Below are positions 1-64,000 of a stretch of 64,000 nt of DNA, piece by piece (within the stretch, counting starts at the first letter, position 1; the number at the start of each line of letters is the position of its first letter). Position numbers and translations under genes: made by a program. Under the pieces are notes generated by a model. The model was not told where the DNA came from. It did no database searches and saw nothing but the letters and a program-made list of their open reading frames with translations. Location of the stretch: assembly GCA_027923505.1 (NCBI GenBank), contig BROI01000015.1, forward strand, positions 124,001-188,000, read 5' to 3'. The DNA is from Mayamaea pseudoterrestris (Eukaryota).

Positions 1-142
1 CTGTTTGTGCGGGTGGTAGCTTGAATACATGTGCGTCGGAAATGTTGCATCTGACCCGCTCGATCACTTCGGAATCTTCCAGTGAATGTAAATAGGCGGC
101 TGCCTCGTTGGGGACGCCGGCTTGTTCCGCTGTCAGCGTCAT
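1..142 (-). CDS. NECAP: NECAP (adaptin ear-binding coat-associated protein), 5' part only; continues beyond window start
   Basis: Manual translation from ATG at 142: MTLTAEQAGVPNEAAAYLHSLEDSEVIERVRCNISDAHVFKLPPAQT. It resembles the start of the NECAP PHear domain (E..LC....VHVY.IPP). Not in the ORF track because it runs off the edge. Confidence 0.7.
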   Translation of the reverse strand, partial: MTLTAEQAGVPNEAAAYLHSLEDSEVIERVRCNISDAHVFKLPPAQT

Positions 143-452
143 GCTGTATGCAAATGCAAAATTGATTGTTACAGCAGAGACTACTAGTGACTGCTCTCGC
201 CGAAAGTCAAACGCAAGTGATAAGATGGGACGAACGTAGAGAGGGAGAGGACGGCAGCAGACGATTGTGAGTTGCAAAATAAATGTGGCGCGCCACGAGG
301 AGACGAGGGTCATTCACGAGGAAGGAGGCACGCGAAAGGAATGACCGAGTGTTTATCAAAACGTCATTAAGTCTTTCCAAATCTGCGAAATTTGTTGCTG
401 CCATTCCACTCGCACCACACAAAGACAACATTATCATTCAATACTTTCCACC

Positions 453-1466
453 ATGGCCATGCGTCAAAGCACCGCCCGCGGCCAAATGACCCGCGGGGCC
501 AACAGCGGCCCCGCAATCATGTTGATCCCGCCAGCAATTCGCGCAACGTTCATGCCAAATCCGCCTCTACAACATATCTTGCCAACACAGCTCCGTCGCA
601 AGCATCCAATCACTGGCGTTTCTCACATTCTAAGTCACTTTGAAAAGGTTCCACCACCCGAGCGTATCGCAAAACTTACACCAGCAATGATCAAAAAGGA
701 GAAACGAATTGCACAGGAAGAAAAACATCGCGCCGAGCTGTTACCCCTCATTGAAGCCTATCGCCTGGAGCAAAAGGAATCTGGCGGCACCTACAAGGGC
801 ATGAATTGTTATAATACGCTCTTCGTCGGACGACTGGCTTACGAAGTGACGGAACGCAAATTGTTGCGCGAAATGGAAAGTTTTGGACCTGTCAAAGATA
901 TTCGCATCGTCAAGGATCAGGACGGCAAGTCGCGTGGTTATGCCGTGGTTGAGTTTGAATTGGAGAATGACATGAAGCGAGCTTTTCGGGCGGCGGACGG
1001 CATGCGCATTGAAGGGCGGGAGATTGTAGTCGATGTTGAGCGCGGGCATACAGTGCCGGCGTGGTTGCCGAGGAGGCTGGGTGGTGGTCTCGGAGGAACT
1101 AGACTGGGAGGCAAGGCGGACAATGTCTGTCGGCCGGGACGTTTCGATCCATCACGGCCAGATGCTCCGCCTCCGGCAGCGGCAATCTTGCCTGGTAACA
1201 TTGGACGCGGTGGGCCTCCACCGTCAATGACGCAGCAGCAAGATTACCATCATCAAGGAATGGGCCGAGGAGGAGGCTTTAGAGACGGACCGCCTTCTCA
1301 TCATGGCGGCGGATGGGATCGAAATGGTGGAGGCGGAGGATATGGAGGGCCACCGCCGCCGCAAGATTGGGACCGCGGCGGTGGTGGTGGAGGATATGAT
1401 GATCGCAAGAGACGACGCTCTCGAACGCCGCCGCATGACAATCGAGATAGCAGACGTCGCTACTAG
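453..1466 (+). CDS. SNRNP70: U1 snRNP 70 kDa protein
   Basis: N-terminal F.P.PPL motif, RRM (TLFVGRL, SRGYAVVEF), U1-70K signature VDVERGHTVPAWLPRRLGGGLGGTR, Gly/Arg-rich tail. Intronless. Confidence 0.95.
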   Translation: MAMRQSTARGQMTRGANSGPAIMLIPPAIRATFMPNPPLQHILPTQLRRKHPITGVSHILSHFEKVPPPERIAKLTPAMIKKEKRIAQEEKHRAELLPLIEAYRLEQKESGGTYKGMNCYNTLFVGRLAYEVTERKLLREMESFGPVKDIRIVKDQDGKSRGYAVVEFELENDMKRAFRAADGMRIEGREIVVDVERGHTVPAWLPRRLGGGLGGTRLGGKADNVCRPGRFDPSRPDAPPPAAAILPGNIGRGGPPPSMTQQQDYHHQGMGRGGGFRDGPPSHHGGGWDRNGGGGGYGGPPPPQDWDRGGGGGGYDDRKRRRSRTPPHDNRDSRRRY

Positions 1467-1522
1467 TAGTCTATGCTTTAATGTATGCATGTTCTTGTAT
1501 TATTAGATGATATTGTGCGTTT

Positions 1523-2086
1523 TTAAATTGCGTCATGATTATCTTGCTTGGCCATAGTTATAATCGCTTGTTCTAGGAGCATCCATACTCGATCGGCGTC
1601 TTCGTCATTGACGATTCGATGAAAGACTCGCCCCGCAAACTCTGCTTGGTGCATTCCTTCCAGCGCGACTGGTCCTATATAATCATCATGTTCAATCGCA
1701 ACGCATGGTGCCTGTTGGCAGGCCCCCAAACAGGGGCATTCTTCAATCGTTACCATTGGAGCAGCGGCTTGGATTCGTTCATACAACGCCGAGTAGGTTG
1801 CAAATTCATCCAATTGCAAAACTTTGCGTTTCTGAGAGCATGCTTTTGAAGAACATGCCACAACCTTGAATTGACTGGCAATATTTGTATCAAGAGTTAG
1901 TTTGTAGACGTATTGGGCGTTACTCGCTCTTTCGGTATGCGAATGCCTGGTGTCTTTAGCGTCATGCGCATGGACGAGACGGCGGCTACAAGTTTGCGGC
2001 CGACACCGTGCGCTAATGTTTATAAAGGCATAGCAACGGGAACATGTTGCAAAGCAAATAATTTTTGTCGTTGCTCGAAGCCTCAT
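1523..2086 (-). CDS. Thioredoxin-like [2Fe-2S] ferredoxin-domain protein, probably plastid-targeted
   Basis: CSSKAC (CX4C) ... CLGAC..AP (CX3C) is the Trx-like ferredoxin pattern. ATG at 2086 gives MRLRATTKIICFATCSRCYAF, a signal peptide ending in an A-F cleavage motif. Confidence 0.7.
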   Translation of the reverse strand: MRLRATTKIICFATCSRCYAFINISARCRPQTCSRRLVHAHDAKDTRHSHTERASNAQYVYKLTLDTNIASQFKVVACSSKACSQKRKVLQLDEFATYSALYERIQAAAPMVTIEECPCLGACQQAPCVAIEHDDYIGPVALEGMHQAEFAGRVFHRIVNDEDADRVWMLLEQAIITMAKQDNHDAI

Positions 2087-2251
2087 TGTCTCGATGATGC
2101 CATGATGGGTAGTACCGGTAGTCGCAAATGATGAGGATGATTGAGATGATGATGAATGCGATGTGTGACTCACACGGTGACGTCATTCATCAATCATCCG
2201 TTTTTTGTGTTGTGAGACTGACCGAGATCGGCAATTACCGACTATTGGATT

Positions 2252-3178
2252 ATGCGAATACTCCAAGCCCTTTGTCGGGCAGCAATAATCCATCTACACT
2301 TATCAACTGCCGCAGGTATGGCGCCTAAAATTCGCGTCATTGATTCGCATTTACATGTTTGGGCAGATACGCAGGAAGCAGCCAATGCCTTTCCATATGC
2401 TCAGCCACCGCCAGAGACAATCAAGAATGATGGATCGATCGATGCTTTGATTAAACAAATGGATTCGAATGGAGTCGACGGAGCCTTGGTAGTGCAGCCA
2501 ATCAATCACAAATTTGACCACTCATACGTCATACAAGCGATCAAGGATCATCCTCATCGGTTCAAGGGCATGTTGCTACACGATCCGGATGACAACGATC
2601 CGATAGCACGTATAGAAGAGCTATGTTTAAAAGGTTTTGTTGGCGTCAGATTCAATCCCTATCTGTGGCCAAGGACTGGTGACAAAAAGTGGAAGTCCAT
2701 GGCTGAAGGGATTAGTTTGGATGTTTATAAAAGGTGCGGCGAATTGAAATTACCAGTCGGGATCATGTGCTTTCAGGGAATCTCCTTGCATTACGATGAC
2801 ATTGTGCAGTTGCTGGAACAATCACCAGCCACTATGTGCATCTTAGATCACTTTGGATTCACTTCACTTAAGAATTCCCTATCATTTGAGCAACTTCTGT
2901 CGCTGTCCAAGTATCCACAACTCTACGTTAAAATTTCGGCACTCTTTCGACTTGGAGGTGTTCATCCTTACGACAAAGTAAAGGAAGAGCGCTTCTTGCC
3001 GCTACTGCGAACCTTTGGGTCGAAGCGACTCTTGTTTGGATCCGACTTTCCGTATGTTTTGGGGCAGCCTGCAGCCTACTCGGTCCACAAACTTGTTGAA
3101 GCATGGATAGAAGATGTACAAGACAGACGAAACATCATGAGTCAGACGGCGGAGCGGCTTTTTGGCGCATGGAGTTAA
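2252..3178 (+). CDS. Amidohydrolase family protein (Amidohydro_2, TIM barrel)
   Basis: Metal-binding motifs IDSHLHVW, LDHFG, VKIS and FGSDFP. Possible short N-terminal presequence. Confidence 0.85.
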   Translation: MRILQALCRAAIIHLHLSTAAGMAPKIRVIDSHLHVWADTQEAANAFPYAQPPPETIKNDGSIDALIKQMDSNGVDGALVVQPINHKFDHSYVIQAIKDHPHRFKGMLLHDPDDNDPIARIEELCLKGFVGVRFNPYLWPRTGDKKWKSMAEGISLDVYKRCGELKLPVGIMCFQGISLHYDDIVQLLEQSPATMCILDHFGFTSLKNSLSFEQLLSLSKYPQLYVKISALFRLGGVHPYDKVKEERFLPLLRTFGSKRLLFGSDFPYVLGQPAAYSVHKLVEAWIEDVQDRRNIMSQTAERLFGAWS

Positions 3179-3313
3179 GATAATTGTTGAATCTAGCATA
3201 TGGAATGTTTGGCTGGTTTGTGTCGTTCGAGTCTACGATGTCATGTCACTGCCACAGATCTAGCTACAAGCGACGAAGCTCTCGATTTGCTTAATACTTA
3301 GCAGCTTTACCCA

Positions 3314-4003
3314 TTACGCCAATTTGGCTTTAATATGTTGCGTGGCCGCATCCAACTGCGCCTTTTTCGATGGGTCTTTGAGCATGTCTTTCATCGCTTC
3401 CTGATACATTTGAAACTCTGGGTCCTTGGTCATTGCTTCCAGTTGCCGAGCAAAATTTGGGTCCTTGAGCATCTTTGTCATTTCTGCCATGACCTCAGGA
3501 TTGGTCAAGGCGGCTTGCATGGCAGCTTCCATACTCGCGCCGGCTTGGTCCTTGAGTTGCTCCTGTCCAATCTTTGCCATGGTCTCAATCTTGGCTTCGG
3601 CTTTGGCCGCTTGGTTTGGGTCACTGAGGAGATCCTTTGTTTGCTTCAAATTTTCTTTGAACTCCTTCGAGTTTTGTAATTTCTTCATTTCTTTCTGGAA
3701 TGCTGGGTCTGACATCATTCTTTTGGCCTCGGCCATGAGTTCTGGATTCTGGAATGTAGCAATACAAGAGCAAGTAAGCACACATGACAGTTGCATCATA
3801 TGTCAAAATAATGTAAGATTAACTGAGCTTACATTCATGTCTTGCAGCAATTGGGCAAGGATGGCAGGGTCTGACGCCGCCTCTTTAAGACCTTGCATTC
3901 CCAAGGTGACATCGGCCATGGCTTGCCTTCGAGGGTCGACCTTATCATCGGATCGGACAAAGACAGCAACTACTAGTACTATGAGTACTTTAGGAAACAG
4001 CAT
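3314..4003 (-). CDS. Secretory-pathway STI1/DP-repeat protein; exons 4003-3833 and 3748-3314
   Basis: Signal peptide MLFPKVLIVLVVAVFVRS. Repeated DP/NP helical motifs (SDPA, NPEL, KDPN, KDPE). Intron 3832-3749 (GTAAGC...TTCCAG, 84 nt) joins two track ORFs in frame. Confidence 0.75.
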
Positions 4004-4273
4004 GGTGACTAAGGAGTCGTCTGTAAAGTAATTGTCGTCTTGTCGTCGAAGTGGAACATCCACTTGGGCGCGTCGCGGATCGGCTGGTTGAAGTTGACGA
4101 GTACCGGTTGCTGTCGTACAGGTTCCTGTGTAACCCTTCCACTTGGAGCGACCGATGCCGCCATTCGATCATTTCGAATCGTTCATCGTCCAACAAGCTT
4201 GTGTATCGTTAACCTTTTTTACCAAAAGAATATAAATCTACTCTTCAGCGGCTTGGGAAAGAGCAGCCGAAAC

Positions 4274-5561
4274 ATGAGAATACCATCACAGTACACGAAG
4301 CTGTTTGCCATCTTTTCTTCATTGTGCTACTTGGTCACAGCTGCCCAGGATTTTTACAAGCTTCTCGGAGTATCCAAAGATGCAACTGTGAAAGAAATAA
4401 AGAAGGCGTATCGTCAAAAGAGTCTCGAATTTCACCCTGACAAGAACAAGGATGAGAATGCAGCCGAAACGTTTTCACAGATTGCAAGAGCTTATGAGGT
4501 CCTTAGCGACGACGAAAAGAGAAAAATTTATAACCGACACGGCGAAGAAGGTTTAAAACAGCATGAGCAACAGTCTGGAATGCAAGATGGATTCGGGGGA
4601 GGCTTTGATGATATTGTGAGTGATTCCGGGCTGGCAGTTGTCGTCATGTTAATTCGACGTATCGCTGTTACGTTCGAAGTATAGCGTTGGGCGATTTGAC
4701 ATCGTTTGCATAATACCAACGCCTCGTACCTGCATATTACTCACACCCTTTTTTCAATGAATTTAGTTCAGCCACTTTTTTGGTGGTGGTGGCGGTGGTG
4801 GAGGTCGTCGGCAACAGCGTGAACGGCAAACGCCAAGTGTTGAACTACCCATGTTTTTGACGCTGCAACAGTTGTACCTGGGCGAAACCTTCCACATTAA
4901 CTACGAGCGTCAAGTCTTATGTCTCAATTGGGAAATGTGTCTCAAGTCGGCTCCCGAATGCCAAGGGCCTGGTGTCAAGGTCATTCGACAACAAGTGGCG
5001 CCAGGTTTTGTCCAGCAATTTCAGCAACACGACAGTTCCTGCGTCGCCCAGGGCAAGCGGTGGAAGACTCCATGCTCATCATGTCCACAAAAGACACAAA
5101 CAGAGTCGATACCACTAACGGTTGATATACAAAAGGGAATGCGTGATGGTGAAATTATCACATTCGAGGGAGTGACGGACGAACAGCCTGGACACACTCC
5201 TGGTGATTTGAAGGTTGTGATTGTGGAGCAACCGAACGATACGTTTCATAGAGATCGCGACGATTTATACAAAACATTTGAGGTTCCATTGGTCGATGCA
5301 CTCACTGGATTCTCCATTTCACTGACACACCTCGACGACAAGGAGTTTACAGTGCAAGTCGAGGATGTGACGGACTGTGACCACGTCTTACGTGTACCTG
5401 GCAAGGGAATGCCGAGACGAAATGGTCGTGGGTTTGGAGACTTGTATCTCACGTTTGAGGTTGACTTTCCGGACCGCCTTACGGTAGAGCAAAAGAAGGC
5501 TATTCGAGAGATCCTTGGCGATAGTGGGGACTCAGTAAATATCAAGAATGGCGAATTATAG
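4274..5561 (+). CDS. ER-luminal DnaJ/Hsp40 (ERdj3/DNAJB11-like); exons 4274-4615 and 4767-5561
   Basis: Signal peptide, J-domain with HPD, G/F region, Cys-containing domain, DnaJ-C (PGKGMP...GDLY) and C-terminal NGEL (KDEL-like). Intron 4616-4766 (GTGAGT...TTTAG) is phase 0. Confidence 0.9.
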
Positions 5562-5636
5562 AATTAAAGCAAGTTGCAGTGCAAAAGACATATACACGAG
5601 ACGACATTTATGGTGTTAGCGTACGTTTAGTTAGTT

Positions 5637-6818
5637 CTAACTAGCAACTGCCTTTTCTTGCTGCTCGCGTAAATAATTCTGTAAGAAAAATTCGCCAGCC
5701 TTGTAGCTCGACCGCACCAATGGACCAGAAGCAACATACTTAAAACCCATGTCTTCTCCCACTTTTTGCCATTCATCAAACTTTTCGGGTGTTACATAGT
5801 GCTGGACTGGCAAGTGTTTACGTGTTGGCTGCAAATATTGGCCAAACGTGACAACATCCACATCCACCGCCCGCAAATCACGTAGCGTTTGTAATATCTC
5901 GTCATCCGCCTCCCCTAGACCGAGCATAATTGATGTCTTGGTCAAGATTGACAACTGCTGCAGTCGATCCACATGCGACATCGATTTGACACTTTCTAAA
6001 ACGTTGAGTGACTGCCGATATTTGGCGCGCCGATCCCTCACGCGAGGCGTAAGTCGTTCCACCGTTTCCACATTATGCGCAAACACATCAACCCCTGATG
6101 ACGCCACCAGTCTCACCAAATCCAAATCGCCCTGAAAATCTGGCGTCAAGGCTTCGACAAGCAAGTCTGGTTTTTTTAGTTTGAGTTGCTGAACAACTTG
6201 TCGAAAATGGTTTGCTCCTTGGTCTGGCAAATCGTCGCGATCAACACTCGTCAAGACAACATAGTCAAGTCCCCACTGCGCAATAGCATTGGCTACTTTA
6301 TTAGGTTCATTCGGATCGAGCGGAGGCGGCGCTTTGGATGTGGCCACTGAGCAAAATCGACAGCCCCGCGTGCACGTGTCGCCCATAATCATGATTGTCG
6401 CCGTCGCGGCGTGTCCATCCTCATTTCCGCCCCAGCAATCTCCAATATTTGGGCATCGAGCTTCTTCGCAAACTGTGGCAAGTCCTAAATCGCGAACGGT
6501 TTGTCGTAGGCGGTGGTACGTGGCCGAATCGCCAGGTGGTTTGGCCTTGAGCCACTTTGGTTTCGGGAGAATCTTACTGGAACGTGGTTGAGCTTTCTTG
6601 CGGAGAGAGGTTGCAGTTTCGTCATCTTTTAAGCTCAATGAAAGGGTGAAATCATCAATGGCAGGCTCTTCTTGGGCGAGTTGTGATCGAAGTGCTTCGA
6701 GGCGATTCGGTGTGTTGGAAGCGGACGACTGTGTAAGAGTCACGGATGAAAAAGACCGAGAAGCCCCTAATCGACAAAACTCGACTCCCAATCGTTTTCT
6801 TGATAAATGTATCAGCAT
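5637..6818 (-). CDS. LIAS: Lipoyl synthase, mitochondrial
   Basis: [12 protein letters not shown] auxiliary cluster motif, CTRGCRFC radical-SAM motif, RSSY motif. Arg/Ser-rich presequence. Confidence 0.95.
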
Positions 6819-7130
6819 GATTACGATATAGAGATGGTGTCCTGTATGGAAAGATGTTGTAAATGAGCGACCAGCTGCCTGCAGCAGAATTGAACCTGAT
6901 TCAGTTTTTGTTCTCGAATCGTGTCATTTCGGTACTCATAGAGTCGCTCCGGTTTTTGTGATGCCGAAAGAAACGGACCGTCCCGCCGCGAGCCAAAAGC
7001 CGACACGCGGCTCGCTCAACATCACAACCTATGTGCCGGGCAAACGCCAAACAGCCGTCACCTCGACCGTTCTCTTGCTGCTCAATAGTGTGACGCGACT
7101 GATTTTGAGGTTACTATACTCGTACGCTGA

Positions 7131-8279
7131 ATGGCTTCGTCATCTGCACAAACTGCTGTCGCCATGCTGATTCCGATAGATTCCTCACGTCCACTGGCAT
7201 CGGCTTTGACAGCCTTTTCGCAAAATGCACCAGCCGTCGGAATAGCTTGGATTGCCTCTAGTGCCTTATTGACTACGTACAGTGCAACTTCCTTTTTGAA
7301 GTACAAGCCAGATGACGCGTCACTGCCATTAAACTCCAAGCGAACACGGACGCAGCCAGAAACGAATCTGAACATGGCTAGCCGACTTCTTGCCCAACCA
7401 TTTCAGCAAATGTCACGACCGGCTAGGTTGACTCTTTACAGATTTGGAGGATCATTTGCATTGGGCCTTTTACTACATCCAAACTTTTACGTTGCACAAA
7501 GATTATCTGAATCCATTCACGCGTCCAAGGCGTTTCTACTTCCAGCTTTACTGCTCTTCGCAGCAAACCTCAGCAATTCCATTGCTCTTGATCGAATTGG
7601 TATTCCATTGACGTATACATCAAAATGTGCGATTCCACTCATGACTGTCTTACTGACATGCATCATTGACGGACCACATGCATTGCCGTCGCCATTGGCT
7701 TTGGCAGCTTTGGTGCCTATTGCCATTGGTATTGCGGCCGCCTCGTGGAGTTCACCAACCTTTCAGCTGGTTGGTTTCTGTGCCGCATTGGGGTCAACAT
7801 TGGCCCAGAGTGCCCTGAACGTATACAGCAAGCGCGCCATGTCTAGGACGGGTGTGAGTGGGCCAGCAGCGCAGCGAGTCATGGTGGGCATTGGATTGGT
7901 GCTGACGATTGGCGTGACTTTGCTACAGCATCTAATTAAGTCATTTCACCAGGCTCAACGTCGAAGTGATGAAATTGCTGGCAAAGGATTTAGGTTTTCG
8001 GGCAATTTACCACTTGTTGCAAAGCATGATGCTACCCCGCTATGGCTGTCCAGTCTCGCCTTCACGGCCTACCATATTGAATACGTTTTGAGTTTTATGT
8101 TTGTACGACTTGTCCAACCCATTACTTACGGAACATGCGATGCTATTCGAAGGCTCACAATCATTGTGTCGGGCAAGAGAATGTTTGGTGGAGCACCGTT
8201 GACGCGGACCAACTGGTACGGCATTGGATTGGCCCTCATGGGAGCGCTGGGCTACTCGATCGCTACCAATTTAAAATAG
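7131..8279 (+). CDS. Triose-phosphate/nucleotide-sugar transporter family (DMT) membrane protein
   Basis: Multiple hydrophobic helices. YTSKCAIP resembles the TPT K..EP site; P.TY...DAIRR and GIGLALMGALGYS are TPT-like motifs. Confidence 0.75.
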   Translation: MASSSAQTAVAMLIPIDSSRPLASALTAFSQNAPAVGIAWIASSALLTTYSATSFLKYKPDDASLPLNSKRTRTQPETNLNMASRLLAQPFQQMSRPARLTLYRFGGSFALGLLLHPNFYVAQRLSESIHASKAFLLPALLLFAANLSNSIALDRIGIPLTYTSKCAIPLMTVLLTCIIDGPHALPSPLALAALVPIAIGIAAASWSSPTFQLVGFCAALGSTLAQSALNVYSKRAMSRTGVSGPAAQRVMVGIGLVLTIGVTLLQHLIKSFHQAQRRSDEIAGKGFRFSGNLPLVAKHDATPLWLSSLAFTAYHIEYVLSFMFVRLVQPITYGTCDAIRRLTIIVSGKRMFGGAPLTRTNWYGIGLALMGALGYSIATNLK

Positions 8280-8465
8280 ACTGAAAGTTAGCTAGAGAGT
8301 GTGTTAAAAAGGACTGCTACCGGTACTTGTATGCTCATCGTGCCCTCGATTGATTACGGCTTATTATCCGTGTCGCAATCCTGTCTTTTCATCCGCGCAT
8401 GATGATTTCCTCCCACCATCAATCACCGTCATGCCGTCACACTTCATCGTCTATCGTCTATCACC

Positions 8466-9442
8466 ATGACATCAAGACGGCCGCGGTTCGCGGTACATGC
8501 TTTGGTAAACGTGCTTGCAATATGCACGGGACCATTATTTGCTCAAGCCTTTGTCCCAGCATTCAACAGAAAAGCAACGCCATTCTTTGTCTTGCAAAAG
8601 GTCACACATAGATCCAGAGAGACAACAACGTTTCTTTCAGCTGTCGACGACGACACTTCTGAATCTGGCCTTCGCCGTGTTCCCGTTGCATTAGAAGGAG
8701 TGCCCATTCCATACGTCGATGTACCTGGAAATGCATTTATTGAGTGCTATGCAGATTCAATGGCAAAGATCAATGGCGTCGAGTATACGATAGGTGTGCC
8801 TTGCGACTACGCCGTCGCTCTATGTTACAACAACAAGGAGAACCAGATAGTGCCGATTGAGCTTGATGATGAGATAATGGAGGATGTATTTCCTATTGCC
8901 GAAGGGATTGTTGCAGAAGGTATGTTCGCTGCTTGAATGGATAATGCTGTAATGTACAAACTGAATCGTGTGTAAATTATTCATACTCATTGATATACCT
9001 GCTTGTCCTTTGTAGAGTTTGGCGAGGAGCTAGTTCTTCAGCGCACACCGCAAACTTTGACGTTAGTAGGTGAGCTAGACGACAAGACTGACGACGAAGA
9101 CGCAGATTTATCGCTGGACGACGATGAAGCCGCGAGCGAAGAAGTTGAGGTGCTTTTAAGCTTTGAGCATAGAGGGAAGGAGTACAACCTTGTCAGGCTA
9201 TTGGATCCTTTGCTGCTGGTTGGAAAGATAGATTCCAGCATGCCTGACAATCGCGTCTTGTTATCACCTGAGGAAGCTGACGCTGTCATGCCTGCCTTGG
9301 TAAGTAATTAGCATCAGGGACGTATGCTGTTTGCTGCATCCATATCTTTCTCCGCTTTCCATACTAACGAAAATACAACTTCCTTACCTAACAGGAAAGT
9401 TTATTTCTGGAGTTTCACGACGGACCCGATAGTCTGTTGTAA
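8466..9442 (+). CDS. Plastid-targeted DUF3727/DUF1292-like acidic protein; exons 8466-8919, 9016-9299, 9395-9442
   Basis: Signal + AQAF-VP motif. LQRTPQTLTLVGEL and Y...RLLDP.L.VG resemble cyanobacterial DUF3727. Introns 8920-9015 and 9300-9394 (branch TACTAAC at 9362) keep frame. Last exon ESLFLEFHDGPDSLL*. Confidence 0.7.
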
Positions 9443-9577
9443 GGCACTTGTCTAAAGCTTAGCTACTTCTACGGCGTCTGTTTGTGCTTCAATCGTTAAA
9501 TAATACTATACGAATCGCATCCACCAGTCATTTAAAACAATAGAACCCTTATTGTGTTGGTATGCTATAGTTTATAT

Positions 9578-10009
9578 TTACGAACGGGGCTTCTCCTTCT
9601 TCTCCTTGTACAAAGCCCAGAGTGAAACTCCAGCAACCTTGACAACCTTGAAGCGTACTCCTGGAATGTCACCGACAGCATGACCGGCACGACCAAAACC
9701 AGCAATTAAAACTTCGTCGTTTTCGTCTACAAAGTTCAAACAACCATCGCGTGGTACAAAGGCAGCAATCTTCTTTCCGTTCTTGATAAGCTGCACGCGG
9801 ACGCATTTTCGAATAGCAGAGTTGGGCTGTTTCGCTTCAATTCCAATCTTCTCCAAAACAATTCCCTTGGCCATGGTTGATCCTCCCATAGGATTGGCCT
9901 TCATGGCAGTGACGGAGTGGGCCTTGCAGTAGCCATTGTCGTGCCAACGTTGGTTTCTTCGGTGCGTGCGCAGTTTACGCGCAGTGCGGAGACCGGCTGG
10001 CTTACCCAT
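9578..10009 (-). CDS. RPS23: 40S ribosomal protein S23 (uS12)
   Basis: [44 protein letters not shown]. Confidence 0.99.
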
Positions 10010-10269
10010 GGTTAAAGATTATAATGAGCTGGATAAGACAAGAATTTGCTGTGAGACGAGAAACCGTAACTGCCAAGACTCTTGTTAATGCAACAACAAT
10101 TGCCAAAACACACCTTCGAACACGACAACGACGCTTTGGCCTGAAACCATCGCAGCATGCGGCCGCGCGTAGTTTAGTAAAGCGGTAAGACGGGTGAGGT
10201 TCGGTTAATCAAAACCGCTGCGACGTTGAAAATCGACTCAGAGGCCGACACAAAACGAATCCATCCACC

Positions 10270-11739
10270 ATGGACTTTGCTGCCGCTCTTGCTAAGTTGG
10301 AAAAGACAGCCAACGCGACAACAAATAGCAGTCAGGACAGGAAAGAAGAAAGCGACGATAAAAGACGAAGACATCCAGAAACCTATTCAGAACCCCATGA
10401 AGGCCGACCTCATCAACGCATGCGATACGATCATCACAGCCAACGTCATGGCCCATCCAATTCACTCGATGAACTGGTCCGATTCGGCTATCACATTCGG
10501 CCAAGCTCTCATAGAGAGGCCTTATATGAGTCCACCTCCGATCCGAAACATATTTGTTTAATGCTGCTTTGCATAGACTCAGTCCCTTACTTTGACATAT
10601 GGAAAGCCTTCGCTAACCCGACCGACCACGATACAAATACCATTGTGAGCCTCGTCATTCATGCCAAATATCCTCAAACACTTTTTCAAGACGAAATTAT
10701 GAAGAAGTTTCTACTTGTTCACCCTCCTCGCTTGGGACGTGGAAACTCATACGATGATCCCGAACCATTTTCATTATCGCCAAACTGGGGGAGCGTTCAG
10801 CTTACGCAAGCAATGATTTGTTTACTGAAACGAGGCATGCAGATAGGGCTCGACAAGGAGCAGCGTGACGAAAGGTTTGCAACACGTCGATTTGTCTTGT
10901 CGTCTCATGGTGCCACACTAGAAAACGTTTCGCCGGTGGACCATTTTGTGTTTATCAGCGAATCTTGCCTGCCAGTGCGAACACTTCGAGAATGCGTACA
11001 CATGATTTGGGGCTCAGACGAAACGGTGGTAGACAAGCCACCAAACGGCGGTGTAGTTAATGGCTCAGCAGTTGCGGATGGAGCGAATACACGTGAGGGA
11101 ATAACAGGGTTCGACGAATTCGCCGGTAATGACAATGCGGCCTTTCCACCAAGTAACGTAACGGGAACCGAAAATAAGCCCGTCACTCCGCACATCGATG
11201 CATTTGCCAAGAGCTGGTTACACGCTCGGAATTTGAGTACGCCCGGAGTTCCTCGTAACAAGTATGAGCGGGATCAGTTTCAAAACATTCATCGAATGGT
11301 GCCACAGTTTTGCCGCTGGAAGGCTGATCAGTGGGTTTTACTGAGTCGACCCCATGCTTCATCGGTGCTGCAAGTGGATGCGCACATGCGACCCGAAGAC
11401 CAGCTGATCCACTCTTTTTCGAAGGTACCTGCGAGCGACGAAATGTACTTTCCGACAGTGCTGGCGGTGTTGGGCATTCTAAAGGAAGGTGATATATCGT
11501 CCGGGATTTCGACACGCCAAGTTACTTACGTTGATTGGACGGAAGGAATGCGAAATCCTGCTTGCTTTGAACGTGGCATTCGCGACTTTCGTCGAGTTGC
11601 CATGTTGGCACGACAGCAGGGCTGCCTTTTTGCAAGAAAGTTTGTTTTGCGACACCCAGGACGCGATGAAGTGACGGGACAGATAAGTGGCAGTGAATGG
11701 ACTGCGTCGGTTATAGAATTTACGCGCATTCAATGCTAA
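10270..11739 (+). CDS. Core-2/I-branching (GT14-like/DUF266) glycosyltransferase
   Basis: Motifs WGSVQLTQAM, FVFISESCLPV, KADQW.LLSR.HA, SDEMYFPT, TYVDW and LFARKF. Confidence 0.8.
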   Translation: MDFAAALAKLEKTANATTNSSQDRKEESDDKRRRHPETYSEPHEGRPHQRMRYDHHSQRHGPSNSLDELVRFGYHIRPSSHREALYESTSDPKHICLMLLCIDSVPYFDIWKAFANPTDHDTNTIVSLVIHAKYPQTLFQDEIMKKFLLVHPPRLGRGNSYDDPEPFSLSPNWGSVQLTQAMICLLKRGMQIGLDKEQRDERFATRRFVLSSHGATLENVSPVDHFVFISESCLPVRTLRECVHMIWGSDETVVDKPPNGGVVNGSAVADGANTREGITGFDEFAGNDNAAFPPSNVTGTENKPVTPHIDAFAKSWLHARNLSTPGVPRNKYERDQFQNIHRMVPQFCRWKADQWVLLSRPHASSVLQVDAHMRPEDQLIHSFSKVPASDEMYFPTVLAVLGILKEGDISSGISTRQVTYVDWTEGMRNPACFERGIRDFRRVAMLARQQGCLFARKFVLRHPGRDEVTGQISGSEWTASVIEFTRIQC

Positions 11740-11886
11740 GCGGATGGAATTGCTTATGGACATTAGCAATTTTCAATGATGAAAGGATACCATCGATTTA
11801 GAGACTCTGCATTACCGATGCAGCATACGACAAGCGTATCAACATGGCTAATCATAATACTAAAGTGGTACATTATTGCAATGCAT

Positions 11887-13836
11887 TTACTCATCAGCAT
11901 GGTGTCTATTCCACAATTCAAGGAGCGGCAAGTTCTGATAGTACCCAAGACCTTGAGCGCCATCCTTAAAAGTAAATCCTACCTTAGAACCGTCGAATGT
12001 CTCGCTCATCATGAACGACACGTCGTTGTGCTCCAAGTCTCTCAAGAGCTTGGAGCATAGATCACTGCTATAATCATGTGCATGAACATTAGCCATTTTG
12101 CCACGAAGACCTGCCGTGGGAATCGCAAAGTTGGCACTCTTGGCTCCCATGACAGTCGTATCACCCTCGACAGGAGCCTTGCCAACTTCATGCGGATGGT
12201 CTGGTCCACGAACATCCAAATGGGCAATTCGATCGGGTAATTCACTCATTACATCAGTTCCATAGTTCTTCGTTTCACTCGTCTGGTAATTTTCCGTCTT
12301 CATGTCATTTATACCCAGAATTTCGTTCTGCTCATGGCTTCTCTCGTACTCTTCAATCGCCAAAGCGGCATCGACATATGCCTCGTAGCAGTCGTTGTTT
12401 CCTTCCTTCTCCGCTTTTAATGAAAGCGCAATGGCATCTTTCGGGATGGGGCCGACGAATGAATTAGAGAGTGGATCGGATATGATCATGGTGAAGGGAA
12501 ACGAGGCCCCGTCCGCCATTCCCTTCAGTTTCTGCAAAAACGCATTGTACCGCACATAGTTGGGTGATGGCTCGGAAAAGGCGCCTCCATCATTCGTCAA
12601 GTGTTGTTTCGCCGCAGCATCTCCACTGCCAAACGGATTCGCCTGCTTGAGCCGATCGTGCATCTTGTTCAACAACCCCTCCACAGTCGAATACACACCA
12701 TCTAGTCCACCTTCCTCCATTTCCAAATCAAGCTCAGGTATTGCGATTCCTGAAGTATCACTTTTTAAAACTTCTCTCGCCAAGTCATCTGCATGTTGAA
12801 CTCGTAGAACAATCTTGGTGCCAAACCGAGGAATCGCTCCACCTCCCTTGATTTCATTGCTCTTAAAACCACAATTTTCGCACAATAGGCTCATAATAAT
12901 AACCTCCTTAAAATGTGGAATGTTTGTAAAGCACATGTTTGTCTCAGCCGGTGCATGGCAGTGGGAGCAAGTGGTTGGAAATTTGTGAACCTCCTGTCGA
13001 ATGGCCTTGGCTGTGGTGGCATCGTCACCAGGGTCCACTTGAATGGAATGCTGCCCTGCTGCAACGTTTGCAATATTCTTGTGCAATGGATTAAAGTCAT
13101 CAATCTTGCTGTCCTCCAAAGCTTGCTTTGAGGGTTGCAGACCGAGCGACATGTCCTGGTTGGCAGTTCGAAAGTATTGCTCAGCGACAAGGTTTGTATC
13201 TGGCTGTGGCGCTTGAGTATCTTCAATGAAGGAATTTCCAGCAGGATCGTCAAGAATCACATGAAACGGAAAGACTGGGGGATTCTCTGCCGCAGGAAAT
13301 TTGGTTTCGCCTCCGTCGTCACTATCCACGTCGTCGAGCGTTTGTCCAGCCAAGCGTCTTAGCTCACAAATAACGCGACGGCACCTATGGAAATTGTCGA
13401 CATCACCGAGTCTTAAACGCTCCGGCTGTAGCTCCTCCAAGTTCGACGCTGCTCGTAACAAGACTCCTTCTAGTGTTGAAATCATGCCTCGTTGCGTCGA
13501 TGGTGGAATCTCAAATTCCAAATGAGGGATCCGGAGCGACGCAGAGTCCGACTTGATAATTTGTCGATTCAAGTCGTCGGCGCACGAAACAGTCAGACTT
13601 ATCCTTTCACCCTTTTCTTGAATCTCGCCTCCAAAATTGACTTCCGAGTTTCGGAAGTTACAGTCAGGACAAGTGAGACTCATAATGATGATTTCTCGAA
13701 AGAGAGGAATCTTGGTTGGAAGCATCGTGGTAACTGCATGGCCTTGGTTACATGCGGGGCAGTAGCAGTCGCGAATAATGCTGACATCGTCCTCGTAGCC
13801 TTGCGTCCAGCCATTAATATCAGGTAGAGCTGCCAT
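11887..13836 (-). CDS. ZPR1: Zinc finger protein ZPR1
   Basis: Two C4 zinc finger + A/B modules (CPAC...IPLFREIIIMSLTCPDC; CSHC...IPHFKEVIIMSLLCENC), DDPAGNSF. Likely start MAALP at 13836. Confidence 0.95.
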   Translation of the reverse strand: MAALPDINGWTQGYEDDVSIIRDCYCPACNQGHAVTTMLPTKIPLFREIIIMSLTCPDCNFRNSEVNFGGEIQEKGERISLTVSCADDLNRQIIKSDSASLRIPHLEFEIPPSTQRGMISTLEGVLLRAASNLEELQPERLRLGDVDNFHRCRRVICELRRLAGQTLDDVDSDDGGETKFPAAENPPVFPFHVILDDPAGNSFIEDTQAPQPDTNLVAEQYFRTANQDMSLGLQPSKQALEDSKIDDFNPLHKNIANVAAGQHSIQVDPGDDATTAKAIRQEVHKFPTTCSHCHAPAETNMCFTNIPHFKEVIIMSLLCENCGFKSNEIKGGGAIPRFGTKIVLRVQHADDLAREVLKSDTSGIAIPELDLEMEEGGLDGVYSTVEGLLNKMHDRLKQANPFGSGDAAAKQHLTNDGGAFSEPSPNYVRYNAFLQKLKGMADGASFPFTMIISDPLSNSFVGPIPKDAIALSLKAEKEGNNDCYEAYVDAALAIEEYERSHEQNEILGINDMKTENYQTSETKNYGTDVMSELPDRIAHLDVRGPDHPHEVGKAPVEGDTTVMGAKSANFAIPTAGLRGKMANVHAHDYSSDLCSKLLRDLEHNDVSFMMSETFDGSKVGFTFKDGAQGLGYYQNLPLLELWNRHHADE

Positions 13837-14082
13837 GGTGAGAAGAGATGGATGACATGAGCGGAAGCGAGGGAAAAAATGAAGGGGTGATGTTCGATGG
13901 CCTCGAGTTCCACGTCGGAAATGTACCAAACTTACGTGAGAACCGGTAAGACGTCGCAACACACTTTTTCGATTCGACAACCAGCACCATGGCCATCACC
14001 CCGCATTTTTGTTGCAACGCACATCAAGCAACTGAAGCTGAGCTTGTCGGAGAAAACGAGCAGTAGACAGTTAATAATAACC

Positions 14083-15990
14083 ATGAGAGAAAGAAGACAA
14101 AATTACGCACCAACTCGCTTCGCCTCCGTTCATCGAAGGAACCTTATCATCCTCGCCTCCGTCTGCGTCGCAGATCCAACACTAGCGTTCCGTCCAACAT
14201 GTCATGCACCATTTCATAGATCTTCCTACTTGCATCTATCTAACGCTGCTAATGACGGAGGAATTGGCATTGGCATTGATCTTGGTACGACATTCTCAGC
14301 CGTTGCATACCTCGATGACGACGGCTTTCCACAAATCGTTCCAACAACTCAAGGATACCGGACAATGCCTTCTGTCGTTGCGCTTGATGGAGATGCAGTG
14401 GTTGTAGGTCATGACGCTCTCAACACGGATGGAGCATATCGACACGTTAAGCGAGTCATTGGAACGGGAGGCAAGTTGGATCCAGCCATTGCCTCGGTTG
14501 TTCCTCATGTTCGACCGAGTCGACAAGGCAAAACCTTCAAAAAGAACTCATTGCCAAACCAATTACACGACGCAGAACACTTTCCAACATTCCTTTACTC
14601 GACGGTCGAGAAGGAGACAAACATTCGGCCAGAATTCATTTCCAGCTGCTTGCTGCAGTCACTTCGATTGCAAGCGGAAGCTCACACCGGCAAAACTGTG
14701 ACGCGTGCTGTCATTGGGGTTCCAGCCTATTTCAACGACGCGCAGCGACAAGCCACATTGGACGCTGCTGCAATGGCAGGTATGGACAAGGTCAAGCTAC
14801 TCCGCGAGCCAGAGGCGGCTGCACTTGCCTATGGCAAGCTCCTCGAGCAAAAGAGTAATTCCACTGCGCGAGGCGACATGATGGACGACGACGACGACGA
14901 CGAGTTGGTACTAGTGTTGGATTTGGGTGGAGGCACCTACGATGTCTCTGTTTTAGTGGTAGGAAATGGCGTGACTGAGATCGTTTGCACGTCGGGTAAC
15001 GTTCAGCTTGGCGGAGCGGACATGGATCGCAAAGTCTCGAAACATTTGATGCAGCTCGTTCAGCGACATGCAACTGACGCAAAAACAAAGTGGTCGGAGC
15101 AGGCTATCATGTCGGTTGTGAGAGTTTCAGAGAAGGTCCGTATTTTTCTCAGCAATAATCGATTTGCAAATCTTGCATTGCCATTGGAGGAGTCAGGCTG
15201 GAGGAATTTAAATGATCTGTCAAGCGTGCTACTTCCTAATGATTGCCAGAAAGGTGACGAGAGCATGTTACCAGAGGATGGAAGAAGCAATTCTACGCAC
15301 GTACTGTGTCGCTTCTCACGAAAAAAGATGGAAGGCTTGTGTCAGGAGGAGTTACTCGCGCTTCTGCGGCCGATGCGCGAGGTGGCCATTGCTGGAGGCG
15401 TTCTTCTGCCTGGCGATGCCGATCCTGCCGTGCTACAGATGGCACTTGATTTGGAGGAAGCCGATAAGCAGGTATTTTCAGACTTTTACGTAAATGACGA
15501 TGCAGAAAACGCTGTTGATACAACCGAGGACGAACTCATGCGCCAAATGAAAAGCATAAAAAAATCGCAGCAAAAGGGTCGCCGGAAGGCGCACGACGTT
15601 GCCAAGAACCAACGGAAGTTTAGAGCGGAAAAAAGTCGACTACAGCAAAGCAATCAAAAGGTTCAAACTGGTATTCATGGTCGCCCATTATCCCGAGTCG
15701 TGCTGGTAGGCGGAACGACGCGTATGCCAGTGATTGGCAAGTTGATTTCTGTCGTGACAGGAGTGGTCCCGCAGCGCACTGTGAACCCAGATGAAGCCGT
15801 TGCACTTGGTTGTGCGGTCCATGTCGGTGTTTTGGATGGGGATGAGCGAATAGGCACAGTTTTGAACCCCATGCAGGCTGCCATTTTGCGGGCATTGGCC
15901 AAGCAGCAAGGTTTGCTTGACGGAATTGACGATGACAATGACGATGACTTTGAATTCGATGGTGAAGAGGTAGAAACTTTAAGCATATAG
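14083..15990 (+). CDS. Atypical Hsp70-family protein (ATPase domain only), probably plastid-targeted
   Basis: GIDLGTT, VPAYFNDAQRQAT, EPEAAALAYG, DLGGGTYDVS, LVGGTTRMP and NPDEAVALG are present. No substrate-binding domain follows. The presequence ends ...PTLAF-RP. Confidence 0.85.
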   Translation: MRERRQNYAPTRFASVHRRNLIILASVCVADPTLAFRPTCHAPFHRSSYLHLSNAANDGGIGIGIDLGTTFSAVAYLDDDGFPQIVPTTQGYRTMPSVVALDGDAVVVGHDALNTDGAYRHVKRVIGTGGKLDPAIASVVPHVRPSRQGKTFKKNSLPNQLHDAEHFPTFLYSTVEKETNIRPEFISSCLLQSLRLQAEAHTGKTVTRAVIGVPAYFNDAQRQATLDAAAMAGMDKVKLLREPEAAALAYGKLLEQKSNSTARGDMMDDDDDDELVLVLDLGGGTYDVSVLVVGNGVTEIVCTSGNVQLGGADMDRKVSKHLMQLVQRHATDAKTKWSEQAIMSVVRVSEKVRIFLSNNRFANLALPLEESGWRNLNDLSSVLLPNDCQKGDESMLPEDGRSNSTHVLCRFSRKKMEGLCQEELLALLRPMREVAIAGGVLLPGDADPAVLQMALDLEEADKQVFSDFYVNDDAENAVDTTEDELMRQMKSIKKSQQKGRRKAHDVAKNQRKFRAEKSRLQQSNQKVQTGIHGRPLSRVVLVGGTTRMPVIGKLISVVTGVVPQRTVNPDEAVALGCAVHVGVLDGDERIGTVLNPMQAAILRALAKQQGLLDGIDDDNDDDFEFDGEEVETLSI

Positions 15991-16191
15991 GGATAACTAT
16001 GTTTGTGTTGTTATTATGCAGGGAGTATGCCGAATTTTAGCTATTTACGGTACGAGTCTGACGCAGACGAAATGACGTTTTCGAAATTCATCGCCGCCGA
16101 ATGAATGATGTTGCCGACAACGATGACCAGGGTTGGTCATACCATAGTATTGTACTTAATGGCGCCAGTTTGCCCAAAAAGCTTTTAGACT

Positions 16192-17283
16192 ATGTTCCCA
16201 TCATTCCGGAGCAGCCATTTCGTCGCAGCTCTCTTGAGCTTCATTGTGACTCTCTCAATGTCCCGCGGAGGCGCCGCGCTTCCGATGGACCATCACCATC
16301 CGACATCTAAGACAGCAATTCCATTGCCGACATTACAACGAAGTGAGGGTGTTTCGAGCATTACTTTTCCCGAGCCAAAGCCCCCGTCCAACATTGAAAA
16401 CGGATCCTTGTCTTACATTGAATTTCCGCAAAGCCTTTGGGAACGACTCGAGTGGATGATTCCTGTGGCAGCCGGCATCGCATCCTTCACAACGTTCGCC
16501 TCTGTGAGCGCCACCTTTCACAAAATTGTACAGTGGATGAGCTCTAATACGTGGCTGCCAGAATCAAAAGACGATATTAACCTTCAAGCCAACGTCGTGA
16601 CGCAAGTCATTAATGGTCCAGTCATTACTTCCATCTCGGTGCTCTTTGGGACGCTAGTTTCTGTCACAGTCGCAACTCTGCACTCGCGGCAGTTTGATAT
16701 CCAAAAGTCACTCATCATCGAAATGCAGACGCTCCGACAGCTACAGTTCCTGCTCAACTCAAAGTCTGTTAGCACTGTTCTAGAATCGACAGTCCGTCTA
16801 TGGGCAATCGGATGCGTTTCCCAGCATTCCAGGCAGTTTCTCCTTGACCATTACGACAATGACACGGAACGATCAGACACTGACCCTCACGCACGCATTG
16901 AGTCCAACCTAATAACGTTACTAAATGGATGTAACGATTTGCTACTGAGCGATAAAGACTTCGATGCTCGAATGAGACTTGTTATATCGGCCACTCGTGA
17001 TCTTGCCTTGAAACTTATCAAGCAACGCACGAATCGCTGGCTAGCGCTCAAGGCACTCAAGTTTCCCGCCGTTCATTACATGACACTCTCTCTGCTTGCT
17101 CTTGGCATAAGCATTTCGTTTCTTGTCGCCACGGACGAAGCCGATTTCATCTTTCTACACGGACTACCCGTGAAAATCCTTTGGACCATTTTAATGTCAA
17201 GCTTCGCGGCGCTGGCAGTGGTGCTGAACGACTTGACGCGGCCATTTGGAGGTTCATACCGCGTTGTGAGTACGGGTAAATGA
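16192..17283 (+). CDS. DUF4239/bestrophin-like membrane protein with signal peptide
   Basis: SVLFGTLVS.T...L..RQ..I......E and DL.RPFGG.Y.V motifs, with a 2+2 transmembrane arrangement. Confidence 0.65.
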   Translation: MFPSFRSSHFVAALLSFIVTLSMSRGGAALPMDHHHPTSKTAIPLPTLQRSEGVSSITFPEPKPPSNIENGSLSYIEFPQSLWERLEWMIPVAAGIASFTTFASVSATFHKIVQWMSSNTWLPESKDDINLQANVVTQVINGPVITSISVLFGTLVSVTVATLHSRQFDIQKSLIIEMQTLRQLQFLLNSKSVSTVLESTVRLWAIGCVSQHSRQFLLDHYDNDTERSDTDPHARIESNLITLLNGCNDLLLSDKDFDARMRLVISATRDLALKLIKQRTNRWLALKALKFPAVHYMTLSLLALGISISFLVATDEADFIFLHGLPVKILWTILMSSFAALAVVLNDLTRPFGGSYRVVSTGK

Positions 17284-17741
17284 GGCAATTAATCGTAAGC
17301 ATTAGGCGATTTGAAATGCACGTTGAACAATGGACTGACAGCAAGCAAAGGTGCGAGGTGCGAGTCGCTTGATCTGCCTTTAAACTTTGAAAGGAGCCAA
17401 ACCCACTGCTCGCAAAGACGACGCTGCATTGTCTTGCCTTGCGTGGTCACTTTAATGTTTAAATTACTTTCTCGACGAGCTTGCTCAAGTCAACATGCTA
17501 ATCCACTGCTACTTTAATGTCAAAACATGTTTCAATTTAACTCGTGTTTTATATATTGGCAGGGTTCTAAACTTACAGTATGTACCTAGTGTCTCGGCGC
17601 CACCATGTGTTCATTAACAAGGTATCACATGGCAACTGTCGCGATGGAACGACTAGGTGAGGGGCGCACAAGAAGAGGTGCGTGGGGTTTGTAGCATCGT
17701 TGTGCAATCATGTCCGCCCGACAATGTTTTGACGGCCACAT

Positions 17742-18512
17742 CTAGGCGGCAGCAGCTAGCTTTGGTGCTTGTAGTATAATAGCATTTAGCAAAAAGTTGG
17801 ACTTTTGCTGATCAAGTAAAGATCCAACATAGGCGTCACCGTAAAGGTTGGGAACCACTGTGAGCGCGAAGCGAATCAATGAATCAAAAAACTTTCTGGA
17901 TTCATCGTATGCCTGCATCTCAAAAGTGACATGGGCAAGGTTGTTGTACAATGCCATGGAAAGCATGTCAATCACTGGATTGCTCGTCGCGTTCAAAGGA
18001 ACGCCAGCATCCGCTAGCAAATTGTGCGCCTTTTGGTAAAGGGACTTGGCCTTGCGGAGTCTCATGTCGCTCATGCATCGACCCTCCAGTCCCTTCAAAT
18101 GGTAAATGATGGACAGGTTGAATATGATGATGCTTGAAACAACAGTCGTGTTGATCAACGGGTCAGGCGAGTAAGCCGATTCATGAGGAATGAGGTTGAT
18201 ACCACGACCATAGGCAAACGGAGCGGAAATGGGATTCATCTTGCCCTCCTGCAAGGAAGCAGCGTCCCTTGGCTTTGGCCGCGTCGTCGCTGGAGGTTCT
18301 CCGCTTCCACTGCGACGGTGCGACGGAGCATGAACGTCAGTGTGTTTTGTAACATTGCGGACGCCTTGAGGAAGCTCTCGAGCCAGGGGATCCAAGTCAC
18401 CCATGGTGTACTTGAGCGCGAGACTGAAATGCTCCAACGCGCTGCGAAGGTCGCCAGCTTCTAGCTTGGCAACTCCATGATTATTCTCGTCGACAGCTTC
18501 CTGGTAGTGCAT
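17742..18512 (-). CDS. Diatom-type TPR-like helical protein of unknown function
   Basis: NN.GV..LE.G...A...F..AL, IIFNL...YHL and ALYNNLAH motifs, with C-terminal AAAA. Confidence 0.7.
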   Translation of the reverse strand: MHYQEAVDENNHGVAKLEAGDLRSALEHFSLALKYTMGDLDPLARELPQGVRNVTKHTDVHAPSHRRSGSGEPPATTRPKPRDAASLQEGKMNPISAPFAYGRGINLIPHESAYSPDPLINTTVVSSIIIFNLSIIYHLKGLEGRCMSDMRLRKAKSLYQKAHNLLADAGVPLNATSNPVIDMLSMALYNNLAHVTFEMQAYDESRKFFDSLIRFALTVVPNLYGDAYVGSLLDQQKSNFLLNAIILQAPKLAAAA

Positions 18513-19060
18513 GTTCCTTTGTCAGCGTATCGAGTGATACTTGCAATGCTTGAGGACTCTTTTTGCTGCTGCTGGTGCTTGCAGTTGTGGCGTCGATGCT
18601 GGCAGGGGGATCGGAGAAATTAGTCGACGCACCTCATCGTGTGCGAACTTGTTCTACCACCAACTGCACCGGATCTGATCAGCCCTTTCAGACGGCAATG
18701 CCTTCGGTCGGGCGACCATAAGTAAACTTTGCAGATGTCTACGCAACGCAACTTAGGGCAATGGTAAAAGCGACTCTATCTATTATAGCTGATGACAAGA
18801 TCCACAAGCTTCAATGACGTAAGTCGACACACCCTTCAACTTGCCAGCGCAGGCAGACGGTCCGATCCGGATGACCAATGCGAACGCACGGAGTTTCCGA
18901 GCTTTTCAGTCACGCGTTGCCGCTTGAAAACATCACATCGTTACTCGATTTGCGGCGTCGCGCATCCAGCTTGCGGTCACCATGGCTTGCGGATGCAAAA
19001 GTCAATGTAGAACGCACGGCATACTGATTCCCATCTTGCGTTGATTATTCTGCAATAATC

Positions 19061-20942
19061 ATGAACGACGACGAGCATAGACGAGAAGAGGAAGAGAGAC
19101 GTCAGAAGCGTAAGGTAAGGAAGAACCTTTCCGATGCATGCGACGAACACAAAAATTATTTCGTTTCGTTTTGTTTGACTGCTCTACGCTTTGATTGCCA
19201 AGCTTGATGTTTAATTGGTAGAACATGCTGACCAATCTCACAATTTAATCTCTTCTCTTTGTCACAGGCTAGCAAAGCCTTCAAGACAGATGCCCAGAAA
19301 GAGAAGCAGCGCAAGCGCGATGAGGTACGTCCATAAAACGGAGCATCTGCTGGTCTGCTGGTAGTTTAGCTAAGCAGTGTGGTGGTGATGTCACATTGTC
19401 TCTGACGCTTTTAATGCGGTCCCTGTCATATAGCACAAGCGCAAAGTGTTGCAGCAACAAGGTGGTGCATCTTCAGGTGGAGGCGGCAAGAAAGGCAAGG
19501 AGATTGTCGGTTCCAAGTTTCAGGAATTATTCGAGCAAAGAGCACTAGGCTTTCATATTGATTTTCGGTTTCGAAATGCTCCGCCTCGTCCACCCGTTGG
19601 GCCAACATTTGTGGGTCACTCTCTTGACGCCGTTTTGATTGAGGTGTGTCGACAGTACAAACAGCATAATTCAGTGGAAGCGAATCACACGTGGCGCTTG
19701 CACACGGAGCCAGACTTGGGCGTTCCATTGGCGCCGTCCGCTATGGACCCCAAGTCATATCCTGTCCCTGGCGAAACCAAGACTCCTAAGCCGCGAGTCA
19801 AACTTCATCCCGACGACGAGGCGTTGCTTAATTGGAAGGGCCATATGGGCGACACGGCTTCCGATTTGCTCAAGCGACGACAAGATCGCGCTCGCGCTGC
19901 AACTCGAGCAGCGTTGAGTGGTAAGACTATTGCAGCTTCGTCGTCTATTCCAGCCCAGTATTCCCAGCGGCCCGACCGGAAACACTTTTCTCGCGTGTTG
20001 GATGAAGACATGCAGACTTGGATGAAAAAGACCACGTACTTGTCCAATGACTATTCGCGAAAGGTGCACGACTTCAAGTCACTGGCACAGACGAAGCAAG
20101 ATGTCGTAATTGACTTGGATGCCAAGCAGGAGGAGATGTTGAAGCGTCGGTCTGTTCAGGCAATTCAAAGGTCGTTCCATTTGGAGAGTTGCCCGATCGT
20201 TCACCCAACCAAGAAACATATGCAGCCCAAGTCGGTTACTCAACTCTTGCCTAACGTGACTCATTGGGGCCGAGCGTATACGCACGTTGTCATTGACAAG
20301 CCACCAGTACTTAGTCAACAATTTAAATTGGAGGATCTCGAGTCGGCAATTGTGGCGCACGTGGAAAGGAAACACGCGAACTCACGCATGACGTGCCAGC
20401 TACTGTTGCGAACGCAAGGCAACAGCGAGGAGGATGCGACGAAGTTTGACGACGATGCCGATGCCGTCCGATACCAATCTGCACAAGCGTTTGATCTTGA
20501 TGTGGTACCGCTTAAGGATGAAGAAGCTCCGCATGTGCATTTTAGTTTTTCGGTCGATGAGAAGAACGGAGAAGCAACGTACTTACCGATTGCGTCACGT
20601 GTCCAGCTATCATCTGGACGGCCTATTTCGAATGGTGGCATCCGTAAGGTGTCGCGGCGAGCGCTCACTTCTTCTGAGCAAGATGAACTGGAAGAGCTGC
20701 AGGCCGAAGTTGATTGGGATCTTGCAGAGAAGCACCATCTTCACACGACACTTGGGCGCCGGACAGTTGGAAGTTTAAACGGAGCAGCAACTAACAAAAG
20801 AGCCACGACAGAAACCAGCGTGGGCGAAGGAGCAGAAAACGATGATGAAGACGATTTTGGCGACGAAGACGACGAGTCGTCTGATTCTGGCGACGACACG
20901 CTTTTTGGCGCCACGCGTAGAACCATTGTTGCTGAAGGATAG
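19061..20942 (+). CDS. PAF1: RNA polymerase II-associated factor 1; exons 19061-19114, 19268-19324, 19434-20942
   Basis: FRFRNAPP.PP..P.F, LHPDDEALL, WMKKTTYLS, HPTK...P.....LLP, acidic tail. Two phase-0 GT-AG introns (19115-19267, 19325-19433) add MNDDEHRREEEERRQKRK-ASKAFKTDAQKEKQRKRDE-HKRK. Confidence 0.88.
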
Positions 20943-20995
20943 TACAAATTAAATTAGTAAATGAGTCTTCTTTAAATATTGAGTAGTGTAGCATT

Positions 20996-21925
20996 TTAAG
21001 CATCCACGCACTTAGGAAAATGTGTGAAAACTCCTTGCTCTTCTTGAAGCCTGGCGTATTGCCGGCCCTCTTCAAGCAATCCCCATATTCCTTCGGGCGA
21101 CAAAGCTGAGACAGCGTCAAATATACTCTTTTGCCTATGCTTTGGGTCCATCGAGTAGTCTAGTATCAATGTAACCACATCATTAGCATTCAACAATGTG
21201 GATACATAATGTTTGGGACGCGACATGAAACTGCCGTCGATGACTCGCCGATCTCTTAGCTTGTAAAAGAGTTTCCCGTCCAAGAACCATGGAATATGAA
21301 CACTAGCTATATTGCAGGCTATCAAATCGTGTTTGTTGAGGAACGTGTTAACCCTTTGCTTGCCAAAGGAAGGAAAAGGTGTAACGAGCAAAGTCACGTT
21401 TTTCTGCAGCATAAGCTCCACAGCGTCGTCCGGGAGAAGCTCGTGCAACCAGTCCTGGATCATGCCCGACCAGATCCCCTGTAAACCGCCACTTCGATCC
21501 CAAACTCCAGCGTGTTTTGCCATATCCAATGCTAATTCTGTTGCTTGCTCGAAGCATACATCGCAAGCTGTCAATGTTGCGCAAAGTGCACCAGCAGAAG
21601 CTCCCGTCATGGAGATGGAATTGGAAAGATCATAGTTGTTTTGTCGAAGAAAATCTATATATCCCGCTTGCCAGTAAAAGAAGATGCCGCCTCCAGGAAA
21701 AACAAGATGCCTTGCTTGCTGAGTAGATAGCGGCGCAACGTCATCGTCCGGACCAGTTATAAGTTGCACCGTCTGCGCCAACTGCGTCATTCCTTGCTGC
21801 CGAGGGTGGATCCACTTTGCTGCCAGTGCTGATACTACGACGGAATGGAATAACAAGACAGTAGATAAAAGCAGAGTGAGCATGACGACGATGTCTGAAG
21901 TGTGTGTGTGATGATAGTGATGCAC
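20996..21925 (-). CDS. Patatin-like phospholipase/lipase with signal peptide
   Basis: Oxyanion motif FPGGG, nucleophile GASAG, catalytic DG(S). Hydrophobic N-terminus; alternative start at 21883. Confidence 0.85.
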   Translation of the reverse strand: MHHYHHTHTSDIVVMLTLLLSTVLLFHSVVVSALAAKWIHPRQQGMTQLAQTVQLITGPDDDVAPLSTQQARHLVFPGGGIFFYWQAGYIDFLRQNNYDLSNSISMTGASAGALCATLTACDVCFEQATELALDMAKHAGVWDRSGGLQGIWSGMIQDWLHELLPDDAVELMLQKNVTLLVTPFPSFGKQRVNTFLNKHDLIACNIASVHIPWFLDGKLFYKLRDRRVIDGSFMSRPKHYVSTLLNANDVVTLILDYSMDPKHRQKSIFDAVSALSPEGIWGLLEEGRQYARLQEEQGVFTHFPKCVDA

Positions 21926-22107
21926 AAACCTTCATTCCGATGCTCGTCGAACCTATAATGCGTTTGTTCTTCGCACCATAGCTAAAACGTCACAGTGTCA
22001 CACCTACTTATCGCGAAAGAGCTACATCATGCACTTACTGATAACTGTAAATGAAAACGTATTGCTTACCTTTCCACCGGAAGTCAACAAAGACGCCAAC
22101 TGTTTGT

Positions 22108-23787
22108 TTATTTAGCCAATGCTACTCGCCCAGGTTGAAACTTTAGGATCTGCTGTAGCTTCGCCCTATTGAAAGGGGCGCGGATAAAATCGCCAGACTC
22201 GCTTCGTCGGTCAATTTGAACCAAGCCATGATCCGTCAACTCGTTTAAAAACGAGTCAAGCCCCGAATCTTTGGCGATAATGTGGGAGTTCTTGCACTGT
22301 TTTCGAAAGACCGGCATTTTAACCCACGACTCCTCTAAAGTTTGCTCCAATTGCAGCTTTGCCAAAACTTGCATCACCTCCGTGTGCCGAGGGGCAAGTA
22401 ATTCAAGCACTCCCTCAACGCGTTCAATCCGTTCAAGTTGTGATAACTCTGCTTTGTGTATAGCAGATTTCTTCTTTGATTCCGAAAGCATGACAAGTTC
22501 CTTCACATATGGTCGGTAAGTATGCAGCGGCAAGTAAATCCACGCCAAGTTCGCGGCGACATGTGAGGTAAACATGAGCTCTGAGGCCGAAATATGATCG
22601 ACACTTGCCACAAGACGTATTGCGTGCGCATTAACCTCCACGTTGCTATTGACGACCAAAGCTGCTAGTGCGTCTGTAGCAAGCTTACTACGCAGTGAGT
22701 CTCCATCCAAGCTATGAATGACGAGAAAAATTGGCAAAAGCGATTCGCTCGCCTCGTATGCGCATGCTCGGCCGACCAAAATGGCCCGTTCCACCAACGC
22801 ATGAGCTCGCCAGGGAATTGACTCGCCAAGTACCTTATGTGTCCCGTCATGACTTTCGATCCGTCCTTTGGAAACTGGCTCATTACCACCCAGAAACTGA
22901 TTGACAAGCAAGTCAAGAACTTTTGTCATGCTAATGTCTTTGTCGAAGCCATCTATTTGCAACACATATCCTTCCTTGCGTAATTCTTGGTCACAAAACT
23001 TGGTCAACAAGTCGTACTTTGACCCAGCCCCCAGAAACAAGAGCGAATGGTTGGTCGAGAGCAGAAAGCGCCAGTGTGGAAATGCAGGCTTGTAAGATTC
23101 TTCGTATTCTGCAGCGTCTTTGTGGAGGTGATTGTTTTCTTGAAGATGGCGCGCAACTTGTGAGATGGAAGGTAATTGCAATTGTTCGTCCAAACGAGCA
23201 CTATTAGTCGTAACAGGAGCTCTCTTGCGTTTCAGATTAAGTGCCCTTTTGCCATGCAAGTACAGATCCGTACCGACATCGGTCTGCGTGGTGGATCCTT
23301 GCTTGCTGCTCGGTAGCGTATTTCGTCTCGTATTACTGGTTGCGCCTTCCTCCATGACGTGCTCGGGCTCGAATTTGTTGGGTTTGCTTTCATGCCTTAA
23401 GCGTTTGTTCAACTCATCCTTTGTATTTTCAAACATCATCCGCAGTGCCTGCCGACGGATTTCCATTCCTTGCTCGACTTCTTCCTTTGTTTGAAAATCT
23501 TCATTGGAGGTGACGAGCTCCAGAGTACTATAAACGTCCGGGAGAGCATATTGGTCCAAGTACGCCATTACTTCCTCCCATCTGTCAAAACGTGGCCCGT
23601 TCTCGGCGGGTGCTTGATACTGATACCCAGTCACTGAGAGAGTCGTTGTTCGATACGACCATCCAGCTTGTTGCAGGCAGTTCCAAACGAAGGCGTACTC
23701 AAACTCTTGGAACTTGAATCTAACTTCGATGGCCTTGTGTGTTTCATCAATTTTTAACTCACTCATGATTCTTAATGGTATGATCAT
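22108..23787 (-). CDS. ORC2: Origin recognition complex subunit 2
   Basis: FPHWRFLL...SLLFLGAGSKYDLL..F, LVIHSLDG..LR, LVASVDH, T.RPY..E, C-terminal winged helix ELTDHGLV. Confidence 0.9.
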   Translation of the reverse strand: MIIPLRIMSELKIDETHKAIEVRFKFQEFEYAFVWNCLQQAGWSYRTTTLSVTGYQYQAPAENGPRFDRWEEVMAYLDQYALPDVYSTLELVTSNEDFQTKEEVEQGMEIRRQALRMMFENTKDELNKRLRHESKPNKFEPEHVMEEGATSNTRRNTLPSSKQGSTTQTDVGTDLYLHGKRALNLKRKRAPVTTNSARLDEQLQLPSISQVARHLQENNHLHKDAAEYEESYKPAFPHWRFLLSTNHSLLFLGAGSKYDLLTKFCDQELRKEGYVLQIDGFDKDISMTKVLDLLVNQFLGGNEPVSKGRIESHDGTHKVLGESIPWRAHALVERAILVGRACAYEASESLLPIFLVIHSLDGDSLRSKLATDALAALVVNSNVEVNAHAIRLVASVDHISASELMFTSHVAANLAWIYLPLHTYRPYVKELVMLSESKKKSAIHKAELSQLERIERVEGVLELLAPRHTEVMQVLAKLQLEQTLEESWVKMPVFRKQCKNSHIIAKDSGLDSFLNELTDHGLVQIDRRSESGDFIRAPFNRAKLQQILKFQPGRVALAK

Positions 23788-24026
23788 TCATGGCGCTCAA
23801 GCTGCGGGACCACAAACTGTGTGGTGTGAGGGGGTTTTGTCGCCTCTCGCGCGCGCGACGGCGCGGCGCGGATTGGCAGTCAATGTCGCACCAAGATTTG
23901 ATCTCGACGCTAGCAGCTATTGCTTTGGAGGATATATAACGCTGCCAACTAATTCATAATGGAATTCATTACGAGAGAAATATAGTGTCGTTTCTCTAAG
24001 CCTAGCTTATTCGCATTGATCCATCT

Positions 24027-24869
24027 TCAGTGTGTCGAACAAAGTAGGGACGAGCTCGCCTTTGTGATGACAACTTTTTGATAAAGACCTTGAAAAAAGA
24101 CGTCTTTCCGCATGCTATAGCCAGTTGCCTTTGGCAGCCAATCAGTAATTTGACTTTTCCAGAGATCCATGGCGAATGGCTCGAGCGTGTGGAAAACAAA
24201 CGGCATGAAATAGCGATGAAAGCTCCATCTAGTAGGCCGATGATAATCAATAATGATAAGCTTGCCACCATCGGCCAGTACTCTCCAAGCTTCTGCTAGA
24301 GCTTCTCGACGCGCTTGTTTTGGAAGCTCGTGGAGTAGAAAGAACATCACCACTTGCTCTCGACTGGCATTCGAAATATTGGTTAGCTTTGTGGCATCCG
24401 ATAACATCAAGCCAACCTCCTTGTCCAATGCTCCGGCAGCTTCCAGCTTGGTTCTCAAGTTCTCAATCTGTATTGGGGCCACGTCCACAACATCTAGCGG
24501 TGCCCTCATGCCAAGCGCAAGTCTCGTCGTGACGTTGCCGTAAGCACAAGCTATTTGAAGAGTCGTCTTGTCTGGATTAATTTCTCGAAGCATTTCAGTC
24601 GCGAGCAAATTGTAATTGCCCCATAGAATCGCATTAACAATCCAGTCTCGCTCGAATAACTGAACTCCTTTTGGATGAAGATACGCCCACCAGTATGTGT
24701 CGACGAGGTATGCTGGAATAATAGTTGAAGTGGCAGGTCGAGCTTGACTTTTGGGATGAGGCAGAGTCCCACAGCTTTTATCGTGAAAGAAGCTCGAGCT
24801 GGAGCTCATTCTCGCCCTTGGGATTAACCACAGGCGTCGGTAGAGTGAAATTCGATGTAACATGTTCAT
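24027..24869 (-). CDS. rquA: Rhodoquinone biosynthesis protein RquA, with mitochondrial-type presequence
   Basis: RquA-specific blocks IPAYLVDTYWWAYLHP, FERDWIVNAILWGNY, LQIACAYG (degenerate SAM motif I), VVDVAPIQ, FFLLHELP, DYHRP, LEPFAMDLW and GLYQKVV. The N-terminus is Arg-rich and acid-free. Confidence 0.92.
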   Translation of the reverse strand: MNMLHRISLYRRLWLIPRARMSSSSSFFHDKSCGTLPHPKSQARPATSTIIPAYLVDTYWWAYLHPKGVQLFERDWIVNAILWGNYNLLATEMLREINPDKTTLQIACAYGNVTTRLALGMRAPLDVVDVAPIQIENLRTKLEAAGALDKEVGLMLSDATKLTNISNASREQVVMFFLLHELPKQARREALAEAWRVLADGGKLIIIDYHRPTRWSFHRYFMPFVFHTLEPFAMDLWKSQITDWLPKATGYSMRKDVFFQGLYQKVVITKASSSLLCSTH

Positions 24870-25074
24870 TTTAAGTATGGGAAGATGGAAAGTGATGAGC
24901 GTGGGAAACGGAAGAACAAGATCTCATCGTAGTCGAGGTTCGGTTTCGTGCATGACAATCAGCGAGCTGTCGCAGCGCGTCTTAACGAAGAAGCAACGCA
25001 TCATCGCGACCAGCATGGAATGCCCAAGCTTTCTTCCGTCTCCGCCTACCTTTTAATTCAAGCAGAGGAAACGG

Positions 25075-25386
25075 ATGATTCAACTTACAGTGGAATGCAG
25101 CTGCGAACAGATGCAAGTCAACGATCCAAGAGAAGTGGCAACAATTTTACAATGTAGTCTTCGCGAACTTTACGGGGACTTTGATTCATATGGCTGCAGT
25201 CGCATTCAAGTCCTTAATTCTAGTGAAAGAAGTGAGATCGGTTGTTTCCTAGTGACATGTCCAGAAGAATCAGAACAAGCTGTTCGAGCTGCATTGACTT
25301 GGATAACACCGCCTCCGTATCTCGACAGCAACATTTATCGATTTGACGTTGTCGGCCACACTTCGATCGAGAGTGAGCTAGCATAG
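25075..25386 (+). CDS. Probable RNase P/MRP subunit of the Rpp14/Pop5/Pop8 family
   Basis: Pattern L..LYG....G...I.VL......FLV.C.......VRAALT in a 103-aa alpha/beta protein. Confidence 0.55.
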   Translation: MIQLTVECSCEQMQVNDPREVATILQCSLRELYGDFDSYGCSRIQVLNSSERSEIGCFLVTCPEESEQAVRAALTWITPPPYLDSNIYRFDVVGHTSIESELA

Positions 25387-25439
25387 ATAACGGTATGCGC
25401 ATGATACAATCTATTGTCTAAATCTTCTAATTTTTTCAT

Positions 25440-26852
25440 TCATTCATCCTGATCCTTTAACATTGTCTCGGTGATGTATTTTGCTATCTGCTCATTCTTT
25501 ACGACTCCCTCACCTGTTGCATAGCAAGCCACAACGTTTCTCCAGCCCTCCATGCTTCCCAACTCGCCAGCATGCTGATACATGGCAAATGCTTGCTCTT
25601 GGTTGCGGGGCACATCCGGGAAATGGCCATTGAACAAAATGGCGCCTGCCGAAACTGCCGCATCAGCGTTTCCTTCGTCAGCTGCCAGTAAAAAATCATC
25701 GAGTGCCCTGCGCATGTCATGCGAATACCCATGATCTCCGTTGTAAAAGCAATGTCCCCTCAAAAACAAGGCGTCTGCCTGGCCAGAGTCAGCGGCAGCA
25801 TTCAAGCGACTCACAAACTCCGACGGTGAACAAGGAGGAATATTTAAGATTGCGTGTCCATTTAGGTGTAGCAGCGCCAGATAGTAAAGCGCACCACCGT
25901 GACCTTTATTGGCTGCTTGTTGGATGAGCTCGACAGAATTTGCAAGTACCGAATGCGTGGACTCATCCAATCCAGTGTAAGTGTTGTTGCCATCGTCCAC
26001 CGCAACATCCATCTCAGCGACCCCTACAAAGTACATGGCATCTGCGTCGCCCAACCGAATGGCCTCACGAAAGGCAAGCATACTTTGAGCTCGATCGGCT
26101 GGCAATATACGAGTCACTCCGTCAGAACCTTCGTCGAAAGAATCCGGGTAACCAAGCCACAATAAATTGCCAAGATTAAACCATCCTTCGGGCGACCTGG
26201 AGTTGCGGTAGTGGGCAATGGCTTGGTCTAGTGCCAGTCGCGTCTCCTCCATACTTAATCTCTTCCAAGCTTCATGGGCTCGTTCCAGCGCCTGATTCCC
26301 AAGCTGTACCAAGGCTTGCGCGTGTCCCTGATCCGCCGCCTGCTCCAACAACGACTGCGCCTCTTGTTTCAACGAATCTTCTATTTCTTGTAATTTGGCT
26401 CGATCCTTATGCGTTTCCTTAACTAAAGTCTTGACAACAGCAACACCAGTGTTCCTTCGCTTGGTGCTGTTGGCATTTTCTTCTTTAGTCCGTTCATCGG
26501 CTCGTTGCCACGCCTTGTACATTTTTTCATTCTTGACTCGCTCTTGCTCTTGGTGATAGTGCTTCAATTCGTCAACCTTTTGACTATATCTTTGATAAAT
26601 ATCATCTGCGGTTTCATACTTGATCTCATCCTTCGTCGACAATGTTCCCGACGAGAACCGTTTCAGTTGGGCGACTGTCGCCGTTGTTGCAGTGCACAAA
26701 GGAGACGAGTAGGTGATGGATGGTCCAGTTCGAACGACCTGAAACGTCGTCAGTAATAAGTTTCTGTCATTGTTCGAAACATTGGTTCGAGGTACACTTC
26801 TGATGTGCTGATAGCGCGATTCATGCCGTGAAAGCCGCGTGAACAACGCCAT
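25440..26852 (-). CDS. Sel1-like repeat protein, probably mitochondrial
   Basis: Repeated AA..G...A...LG motifs and D...A...F..AA..G. Arg/Ser/Thr-rich presequence from MALFTRLSR (ATG 26852). Confidence 0.85.
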   Translation of the reverse strand: MALFTRLSRHESRYQHIRSVPRTNVSNNDRNLLLTTFQVVRTGPSITYSSPLCTATTATVAQLKRFSSGTLSTKDEIKYETADDIYQRYSQKVDELKHYHQEQERVKNEKMYKAWQRADERTKEENANSTKRRNTGVAVVKTLVKETHKDRAKLQEIEDSLKQEAQSLLEQAADQGHAQALVQLGNQALERAHEAWKRLSMEETRLALDQAIAHYRNSRSPEGWFNLGNLLWLGYPDSFDEGSDGVTRILPADRAQSMLAFREAIRLGDADAMYFVGVAEMDVAVDDGNNTYTGLDESTHSVLANSVELIQQAANKGHGGALYYLALLHLNGHAILNIPPCSPSEFVSRLNAAADSGQADALFLRGHCFYNGDHGYSHDMRRALDDFLLAADEGNADAAVSAGAILFNGHFPDVPRNQEQAFAMYQHAGELGSMEGWRNVVACYATGEGVVKNEQIAKYITETMLKDQDE

Positions 26853-27152
26853 GGTCGCACGGAAGAAAAATGAGTAGCGCGGCGGCGTTTCGAATGATAC
26901 TGTGTGTGAGTACCGGAACGACATCTTTGAAAAGCGTCGTCCAATGAAAAATCGTGAGGCTCGACTTTTGCCAATCGCGACAAAAGGCAAATGGCAGCTG
27001 ACTCGTTCATCGCCTTTCCTCGTTGTTCATGTCGAGTAGTCGGAACGAAGCGCATTGTGTAGTTGGTGAAAGATACAAATACCTTTGCATCTGCATTATT
27101 GAAGCTTGATTTGATTCCCGAGGCGCATCTGCACTGCACTCCAACCATCACC

Positions 27153-28751
27153 ATGTCAGTCGACCCATTTTGGATCGAGTATTGGCAGGCCTTGTCGTCC
27201 GTTCCACCACATACGATCGGTCCTCCGAGAGCTCTTCTCGAGGCATACAGATCCATTGCACAGCAGACACTTCAAGGAGTCTCGCATCAGAAATCAGAGT
27301 CAAAGACGGAGCATGATGCTAGCGACAGCAGTAACTGCAACGATACTTTTGCAGTGGCGTGGGCTGCACACTCGCTCCTTTCCACACGACCAGATTTGGC
27401 GTCAGTGTTGGCTGGATGCAAATCATTTTCTTGGCAACAAAAGGTGGGATGTGTCGTCATGCTAGAAGCTTGCTGCCGCAAGTTCCTCAAGCACAACAAG
27501 TTGGTTGAGTCTCCGATATTTCCTCTACTTTTGCAGGATACGCTGGCAGCAGTACAGGCGACGCACATGCAGCAGCAGCAACAGCGTCCGAGTTCACACC
27601 AACACTATCACATGCTGCGAGCAGAAATGGAGTTGGAGCGAGAGTGTTTGTTGGAAATTGCAGAGTCGCTCATTCCAGACATGATTGGCCGTGAAGAGTT
27701 TGATCACATGAGGCGACTTTTGAGTGAAGGCAAAACATCGCCCGAGCTTATGCGACTGCTCGAGCAGTCGATTCATCGATATACGGATGCTTATCGAGAT
27801 GGTTTGTATGTCATGCCGGCTGTCTTGGCAAACAAGGAGTCGGAAATTAATGATATCAAGCGATTGTTGGAATCCAACCGTGCCATGGCCAAGGTTTCCA
27901 TTCACAATTTGCTCAATCCCATTTCTTCGCTCAAGGCACCGTTTGCTAGACCACTTCCACCTTCGCTCCTACCATGTGTTGGTTACCACGTGGATGATGA
28001 GGCAGTCGCGGAGCGGGATGAGCCAGAAGTATTAGATTATTTGCATGCCGAGCTGCTTTGGTTGACACCCACCAATTTACGGCTGATGCTGATTCCTGAT
28101 GACGAATCCGAAGACAAGGAAGCAAACGAACGATACCAGCAAGTTTTGGCATTGGTAAAGAAGCAAGCGTTTAGCAAGGCATTAGCTCCGAATGAGCAAC
28201 ACAACGTCATGCAAGTGCTGGGCACCAAAGTGGTTTTGGCCGATGGTGGGTCGGCGGTTGTCGAAGACGAAGATCACAACGAAACTGCAAATCGACTCAT
28301 TAGAGAGTCTGGCCTGACACCACAAAACTTGCCACGCCTGGTTGAATATAATCCATTGGTGGCAAATGAGTGTGTCTTGCGCATTCTCAGCGGAGATGAC
28401 GAAAACCTAAAAAATGATTATCTTGCCAGCTTGGTGGGAATGGACATGAGTCTGCAATCCATGGAGGTTGTAAATCGATTGGCAACTCACCAGCCTCCAA
28501 TTCTGCACCCTGAGTATATCAATTTGTTCATTTCTAGTTGCATTGCGACTTGTGAAAATGTGCCAGATCGTCATGCTCAGAATCGCTTGGTGCGATTGGT
28601 GTGTGTGTTTATTCAGTCGCTCCTGCGCAACAAGATTGTACAAGCGAACGATATCTTTTTTGAACTGCAGTCGTTTTGTGTGGAATTTTCGAGAATTCGT
28701 GAGGCATCGGCACTTTTCAAATCGATGAAGGAACTTTATGGATCAAATTGA
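27153..28751 (+). CDS. CNOT11: CCR4-NOT complex subunit 11
   Basis: PFARPLPP, ELLWL, GLTPQNLPRLVEYNPLVA, SMEVVNRL, QNRLVRLVCVFIQSL, FCVEFSRIREA. Confidence 0.93.
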   Translation: MSVDPFWIEYWQALSSVPPHTIGPPRALLEAYRSIAQQTLQGVSHQKSESKTEHDASDSSNCNDTFAVAWAAHSLLSTRPDLASVLAGCKSFSWQQKVGCVVMLEACCRKFLKHNKLVESPIFPLLLQDTLAAVQATHMQQQQQRPSSHQHYHMLRAEMELERECLLEIAESLIPDMIGREEFDHMRRLLSEGKTSPELMRLLEQSIHRYTDAYRDGLYVMPAVLANKESEINDIKRLLESNRAMAKVSIHNLLNPISSLKAPFARPLPPSLLPCVGYHVDDEAVAERDEPEVLDYLHAELLWLTPTNLRLMLIPDDESEDKEANERYQQVLALVKKQAFSKALAPNEQHNVMQVLGTKVVLADGGSAVVEDEDHNETANRLIRESGLTPQNLPRLVEYNPLVANECVLRILSGDDENLKNDYLASLVGMDMSLQSMEVVNRLATHQPPILHPEYINLFISSCIATCENVPDRHAQNRLVRLVCVFIQSLLRNKIVQANDIFFELQSFCVEFSRIREASALFKSMKELYGSN

Positions 28752-28959
28752 CGAAACGTATAGCCCACAAAGGTTAAGTGTTGGTTATTAGCTCCGATTA
28801 AATGTCCAAAAGTAATATATGCATTGCAAAAGGATATGTTGGCATCGTCAATCAAGGCCAAGGCGACCGCGTATAAATGGGCAGCATCGATAGCGTGGAA
28901 GTGGTGCGACAATATTGAACAAAAATATTAAACTCCCGTCATGCCATACGCTGCATAGT

Positions 28960-29839
28960 CTAGTGAGTACTTTGACCACCTGCCAAGGCGGAGTTGATGC
29001 CGCCACCTAAACGGAATGCCTCGGCTGTTGCATCGACACACTCTAATCGCTCATCTGGCGACCAGCTCGCCGCCATTTCCTCTATGCTCTGCTTGACTCG
29101 AGCTTTGATGGCGTTCAAATCTTCTTTCCACTATAAAAAGTATCATAGATGGACATTATAAAAGATTGAGTGCAAGTTTTCGAGCAAAAGATTTCCAACA
29201 CTCGAGTATGACTGCTGCGCGTACCTTGTAGAATTCTAGTGTCTTTTTGTTCAACAAAAGCGAGCTCATTTGCTTGCCGATCATGCGTCCTCCAGCCGTA
29301 TGAGCAAAGTAGAAGTTGTAGAAGTGACACATGAATTCTGGAATGGATTGGATGCTTCGTAGCTTGGTTGCATATTCGACTCCGGACGGTCTGACGGAAG
29401 GTCGTTCCAATCCATATTCTTGTATCATGAATGCAAAATCCGTATCCAACGCTGTCGTTCTTTCCAAGCCAGTGTTTCGATATGCTTTTAACTCATCTTT
29501 ATCGTTGACAATCTCTTCCATTGCTTCATAAACATGCTTAGAATCCACAAGGAATTGTAGGTAATCACTGCGAGTTGTCACGTACGGATCTTTCTTCGGC
29601 GTTTCCGCTGCCTCTCCTTCCTTGGGTGCCTGAGATCTCGTGTGGAGTCGCATAGCCGCTCCTCTAAGCTCTGTCTCAATGAACGATCCTGCCACCGTCT
29701 TGGTGGATAAGGAAAGGTGGGTTGATGATTTCGGCAAAATTGTTCGCGGAAGCACAGAAATCGTGAAGCTTTCCACGACGGCAGAATTAAAGGCAAATGC
29801 TGCCAAGCCCAGTATCCTGGGCGCATTGTGTACTCTCAT
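28960..29839 (-). CDS. Plastid heme oxygenase (plant HO1-like); exons 29839-29225 and 29130-28960
   Basis: Signal + VESF motif; ELRGAAMRLHT (proximal His), FLVDSKHVY, HFYNFYFAHTAGGRMIG, LEFYK|W. Intron 29224-29131 (GTACGC...TATAG). Last exon WKEDLNAIKARVK...GGQSTH*. Confidence 0.92.
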
Positions 29840-30187
29840 CGTGTTTGGCACCCAGTGGAGGTTCTCTTAACTAGTAACGTATGTTTCCGTTCGGTCTGCC
29901 GAGCCCTTGATCATCGCGTCAGTCGCGTCTCGTCGCTACGGATCGATTCAACATGGTCGGATAGGTGCCTAGCAGGTGACCTGGCTCGGAGCCAGTCCAT
30001 TGACAAGATTAGGCTGGAGAAAAAATGATGTTGTATAATGTATAATAGCTGAAATTTTGCTATCATACCTCCGAGGCATGTGATTTATGTACTACATCTA
30101 CAGATTTTGAGTACACACCATGAATTAAAAGTGCACCTCCGTCTTTCCGAGTCGATTTAAACAGTTTGACCGAACAACCGGTTGAAG

Positions 30188-33100
30188 CTATTTGTTCTTG
30201 CCTTTCTTCTTCTTGCTTGCCTTGCCCTTTTTTGAAGACGAAGCTGCCTCGGCTGCCAAAAGGTCAGCCGCAATTGCTTCCGCCTTTGCTTCTTCTTCTA
30301 CCAACTTGATCGCATGTAAGCTGCGGCTGCCTCGTTCGGCAGCAGACTTGGCATAGCTCGTCAACTCGGCTTTACTTTCTTTTGTCCAGGTGTGTTTATT
30401 GCCAAGAAACGCGCCGAGAAAGTCATACGCTTTCGTTTCCCACTTCACGGCATCCTCGTAGTTTCCAGCCTGCGCGAGTGCCTTTGCAAACTGCTTTGCG
30501 GTAACGCCCTCGTTAAATCGATCAGAGGAGTCACGTTTCAATGCTTCTTCGTAACACCTTAATGCAGAATTTAGATACTGACCGTCGTATTCAGGGATTG
30601 AATATATACCTCCTAGTTTAGAAAGCGAACTGAAGCATTCGAAATGATTGGCACCCGCCATTGTCTCGTGTAGATACATAGCGGCTCGCAGATGCTTGAC
30701 CGCTCGATCCAAATTTCTTGCGCTGTAATGCACATGAAAGAGATTCAAGTGCGAAGCCACCACGTTAACGCTATCAAACCCTCCTGTTTGGATAGTTAAG
30801 CTTAGCGCTTTGTCCCCATGTGCAATAGCCAGCGGCAAATCACCAGCTTCGTGAAAAATAGTTGCCATGAGCTCTACCGCTTCTACTACGCCAGGATGAT
30901 TGGGAGTTTCAGTCACTCGCTGAAACAACGTGCAAGCCTCTTGAGCAAGTTCTAAGCCTCTACTTAGCTCGCGAGCGCCCGTCTGAGCGTGTGCGCGCTC
31001 TAATGCAGCGCGCGCATCCTGAAGTGATATTTGAAGGGGTGGAAGCGTAACCGGCCACGCAGAACATGGGGAGAATCCCTCGTTGAATGCTGCCGTGTGT
31101 TTCACCAAGGGGATAATGTCTACAACGTCAACAGGGGATATCGGGTATGACCTGGCCAATTGTCCGCCGTGCGTATCTCCTCCGCTACACAAGCACTTGG
31201 CACCTAGGTCGTAATTCCTGGTAATCAATCGAACGCCCGTTCGCTGGCATACTCGACGCAGCAGCGCCGTGTACCGAGCCCTTCTGGATCGGTTTCCAGA
31301 ATTGTAGAGGGTGAGGGTGTACCTAAAGCGTCGGGCCACCTCAACTTCAATATCCGCCCATACCTCACTACGAGTGCGAACAGGTATTAGCATTGCATCA
31401 CCTCCACCGCCAAGTCCACTTATTGTTAATGATGCAAAATCGTCATCATCAGGCTCTTCAGACTGACGCTTGCTAAGGCGCGCTTCAGTCTGAGCAGCAG
31501 ACTCTTCGGCCTCAGATACTAACGCACTCAGGAACGATGCAATTGTTTGAGCAGGCTGCGCAATAGCGACATTGCCGCACTCTTGCAAATACCCATCAAG
31601 CACATGCTTGGCAGCTCGGGCGACCATTTCACATTCAAGAAGTTCCAGCCAATATTTTGATAAAGTTTTCCTTGGCATTCCCGACATTACTTTTCTATCC
31701 TGTATTGCTGCAGTCACCTTCGAATCCTGGGTCTCTTGTTCGAGCGACATAACGGCCAACTGGCCAAGGTATCTACAGTTAACCCCATTGCGGTGCAAGA
31801 ACTCAGTCAGCGTTTTGCCATCCGCGGGTAGCTGCACTGATCCCTCAATAACAGTTTGAATTATCTTCGGCAATACCTCGCCCCAAAGAAAATTTGCGGC
31901 GTCTCGAGCCCTTTCCTCGTCAGCCGCGATCAACTCAGCCGCGTGTTGATCGGTTCCTTTGAATGATTTGACTGCAGGAAGGAAGACATTGACGTTGAAC
32001 CGTATACTTTGGATGTATGCCACATCGTCTTCCGTTAAAACAAACTCGTGCTTTCCATTTTCCGTGAGGTCCTTTCCGTCAGCAGAACCGTTCGACGCGC
32101 CGTCGGTCACCGCCTCCGCAGCATCACTCTCCAAGAGATTTCCAGCAAGTTGCAAACTCTTCGCATCAATCTCCTTCGCATGACGCTCGCGTAAATACTT
32201 AGATATCAGCATTTGCGAGTAACGATGTACAAGCTCTGGTCGGAGAACACACAAAGCCCACTCGTCGTCCTCGAGGGATGCAGGGATGAGCCGAGATACC
32301 TTGCCGTTTCCCGTTCTTGTGTTCTCAAATTTTCCAGTTCCTCCCACTGACTTTGGTAACCAATTCGCATCCCTCGGCGTAAAGCGACCTATGTCAAGCA
32401 CGTAATGGCGCTGGTCGCTTCCCATGATGCCTTTCGCTTCGAGCGGTAAACAAGTAGGCATTGTTTCATTTGGTTCTAATACTTCCTTCTCCGGTGTCGG
32501 CAAAAAAATTCCTGGCACAAGAGGTGGCATGTCTCTCTTTGCTGCTTCAATTTCCGATAAACGGCTTTCAGTCAACGGCTCTCGAAACACAGGCCGCGAG
32601 GACAACATCATTGGTCCCGCTATTTTCTCCTCCAAGACGCTTTGTAGATCATCGCTTCGTCTCAAAGGAAATGTTGACTCAACTGCGCCAAGTATGAGCG
32701 TATGAGATTTATCGCCGACAAGAATGCCCGGAAGTACGCTCTGGCAAACGTAGCGCATGCCAAAATAATCAATTAGAACAGTGGCGAGTGTTGAAATACC
32801 GGTGCTCTCTAGTCGGTACAAGGCCTGATTGCACTGAATATCTCGATTCGCCTGCTTACGAGCTGCTTTGTCGCCTGTATGCAGCTTGAAAGTATCGGGT
32901 CCAGCATCGACAGCACGCGAAAAGAATATGTTGTTGTGAAGGTAAACCTGGGTTCGCATGCTTTCGTTCGGATTCATCGGGGCAATCTGGCCATCTGCAA
33001 TCGCCTTAACTCCCAACACAGAAGCCTCGCCAAATTCCGCCATGAGTTTGTACAACAGCCGGGCACGCTCAATGCGCTCGATTTGTGTTGAAGTAGGCAT

Positions 33101-34621
33101 TTCCCTCGCCAGCTGAAATTCCTCGTTCCAGTCTCGACTGCCGCCACTACGAAGGTCGATGCCAAACGACTTCATTAGGTCTTCCTCCATCCTAGCCACT
33201 TGATACGGATGCAAGTGATTCAGAGACCAGAATGCCGTTTCTTCGGACGAATTTATACGCGGCACAGGAACCAACCACGATGGAGATTGGACAGTAGCAT
33301 CGAACGATTGAATCGCGGAGGCTGCCGCCGCTGAAGTCGACAAACCTCCAAAATCACCACGCACGGCGACGCGGAAGAGCGATAGGTGAGGCCGAGCAAG
33401 GTTAAGATCTCGATTTAGCTCCGCCCTCTCCTTTGACGCGATCAAAGCCTTTTCCCAGGCTCTGCTGAATATCGTCGACGCTTGCAAGAGACAGTCCAGC
33501 AAAGCATGAGAATAGCACGGATTCGAATTAGGGGACGGATCAAAATAATATTTGCCATTCTCTGTCGTCGACTGATTAATATAAAAGCCATTTACTGTCG
33601 CCGTGATGTGGAGGACGGGCGTATCGGGCATGGCAAATTCATAGTATGCAAGATCGCCAATCCATTTTCGCGAAGCAGGCGGCGGATGGAAACCACTATG
33701 GCGAATTTGACACTTAACCAAGCACTGTTCGTCGAGCTGGTTCCAACGAGGGATCTTTTCACGCAGATCCTGTTCCTCTGATATCACAGGAGAATCGTCT
33801 GTCGTAGCAGAGACGTTCTTTCCCTTCTTTTTCTTTTTTAAAGCCTTGGAAGTAGCGGCTGTATCAGATTTGTCATGGTACAACTTCCGATCCTCACCAC
33901 AAACAAGATAATAATAGTCTTTCAGATTGTCGCTTTTCCATTCCAGAAAGTCGGGTAGGGCTGGCAGGGGTTTCTTCGGCTGTTCCTTTCCATCGGACAA
34001 AGGTTCGTCCTTTTCCGTCTCGACAACGGGTTCGTTTTTCGGTAACTCATCGCTACTAACGAGCTCAACGATACAAGGAGCACTCCCTTGCAACAACGAT
34101 CGCAATCTCAACACGTGTTCAAACACTGTTGCTGCATCGTACCTCAGCAGCACAATGCCAAAGGCAATGCCGTCCCGAAGAACACCAGCCGACGAAACGT
34201 CGCCATACTCATCCAACGCTAGTGTCTGATTGATCGAATTTGTTTTATCCTTCTCATATGCCTTGATTCCTGCTGGCAAAGAAATGACAGCATCCTTGCC
34301 CGTGTAGGGGGAAATGAGTTCGGCCTTCCAGGGAATCGTATCGCTTGGAGCATCGCGCTCCAGCTCAAAGCGGTAGTTTGTTATGTGAGCAAGGCCAACC
34401 ACTTCAGCTAGCGCAGCCTTAACAGCATGAACTAGCTCATCAGCTCGAACAGGGGGAAGCGCAAGCACAGGCACCGCAGTTGTTGGCTTGGTTTGTTGCC
34501 GAGGAGGCAGAATCATGAGGCCTTTCACAGCGGACGCGTCTTCCGCCAATTCCACCTCGCCGTTTGTCTCCTCATTGGCCATTGGCGTGTTAACGGGCTG
34601 CTCATCTCCGGCTTCGGACAT
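30188..34621 (-). CDS. CLUH: Clustered mitochondria protein (CLU/CLUH)
   Basis: SGFHPPP..RK..GDL.Y, RDWNEEFQ, CQSVLPGIL, EAKGIMGSDQRHYVLD, HRNGVNCRYLG, EMVARAAKH, C-terminal TPRs. Likely start MSEAG at 34621. Confidence 0.93.
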   Translation of the reverse strand: MSEAGDEQPVNTPMANEETNGEVELAEDASAVKGLMILPPRQQTKPTTAVPVLALPPVRADELVHAVKAALAEVVGLAHITNYRFELERDAPSDTIPWKAELISPYTGKDAVISLPAGIKAYEKDKTNSINQTLALDEYGDVSSAGVLRDGIAFGIVLLRYDAATVFEHVLRLRSLLQGSAPCIVELVSSDELPKNEPVVETEKDEPLSDGKEQPKKPLPALPDFLEWKSDNLKDYYYLVCGEDRKLYHDKSDTAATSKALKKKKKGKNVSATTDDSPVISEEQDLREKIPRWNQLDEQCLVKCQIRHSGFHPPPASRKWIGDLAYYEFAMPDTPVLHITATVNGFYINQSTTENGKYYFDPSPNSNPCYSHALLDCLLQASTIFSRAWEKALIASKERAELNRDLNLARPHLSLFRVAVRGDFGGLSTSAAAASAIQSFDATVQSPSWLVPVPRINSSEETAFWSLNHLHPYQVARMEEDLMKSFGIDLRSGGSRDWNEEFQLAREMPTSTQIERIERARLLYKLMAEFGEASVLGVKAIADGQIAPMNPNESMRTQVYLHNNIFFSRAVDAGPDTFKLHTGDKAARKQANRDIQCNQALYRLESTGISTLATVLIDYFGMRYVCQSVLPGILVGDKSHTLILGAVESTFPLRRSDDLQSVLEEKIAGPMMLSSRPVFREPLTESRLSEIEAAKRDMPPLVPGIFLPTPEKEVLEPNETMPTCLPLEAKGIMGSDQRHYVLDIGRFTPRDANWLPKSVGGTGKFENTRTGNGKVSRLIPASLEDDEWALCVLRPELVHRYSQMLISKYLRERHAKEIDAKSLQLAGNLLESDAAEAVTDGASNGSADGKDLTENGKHEFVLTEDDVAYIQSIRFNVNVFLPAVKSFKGTDQHAAELIAADEERARDAANFLWGEVLPKIIQTVIEGSVQLPADGKTLTEFLHRNGVNCRYLGQLAVMSLEQETQDSKVTAAIQDRKVMSGMPRKTLSKYWLELLECEMVARAAKHVLDGYLQECGNVAIAQPAQTIASFLSALVSEAEESAAQTEARLSKRQSEEPDDDDFASLTISGLGGGGDAMLIPVRTRSEVWADIEVEVARRFRYTLTLYNSGNRSRRARYTALLRRVCQRTGVRLITRNYDLGAKCLCSGGDTHGGQLARSYPISPVDVVDIIPLVKHTAAFNEGFSPCSAWPVTLPPLQISLQDARAALERAHAQTGARELSRGLELAQEACTLFQRVTETPNHPGVVEAVELMATIFHEAGDLPLAIAHGDKALSLTIQTGGFDSVNVVASHLNLFHVHYSARNLDRAVKHLRAAMYLHETMAGANHFECFSSLSKLGGIYSIPEYDGQYLNSALRCYEEALKRDSSDRFNEGVTAKQFAKALAQAGNYEDAVKWETKAYDFLGAFLGNKHTWTKESKAELTSYAKSAAERGSRSLHAIKLVEEEAKAEAIAADLLAAEAASSSKKGKASKKKKGKNK

Positions 34622-34899
34622 GGTTACAATTATGCTTGTTGGCAGTGGCGGAATAAGTGGTTCTTGCTCTGTGATGGTAATGTACACTTTCGAAGGATCC
34701 AAAAAGTGGTTGGAACGAATTGTGTGAGTGAGAACGAATCGAATGGCGGGTGACGGCCAGGCGGATCGACTTGCGCATGAATGAATTGATGATGCAGTCA
34801 CGTATGACGAGAAGATACCTTTCCGCCAAACCGTTTCCGCATTTTTTCGACAACGACGATGGACTTTGCTATCATCAGCTTGCGATTACAGAGAGCACT

Positions 34900-35950
34900 A
34901 TGATTCGAACAGTGGCAGCAATTGCGATAAGCTTGGCCGGAATTCTTGTCCTGCCTGTCCAAGCTGAAGTGGTATGTGTTTTCACTTGCTTACGTTCGTG
35001 TTCAGCGAAAGTAGTGCAGGCACCTTTGCTCTTGCTCGCACCTCATCGTGATCGTCCTCTGACCCACCTTAATTGCATCAAAACAGATCATGGAAGCGAG
35101 TGCTGTTATGGAAATGAGCTGGTCAGCATCACCTGTAAAAGATCTATCTACAGAAGAAGTTTACCAATTCAGTCGCGAAATGGCTCAGTTTTTATTGAAG
35201 AGCCTCTCCCAAGACGAGCAAGCAGCTTCGCTAGGTCCTGATAATTTCCCCTTTAAGGTGGATGTAGACATTCGCGAGCAGATTCAGAGCAATACTGAAC
35301 TTCGCCAGACAGTCGAAGCAGTGGTAACATGTCTTTACACTTCAGAAGGCATGCAGGTCGACCTGGACACCGTTTTGATGCGTTACGCCGATCCTTCTCA
35401 ACTTCCATATAGCGACGCAGAGCTTTCCTTCCGACCCTACAAGGAGGCCTACGTGCTCACAAGCTCAGCACAAGGGCCTACAAAAGCGGATCTTGGTTTA
35501 ATAGTTGCGACATGCTTCTTGACGGTCATGCTTGTGGTTGTTTCAGCCGTGCTTCTGCACGTAACCGGCGGATGGGACATTTGTCACCAAAAGCTCTCCA
35601 ACTGCTGTTTCGAGGAAGTTGACGATGACTACCCAATCGACAACAAGGGAACTTTTCAAGTCGAAGATGCATACGACGAAAACGACAATGCCAGCATTGA
35701 AACTGGAATTATTACAGCAACTGGATCTGGCGTACTCGGTGCACAAGTACATTTGAATCATTCAAGCACTGGCCTTGGCGTTCAAACTCCCGCTCGATCC
35801 ATGACGGAAGATGAAACAGCGACTCCTATGTCGACAAGTCAGCCGTTGGGCATTATGAGCATGCGAAAGATGCACCCAGACTCGCCAGACGACAAGGGTG
35901 GGCTCACCAATATGATCATGAACAGAATCATGCCCTACTCGAACAAGTAA
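34900..35950 (+). CDS. Type I membrane protein of unknown function; exons 34900-34971 and 35087-35950
   Basis: Signal peptide MIRTVAAIAISLAGILVLPVQA. Intron 34972-35086 (GTATGT...AACAG) is in frame. One TM (LGLIVATCFLTVMLVVVSAVLL), Cys cluster, acidic cytosolic tail. Confidence 0.75.
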
Positions 35951-36027
35951 CCATAGCACATATCTTTATACACGCCTATCAAAACTTTTATGGAATAAAC
36001 TGATAGTTACATTATCGGGTCCTGTTA

Positions 36028-38586
36028 CTACCCATGCATGTGCGTATCGGTTTCAGATGGTGGACTGGATCGGCCGCCCTTCATCTCCGACTTTGTCCAT
36101 TCAGGAGCTTCTCCAGGTACATTAGCGGAAATCGCACCGAAAAATTCCTCCGCTGCACGACCGTCTCGTAGCATAAGTAGAGATGCCAATCTGGCAATGA
36201 CAAGTTTCATTCCAAAGACAATCCGTTCGCATTCGTCAGGTGTTTGTGCCTCGAACACTAGAGTATCAGATTGTGTCTCAATAAGAAATGATCTCCGAGC
36301 CACCGCAAAAGGATGGCGTTGTCGATCGATAGTGTCAGCCGTGTGTATCCGGCATATATCCAGCAAGTCAAGCTTTTGCGGATCAGTTTGCTCTGTTCGT
36401 CGTTTAGTTGCTGATTGGCTCTCGTACTTCATCCAGGAAAGTTTTGGAAGAATGAATGTGCCGTCAATTAAGCATACACCTGACTCAATCCACATTTTTA
36501 CGCATGCAGGCGATCGGCTTGGTTCATTACTGCGCTGCGTTGGATGCCCAATGAGCGTCAGTCGCTCGTTCGTCATTTGCTGGACTATCTGAACAATTGT
36601 ATCTTCGTCCAGTTTGCGACTGACTCTCCTATTCGACCCTTTCACCTTCTCAAAACCTGGTCCACTCAGCGCACGGACTGGTAGTGCTGTATCTGTTCGA
36701 CGTCTGCGGTCAACGATCACTTGGCGCGGATCTTTGCGAGACTTCGGTCTTGTATCTTCTGGATCACTGTCGTAGAAGGCGACATCTTCTTCATCTTCTG
36801 GTTCTGCCTGAGCCGAAATCATCATCTTGCCAACAACATGCTTTAGCAGGGCAGAAGAGTGAAACTGATCGGCAACTTTCTTTTCAAGCGACTTGCTCTT
36901 GAGCATTCGGGCATCATCAAACGATTGCGTCGTTTGCAAAGAAACCCGTTCCTTGGAAGCTTTTAGCGCAGCAGCAAAGGTCATTTCTTGACGAAGGTTA
37001 CGCAACCGATCGCATTGTGCGTTCAAGACACTAGCTCGATTACGTATTCTACTTTGCGACGTGTTACTGCTGTATTCAGTTGCGCCTCCCTCCGTCCCTT
37101 GAGAGTTCCATACATCGGCCTCTGACAAGTAGGAGAGAACGGCAGAAGGTGCACCCAACGCTGATGCAATGTATTCCTCAATTAACAGACGCTGCTCTTC
37201 CGTGATTCCCGAAACGGTGCATATATTGGCCTCCGCTTGCTTTAAAACAAAAATTCCAGCGCAGCTATCAGCTATGTCCTTTAATGCCAAGGTGCATATG
37301 TCATCGGCGCACCATGCGCTGGCAATCTGTTTGGATCCTTTACATTCGCTCAAGATATCATCCGCATTTCCTGGTAAAGTAGGACATCCATTCAAATCAG
37401 TTTGAGACAAAGTTCGGCGACGCAATTCGTCAAGCCTTGGAGTTAAAACTGTCGAATCGTCCAGGTCCACAAGATCAATAATCAGGCTTGCCTCTGTGTC
37501 CCCAAATTGCCCATTGTGTAATCTCGTTGTACGACGCGGCGAGAACTGTCCTTCCTTCGCAAGATGTTCTTCCAAGGAAGGACTGCACACAATTGGCTGG
37601 TCCCTCGTGCCTACGTCAACATCATCTGTCACCTCATAACTTTCAATCTCCTCCTCGGTGCGACTTCTTCCTATGTCAGCATGTGCTTGTTCTAGAACGA
37701 TCATGAGGGTAGCAACAATAATTTCACGCTCAATGGGTGAGGCAGCTTCAAAGTCATAGTATGTGTGCCCCTTTTCGAGCCCAGAATCAAGGACGAGACT
37801 AAATGATTGGAGCTGGTTCCTCGGCCGTCGAGACTTGCGATCAATTTCGAGTCGGAGAATCCTGGCTATGGGAAGCTCTTGCCAAAAGTTAATCACATCC
37901 TCCATCTTATTTTCTTCTTCGTAACCACGAAGGCACAATCGATTCCGTCCAGAGTCGAGATACAGCAGAACTTCTTCGGATATCGTGCCCGAGTAACCGT
38001 AAAGTTTTACGCGAAAACCATCCTTGAGGCGCATCAAAAGGCCCTCTATCGAGCCCGACGCCGATCGCTTTATTTCATCATGCGCATGATATCGAACTTG
38101 TGAATCGCATGAAACATCTTGCAAGGCTCGGTCAGCCCCAATACCATTGCACAAGGGAATGAGAGTGACTGGACTTGGCGCTAGGTGCTGGTGCTGTCCT
38201 TTTCCTCCCTTCATTCGCAACTTCCTCGATGCAGCCGTACCAGTGGTTGACGCCGTAGTCGACGACACATTGCTAATTGATGACTGATATTTTGGTCGCT
38301 CGTGATTTGGCATCACTGACAGGTCTCGTCCTTGACAGACATCGTCGCGCTGCTCACTACGTTCAGCGTCGTACGCTAGTCGCTCCTCAATCACATCCAG
38401 TGGATACTTTCTTAATTCCGTCATGAGCGGCGCTTCTTCCGAAAGTACTGTATCAAGTCCTTCCTCCGAAAAGACTAGACCAAGATGAGGTCCTTCATCC
38501 TTCACGCAAGGTCCACATTGAAACGAAGCGTGTGCTGGCTTCGTATCTTGCACTTGTTGCTCGTAGTCGGCTCCACAAAAATTCAT
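36028..38586 (-). CDS. Large hypothetical protein with two PH-like domains
   Basis: 852-aa ORF. LPIARILRL...FSLV...DFEA....R and LDLLDICRI...FLIET...LVFEAQT..E....V.G are PH-like segments. Confidence 0.7.
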   Translation of the reverse strand: MNFCGADYEQQVQDTKPAHASFQCGPCVKDEGPHLGLVFSEEGLDTVLSEEAPLMTELRKYPLDVIEERLAYDAERSEQRDDVCQGRDLSVMPNHERPKYQSSISNVSSTTASTTGTAASRKLRMKGGKGQHQHLAPSPVTLIPLCNGIGADRALQDVSCDSQVRYHAHDEIKRSASGSIEGLLMRLKDGFRVKLYGYSGTISEEVLLYLDSGRNRLCLRGYEEENKMEDVINFWQELPIARILRLEIDRKSRRPRNQLQSFSLVLDSGLEKGHTYYDFEAASPIEREIIVATLMIVLEQAHADIGRSRTEEEIESYEVTDDVDVGTRDQPIVCSPSLEEHLAKEGQFSPRRTTRLHNGQFGDTEASLIIDLVDLDDSTVLTPRLDELRRRTLSQTDLNGCPTLPGNADDILSECKGSKQIASAWCADDICTLALKDIADSCAGIFVLKQAEANICTVSGITEEQRLLIEEYIASALGAPSAVLSYLSEADVWNSQGTEGGATEYSSNTSQSRIRNRASVLNAQCDRLRNLRQEMTFAAALKASKERVSLQTTQSFDDARMLKSKSLEKKVADQFHSSALLKHVVGKMMISAQAEPEDEEDVAFYDSDPEDTRPKSRKDPRQVIVDRRRRTDTALPVRALSGPGFEKVKGSNRRVSRKLDEDTIVQIVQQMTNERLTLIGHPTQRSNEPSRSPACVKMWIESGVCLIDGTFILPKLSWMKYESQSATKRRTEQTDPQKLDLLDICRIHTADTIDRQRHPFAVARRSFLIETQSDTLVFEAQTPDECERIVFGMKLVIARLASLLMLRDGRAAEEFFGAISANVPGEAPEWTKSEMKGGRSSPPSETDTHMHG

Positions 38587-39021
38587 GATGGTTCAGCAAT
38601 TGTGATAATAATTAGCTTTTCTCTAAAGCCTGCGCTTGGCACCGAAGCCGCTGTGCTGTACGTACTGTTACATGTAGTCGAGCGTCGGTGAAGGACAGCG
38701 AGCCTTGGGGGTTTCTCAACATCCACACAGAAAAGCTGGTTTCGAGCTTGGCGAATAAGATACGCGAAATTACCCGCCCGGCGCTTGTTGCACGGTTAAA
38801 TAGAGGTTCATCGCGTAAGTACCGGTACAAACACACAACTTTGGTGTGTGCTGACGCATCTACTATCGACCCCACAGTGATTCAACAAGTGCGCGACAAC
38901 CATGGGAGAACGACCAGATCCGGCCTTGCACCATCGAGTCTGAACCTAACCATGATCAGCTTGTTATTCAAAGCATAACGCATACGCGCACAGACATATA
39001 AGATACTGTCAATTGAGAGGT

Positions 39022-40560
39022 ATGAGGATCTTCACATTTCTCTGGTTCTTTCAGTCGAGCTATCTTGTCACGGAAGTGAAAGGATTCGTCGCAACAAGCA
39101 GCTCATATGCGCCAACACGGCAGCCTTGGTTGACCATCGATAGAGCCGAAAGCAGCGAATCAACGTTGGCCGCTTTTCTTGGATCACAAAATCTGGCTGA
39201 AGGGCCTTTGAACTCAGTACCGACGAGTATCACCCTGAGCTTTAATTTGCATTCTTCCATTGATGATATTCCTGCCTTTGAGTGGGATGCTTGTCTGACG
39301 AAGGAGTCTTCTCCATTTGTACAACACTCCTGGCTAAGATGCATGGAGCAATCTGGATGTGCCGCGCCAGATAAGGGATGGGTAGCTCAGCATCTTTCAA
39401 TCCAAGTGAATGGACAGACCCAAGGCTACGTCCCATTGTACATCAAGGGGAACTCGCTTGGAGAGTTCATCTTCGACCAGCAATTTGCGGAAGCCGCCTA
39501 CGACAATGGCATTCAGTATTACCCAAAATTGCTTGTCGGAGTTCCCTTCACTCCGGCGACTGGTCAAAGAATATTGTGGAAACCCTTTGTGTATGAGACT
39601 CTTGCGTCGGATTCACGCACCATGAAGGCGCTACGGCGAGCCGTTGGTCAATTTCTTAAAGAGATCGCTTTGTCGAACGACATTTCATCGGTTCACATCA
39701 ATTTTTTACGCGACGAAGAAGCGACTGATCTAACTGTTCCGCTCGAATGCTTGACTGCCAGCGATGGCTCTGTATCTAGCTCCTTCCTCGACCGATTGAT
39801 CGGTAAGCCGGTTGAAGATACGTACATGCGACGAACGTCCCTTCAATATCACTGGATCAATAGCAATGTCAAGAATGAGGGGGAATTATTTCGCGACTTT
39901 GATGACTACCTCAGTTGCTTTAAAAGCAAACGCCGGATTACTGTCAAGCGCGAGCGCTGCTCGGTCTTGGAGGAGTCAAGCATTCGTGTTGATCCGATTG
40001 TCGGTCGAGAGATACTCAAGTACAACGGACTTGTGGAGCGCATGTTTGAAATTTACCTGTCGACCATCGATAAAATGGTATGGGGGCGGCAATACTTGAC
40101 GGTGGAGTTTTTCCAAATGCTTGCGAAATCGGACTTTATCGACAACTTGTGCTTTATGTGTGCGCGACGAGCTGACTCTGGCGATGAGCTACAAGCAAAA
40201 CATGTCTTTGCTGGCACATTTAATATTATTAAAGACAAAGTATTCTACGGACGCTATTGGGGTTGTTTGCCGGAATATGACGTGAAGAATCTCCACTTTG
40301 AGGTGTGCTACTGGTCGGCCATTGACTACTGCATAAAAAATGGACTGAAACGAATGGAACCTGGCGCTGGTGGTGGCGACTACAAGTGGGCTCGTGGGTT
40401 CGATCCATCATTGATTCATTCAGTCCACTATATATGCCACCCTGGGCTTCGAAGAGCGGTGGGCAGGTTTCTCGATTACGAGACAGAAAATAACGTTGAG
40501 CTTACGCAGTACTTATTGGAAAGGAGTGCTGTCGGGAGCAACAGAACGGCCACGGATTGA
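39022..40560 (+). CDS. FemAB-like (DUF482) GNAT acyltransferase, plastid-targeted
   Basis: PF..H.WL..ME.SG, PLYIKGNSLGEFIFD, YYPKLLVGVPFTPATGQR, YGRYWG, LHFEVCYW, EPGAGG..K..RGF.P. Signal + VKGF motif. Confidence 0.9.
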   Translation: MRIFTFLWFFQSSYLVTEVKGFVATSSSYAPTRQPWLTIDRAESSESTLAAFLGSQNLAEGPLNSVPTSITLSFNLHSSIDDIPAFEWDACLTKESSPFVQHSWLRCMEQSGCAAPDKGWVAQHLSIQVNGQTQGYVPLYIKGNSLGEFIFDQQFAEAAYDNGIQYYPKLLVGVPFTPATGQRILWKPFVYETLASDSRTMKALRRAVGQFLKEIALSNDISSVHINFLRDEEATDLTVPLECLTASDGSVSSSFLDRLIGKPVEDTYMRRTSLQYHWINSNVKNEGELFRDFDDYLSCFKSKRRITVKRERCSVLEESSIRVDPIVGREILKYNGLVERMFEIYLSTIDKMVWGRQYLTVEFFQMLAKSDFIDNLCFMCARRADSGDELQAKHVFAGTFNIIKDKVFYGRYWGCLPEYDVKNLHFEVCYWSAIDYCIKNGLKRMEPGAGGGDYKWARGFDPSLIHSVHYICHPGLRRAVGRFLDYETENNVELTQYLLERSAVGSNRTATD

Positions 40561-41086
40561 ACTACGATTTGCAGCATTCTGTGTGGTTTGAGCACATGCA
40601 AGTTCAGTCGTCCGTTTCGGGATCGCATACAAGCTGCCACTGGCGTCGTCAACAAAAACCCACTCGATCTTTCGCGACTCAGGCAAAGCGGACACCATCG
40701 GACGGCACTGGCATTGTTTTGTCGAGTCTACCCTGCTAGTGTTCACACTATCAGAGCGCATTGGGGGAGAGGTGCGTGCGTATCTGCTGGTGATTGGTAT
40801 CTGCAATGCGACTAATAACGACAAGCTATGGCTCGCTATATTGTGCCACGGTGAGCAAACAGTGCCGTCTTAACGCGGGAAGTCGTCGATAGGTTTAAAT
40901 AAGATTTGACTCAAAGTAGGTGCTGCTTGGCATTCGCTTTGTTTGTAACAAGTCGTAGGAGCAAATCAGCTGCTAGCCTTTTTTGTACCGTTGCGACGCA
41001 TTGATCAATGTATGATTGACTGATTGATGAGCGCGAGACGGTTTGTTCTTTCTCTCGCAGCTTGGCACATCTTATGACCAAGAATC

Positions 41087-42175
41087 ATGCTGCAAACCAC
41101 GCCCTTAGCTTTTACTTCACTTTTCTTGTGCCTTTCAGTGATGCTCGGCATTGTCGAAGCGCAGGAAGTAATCTTAACAGGTCACAATAGACTCGAAGAC
41201 TATTACAATCCACTTCCCGCTTCCTACATTTCAATGGTGGATCTTCCAAAGGCTTTCTCGTGGCACAATGTTGGGTCTAAAAGCTACTTGACCAAGTCAT
41301 TGAATCAACACATTCCACAATACTGCGGAAGTTGCTGGGCTCATGCCGCTGTGAGCAGCTTATCGGATAGAATCAAAATTGCCCGAGCGCGGGCTCGCGC
41401 AGTTGAAAAGGAGGACGATGACGACCAAGACATTGACATGACCGAAATCAACCTTTCAGTACAGTATCTTCTCAACTGTGGGGCAGATATAGCTGGGAGC
41501 TGTCATGGTGGATCAAGCACGGGTGCCTTTCAATTCATTCGCGAGATTGGGTTCATTCCTTACGATACTTGCCAGCCTTACATTGCATGCTCGACGAATA
41601 GCGAGGAGGGCTTCTGTGCAAACGTTGACACAAGCTGCGCCCCAATGAATATTTGTCGGACATGCTGGCCGGGACAGCAATGTATGGCGGTTACGAGTTT
41701 CCCAAACGCTACCGTGTCTGAATACGGCGTTTATCAAGATTCGAACGACTTGTTTTCCATTCTAGCTGAAATTTACGTGCGAGGACCCGTCAAGGCATCC
41801 GTCGATGCCCATCCATTGGTCAATTACACAGGCGGCGTCATGTGGGACGCGCCCGAGTATCGATCGACAACACACAATCATGGGGTCTCTATTGTCGGAT
41901 GGGGTTATGATGAAGACGAAGAGAAATCGTTTTGGATTGTTCGCAACTCATGGGGCCAATATTGGGGCGAACTTGGCTTTTTTCGCGTGGAAATGGGACA
42001 TAATTTGCTGATGATTGAGTCAAACATTGCCTGGGCGACTCCTGGAAGCTACTCGACATCTTGTGGGAGCAATTGCTTGAAACAATTTCAGTACCAAGAC
42101 CCATCGAACGATGTATCTATGGTTCACCGGCTTTTACGAGGAAGAGAGGAGTGTACAAGCACAATCAATATATAA
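41087..42175 (+). CDS. Cathepsin X/Z-like papain-family cysteine protease
   Basis: Signal peptide; NQHIPQYCGSCWAH (cathepsin X mini-loop), NHGVSIVGWG, VRNSWGQYWGE. Confidence 0.93.
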   Translation: MLQTTPLAFTSLFLCLSVMLGIVEAQEVILTGHNRLEDYYNPLPASYISMVDLPKAFSWHNVGSKSYLTKSLNQHIPQYCGSCWAHAAVSSLSDRIKIARARARAVEKEDDDDQDIDMTEINLSVQYLLNCGADIAGSCHGGSSTGAFQFIREIGFIPYDTCQPYIACSTNSEEGFCANVDTSCAPMNICRTCWPGQQCMAVTSFPNATVSEYGVYQDSNDLFSILAEIYVRGPVKASVDAHPLVNYTGGVMWDAPEYRSTTHNHGVSIVGWGYDEDEEKSFWIVRNSWGQYWGELGFFRVEMGHNLLMIESNIAWATPGSYSTSCGSNCLKQFQYQDPSNDVSMVHRLLRGREECTSTINI

Positions 42176-42249
42176 CAATTATCGCTTACGTGCATGTTAA
42201 ATTTCAATGTGATTCTGCACATGCCTAGAATTTAAAAAAGTGACAGCAT

Positions 42250-43167
42250 CTACGACAACGACATGCTATCCACAAAAGCTTCCGCACTAAATGCAGCGGG
42301 TGGACAGTATGGATGACAGGCATGAGCAAAGGGAAGTCGACAAAGCTGCAAGTCTCGATCAATCTCGGCCAGCAGCGCACGGTACTCGAGGTGAACTCGT
42401 TCCAAAATGGCTTGACCTAGACTCATTTGCATCATGGCCTGTTGCATTAATTCAGATGGCTTCCAAGTTCGATGTACTTCTGTTTCAATTGCGGTCCGAG
42501 CATGCGACAATGTATCCAAGGTAATGTGTCCACAATCCTTTTCGTTTGAAGCGCAGGATTGATCCATCAAGGCATCAATCATAAAGGCTGGAGTCGGTGC
42601 AACGACGCGGACCGCAGGCGATGCAGCAAAGCAGTTGTGAAGAATTCTCATAAGCGTCCACAGCAAGTTGAAGTAGAAAAAGGCCGAAACGCAAATAGGC
42701 GACTGCGACGCCCGTCGAAATATCTCTGTCGCATGTTCCAAATAAATCTTGCCTCGCTCCAAAAATACCCTGACTTGCTCTTTGTATAAATTCTTATCGA
42801 AGTTATCGAACCATGAACGCCAGTACGACTGTTCTCCATCATCATTCGATTGTAGATTGCTGCTGCTCTCTTGATTGACTGGCGACGATGCTGCCGATGA
42901 GACTGGGCTGCTGCGCGTAAGTAGCGGCGTCACAAGATCATGACTGCAATTATCATTGGAGCGCTCCTTGCGAAGACTAATTTCCCTGGGCGGAGGACTT
43001 TTAAAGAGTGACGAGTTGCCGATAAACAATGCGACGCCCGAGTCGTCCTCGTTGTTTAAGGTGCCTGGACTGGCAAAGAGCGAGGAGATCCAAGTGCTAG
43101 CCGGCGTCTCTGGAGGTGCAGCGCTCGCAATTGTTGTGACATTCCTCTTAGGCGAACCTTCGGTCAT
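42250..43167 (-). CDS. Hypothetical protein with Ser-rich N-terminus, one hydrophobic segment and a helical C-terminus
   Basis: Long ORF filling the gap between neighbours; likely ATG at 43167 (MTEGSPK). No family recognised. Confidence 0.55.
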   Translation of the reverse strand: MTEGSPKRNVTTIASAAPPETPASTWISSLFASPGTLNNEDDSGVALFIGNSSLFKSPPPREISLRKERSNDNCSHDLVTPLLTRSSPVSSAASSPVNQESSSNLQSNDDGEQSYWRSWFDNFDKNLYKEQVRVFLERGKIYLEHATEIFRRASQSPICVSAFFYFNLLWTLMRILHNCFAASPAVRVVAPTPAFMIDALMDQSCASNEKDCGHITLDTLSHARTAIETEVHRTWKPSELMQQAMMQMSLGQAILERVHLEYRALLAEIDRDLQLCRLPFAHACHPYCPPAAFSAEAFVDSMSLS

Positions 43168-43469
43168 CGTTGCTTTTATAGATGGAATCAATATGCTATA
43201 CAGTGAAAGAAAATGCCTTGCAATTGGTTGTCGTTGGCTGTTCGACGAGGTGCGACGAGATGCGCATCTGCATTTATTTGAGCGTCGTGGTCGTTGCAAA
43301 TGATGCCGAGCGAACCGAGTGCCGCGAGCCGGGCGAGTCGACAACACATTCTATCGCTACCGGTAGCGAGTGTCACAACGAAAACTATCGCTGTTTTTTC
43401 TCGGGTGGAAGGAAATCGCACCTCGGGTCTATAGTATCTCCTGCATTAAGAAACACCTAGCAGTGCGCC

Positions 43470-45074
43470 ATGGACCATCTCCCGCTAATTGTGAAGGAGA
43501 GCAAGAATCCAATGAGCCCTCCTTTTGCTGTGGATGCCGCTGCCGGACCATCGCCGATCTGTGGACCGACCGCGCTCACCAAGCTAATGCGAAAGAGCAA
43601 AGAAGCAGTCAGTGCAAGTAATGCGAGTGGAAGAATGTCACCATTGGATGAACTAAATCGCAGTAGTATGGTCATCGGTAGCAATGCAGCTGCACCTCTC
43701 GCACTCTTTCAAAGCAAATTATCTTACGAGGAGGTCGACGATCCTTTCCACACCCCGCACGAAGTGGACACGGCATCAAGCTCCGGCAGCGACAAGAGCC
43801 TTGACATGTTTCTAAATGCGCCAGTTAGCTTTTTTCCGCAGTTTTGTCCATCGACTCCTACCGGTCAGGAAATGATGAATGAGAAGGAAGCGCTAAATGT
43901 CAACAAGAACAAGGCTTCCAGTCCTGGGCCAAAGACACCAAACCGCCCTCGCACCTCTTCATGGTCGTCGACACTAGCTGCCGTAACGGAGGAAACATCA
44001 TTTGACGAGTTGTCGCGAGATGCATCTTCGAATGAGCAGCAGATTCCACCCGAAAAGGCGAAGCCGACTGCCGTTGAAGAAGAGCAGCAAATGCTAAACC
44101 CGCAGCCAACGAACCCGGGCTTCGAGATGCCAACAGAAAAGAAGGAAATGGTGGGAGCTATGCGCAATCTCATTATAAAGCAGCAATATGCTTTGAAGGA
44201 ATTGGCCGATCAGAATGCAAACTACCGGAAGAGAATCGTGGAGTACCAAACCAAACTTATTGATATGAAAAAGGAGGCTGTCAATTGCAACGCTAGAATC
44301 AATGAGCTTATACTGGAAAAGGATGCATTGACCACCGACTGCATGTGGCTGCATGAAGAGCTACGTTCTTTGCAACACGAGCGTGGAAGGGATTTAAACT
44401 TGGCAAAAGGCGAGGCGGAGAATGATGTTACGAGTAGTGCTCTAGCATCTATCAACAGCCAAAGTCGCCTCAAAGAGAAGACTGACAATGTTGGCGAGAA
44501 GGAATACGACGATGACGAGGACGATAGTTTGCGCCTCAAGTTCAAAGAGTTGATGACATCGCACGTGGCCGGTCCAACTTCCACCGGTCAATTATTACTT
44601 CCTCCAGATTTACGAACGACTGAAGCCTTTGCTGCCGATGCAAGCGAAAACACGTGGGAAAACCTACAACTTGCTCCTCGCAGCACGACGAATGAATGCA
44701 TGTGGGAAAATGGATCTATGGTAGTGCAACACGTTGCTGAAAAGAAAACAGGAGCTGTCACGAAAAATGAGATGAAAGAGGAGCCCTTTCGAGACTCGAC
44801 ATTGGAAAGTACGAATGAATTGCTACTCTTACATGACCCAGGAAGCGCATTCAGTCCAGTAACGGCATCGGAATGCTTCAAAGGGTCGACGGATTCTATC
44901 AATAGCTCGTCGTGTGGTATGGCAAGCCGGAGTCGCGAGGAAGCGAAGGAGGAGATGGCCAAGTACAAAAGTCGACTCGAAAGCATTCAAAAGAAGCGAA
45001 TCGAACGGCGCAATGGGAGTCAAGCATGCAGTCGCCCTATGGTACGCTTTGATGCTTCGAGCGGTTTAAAGTAA
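43470..45074 (+). CDS. Hypothetical coiled-coil / low-complexity protein
   Basis: 534-aa ORF with a central heptad region (MRNLIIKQQYALKELADQN...) and C-terminal VRF motif. Confidence 0.7.
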   Translation: MDHLPLIVKESKNPMSPPFAVDAAAGPSPICGPTALTKLMRKSKEAVSASNASGRMSPLDELNRSSMVIGSNAAAPLALFQSKLSYEEVDDPFHTPHEVDTASSSGSDKSLDMFLNAPVSFFPQFCPSTPTGQEMMNEKEALNVNKNKASSPGPKTPNRPRTSSWSSTLAAVTEETSFDELSRDASSNEQQIPPEKAKPTAVEEEQQMLNPQPTNPGFEMPTEKKEMVGAMRNLIIKQQYALKELADQNANYRKRIVEYQTKLIDMKKEAVNCNARINELILEKDALTTDCMWLHEELRSLQHERGRDLNLAKGEAENDVTSSALASINSQSRLKEKTDNVGEKEYDDDEDDSLRLKFKELMTSHVAGPTSTGQLLLPPDLRTTEAFAADASENTWENLQLAPRSTTNECMWENGSMVVQHVAEKKTGAVTKNEMKEEPFRDSTLESTNELLLLHDPGSAFSPVTASECFKGSTDSINSSSCGMASRSREEAKEEMAKYKSRLESIQKKRIERRNGSQACSRPMVRFDASSGLK

Positions 45075-45277
45075 ACTATGAAATTTCTAGCTACATAATG
45101 TTATGGGTTGCATTGAGGTGCGTTGGTCATGGAATGGCAATCCCGTCCTGTCGCGCCGCTAGCCCGTGGTAAAAGTAGCACTATAACGATATTTACCAAT
45201 CATCTAAAAATCCTTGCATGATTGCATGATGTATAATTACGATCAAACGACCGAAAATGTAGGCACGTTGTTTACTG

Positions 45278-46276
45278 TTAATTCACTTCAAATTTGCCGC
45301 ACGCCTTCTCAGATTCTTCCCAAAGCAGTAAGCGGTTACTCTCGCTCGCCGAGCCCTTATCCCAAGCTACCTTAACGGCTGGCCCATACCATTTAAAAAA
45401 TTTTCCAGGCTCCCAAAAGTCTCCATTCTCAGTGGATGGATCAAAGCATGCCGCATGCAAAGGCATTGAACCATCTTCAGCTGATTGCGACATTTTCATA
45501 ATAAATAAGTTTTCCATACCGCCGTTTTGAGCTGACGTTGTCTGAAGGTTGGTACTAGCAACGCCGGGCGCTGCAACAACAGCCTTGATACCACTGTCGC
45601 CAAAGCGCTCCTTGAGCGCCGCCGTAAAGACGCTGTTGGCTAACTTGGTTTGATGGTAACGTTCCCACCGACCACCGCCAAACAAGTGATTTTGCATAGT
45701 TGATCCATTGCCACCGAGGTTGCCTCCGTTTTTACCGAAATATTCAGCCTTTAATGACGCACCGTAACGTGCAATGGAACTGTGGTGTACGACGCGAGCT
45801 TCGCCATGGAGTTCCTTGGCTCGCTTCAAGAGTGGGTAGAGTTCCTTAGTCAGCAAAAAGTGACTGAGATGATTCGTCTGCATCTGGATGTCGTAACCAT
45901 CCTTGGTAGCCATATCCTCGAGTGCCATGACTCCTGCATTGTTGCACAATACATCAATGGCTTCGTACTTGGCCTTTATCTGATTCGCAGCCGACTTGAC
46001 GGATTCCATATCCTGAAGGTCACACGGAATCGTCTCAATATTCGTCGTGCTTCCTTCCTTAACGTAAGTCTTGAGCTCAGCCTCGGCCTTTGTGGCACGT
46101 TCGGAAGGACGGTTAAGGAGCAATACATTCTTGGCCCCTTTTTCAATGCTTGTTCTTGCCAAAATGAAACCCGTTCCTGAGGTGCATCCTGTGATGGCAA
46201 TGGTCTTGTTCTCGAGTGAGGGCAGCTTCTCCTTGAACTCGGGAAACCATTTTGTTTGAGGCTTTGATGCTGACAT
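45278..46276 (-). CDS. Short-chain dehydrogenase/reductase (retinol dehydrogenase/WWOX-like)
   Basis: ITGCTSGTG, NNAGVM, TNHLSHFLLT, YHQTKLAN (YxxxK), PG...T.L. Confidence 0.9.
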   Translation of the reverse strand: MSASKPQTKWFPEFKEKLPSLENKTIAITGCTSGTGFILARTSIEKGAKNVLLLNRPSERATKAEAELKTYVKEGSTTNIETIPCDLQDMESVKSAANQIKAKYEAIDVLCNNAGVMALEDMATKDGYDIQMQTNHLSHFLLTKELYPLLKRAKELHGEARVVHHSSIARYGASLKAEYFGKNGGNLGGNGSTMQNHLFGGGRWERYHQTKLANSVFTAALKERFGDSGIKAVVAAPGVASTNLQTTSAQNGGMENLFIMKMSQSAEDGSMPLHAACFDPSTENGDFWEPGKFFKWYGPAVKVAWDKGSASESNRLLLWEESEKACGKFEVN

Positions 46277-46703
46277 TTTGTTTGATAGAGTTTACTTGTA
46301 GTGCACTTGGCGTTTGTGAGGAGAATGGAATGCTTTCGTTCGAGGCGCGCAGATCCTTGCATCCAGGATGTTCGCAACGCCACGTCAGCAGATGTCGCAT
46401 CGCGTCGCATGCAACGTCACAGGCGCGCCATGGCTCGGTGCAGATCAAAACAAAAGTGTGTGATGCGATACTTGTAACATCAACCACTATCATCTCACCA
46501 TTTTCCTTGTATATCTAGTCCTGGCGGTCCATCGTTTGTCATTTGAAAAAGGCAGTGAGTCAATGCGATTGGCAATTTGCTTTACCGATAGTGCTGAGTG
46601 CTGACTTTTTCGTGTGTCGTTCTTGCAGCTGACAGCGACAGCCGTATACGAAGCTGACTACATCCACTTTCCTACTCAACAACTGTGTTTTTCAACATCA
46701 AGA

Positions 46704-47153
46704 ATGATTTTAGGAAATTTTTTGATGATGCTGGTTGCGGCTTTGGCAGTCGTTCCAGGGTGTTCATTTGCGCCACGGCAACTGCGGCCACTGTTGATTC
46801 GACAACACCTGACTGAGGGCAACGAATACCATACAACAAAGACACTCAACAATGAAATATCGGAGAATATACAATTGTCAATTCCATGGATGGCCATGGC
46901 GACTGCACTGACGCTGTCGCTTCCCATGCAAGCGCTAGCTGTAGCCGCCGATGAGGAGGACTACGCTGTTGCTGAACTTCCACCGCCATATATTCCGGTC
47001 ATTTTCACCCTTGCCTTGCTTGGTGGTGTGGGCTGGCTGACATCTAGTCTCGGTAATGTCATGGACGAAGAAGCATCACTTGGCTTGCAAAGTGGCGCCA
47101 GGGCCAAGAAGGAGCGAGAGCGATCATCTTCATCCTACTTTAAAAAGCGGTAA
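46704..47153 (+). CDS. Small single-pass thylakoid membrane protein (tripartite targeting)
   Basis: Signal peptide ending GCSF-AP, transit peptide, second hydrophobic domain ending QALA (AxA), then mature AELPPPYIPVIFTLALLGGVGWLTSSLG and a basic tail. Confidence 0.7.
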   Translation: MILGNFLMMLVAALAVVPGCSFAPRQLRPLLIRQHLTEGNEYHTTKTLNNEISENIQLSIPWMAMATALTLSLPMQALAVAADEEDYAVAELPPPYIPVIFTLALLGGVGWLTSSLGNVMDEEASLGLQSGARAKKERERSSSSYFKKR

Positions 47154-47248
47154 ATGATCCTTTATATTTGAAAAAATGACTAGTTCAATTTGCTAGCTTT
47201 TAGTGGCATCTTTAATCTTCTAAGTATGCTGCAAGTACAGTCGCAAGC

Positions 47249-48502
47249 CTACAGGTCGGAGGTAGGTGCCGTCTTGGTACCCAGTCGACTTGGATCCGCA
47301 CTTGGATAATACGGCTCAACCGATCCCGTCGCTCGCTTGGCAACCGCCATGCCCGCACTGGGCACTGAGCCTGCGGGTCGAGGGACATTTGAACTGACGC
47401 GACCGGATGGTCGTGGCACAACGGCTGTAAATTTGGGCACGTCTTTCTTCTTGACAAAGCCACCAGGCGGCGCTACCGGACGTACCACTGCTGGTGCTCC
47501 AGTGGAAGACTCCTCTTGTTCAATCGAATTCGATGGCAAATGACCTTCGCCTCGCTTTGGCGCCCGTGCCCATGAGCAATATATGGGTCGACCCGACAGC
47601 TCTTTTCGATTCATGGCAGCAATAGCAAGCTCAGCAGCCTCTGGCTGTGAGTACTCAACAAACGCTTGCCCCTTATCTGGTTGTGCTCTAACAGAAAGGA
47701 TTTCCCCAAACGAATAAAACTGGTCGCGAACCAGCATTTCGTCCAAACTCGGATACGGCTCGTCTCCCTGAAAGCGCAAATACAGCGTAGCCCGAGCCTT
47801 ATCGTAGCCTTCATTCTCATCACTCTTCACTCGCTCCTCCTCGTGACGCCTTTTACGCCCCAATATTTTGTTAGCAACAGGGTCACTGGTTCCGAAAAAG
47901 CGGTCTTTAGTATTTTGCTTGGACATCGGATCGTTTCGATCCTTGGGCAACTCGTGCCGAAAGGGACAAGAGTCTCCGCGGTTACACTCGCCCCGCGCAA
48001 AGAATGAACACAGCTTGGCAAGGTTCCGTTCATACCGAGGTTCCATTCTCGCCATTTCACGTAACTGCGCATGCGCAAGTTCATTGGTATTGTCAACCAT
48101 TGTTTGGCCTTGTGCCAACATGCGGTCCTGTTGCGCCGTGTACCAGGCTCTATTCGCCATGGACTGCGGGACGGCTGCAATTGCCGAAGAAGATCCAGCT
48201 TCCCGCAACACCTTGTCGCGAACCTTGACGGGGAGTCCGTACTGCAAGTCGTAGATGCAGACTTGGCAAACATTCTTGGCCTGTGCACAGGCACGGCAAA
48301 TCTCCACTCGCTTCAACCGTCCCTTTGTGCCTGCCTGCCAGGCATACACTGTAAACGGATTCTCGCAAACCTTGCATTTCTTGCCGTGCTCTTCCTTGGT
48401 CATGCGAACGTATGGATTATCTCCCAGGCAAGTTTCGCACACCAAGGGAAAATCCGTCTCCTCCCATGCTTGCTTGACGGCGTCACGCTTGACGTTTGCC
48501 AT
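47249..48502 (-). CDS. RBM22: Pre-mRNA splicing factor RBM22 (Cwc2/Ecm2-like)
   Basis: WEETDFPLVCETCLGDNPYVRMTK, KNVCQVC..DLQYGLP, CCCH finger CSFFARGECNRGDSCPFRHE, RRM. Confidence 0.96.
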   Translation of the reverse strand: MANVKRDAVKQAWEETDFPLVCETCLGDNPYVRMTKEEHGKKCKVCENPFTVYAWQAGTKGRLKRVEICRACAQAKNVCQVCIYDLQYGLPVKVRDKVLREAGSSSAIAAVPQSMANRAWYTAQQDRMLAQGQTMVDNTNELAHAQLREMARMEPRYERNLAKLCSFFARGECNRGDSCPFRHELPKDRNDPMSKQNTKDRFFGTSDPVANKILGRKRRHEEERVKSDENEGYDKARATLYLRFQGDEPYPSLDEMLVRDQFYSFGEILSVRAQPDKGQAFVEYSQPEAAELAIAAMNRKELSGRPIYCSWARAPKRGEGHLPSNSIEQEESSTGAPAVVRPVAPPGGFVKKKDVPKFTAVVPRPSGRVSSNVPRPAGSVPSAGMAVAKRATGSVEPYYPSADPSRLGTKTAPTSDL

Positions 48503-48785
48503 GCTGCTGCGATTGTATCGAAAGAATACTATGCGAATTGAAGTCTCCCAAAATTAGTTGGTGAGATGAAATGCAGCAATCAGCCTTTGTCTGATAAATG
48601 GCAAATGAAGCAAGTCACAAAGCTTGCAGCAGACGACGAATGGCTGAGAACTGGGAACGAGACGTGACAATTAATCGCAAATTGGCGCGTGTGCTTCGTC
48701 TAATCAGCTACCACGCGGTTGTACATCATACTTCCGCGACTACTCTAACAACCGAAAGATGCGCAGTACCCTTCATCAAACTCGT

Positions 48786-50006
48786 TTATAAAGAAGAGTT
48801 ACGCTGCTTCGACTTGCTCATCAACTTGATATTTAGCTGCAGTACCACGCGGCAAGTAAATATGGCAGCCAAGTCGCGCTCAGCAGTTTCTCGAATGCGC
48901 TCCAGCGTCCTTCCGCCAGCGCCAAACACTAGTTCCTGGTGACTCCTTGACTTGACGATAATCTCTTGATGAATTAGTAAACCAGGTTTCTTTGTTGCCG
49001 AGTCGTTGCGAACTTCGAAAAGCAAATTCCGCTGCGAAATGCTGTAGGGCACTTCCTTGTGCAAGCACCGATACAATTTCTCACGCACAATCTCTTCGAC
49101 GCGCTCTTCCTCCGTCAGTGATGTGGAGTGCTCCGGATCAATGTCCCACGTTTTGCAGGGCGTGGCTCGATTTAACATAAACTGTAAGACATCATCGACA
49201 CCTTCGTCTTTCAACGCGGAAACGTAAAAGAATGGTGGCAGAAGCTCATCGATCTGCTCCTCCGTCAACATATGTTGCTCGCCAGAAAATTGAGCTTTGA
49301 CAAGGCCTTCGGCTATGTCGGATAGCTCCATGGCAATGTCAAGTAGATCTGTTTTGGGATAGACGAGGTCAACCTTGTTGAGAGCAATTGATAACCTTTG
49401 TGTGTGCATGTCAAAATAACCATCGTTCGAAACATGAACATCGTCGCCATGTTCATTCTCGTTGGCAGACTCATCGTCCGCGTCTCCATCCATGTCGTCA
49501 TCACTATCTTCAGCATCCTCAACGCGACCTTGAGCTAATAGCGCCTGTTGCATGAGCTCGGCCAATGTTTGCTTGACGTCCCGGGTCAGACCCCGCGCCG
49601 CGTCCACCACCAATAATGTATGGTCTACATTTACCATCTCTCTATTGGCTGCCGAAACCATGCTCTGCAATCCTTCAGTTCTCGCATCGGATCGTCGCAA
49701 AAATCCAGGAGTGTCAACAAACAAGAGCTGAGTGTTCTGGTCCATCAGTGTTCGCGCACCAAGAATTCCTTGTCGGGTGGTATGTCGCTTGCGAGACACT
49801 GCCGACACAGGTGATTGCGTGAGGACGTTGAGTAGTTGACTCTTTCCAGCATTGGGCAAACCCACAATGGCAACGTCGAGGCGTCGGCGAGCCAATCGTT
49901 GCGTCGACGCTACTTTGGAATTCGATGAGGATGAGGAAAGCCATCGGTAAATGGCATCGCAATTTGCGCTTGTTTTATTTCGACGATTTATTATACATGA
50001 CTTCAT
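48786..50006 (-). CDS. era: GTPase Era, probably mitochondrial (ERAL1-like)
   Basis: GLPNAGKS, HTTR, DTPG, NKVD, VSAL, EIVREKL...LHKEVPY, KH domain with G.GG. Confidence 0.93.
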   Translation of the reverse strand: MKSCIINRRNKTSANCDAIYRWLSSSSSNSKVASTQRLARRRLDVAIVGLPNAGKSQLLNVLTQSPVSAVSRKRHTTRQGILGARTLMDQNTQLLFVDTPGFLRRSDARTEGLQSMVSAANREMVNVDHTLLVVDAARGLTRDVKQTLAELMQQALLAQGRVEDAEDSDDDMDGDADDESANENEHGDDVHVSNDGYFDMHTQRLSIALNKVDLVYPKTDLLDIAMELSDIAEGLVKAQFSGEQHMLTEEQIDELLPPFFYVSALKDEGVDDVLQFMLNRATPCKTWDIDPEHSTSLTEEERVEEIVREKLYRCLHKEVPYSISQRNLLFEVRNDSATKKPGLLIHQEIIVKSRSHQELVFGAGGRTLERIRETAERDLAAIFTCRVVLQLNIKLMSKSKQRNSSL

Positions 50007-50268
50007 ATTCCCATATGTTCAAAGATTCACCATGAGTGTAGTCGCTCCGATGGGCTCTCGGTTGATATAATGGCGATGGATGATCCGATCTCCGATCCTT
50101 CTTGGAATTGGAACTTTCGTGGCTGTCACGCTGTTGAAACCAGTGCGACGTCGTCCATCATTTTTGACTCCAGCAGTGAAACCACACAAAATCGATGTGA
50201 CGAATCGATTTCACTTTGGAGCGATGAGACGCAATTCCTCGTTCGTACAACTTGAATAGATAAGAAAC

Positions 50269-51426
50269 ATGGGAAGAGGAAGAAGTTGCAAGAGGCATCG
50301 TTTCCATAAGCCCAGAGCTGCTAAGGATGTCGGCATTTCACTGCCACCTTCCTCGTCATTGACTTGGCCGTCATTCTACTCGGACCTTTACGTTCCACTG
50401 CCCAAAAGCGATTCTTCTAGCGCAGGCGTATCAATTCAACAACTAATAGATCGTTTTGAATCGATTGGATTTGCGCAAATTGCTTTGACGCACACAATAT
50501 ACGGACCACCCAAGGTCACTGACGATTCAGTGGATCACATTCAGCGTACATTATTCAAAAGGAAAGGCAGCAGCGACAACGCAAAATCATCAGTACACAT
50601 TATATATAGACTCCATGCAGTCATTGAAAACTTGTCTGATGTTGGTTTGTACACGATACAGCAAAACAAGGAACGTCTAACTACAGCAGCCGTCGCGACT
50701 GAAGGCGTATTGAAGCAGTTTGATCTCGTCTCCATTGCGCCTCGCAACGACGCAGTCTTTTCAACCGCTTGTTCGACTGCCACTGCAGCTGAAATTATTA
50801 CGTTAGACTACACAACTACTCCTCGTGGCAATCTACCCTTTCGCATCACTCGATCAAACGTCAAGGCTGTCATTGCGCGGAACGCAGTCTTTGAAATTCC
50901 AATCGCTGCCGCATGCCTGAATCGCCATTACCGCAAGGGATTGATACAAACATGCCGCATGCTGCAATCAGCAAGTTTGGGATTAAAACCAAAGATTATT
51001 GTTAGTTCTGGTGTGAGACGCGTGCTTGTCGCTGGCAGCAACAATATCAGCATCAGTCATGACGCAACGAATAAGAATGATGCCAATGATGCTGGAGCAT
51101 TAGCAATTTGTCTGCCAAGTGATTTGATTAACGTTGTTCATGCTGTTCTTGGATGGGAAACGAAGACGGCAATTGGAGCTTTATCAACAAGTGGGATGTT
51201 TGCAGTAAATCAAGGTAGGCGTCGCCGATATGGGAACGACTCACTCGTGGTGGGTGTTTCAAGTATAGCACCACAATTGATGAAAATGAAAAGCGACTTG
51301 ACAGCAGACGCTGGAAAACGCAATAAATTGCCTGCTGACGGTGAAGTAGAGTCTGTCCCCGATATCCTCACTTTGGGCAAGGTTGAAGATGCGACGGCAG
51401 GAGAAGATGGTTACATTGTGTTTTGA
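50269..51426 (+). CDS. RPP30: RNase P/MRP subunit p30
   Basis: YSDLYV, FDLVSIAP.N...F..AC, IITLD...LPF, AVFEI, IIVSSG, DLIN (PHP-like barrel of Rpp30). Confidence 0.85.
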   Translation: MGRGRSCKRHRFHKPRAAKDVGISLPPSSSLTWPSFYSDLYVPLPKSDSSSAGVSIQQLIDRFESIGFAQIALTHTIYGPPKVTDDSVDHIQRTLFKRKGSSDNAKSSVHIIYRLHAVIENLSDVGLYTIQQNKERLTTAAVATEGVLKQFDLVSIAPRNDAVFSTACSTATAAEIITLDYTTTPRGNLPFRITRSNVKAVIARNAVFEIPIAAACLNRHYRKGLIQTCRMLQSASLGLKPKIIVSSGVRRVLVAGSNNISISHDATNKNDANDAGALAICLPSDLINVVHAVLGWETKTAIGALSTSGMFAVNQGRRRRYGNDSLVVGVSSIAPQLMKMKSDLTADAGKRNKLPADGEVESVPDILTLGKVEDATAGEDGYIVF

Positions 51427-51497
51427 ATAGCAATCGTTTACTTTAAACTGATGAACATGAATCTAAGATATGTAGTGGTTGCATCTATGTCTAAAAA

Positions 51498-53138
51498 CTA
51501 ATTGTCAAACTGTAGTTGTACCTTTGCAGTTGTTGAAGGCGATTGTGAATCAGAAATCATTGTTCTGAGCTTGGAAGCAGCCGCCTCGATGGTCTCGTCA
51601 GATTTACAAAAGGCTATCCGAATAAATCCGTCCGACACTCCTTTCTCAGCCTGCTCTTGTGAAAAGAATGGGCTCGAAGGGATGCACAAAAGGCCTTTCT
51701 CTTCTGCCATCCATTGACACAGCGCCCAGTCTTGCCGAGCGATACCTCCAGGCGCAGCCACGTTTGCAGCAAATATTCGATCCTCGGGAACAAGTTCTTG
51801 TATTCCCTTTCCTATCCGAGCAAAAATGAAAAAACCACCGCCAGGCGTAATGCTAAAATTGGGAACAGCAAAACCAGCTTCTGTCAAAGCCGCGACAAGC
51901 ATGTCACGTTTCCGCATGTATTTTTCGCGTAAGTAGTCATAGTAAGAGTCATGCCCTTCATATGGATCATCCGCTCGTGGCAAACTCCTTGCCAAAGCTT
52001 CTTGCATCACAGTTGACGCACAAAATTGCACATAAGGCAGTAGTTGGTGAATTGGCCGTATCAAATGCTCGGGTCCGATGCACCAACCCACTTGCCAGCC
52101 CGTCGCCGAGAACGTTTTCCCAGCTGAGCTGATTGTTATGGTTCGATCCCACATCCCAGGCAAGGACGCGAAATGGACATGGCCGCGGCAAAACAGCGAT
52201 TCGTCTTCAGCACGTGCTACCGGAGGTGCATGGACAATATACTTGTACACTTCGTCCGACAAGACGACGCAGTCTGGATTGGCAAGCTCCAAAGCTTCCG
52301 CAATATACTCCATCTCACTTCGGGAAAAAAGTTTACCAGTTGGATTGTGTGGCGAGTTCAGAATGATGGCACGAGTCTTTGGTCCCACTGCCTTCTTCAA
52401 CAAGTTAAAATCTAGTTTCCATTCTCCTCCGGTGCTTCTTTCGCTGTCCCCTTCGTTGTCAGGTAAGTATGGACAAAAGACGAGAGGGACGTATACGGGC
52501 GTCCCTCCGGCCAATTTAACTTGATTCTGATATAGGTCAAAGAAAGGCTCAAACAAAATCACTTCGTCGCCATGTTCGACCAGTGTCTGTAGTGATAAGT
52601 AGAGCGCTTGGCTAGCGCCAACAGTGACTGCAACCTGGGTGAATGGATGAATATCGCGCCGCAAGTGTTTTTGATATCGACTCGCTAGCTGCTTGACAAG
52701 ATTGGGGTGGCCTTCAGTTCTTGTATACTGATGGGGCGACTGAGCCGAGTCCAAGACTGCTTCAACGAGACTGTCGACGGCGAACTTTGGTGGAAGCCAA
52801 TCCGGAAAGCCTTGACCAAGATTGACTATGTCGGCCTTGTCTCGTGCGATTCTTGAAAACTCAGTCCAAACAGTTGGTTTGGCATCGATCCCAAGCCGCC
52901 GAATTGCTTCACCAATCCTGCTGTTCAACAACGCTGAACGGGGTTCTGAAATATCGGTTTGATCCGAAGGGTTTGCCCCTTCGCTGGGCCATGGTCGTTC
53001 ATTTAAGTGACGGCCAGCGTAATTGTTCCGTGATCCGACGATTGTGTTTCGTGAGCTGGAAAAAGACAGCAATGCGCATGATTCAGTAAACAATAAAACA
53101 ACTTGACTCGCCACTTTTATCAAGGTGCATGATTTCAT
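51498..53138 (-). CDS. Class I PLP aminotransferase (kynurenine/glutamine transaminase-like), probably plastid-targeted
   Basis: NLGQGFPD, QYTR..GHP.L, EPFFDLY, LNSPHNPTGK, SDEVY, SAGKTFSATGW (PLP Lys), IRIAFCK. Signal + Ser-rich transit. Confidence 0.9.
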   Translation of the reverse strand: MKSCTLIKVASQVVLLFTESCALLSFSSSRNTIVGSRNNYAGRHLNERPWPSEGANPSDQTDISEPRSALLNSRIGEAIRRLGIDAKPTVWTEFSRIARDKADIVNLGQGFPDWLPPKFAVDSLVEAVLDSAQSPHQYTRTEGHPNLVKQLASRYQKHLRRDIHPFTQVAVTVGASQALYLSLQTLVEHGDEVILFEPFFDLYQNQVKLAGGTPVYVPLVFCPYLPDNEGDSERSTGGEWKLDFNLLKKAVGPKTRAIILNSPHNPTGKLFSRSEMEYIAEALELANPDCVVLSDEVYKYIVHAPPVARAEDESLFCRGHVHFASLPGMWDRTITISSAGKTFSATGWQVGWCIGPEHLIRPIHQLLPYVQFCASTVMQEALARSLPRADDPYEGHDSYYDYLREKYMRKRDMLVAALTEAGFAVPNFSITPGGGFFIFARIGKGIQELVPEDRIFAANVAAPGGIARQDWALCQWMAEEKGLLCIPSSPFFSQEQAEKGVSDGFIRIAFCKSDETIEAAASKLRTMISDSQSPSTTAKVQLQFDN

Positions 53139-53402
53139 GTTAAGCAGACGGATTGTAGATTATGGGACGCTGCGGCTGATGGCTCCATGGTGACCGTGTG
53201 AACTTCGATGGAACGAAGCAGAACGCGTGACAATGTGATGACGTAATCACGAATTCTGGTGAGTCATTGGTTGGATGACGTATGCACGATTCCGATTTTT
53301 CGTCCTTCTGCGAACCAGCAAGCCTCGTCGTCGCCATGGCGCTTGGTTTGGCCTTGTATGATAGGTACTATAGGCAGCATTTAGGCGGTTTACAAAAACA
53401 TC

Positions 53403-55097
53403 ATGCTGCGACTGGCTGCTGCTTCATCAAAGGTGGTTACGTTGCATACGCTTCGGGGTACCGAACGAGCATTCTGCTCTGCAACCACCAGTGCTCCTCT
53501 CGCACGCCGCAGACCTGGTCGCGTGTTTGGAGGCGCCTTGGCGATAACGACGCTCGGAGGATTTGTTTACATGCATGATGAACTTGGAGGTTTCGAAGGC
53601 CTTTCTCGATCGCTGTCGTTTTACAGTGTCGCCATTCCAAAGTATATTGTCTACCGATTTCACAGCTGGCGACAGAGTCCTGATCATGTCTGGGACGAAC
53701 TCGACAAGGAAACGTCGCAGCAAGGCCTGGATAAGATTTTGGAATTGCAAGGATTTTATGTCAAAGCAGGTCAAATGTGCGCCGCAAACATTGGAAACGC
53801 GTTTCCCGTTATTTGGCGAGACACTATGAGCATCTTGCAGGACCAAGTGCCCGCCCAACCGTTTTCCGTTGTTCGAGAGATTGTATCGAGGGAACTTGAC
53901 TTTGCGCAAACATTCCAGTCATTTGAGGCAGAGCCGATTGGAGCTGCCTCAATCGGTCAAGTGCATCGGGCCATTTTGAAGGATGGTACACGCGTGGTTG
54001 TTAAAGTTTGCTATCCTAATGTGGAGCGTTTGCTCCGAGGCGACGTGCGGACCATCAAGCTGTTTGCGAGACTGGCGCAGCCTGTTCATGTTCCGTCGCT
54101 CGAAGAAGTCGAGGATCAATTTTCGAGAGAGTTCGACTATCGGCAAGAAGCACGAAATCTGGAGCTAGTGCGAAACAATTTACAAAGGGCTGGATTGCTG
54201 GGAATTCTATGCCAAGTCCCGAAGCCGTACCTCAATTTGTGTACGAAGAACGTACTTGTGATGGAGGAGTTGATAGGCGACAAGCTGGTAGACGCTTTGA
54301 GGCAGGATCTTAAGAATAATGCTGAGCGAAATGGGCAAACGGTGGAGCAATTTACGGATAGTGTCAAAAGTAAGGTGAAGTACCTCGAGGGTGCGACCGG
54401 TCCACCTGTTGGACCAACGGCCAAAGATTACGACTTGTATATCAATTTACTGGACTCAAAACGACGCCTGTACAATGCTTGGGTAACGCTATATAACATG
54501 ACACTCGGCTTGGTTGGAGCGACAAAACGTAATTACATGGACAAGAGCAACCTGCCAATTAACCATGCCAAGCTCCTCGACGAGTTAATTTACATTCAAG
54601 GACATGAAGTCCTTGTTGACGGCAAATTTAATGCCGATCCCCATCCTGGAAATATTTTGGTTTGCCGAGCCGCCGATGGAACTCCACAACTCGGTCTAAT
54701 TGATTACGGACAGGTCAAAGATATTGACTCAAAGGAGAAACGCCATTTATTTGCCAAGATCGTCATAGCACTTGACAACGACGATCGGTCAGAAGTTGTT
54801 CGCCTTATGAAAGAAGCTGGATTTAAGTCAAAGCGAATGGATCCCGAAGTCATTTGGTTGTACGCAAAGGTTTGCTACGACGACGACAATGCTGAACTCA
54901 CAGGAGGCAAGCATATTCAAATGTTTATGGAAGACATAGAAGCGCGTGATCCAATTATGGAGCTCCCAAAGGACTTTATTATGGTTAGTCGCTGCACACT
55001 GATGCTTCGAGGCTTATGCCATGCCATGTTACAGAGCCGCAGCATTGCTAGGGCTTGGCGACCTATCGCTGAGCGTGTATTGCGAGAGGACATATAA
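53403..55097 (+). CDS. ABC1/UbiB (ADCK) atypical kinase, probably mitochondrial
   Basis: GFYVKAGQ, LQDQVP, PIGAASIGQVHRA, VVVKV, EFDYRQEARN, ADPHPGN, IDYGQ. Confidence 0.92.
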   Translation: MLRLAAASSKVVTLHTLRGTERAFCSATTSAPLARRRPGRVFGGALAITTLGGFVYMHDELGGFEGLSRSLSFYSVAIPKYIVYRFHSWRQSPDHVWDELDKETSQQGLDKILELQGFYVKAGQMCAANIGNAFPVIWRDTMSILQDQVPAQPFSVVREIVSRELDFAQTFQSFEAEPIGAASIGQVHRAILKDGTRVVVKVCYPNVERLLRGDVRTIKLFARLAQPVHVPSLEEVEDQFSREFDYRQEARNLELVRNNLQRAGLLGILCQVPKPYLNLCTKNVLVMEELIGDKLVDALRQDLKNNAERNGQTVEQFTDSVKSKVKYLEGATGPPVGPTAKDYDLYINLLDSKRRLYNAWVTLYNMTLGLVGATKRNYMDKSNLPINHAKLLDELIYIQGHEVLVDGKFNADPHPGNILVCRAADGTPQLGLIDYGQVKDIDSKEKRHLFAKIVIALDNDDRSEVVRLMKEAGFKSKRMDPEVIWLYAKVCYDDDNAELTGGKHIQMFMEDIEARDPIMELPKDFIMVSRCTLMLRGLCHAMLQSRSIARAWRPIAERVLREDI

Positions 55098-55154
55098 ACG
55101 AAGGACTTTTCCTTGTAACTCAGGTAATATGCTTAGAGATACGATATCTACTTT

Positions 55155-58062
55155 CTAAGTCTCTTGAAAGGCGACCTTATATACGGCGTCGTAATTCTCT
55201 GCATAATGCACTTCCAGTCCTTCTTTCAAATAGTCTGCAACTTCCTCAAAATCTCGGCGATTGGATTCTGGAAGGATGACGCAGGTAATTCCAGCTCTTC
55301 GGGCTCCCATAATCTTTTCTTTTATTCCCCCAACAGGCAACACCTTCCCAGTTAGACTTACTTCGCCCGTCATGGCCAAATCGCATCTAACAGGCGAGTC
55401 AAGAGCCAGCGACAACATGGAAGTGATCATTGTAACGCCAGCCGAAGGCCCATCCTTCGGTGTGGCACCTTCCGGAACGTGGCAGTGAATGTCGTTTTGG
55501 TCAAAGAATTTGCTCGCTGGATAAATAGCATGAAGACGAGCTCGTGAGACTGTATACGCAATCTGTGCGCTTTCCTTCATCACGTCTCCCAGTTGCCCGG
55601 TAATTTTCATCGATCCTCCCCCATTTGGATTTCCCTCACTATCGGTGCTGCGTTTGATGCTCTGCGTTTCAATGTACAACGCAGAGCCTCCCATGGAAGT
55701 ATAGGCGAGGCCCATGGCAATGCCACTGGGCAATGGGTCGTCTTGATAAAGTCGGTCACTTGTGAATATGGGTTTGCCGACATAATCTGAAAGATTTTCC
55801 TCCGTTATCTCCCAGCCTGACTTTCTTTTACTCTTTGCATTCAGTTCCGCTCCTTCATCTTCAGCTACAAACTGCAACGCAAGCTTGCTTGTTATCTTGT
55901 CTATGTATTTCGATAGGCTTCGCACGCCAGCTTCTCTCGCGTACCAACGGACTAGGTTGTGCACAGCCTCCGTTGAAATCTTTAATGTCTCGGGGATCCC
56001 AGGAGCATGTTTTAACTTTTCCAGTGGGGTAGTCAGACTTTCATCAGAAGCACTCGGAGATTCCGCGCCATCTGAATCTTTCGAAATGGAATCCTTCTCT
56101 ACCATAAGGCCGCTTTTCTGCAAAGACTTCGGCACTAGATAATTCTCAGCAATGGCGACTTTCTCTGGCAAATCATACCCAGACATTCGAATGTACTCCA
56201 TTCGATCCAACAGGGGCGCTGGAATTCTTTCCAGCTCGTTGGCCGTACAAACGAACAAAGCTTTGCTGATATCAACCGGTACGTCCAGAAAATGGTCACG
56301 AAACGTAGAGTTTTGGTTTGGATCCAAGACTTCAAGCAAAGCACTCGCAGGGTCCCCGCGAAATCCGCTTCCGAGCTTGTCTATCTCATCAATGAGGATG
56401 ACTGGATTTGAAGTCTTCACTGTCTTGAGGCACTGAATCACCTTCCCAGGCATCGCCCCAATATACGTTCGTCTGTGACCTTTAATCTCACTGACGTCGC
56501 TAAGTCCACCAACACTAAATCGATAAAATTCTCGACCAAGACCATCGGCAATAGACTTGGCAATTGATGTCTTTCCTGCGTCAAGATATATCCAACTGGC
56601 TAAGTGCGCTTCATCAACCTTCAAACTCACGACGAGCTACTAAAAAATACATACCTGTCCCCGGTGGACCAGCTAGACAAAGAATTTTGCCTTGTACCGA
56701 TCCGTGGAGTTTCCCGACTGCAATAAACTGCAGAATCGTGTCCTTGACGTCTTCCAACCCATAGTGATCTCGGTCAAGAATCTGTCTTGCCTTTGTAATG
56801 TCAAAATTCTCTTCCGTCAATACACCCCATGGAACACCGCACAACCAATCCAGGTAGGTGCGAGTCACCTGGTATTCTGGTGACTGCTTTTCGAGTGTTG
56901 AGAATTTGCTTATTTCCGATTCGATAACCTCCATAATGTCGTCTGGAATGCCATCCTTCGGATATGCAGTAAGCTGCGCTCGATATTTCTCAATGAGAGC
57001 ATCCTTATCGTCCTTTTCTAACCCTAATTCTTTCTTAATCGACTTGAGTTGTTCATTTAAAAAGTATTTGCGTTGGGCTTCCGTCATTTTCTCTTCCACC
57101 TTTTGACTAATTTCCTGCTGCAGTCTCGATACTTCGCGCTCGCGACTTAAAAGCACCAGCGCCAAGTGCAATCGCCGCTCTGGATCCTTCTCCTCCAAGA
57201 CTGCCTGCAAATCTTCCGGTGTTCCCGACGCGCATATACTAGCTGCAAAGTCTGCGAGCTTGAAAGGATCATTCGCGTCAACTCGCATTGGACTAAACTG
57301 CAAGTTTTCTCGAAAGAGTTGATTGGATTGCGCAACCTCTCGAATAGTTGCTAGAATTTCGTTCGTCAATGCACGAATTGTTTCACTATTCGGACTTCCT
57401 GCGTAGTATTCGCTGCGAGGCCAGTGTGAGACGGTGACATCAATCGGCGGCCCAATATTGTCAATTGATTTAATGTCGACCCGTCGGTGAGCGAGCAAAA
57501 GTACGGCAGCACCGGTAGACGTCTCTTCTTGGTCGGTCTCTGTATCTGCAGAACCAGTCGTTTTAAGTCCACTTGCTCCAGCCATGTGAATACCTCGCGT
57601 GAGTCGTTGAACCTGCGCAAAGGTTCCAGTGTGATACAAGTCGTCGGTGCTCGTAATGACCTCGGGCGCATGAAGTAAAACACCTCCATCCGCCACGCCA
57701 GATGGATATTTCTTGCGCAAAAAGCAGCTAATAAATGGATTCTCATGAGTATTCTTTTGCAACAGATTTTCGATAGCGACAATGGTTGGTTCATCGGTGA
57801 GTGTGACCGTCGTGATCAGGCTTGGAAACAAAGGTCGAGAAACAAGGGGGAGTGCCAAGCAATGTGGATATCGAGGTGCCCCTTCACCGAATGGAAGCCT
57901 AGACGGCAGAACAACCGAATCACCACTTGTAGACGTTGCTGATGCATCTTTGAAGAAGATGTTAGCATGACTTCGAGTGCAGCCGAGAGACGAAGTTGGA
58001 AAAGATCGAGGACTTAGCGTTCGAAGCGAACTTCTCGTCGTGATCCGCAGCGCTTGAATCAT
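55155..58062 (-). CDS. LONP1: Mitochondrial Lon protease; exons 58062-56655 and 56575-55155
   Basis: Lon N-domain; Walker A GPPGTG|KTS split by intron 56654-56576 (GTATGT...CGCAG, 79 nt); IDEIDK; PKDGPSAG (catalytic Ser); GGIKEK (Lys). Confidence 0.96.
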
Positions 58063-58400
58063 TTGGTCGATATCGTAACCAAGTCTTAGATCGGCAGACG
58101 CGTATTGTCAGATGCGGCAACAAACTATAAACGATGAGGATCAAGTTGTTCGACAGCAATCGACCATGTTCTTTGAAATGGTCTTTCGCGACGATGAGTG
58201 ATGGATGATGATGAGCGCGCCGCGACGTGCGTCATGTCACTCGTATCGGTACTCAATGCGACACATCTACGTATTTCTTTGCGCCACGAAACTACACCAT
58301 GCATCACCGATCCAAACTGCAATGACGGCTGCCGGTGCAATCCAAGGCCATCCATAACTCTTCCTAATCTGTAGTTATATATTGAAGTACTGCCTGGACA

Positions 58401-59162
58401 ATGTCCAGCGAAGAACTCGGAGCAGCTGCAAGCGTCGCAAAGGATGACGATGACGAAGCCTCCAAAGCAGCCGAACAGAACGAGTCGTCCATGACGCCCA
58501 CCACCACCACTACTACCGGTGCTAATAAAAGCGACAATAACATGCCCACTGCCGTCGAATTTGAGCCTCCACTGGCATGCGTGCGTCGCATTTTAAAGCA
58601 TACGTTGCCGTCATCGACCAATGTTGGCAAGGATGCTTCGGCTGCCTTTGCTCGAGCCACTGGGATTTTCATCATCTATTTGACAAGCTGCGCCAACGAC
58701 TTTGCGCGCGAAAACAAGCGACAAACCATCACGGCCAATGATGTATTAGCGGCGACCAAGGAACTTGACTTTGATCAGTTCTTGCCTGACATGACTACAT
58801 TTTTGGAGAATTACAGAGCGACGGAAAAGAGCAAGAAGGATGCCAAGGCCAAGGCTGCCGCTGACAAAGCTGGAACTCCATCAAAGGATGGTGAAGCGCA
58901 CGACCAGGCGGATGATGACGAGGACGATAATGAAAGTCACGATTATCAAGAGGAACAAGATGAGGGGCACAAAAGAGGGCACGATGAGATCTCCGAGGCA
59001 AATGACGACGAAACGTCAGTCACTGCCGAGTCGGCTGCCAAGAAACTCAAGATGGACACGTCCGAGCAAGCAGCTTTTACATCACATGCGGCGGAAGATG
59101 CCGAAGAGACCTCAGCGGTTGCAGAACAATTGGAAGAGGACTCGACGCTAGCTGCAGAGTAA
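58401..59162 (+). CDS. POLE3: Histone-fold protein, DNA polymerase epsilon subunit 3 / CHRAC17 (Dpb4)-like
   Basis: PPLACVRRILK..LP....VGKDA.AA..RA..IFI.YLTS.AND......RQTI.A.DV..A..E.DF, followed by an acidic tail. Confidence 0.85.
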   Translation: MSSEELGAAASVAKDDDDEASKAAEQNESSMTPTTTTTTGANKSDNNMPTAVEFEPPLACVRRILKHTLPSSTNVGKDASAAFARATGIFIIYLTSCANDFARENKRQTITANDVLAATKELDFDQFLPDMTTFLENYRATEKSKKDAKAKAAADKAGTPSKDGEAHDQADDDEDDNESHDYQEEQDEGHKRGHDEISEANDDETSVTAESAAKKLKMDTSEQAAFTSHAAEDAEETSAVAEQLEEDSTLAAE

Positions 59163-59312
59163 ACTACACAGGTACCTGTCAAGTTACAATATAAGTTGTA
59201 GCCAACACTTTCACTAAACATGTATTGACTATTGAACCTTACGTCCTGCAAGCAAATTAAACATTCAGAAGTGTGTGAGAACACCAACATAATGCGATTT
59301 TGCATAGTTGGA

Positions 59313-59549
59313 TGTACATGCTACGGTTATCTCCCATCACGTAATGGCACCAGAGTGCTCGCCAAGGAGTGGGAATGTAGCTTCGACGAAACGATGAGAC
59401 TACCCGCCACAAGGGCAGGCCGTCCCAGTCCTCCCGTCACGTAATCTAGAGCTTTCTGCAATCGCTTATACCTCAGAAGATCCGCAAGCCACCGGAATGG
59501 CATAACAGTCGGCGCGAAACAGGCAAGTGACACTGCTAACATGCGTACA
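59313..59549 (-). ncRNA. Candidate structured non-coding RNA (unidentified)
   Basis: No credible ORF. Minus-strand ends can pair (UGUAC-GC-AUGUUA / UAGCAU-GUACA). Internal stems GCCAU/GUGGC, CCUGCC/GGCGGG and UUCCCA/UGGGAG use G-U pairs that exist only on the minus strand. Confidence 0.4.
59331..59445. repeat. 15-nt direct repeat, 100-bp period
   Basis: CTCCCATCACGTAAT (59331-59345) and CTCCCGTCACGTAAT (59431-59445), 14/15 identical. Confidence 0.9.
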
Positions 59550-59620
59550 AACTGTGACGACTGTACACGCGCAGGCCGAGCTCATAATGTATTCACTTCT
59601 CACACATGCAGCCTCAAGTA

Positions 59621-60711
59621 CTACTTACCATTTTCTGTCACATCCTCGTGGCTTCCTCCCACCATATTTAGTGCGTTCCCGACTCGTGGATCATACAGTG
59701 ACCGTTTCCACCACGGAATCATTTTGCGTGCCAGCATTGGTATATACTCTTCAAACAGTTGAAGCTCAATTGGATCCTTTTTTGCCTGTAGAGCCTGATG
59801 CATGCCGACAAGATACAGTCTCGAGTCTAGCAGTCCAAGCTTTCGAATGACCTTGTCATTGAATGCCTTTTGCTCTTTGGCCGGAACAAGTGCTGCAATG
59901 GTCGGAACCAAATAAACATCTTCCATGTGAAGCATTGATTGTGCACAGCTGGCAATGGCGGCCGATGTGAATGCCACTTTTGCAAGCCCGCTATTTGAAA
60001 GGCTATTTGTCGCACTTTTGGCAATTCGCGACGTCTCCAGCTGCGGCGAGTAACATAAAACGTGCGATGAGTCCGTAGCGTGTGCAAATAGAAAAAGATA
60101 AGAGAAAACTCATGTCTTCAACGTACCAGCAGGGATTCTCCCATACTAATAAGTGCCTTTTGGTCTTGCTCTAGCTGATTCATCACCATGTTGAAAGCGC
60201 GGTCAACGTCGTTCTCGACAAAAATATCAGCGACTTTCTTCCTCGCCCAAGGAAAAAACAGTTCCCTTTCAATTCGATGCAATCCCTTCATATTGAAGTT
60301 CACAACGTAGTCAGACGCCAAATGCAACGCATTCCCAGGCGATAATGTAGTTGCCGATTCTGTCGACTTAGGAACGAAGGACTGCTGCGACATGCTTTCG
60401 GCCAGACGCTGGATCTCCCCAGCTTCTCGAATCAGTGACATGGTGTGCCATCTCCATCCCTGAATATAGAAACGATCTGAATTTTGATCATTGTGAGTGT
60501 TGTCACTGCCGCTGGCACAAGACGCTCTGCGGTTGGCAAGGAACCGAGTCAACGCGGAGCAAGCGTCGGCGATAGCCGTTTGCTTGTCACCACCTCCTCT
60601 GGGGCATGACCATGTTGCAGACGCATTTAATGTCCGAGTTAACAGACACAGAACTGCAACGCTGATAAAGATCCTTGTTATGGTCCGAGGAGATTGTGAC
60701 GAAAGCTTCAT
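59621..60711 (-). CDS. Hemerythrin-like (HHE) domain protein with signal peptide; exons 60711-60127 and 60040-59621
   Basis: WH...IRE, LHRIERELFFPW and LHMEDVYLVP resemble HHE motifs. Intron 60126-60041 (GTACGT...CGCAG, 86 nt) joins two track ORFs in frame. Signal peptide followed by RGGG. Confidence 0.65.
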
Positions 60712-60911
60712 TGCGAGGCGCGTCGCTCCAAGAAATGGATGGTCACGGCTTGGCGCGCTGGCGCGGCAGTGACATTTGCAGTGGCACGGAAAAGACACAC
60801 TCTCCGAACTAATGACGACGACCGACGGCTTTGTGAACAACATGCATGAACAGCACAGCACCATTGTCGTTCTTCAAGTAAAAGTGCAAGCATCAAGATT
60901 TCATTCTGACC

Positions 60912-61964
60912 ATGAGCGTAGCTAGCGGCGCCATTCCCAGCGTGGTCTGGATGATATTCGCCTTCCCAACAATTTTCTGGTTGGTGGCTTACCTCCTTCC
61001 ACAAATCTACATGGTTCTTCGGCCGGTTCCGGACCTCAAGAAGCGCTACCAAGCAGCATGGGCCTTGGTCACGGGAGCTGGAACTGGCATTGGAAAGTCC
61101 ATCGCCTTTAAACTTGCCAACCAGGGTCTGAATGTTGTCATTGTCTCGCTAGACGATTCCTCTTTAAAGGAAACGCTAAAGGAACTGGAAGCTGCCTTTC
61201 CAAAGCAATCCTTTCGATCAGTCGGAGTCAACTTTGCACCAAATGTTGACTACATGTCCAAAATTCGAACGGCAGTTAAAGATATCAACATCCCAATCGT
61301 GTTTTGCAACGCTGGATTCATGGTTACTGGCTTCTTTGATCAAACACCAATTGAAAAGCTGACGGCAAACATTGAATGCAACGCCATGTCGGGCGTTCAT
61401 ATCTCGCATTTCTTTGCGCAGCAACTTGTCAGCAAGAAGCAAAAGGGATGCATCGTCTTTACGAGTAGCATTGCTGCCGCCATTCCGACCCCCTTCGCCG
61501 CCATGTATGCTTCCACCAAGGCGTTCACGAGTCAGCTAGCAGCCTGCCTGCATATTGAGCTACAACCGCTTGGAATTGATGTTTGCGCGATTCATCCGTC
61601 CCCAGTGGCCTCCAACTTTTACAACAATCTCACACATAAGGTGGATATGATTGAAGCAGCGGCAAAGTCGGCCGTCACGCCCGATAGTATAACGGACGAC
61701 ATTTTCAAAAGTATTGGAGCTTGCGCGTGGCGTGACTTGGGAGGTATGAGCTGGTTATTGAATCCATGGTCTATGCGAAAGCTTTTGTCTCAATTGCTGC
61801 TTACTTACGCTTTACTTGCTTACCTCATGTCTTTGTTCACGACAGGCATGGCCATTGGAACGCGCATTGGTACAGTATTTTTGCCGTTTAATTTTTTTGC
61901 CGAGGTGTTTAAATTCGTTGCACCTCAACTACCGGACTGGAAGGTGCACAACAAGAACCGCTAG
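60912..61964 (+). CDS. Membrane-anchored SDR, 17beta-HSD12/3-ketoacyl-CoA reductase-like; exons 60912-61743 and 61846-61964
   Basis: N-terminal TM, DLKKRY.A.WALVTGAGTGIG, NAG, YASTK. Probable in-frame intron 61744-61845. Confidence 0.85.
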   Translation: MSVASGAIPSVVWMIFAFPTIFWLVAYLLPQIYMVLRPVPDLKKRYQAAWALVTGAGTGIGKSIAFKLANQGLNVVIVSLDDSSLKETLKELEAAFPKQSFRSVGVNFAPNVDYMSKIRTAVKDINIPIVFCNAGFMVTGFFDQTPIEKLTANIECNAMSGVHISHFFAQQLVSKKQKGCIVFTSSIAAAIPTPFAAMYASTKAFTSQLAACLHIELQPLGIDVCAIHPSPVASNFYNNLTHKVDMIEAAAKSAVTPDSITDDIFKSIGACAWRDLGGMSWLLNPWSMRKLLSQLLLTYALLAYLMSLFTTGMAIGTRIGTVFLPFNFFAEVFKFVAPQLPDWKVHNKNR

Positions 61965-62048
61965 ATGGAGAATACGTACTTGCGGAGAAAGCACATGACA
62001 GAATATAAAACTTATCATTATCGCACTTAAGCTTTTCGACACCAACCT

Positions 62049-62786
62049 TTACCCCCTGTTCTTGTCGCTTTCGAGCAATGCCTTGATTTGCTTTTGCCAT
62101 TCAACTTCCTCTTGCCGCATTTCCTTGTACTTTTCATCCACGGTGCGCCTCCAATCCTCCACATTGACGCCTTCACCAGCCCACGCTGGAACGTCATCGC
62201 CGAGCCATCGCGTTAGAACAGGAACGCCAATATCTTTGCCTTGCTGCTGTCGCTCAGCAAGTAGCTTTAGCTTTTTCTTAAGTTTCTCTGTAATCACCAA
62301 AGACCGATAGAAAGATGAGCAAACAAGTTCATGCCAGCAAACGTGGACATGCCATGCATGCGAACAAAAACACGTACTTTCACCTTCGACCCAACGATTA
62401 GCTCCCTGTAGACCACCATCGGACAAAATTGAAGAGTCTCTTTCTGCAATTGGTGGCTTTTGATGTCCATGTTCGGCCCACCAGTCCATCATTTCCCTCT
62501 CCAGTTCATGCTCGGCAGCCAGTGCAGCGTTGGCAACATGTTCGGCTTCACGCTTCAGCAGATTGTCGTTCGGAGTCACCCAGTATGTAATAGCTGTCAC
62601 AATAAACGCAAGACTAATCTGTACGACAAAACGAAGATTGCTGGTGTTGGCGGCATTCTTTTTCTTCTCGTCAAAGTCACGATAATCCTTGTTGCGCCGC
62701 AATCCTGCAGCTTGAACATGACTGTGAGAAGGTGATGGCTTCTCTCGTACAGAGTCCTCGCCAGAAGCGTTTCGTGCGCGCCGCAT
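62049..62786 (-). CDS. Hypothetical type II membrane protein; exons 62786-62378 and 62287-62049
   Basis: Basic N-terminus, one TM (FVVQISLAFIVTAITYWV), helical C-terminus. Probable in-frame intron 62377-62288 restores WVEGEKKLKKKL. Confidence 0.7.
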   Translation of the reverse strand: MRRARNASGEDSVREKPSPSHSHVQAAGLRRNKDYRDFDEKKKNAANTSNLRFVVQISLAFIVTAITYWVTPNDNLLKREAEHVANAALAAEHELEREMMDWWAEHGHQKPPIAERDSSILSDGGLQGANRWVEGESTCFCSHAWHVHVCWHELVCSSFYRSLVITEKLKKKLKLLAERQQQGKDIGVPVLTRWLGDDVPAWAGEGVNVEDWRRTVDEKYKEMRQEEVEWQKQIKALLESDKNRG

Positions 62787-63129
62787 GAAATCGTTCAGGT
62801 TTCTTTTGAGCAAGCAGTTGTTGATTTAGATAGAACTGCGCGCTCTTTGAATGCAATGTAAGTCGCATCAAGAAATCTTGTGCACAACCTTTCGTCATTT
62901 AGGTCATCGCTTGCCATCAGGCGATGCTTAAGTCAGTTAGTCGCAGCGTTACCCAGAATAGGCGACGCACCGGTACTTGTGTGACAGGGAAACGGACGAC
63001 CAAACTTCCGTCACAGAAATCGTCCGCAACAACCGCCGTATCTAATTGAGTGCACATGCAACGATAGATTCATATGATTTAGTTGTAAATTTGCTTTGAT
63101 AATACTCTGCATCCAAAGGAAACCCGCAA

Positions 63130-64000
63130 ATGGCCGTAGGACCGACTCGTGAGGCCGTCCAGCAGCGTTTCAACTTTCCTCAACCTGACGCAGGGCATGC
63201 AACTGGGGTGACGAGATTTGCCGTTATGACAAGCGTAGCGCTGGTCGTCTCTGACTGTCACTTCGCGGATCGTACGGTCCGTCCGATGTCGAATCCTTGC
63301 ACTGGCTGCCGTCTTAGCTGCTTGGTTGTTTTGGACAGCGCTGAGAATCCATCGTCACGCGACGAAGCCGAAATATGGCTTAATGATCGAGTCCAAGACA
63401 TTGACAAGGTGACAATACTATTTGATAGAGAAGGGGGATTTGGTTCCATGTTGATGAATCCCAAGATTGATGCCGTATACATCATCACACCTCCAGCTTT
63501 GCAGCACGTCTGCGTCATGAAGTCGCTTGAAGCACGTAAGCATGTACTCGTCTTTGACGCAGTCTCTCAGCCCCTTGCCGAGTTTGTTCCGCAGCTTGAC
63601 TTAGCTGTAAGACAAAAGCGATTCCTTCAATCGAGTACCATGTTTGTTCACCATCATCGCGTCCAGACTTTTTTGGAATCGGTACGCGCTGATACCTTTG
63701 GAACAATCGAGTCCATCGATGTGGTGCTGTTGATTAATGAAGATGATCTAGCATTAATAGGAATTGATATGCCATTGGAGCCGGGGAACGGCTGCATTCG
63801 TCGACTCGGCCGCTTTGGTGTTCTCATGAGTCTTCTTCTGCTGACGCACACAACTGGAAGCCGACCAATTTCCGCACAAGTTTCCGAGTACGAGGGTCTG
63901 TCTGATATCCCCACGACGGCCAAGGGAAGTGTGACATTTTCGAATAACTGCAAGCTCCATTTCACCGTGTCATACTCGAATACGACGGCGCCAACTCGAC
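63130..64000 (+). CDS. Degenerate Gfo/Idh/MocA-family oxidoreductase-like protein, 3' truncated by window edge
   Basis: Manual translation is open from ATG 63130 to the end: ...MLMNPKIDAVYIITPPALQHVCVMKSLEARKHVLVFDA...TMFVHHHRV...FGTIESID...GNGCIRRLGRF. Absent from the ORF track because it has no stop in the window. Confidence 0.75.
   Translation, partial: MAVGPTREAVQQRFNFPQPDAGHATGVTRFAVMTSVALVVSDCHFADRTVRPMSNPCTGCRLSCLVVLDSAENPSSRDEAEIWLNDRVQDIDKVTILFDREGGFGSMLMNPKIDAVYIITPPALQHVCVMKSLEARKHVLVFDAVSQPLAEFVPQLDLAVRQKRFLQSSTMFVHHHRVQTFLESVRADTFGTIESIDVVLLINEDDLALIGIDMPLEPGNGCIRRLGRFGVLMSLLLLTHTTGSRPISAQVSEYEGLSDIPTTAKGSVTFSNNCKLHFTVSYSNTTAPTR

Follow-up and report, generated by a model that had tools for sequence, protein, structure and literature searches.

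The window analysed, a stretch of 64,000 nucleotides, is gene-dense eukaryotic nuclear DNA. A first Pfam scan covered 30 of its ORFs, 25 of which had a family at E 1e-5 or better, and gave U1-70K, ORC2, Paf1, CNOT11, CLU, ZPR1 and RNase P p30 (Rpp30), as well as RBM22-like, Lon, lipoyl synthase and other proteins. A second scan had 20 ORFs, five of which had been in the first scan and were repeated with a looser threshold; it brought to these ribosomal S23, DnaJ, an NF-Y/histone-fold protein and an Rpp14/Pop5-like protein. Among the ORFs submitted to these two scans (30 + 20, five repeated), none is a light-harvesting or photosystem gene, a result that speaks neither for nor against photosynthesis in the host. 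The gene of interest, rquA, is located between ORC2 and the Rpp14/Pop5-like gene, from which it diverges (Table 1). The 205-bp spacer between these two divergent genes is presumed to be their shared promoter region.

Table 1. Positions in the window of rquA and its parts, of the neighbouring genes and spacers, and of the other ORFs discussed in the text
Feature	Position	Strand	Remarks
DnaJ protein, two adjacent ORFs	4274-4684 / 4851-5561	+	about 160 bp apart
ORC2 (origin recognition complex subunit 2)	22108..23787	-	Pfam PF04084, 123.8 bits, E 9.4e-36
Spacer, rquA stop to ORC2 start, 239 bp	23788..24026		rquA 3' end and ORC2 promoter; from ORF positions
rquA CDS	24027..24869	-	280 codons and stop, intron-free; coordinates include the stop codon
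RquA catalytic core, residues 51-270	24060..24719	-	class I SAM-dependent methyltransferase fold, degenerate motif I
N-terminal extension, residues 1-50, putative mitochondrial presequence	24720..24869	-	outside the RquA model
Spacer, rquA to Rpp14/Pop5-like gene, 205 bp	24870..25074		divergent genes; from ORF positions
RNase P/MRP subunit, Rpp14/Pop5 family	25075..25386	+	PF01900, 25.5 bits vs. cut-off 23, E 1.5e-5
Heme oxygenase	29156-29839	-	
ORF of 512 aa, FemAB_like family	39022-40560	+	PF04339, 342 bits
Class I/II aminotransferase	51498-53138	-	
ABC1/UbiB-type atypical kinase	53403-55097	+	PF03109, 158 bits; UbiB model 161 bits, below cut-off
Lon protease, two adjacent ORFs	55155-56453 / 56614-58062	-	about 160 bp apart

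Concerning the host, the best named relatives of the lipoyl synthase of the window are all diatoms (Nitzschia inconspicua 71%, Amphora coffeaeformis 70%, Seminavis robusta 68%), so that this DNA most likely comes from a diatom, and most likely from a pennate one. Other relatives of the same enzyme include an MMETSP record of Amphiprora type and two further proteins at 79-81% identity. Both the heme oxygenase and the aminotransferase have hydrophobic, signal-peptide-like N-termini followed by Phe-containing motifs, an arrangement that looks like bipartite complex-plastid targeting and hence indicates a host with a plastid. Also, both the Lon protease and the DnaJ protein are encoded by a pair of adjacent ORFs, and the gaps within the pairs are presumably short introns, in which case the genome has introns even though rquA has none. 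Two other ORFs deserve mention: the FemAB_like one belongs to a bacterial-type family and may be another gene of bacterial origin, and the atypical kinase, which has an Arg-rich, mitochondrial-looking N-terminus, is possibly a COQ8-like ubiquinone-biosynthesis factor. The kinase gene is 29 kb away from rquA, and its nearness is probably a coincidence.

The initial annotation had described rquA as an intact, intronless ORF of 280 amino acids, and this description is borne out: the reading frame runs from ATG to stop on the minus strand, the ORF listing has no further in-frame start codon between the upstream stop and the ATG at 24869, and the alignment to homologues has no internal gaps that would suggest an intron. 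The encoded protein begins with MNMLHRISLYRRLWLIPRARMSSSS. Every sequence block that had been listed as RquA-specific is found in its translation, namely YWWAYLHP (residues 59-66), ILWGNY (81-86), QIACAYG (105-111), VVDVAPIQ (127-134), FFLLHE (176-181), LEPFAMDLW (229-237) and GLYQ (261-264).

Against the NCBIfam equivalog model of RquA (NF038261), the ORF scores 262.2 bits with a cut-off of 175 (E 3.9e-78), a match far beyond chance, in which residues 51-269 align with positions 1-217 of the 218 of the model. The next NCBIfam family, CpaM, reaches 58 bits (cut-off 180); among the UbiE/MenG models, with cut-offs from 158 to 420, none exceeds 38 bits. As for Pfam, only generic methyltransferase domains were returned, PF01209 among them at 33 bits. 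The distinction from UbiE/UbiG, on which the initial annotation had made the assignment depend, thus falls clearly on the side of RquA, inside which the gene is also placed by the phylogeny described below. As judged from its sequence, the window ORF is a genuine RquA orthologue and not a generic methyltransferase of the UbiE/UbiG kind.

An AlphaFold2 model of the protein, built on a 14-sequence alignment, has a pTM of 0.74. Its core is a Rossmann-type methyltransferase with a block-mean pLDDT of 83-96 over residues 81-210, dipping to 60-65 at residues 211-230, and residues 1-45 are below 50. The best PDB match of the model is yeast Coq5 with SAM (4obw_B, E 2.5e-12, TMt 0.70). No solved RquA structure was found in the PDB by sequence search, which matched only two distant methyltransferases. 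In motif I, which is degenerate, LQIACAYGN stands opposite LDVGCGVGK (AtmM) and LDVGCGIGK of two solved methyltransferases, ACAYG thus replacing GCGxG; A107, C108, Y110 and G111 do not vary in the 14-sequence alignment. An altered SAM-binding motif I, with the other motifs kept, is given as a trait of RquA by Stairs et al. 2018 (PMC5953543), citing Lonjers 2012. With the UbiE/MenG/Coq5 C-methyltransferases, the window RquA therefore shares the fold and a distant similarity, visible in the PF01209 hit and in the structural match to Coq5, and it differs from them in the low scores of their models and in a motif I that is not GxGxG.

The 14 aligned sequences have 66 columns that are invariant in 14/14, all of which are kept in the window RquA. 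They include D129 and D158, the latter aligning with the Asp of the DA motif in solved methyltransferases; the two residues are 29 positions apart, vs. 24 in the bacterial sequence P0044. Spacing and position make them the likely equivalents of D118 and D143 of the Rhodospirillum rubrum enzyme. For that enzyme, Neupane et al. 2022 (PMC9814641) describe the formation of rhodoquinone from ubiquinone with SAM as the amino donor and Mn2+ as the cofactor, a first stretch of 40 residues that is dispensable, a D118A/D143A double mutant that is dead and, in vitro, a requirement for oxygen or another oxidant.

The 50 residues that precede the RquA core are rich in Arg and Ser, almost without acidic residues and without a signal-peptide core. 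The first 25 residues contain 5 Arg and 5 Ser/Thr, with no Asp or Glu; for the N-terminus, the maximum helical moment is 0.60 and the maximum 15-residue mean hydrophobicity 0.07, vs. a maximum hydrophobicity of 0.56-0.62 for the signal-peptide-type N-termini of the heme oxygenase and the aminotransferase. Counted over the same length, RquA has 5 R/K and 0 D/E, and the lipoyl synthase, Lon and the ABC1 kinase have 4-5 R/K and 0-1 D/E; the N-terminus of ORC2 has four acidic residues. The extension thus has the make-up of a mitochondrial presequence, as had been proposed, and resembles its mitochondrial neighbours in this respect. Extensions of 45-61 residues, also Arg/Ser-rich, are found in 5/5 of the closest homologues (P0002-P0006). 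Upstream of the internal Met21, P0002 and the window RquA have in common an R-[IL]-SLY-R-L stretch, an argument for Met1 or Met3 as the start of translation. According to Stairs et al. 2018 (PMC5953543), all full-length RquAs of eukaryotes bear a predicted mitochondrial signal, and that of Pygsuia was localised to the mitochondrion-related organelle. From the composition of the extension, on which the presequence call is based, we infer on good grounds that the window RquA would be imported into mitochondria.

The relatives of the protein were collected from several sources. In a collection of 5.8 billion clusters, 6011 of 6862 candidates matched the window RquA; among the matches listed, P0002-P0006 are 59-67% identical to it, and the other 114 clusters listed are 47-55% identical, with mostly bacterial names where named. 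A 50%-identity library gave 1077 proteins at E 0.001 or better, 86 of them at 1e-30 or better, P0002 scoring 381 bits and the next one, P0043, 242 bits. In the genome collection, 478 loci were confirmed, and the best 80 of these 478 are all bacterial (43-52% identity), belonging mainly to Rhodoferax and other Burkholderiales, Competibacteraceae and Chromatiaceae. Among 101 stretches matched in a scan of metagenome contigs with the window protein, six encode a relative (45-51% identity), none of which falls in the window clade. The ESM Atlas, searched in its clusters of at least 50 members, holds bacterial and no eukaryotic RquA clusters, which says nothing on rarity. The five closest homologues and ten eukaryote-like neighbours all pass the NF038261 cut-off (15/15 tested, 220-286 bits). 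Named members were found in the clusters of two relatives among 17 proteins, and these are Fragilaria crotonensis and Petalomonas cantuscygni. Our guess, made from their N-terminal extensions, is that P0002-P0006, P0043, P0252, P0254 and P0255 come from diatoms or other algae.

Since it has no intron, and since its nearest named relatives outside the small window clade are bacteria, rquA could be suspected of being a bacterial contaminant, or a mis-assembly, in a diatom contig. This explanation is so improbable that it can be set aside. In runs X1 and X2, from two studies, unbroken contigs cover positions 22011-24866, from ORC2 through the spacer to the start of rquA, with the same depth over rquA as over its flanks; they contradict a mis-assembly of the kind that the initial annotation had considered, and they exclude contamination. 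The assembly may have been made from one of the two runs, so that they amount to at most one independent confirmation of the junction. The composition of the gene is that of its host: its GC is 47.2% and its GC3 47.9%, vs. 49.1 ± 2.0% and 49.8 ± 3.3% in 35 other long ORFs, its codon-usage score ranks 14th among 36 window ORFs, and bacterial rquA homologues have a GC of 53-71%. The N-terminal extension of eukaryote type and the low identity to bacterial sequences, only 43-52% for the best 80 of 478 loci, also speak against a contaminant. With its ORC2 and Rpp14-like flanks, rquA belongs to the nuclear genome of a diatom-like eukaryote, as had been assumed.

The rquA ORF is intact and free of indels in the contigs of four runs (two studies). 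Five base differences were found among the runs, three of which are in the core and all synonymous (L71, P132 and L191); the two replacements, R44Q (extension) and H280N (last residue), both fall in unconserved termini. In this small sample, the variation points in the direction of purifying selection. Runs X3 and X4 gave low-depth contigs over ORFs, including rquA (24015-24345 and 24127-24875), which were not counted as evidence of expression, since contigs do not reveal where transcripts end. Near the start of ORC2, at window position 23750, a 6-base in-frame deletion is present in contigs of X1, X2 and X3, and about 40 single-base differences were listed over 5 kb; these differences point to strain or allele variation.

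As for the phylogeny, 179 candidate rows were available, of which 55 covered fewer than 200 of the 253 profile positions and were dropped. In a quick tree of the 124 rows left, the window clade comprises 10 rows (SH-aLRT 100) and lies within a set of 31 rows (99), together with the published diatom group, five further long-extension sequences and two gammaproteobacterial MAG sequences. A more careful tree was restricted to 65 of the 124 rows (6 of the window clade, 8 of the published-type group, 6 neighbours, 20 named bacterial loci and 25 other rows, including 8 Group-A-like ones), four membrane-anchored bacterial rows with long branches being left out; it was rooted on the Group-A-like rows, and its bootstrap was not fully settled. 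In this tree, the window clade has a support of 100/100 and the published diatom group with P0289 98/99, and the window clade is joined by P0043 and P0255 at 84/89. The node that joins these clades to one another and to 34 bacterial and ciliate-like rows is without resolution. Forcing the window clade and the published diatom group into monophyly costs 5.9 log-likelihood units, with a borderline AU p of 0.051 for a grouping that was defined after a first tree had been seen; that all diatom RquAs go back to one origin is hence neither shown nor cleanly rejected. At the least, the window clade forms a subfamily of its own, with 42-45% identity to the published diatom group.

The window RquA is nested among bacterial RquA sequences, and the rows nearest to it score as RquA. 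The nesting is what is expected for an old transfer and agrees with the lateral acquisition proposed in the initial annotation. The placement inside RquA stands, and the donor group, which a tree had been expected to reveal, does not come out of it. Two gammaproteobacterial MAG sequences (Chromatiaceae), L006 and L022, stand beside the eukaryote-like clades in quick trees only; in the careful tree they move to the base of the Group-B-like side, so that no bacterial donor can be named.

Several bacterial rows of the trees call for a comment of their own. A MAG labelled Synechococcaceae (L037, RquA match at 3001-3660) carries an RquA nearly identical to that of a Competibacteraceae MAG (L016, match at 3001-3693), with branches of 0.09, and is most likely a binning error, not a case of cyanobacterial rquA. 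The RquA copies of 'Anaerolinea' MAGs (L015 and L054) are placed among proteobacterial ones. P0366, P0372, P0387 and P0392 are RquA-like proteins with an N-terminal hydrophobic helix and a very long branch (1.53), and P0366 scores 163.5 bits on the RquA model, just below the cut-off of 175.

The tree also bears on whether the protein could be a derivative of RquA with a changed substrate or a lost activity, i.e. a relic or a neofunctionalised methyltransferase-like protein. The window clade has ACAYG where most relatives have ACVYG, and NLLATE vs. RLRDAA, and the end branch of P0001 is fairly long (0.54). We nevertheless find such a derivative quite improbable, for the score on the RquA model is as high as that of bacterial orthologues, no invariant column of the 14-sequence alignment is lost, the core differs among strains by synonymous changes only, and the same architecture is found in five related sequences. 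A functional RquA is the reading retained in what follows.

RquA in diatoms has been in print since 2018, and the novelty attached to its presence in such an organism by the initial annotation was overstated. In the Group B of Stairs et al. 2018 (PMC5953543), 'a diatom group' is included, with MMETSP sequences of Attheya septentrionalis, Staurosira complex sp. and Synedropsis recta, and a mitochondrial signal is predicted on the Attheya protein. Matched by eye, not by alignment, P0276, P0264 and P0260 are close relatives of these three published diatom RquAs, and it is through such representatives that the published group enters our trees; the 90% cluster of P0276 also includes Fragilaria crotonensis KAI2497385.1, whose annotation goes no further than methyltransferase domain protein. 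In open full text, subscription journals lying outside the search, we found no measurement of rhodoquinone in a diatom and no discussion of diatom RquA beyond the mention by Stairs et al. 2018. What is new is a genomic, syntenic and composition-matched copy of rquA in a pennate-type diatom, and the evidence for a small clade separate from the published diatom RquA group.

With that published group, the window gene shares a diatom host, the recognition as RquA by NF038261 (220-246 bits for the published-type proteins), a long Ser/Arg-rich extension and its position on the same side of the Group A/B-like split; it differs by the 42-45% identity, by the separate, well-supported clades and by its motifs, LEPFA and VAPIQ in the window clade vs. 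YEPFA and VVPAQL in the published group. Like the RquA of R. rubrum and other bacteria, it has a full-length equivalog match, a Coq5-like fold, a degenerate motif I and two invariant Asp. Unlike them, it is nuclear, of host-like composition and without linkage to respiratory operons, it bears a 50-residue eukaryotic N-terminal extension, and its identity to bacterial loci is confined to the range given above. A further parallel is that of Pygsuia, Blastocystis, Euglena and the heterotrich ciliates, in which a laterally acquired rquA was likewise supplied with a mitochondrial targeting sequence, and in which the use proposed in the literature runs from complex I through rhodoquinone to a reversed complex II. 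Those protists are known or facultative anaerobes, in some of which rhodoquinone has been measured, whereas the host of the window gene is a plastid-bearing diatom. Also, the window gene lies outside Group A, in which the RquAs of Pygsuia, Blastocystis and Euglena are placed.

Diatoms already possess other strategies for dark anoxia, and a survival based on nitrate has been described for them. The reading that we favour, and hold to be probable, is that of a functional nuclear rquA of a pennate-type diatom, whose mitochondrial product would make rhodoquinone for fumarate respiration. The gene itself would have come from bacteria by an old lateral transfer, possibly via another eukaryote, and would afterwards have taken on the base composition of the host and a targeting sequence. 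Translation would begin at the first ATG, and the Arg/Ser-rich N-terminal ~20-50 residues would direct the protein into mitochondria. There, by orthology, the Coq5-like core would bind SAM and Mn2+ and replace a methoxy group of ubiquinone by an amino group from SAM, yielding rhodoquinone, whose quinol has a lower potential than ubiquinol. Under the scheme outlined by Stairs et al. 2018, here extended to the diatom, complex I would keep pumping protons without oxygen, and complex II, in reverse, would work as a fumarate reductase. Read in this way, the window rquA probably serves low-oxygen respiration in mitochondria. The oxidant needed by RquA in vitro has one consequence for timing, since rhodoquinone may be produced ahead of anoxia and not in the course of it.

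The same oxidant requirement (PMC9814641) would also suit an active mitochondrial RquA that makes rhodoquinone for a main role other than fumarate respiration in dark anoxia, for instance as a low-potential quinone for other quinone-linked enzymes or for redox balancing between light and dark or between oxic and hypoxic conditions. Such a role would fit a host that is seemingly an otherwise aerobic diatom, and according to Stairs et al. 2018 (PMC5953543) RquA-bearing eukaryotes keep, in addition to complex II, several enzymes that use quinones. It has been demonstrated nowhere, and in the accounts of Stairs et al. 2018 and of a 2026 sponge preprint rhodoquinone is tied to fumarate reduction wherever studied; we regard it as unlikely, though less so than a relic or a neofunctionalised protein. 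Fumarate respiration by way of a mitochondrial RquA remains our preferred role for the gene.

Diatoms buried in sediments or biofilms live through long spells of darkness without oxygen, and the means by which their mitochondria do so are understood only in part. With an rquA that is intact and apparently maintained by selection in a diatom chromosome, there is genomic proof that the diatom hits of the 2018 transcriptomes were not contaminants, and the window gene becomes a single-gene test case for the use of rhodoquinone by plastid-bearing algae besides Euglena. Should the window clade prove separate from the published diatom group, it would be one more instance of repeated rquA transfer among eukaryotes. 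Going further, we put forward as a tentative proposal, which we would not yet bet on, that the window gene stands for a second lineage of RquA in diatoms, apart from that of Attheya, Staurosira, Synedropsis and Fragilaria, and that pennate, probably benthic, diatoms respire fumarate via rhodoquinone in dark anoxia. Were this true, diatoms would have two genes for rhodoquinone synthesis, acquired separately or kept after an old duplication, and fumarate respiration in sediments and biofilms would run alongside nitrate-based survival.
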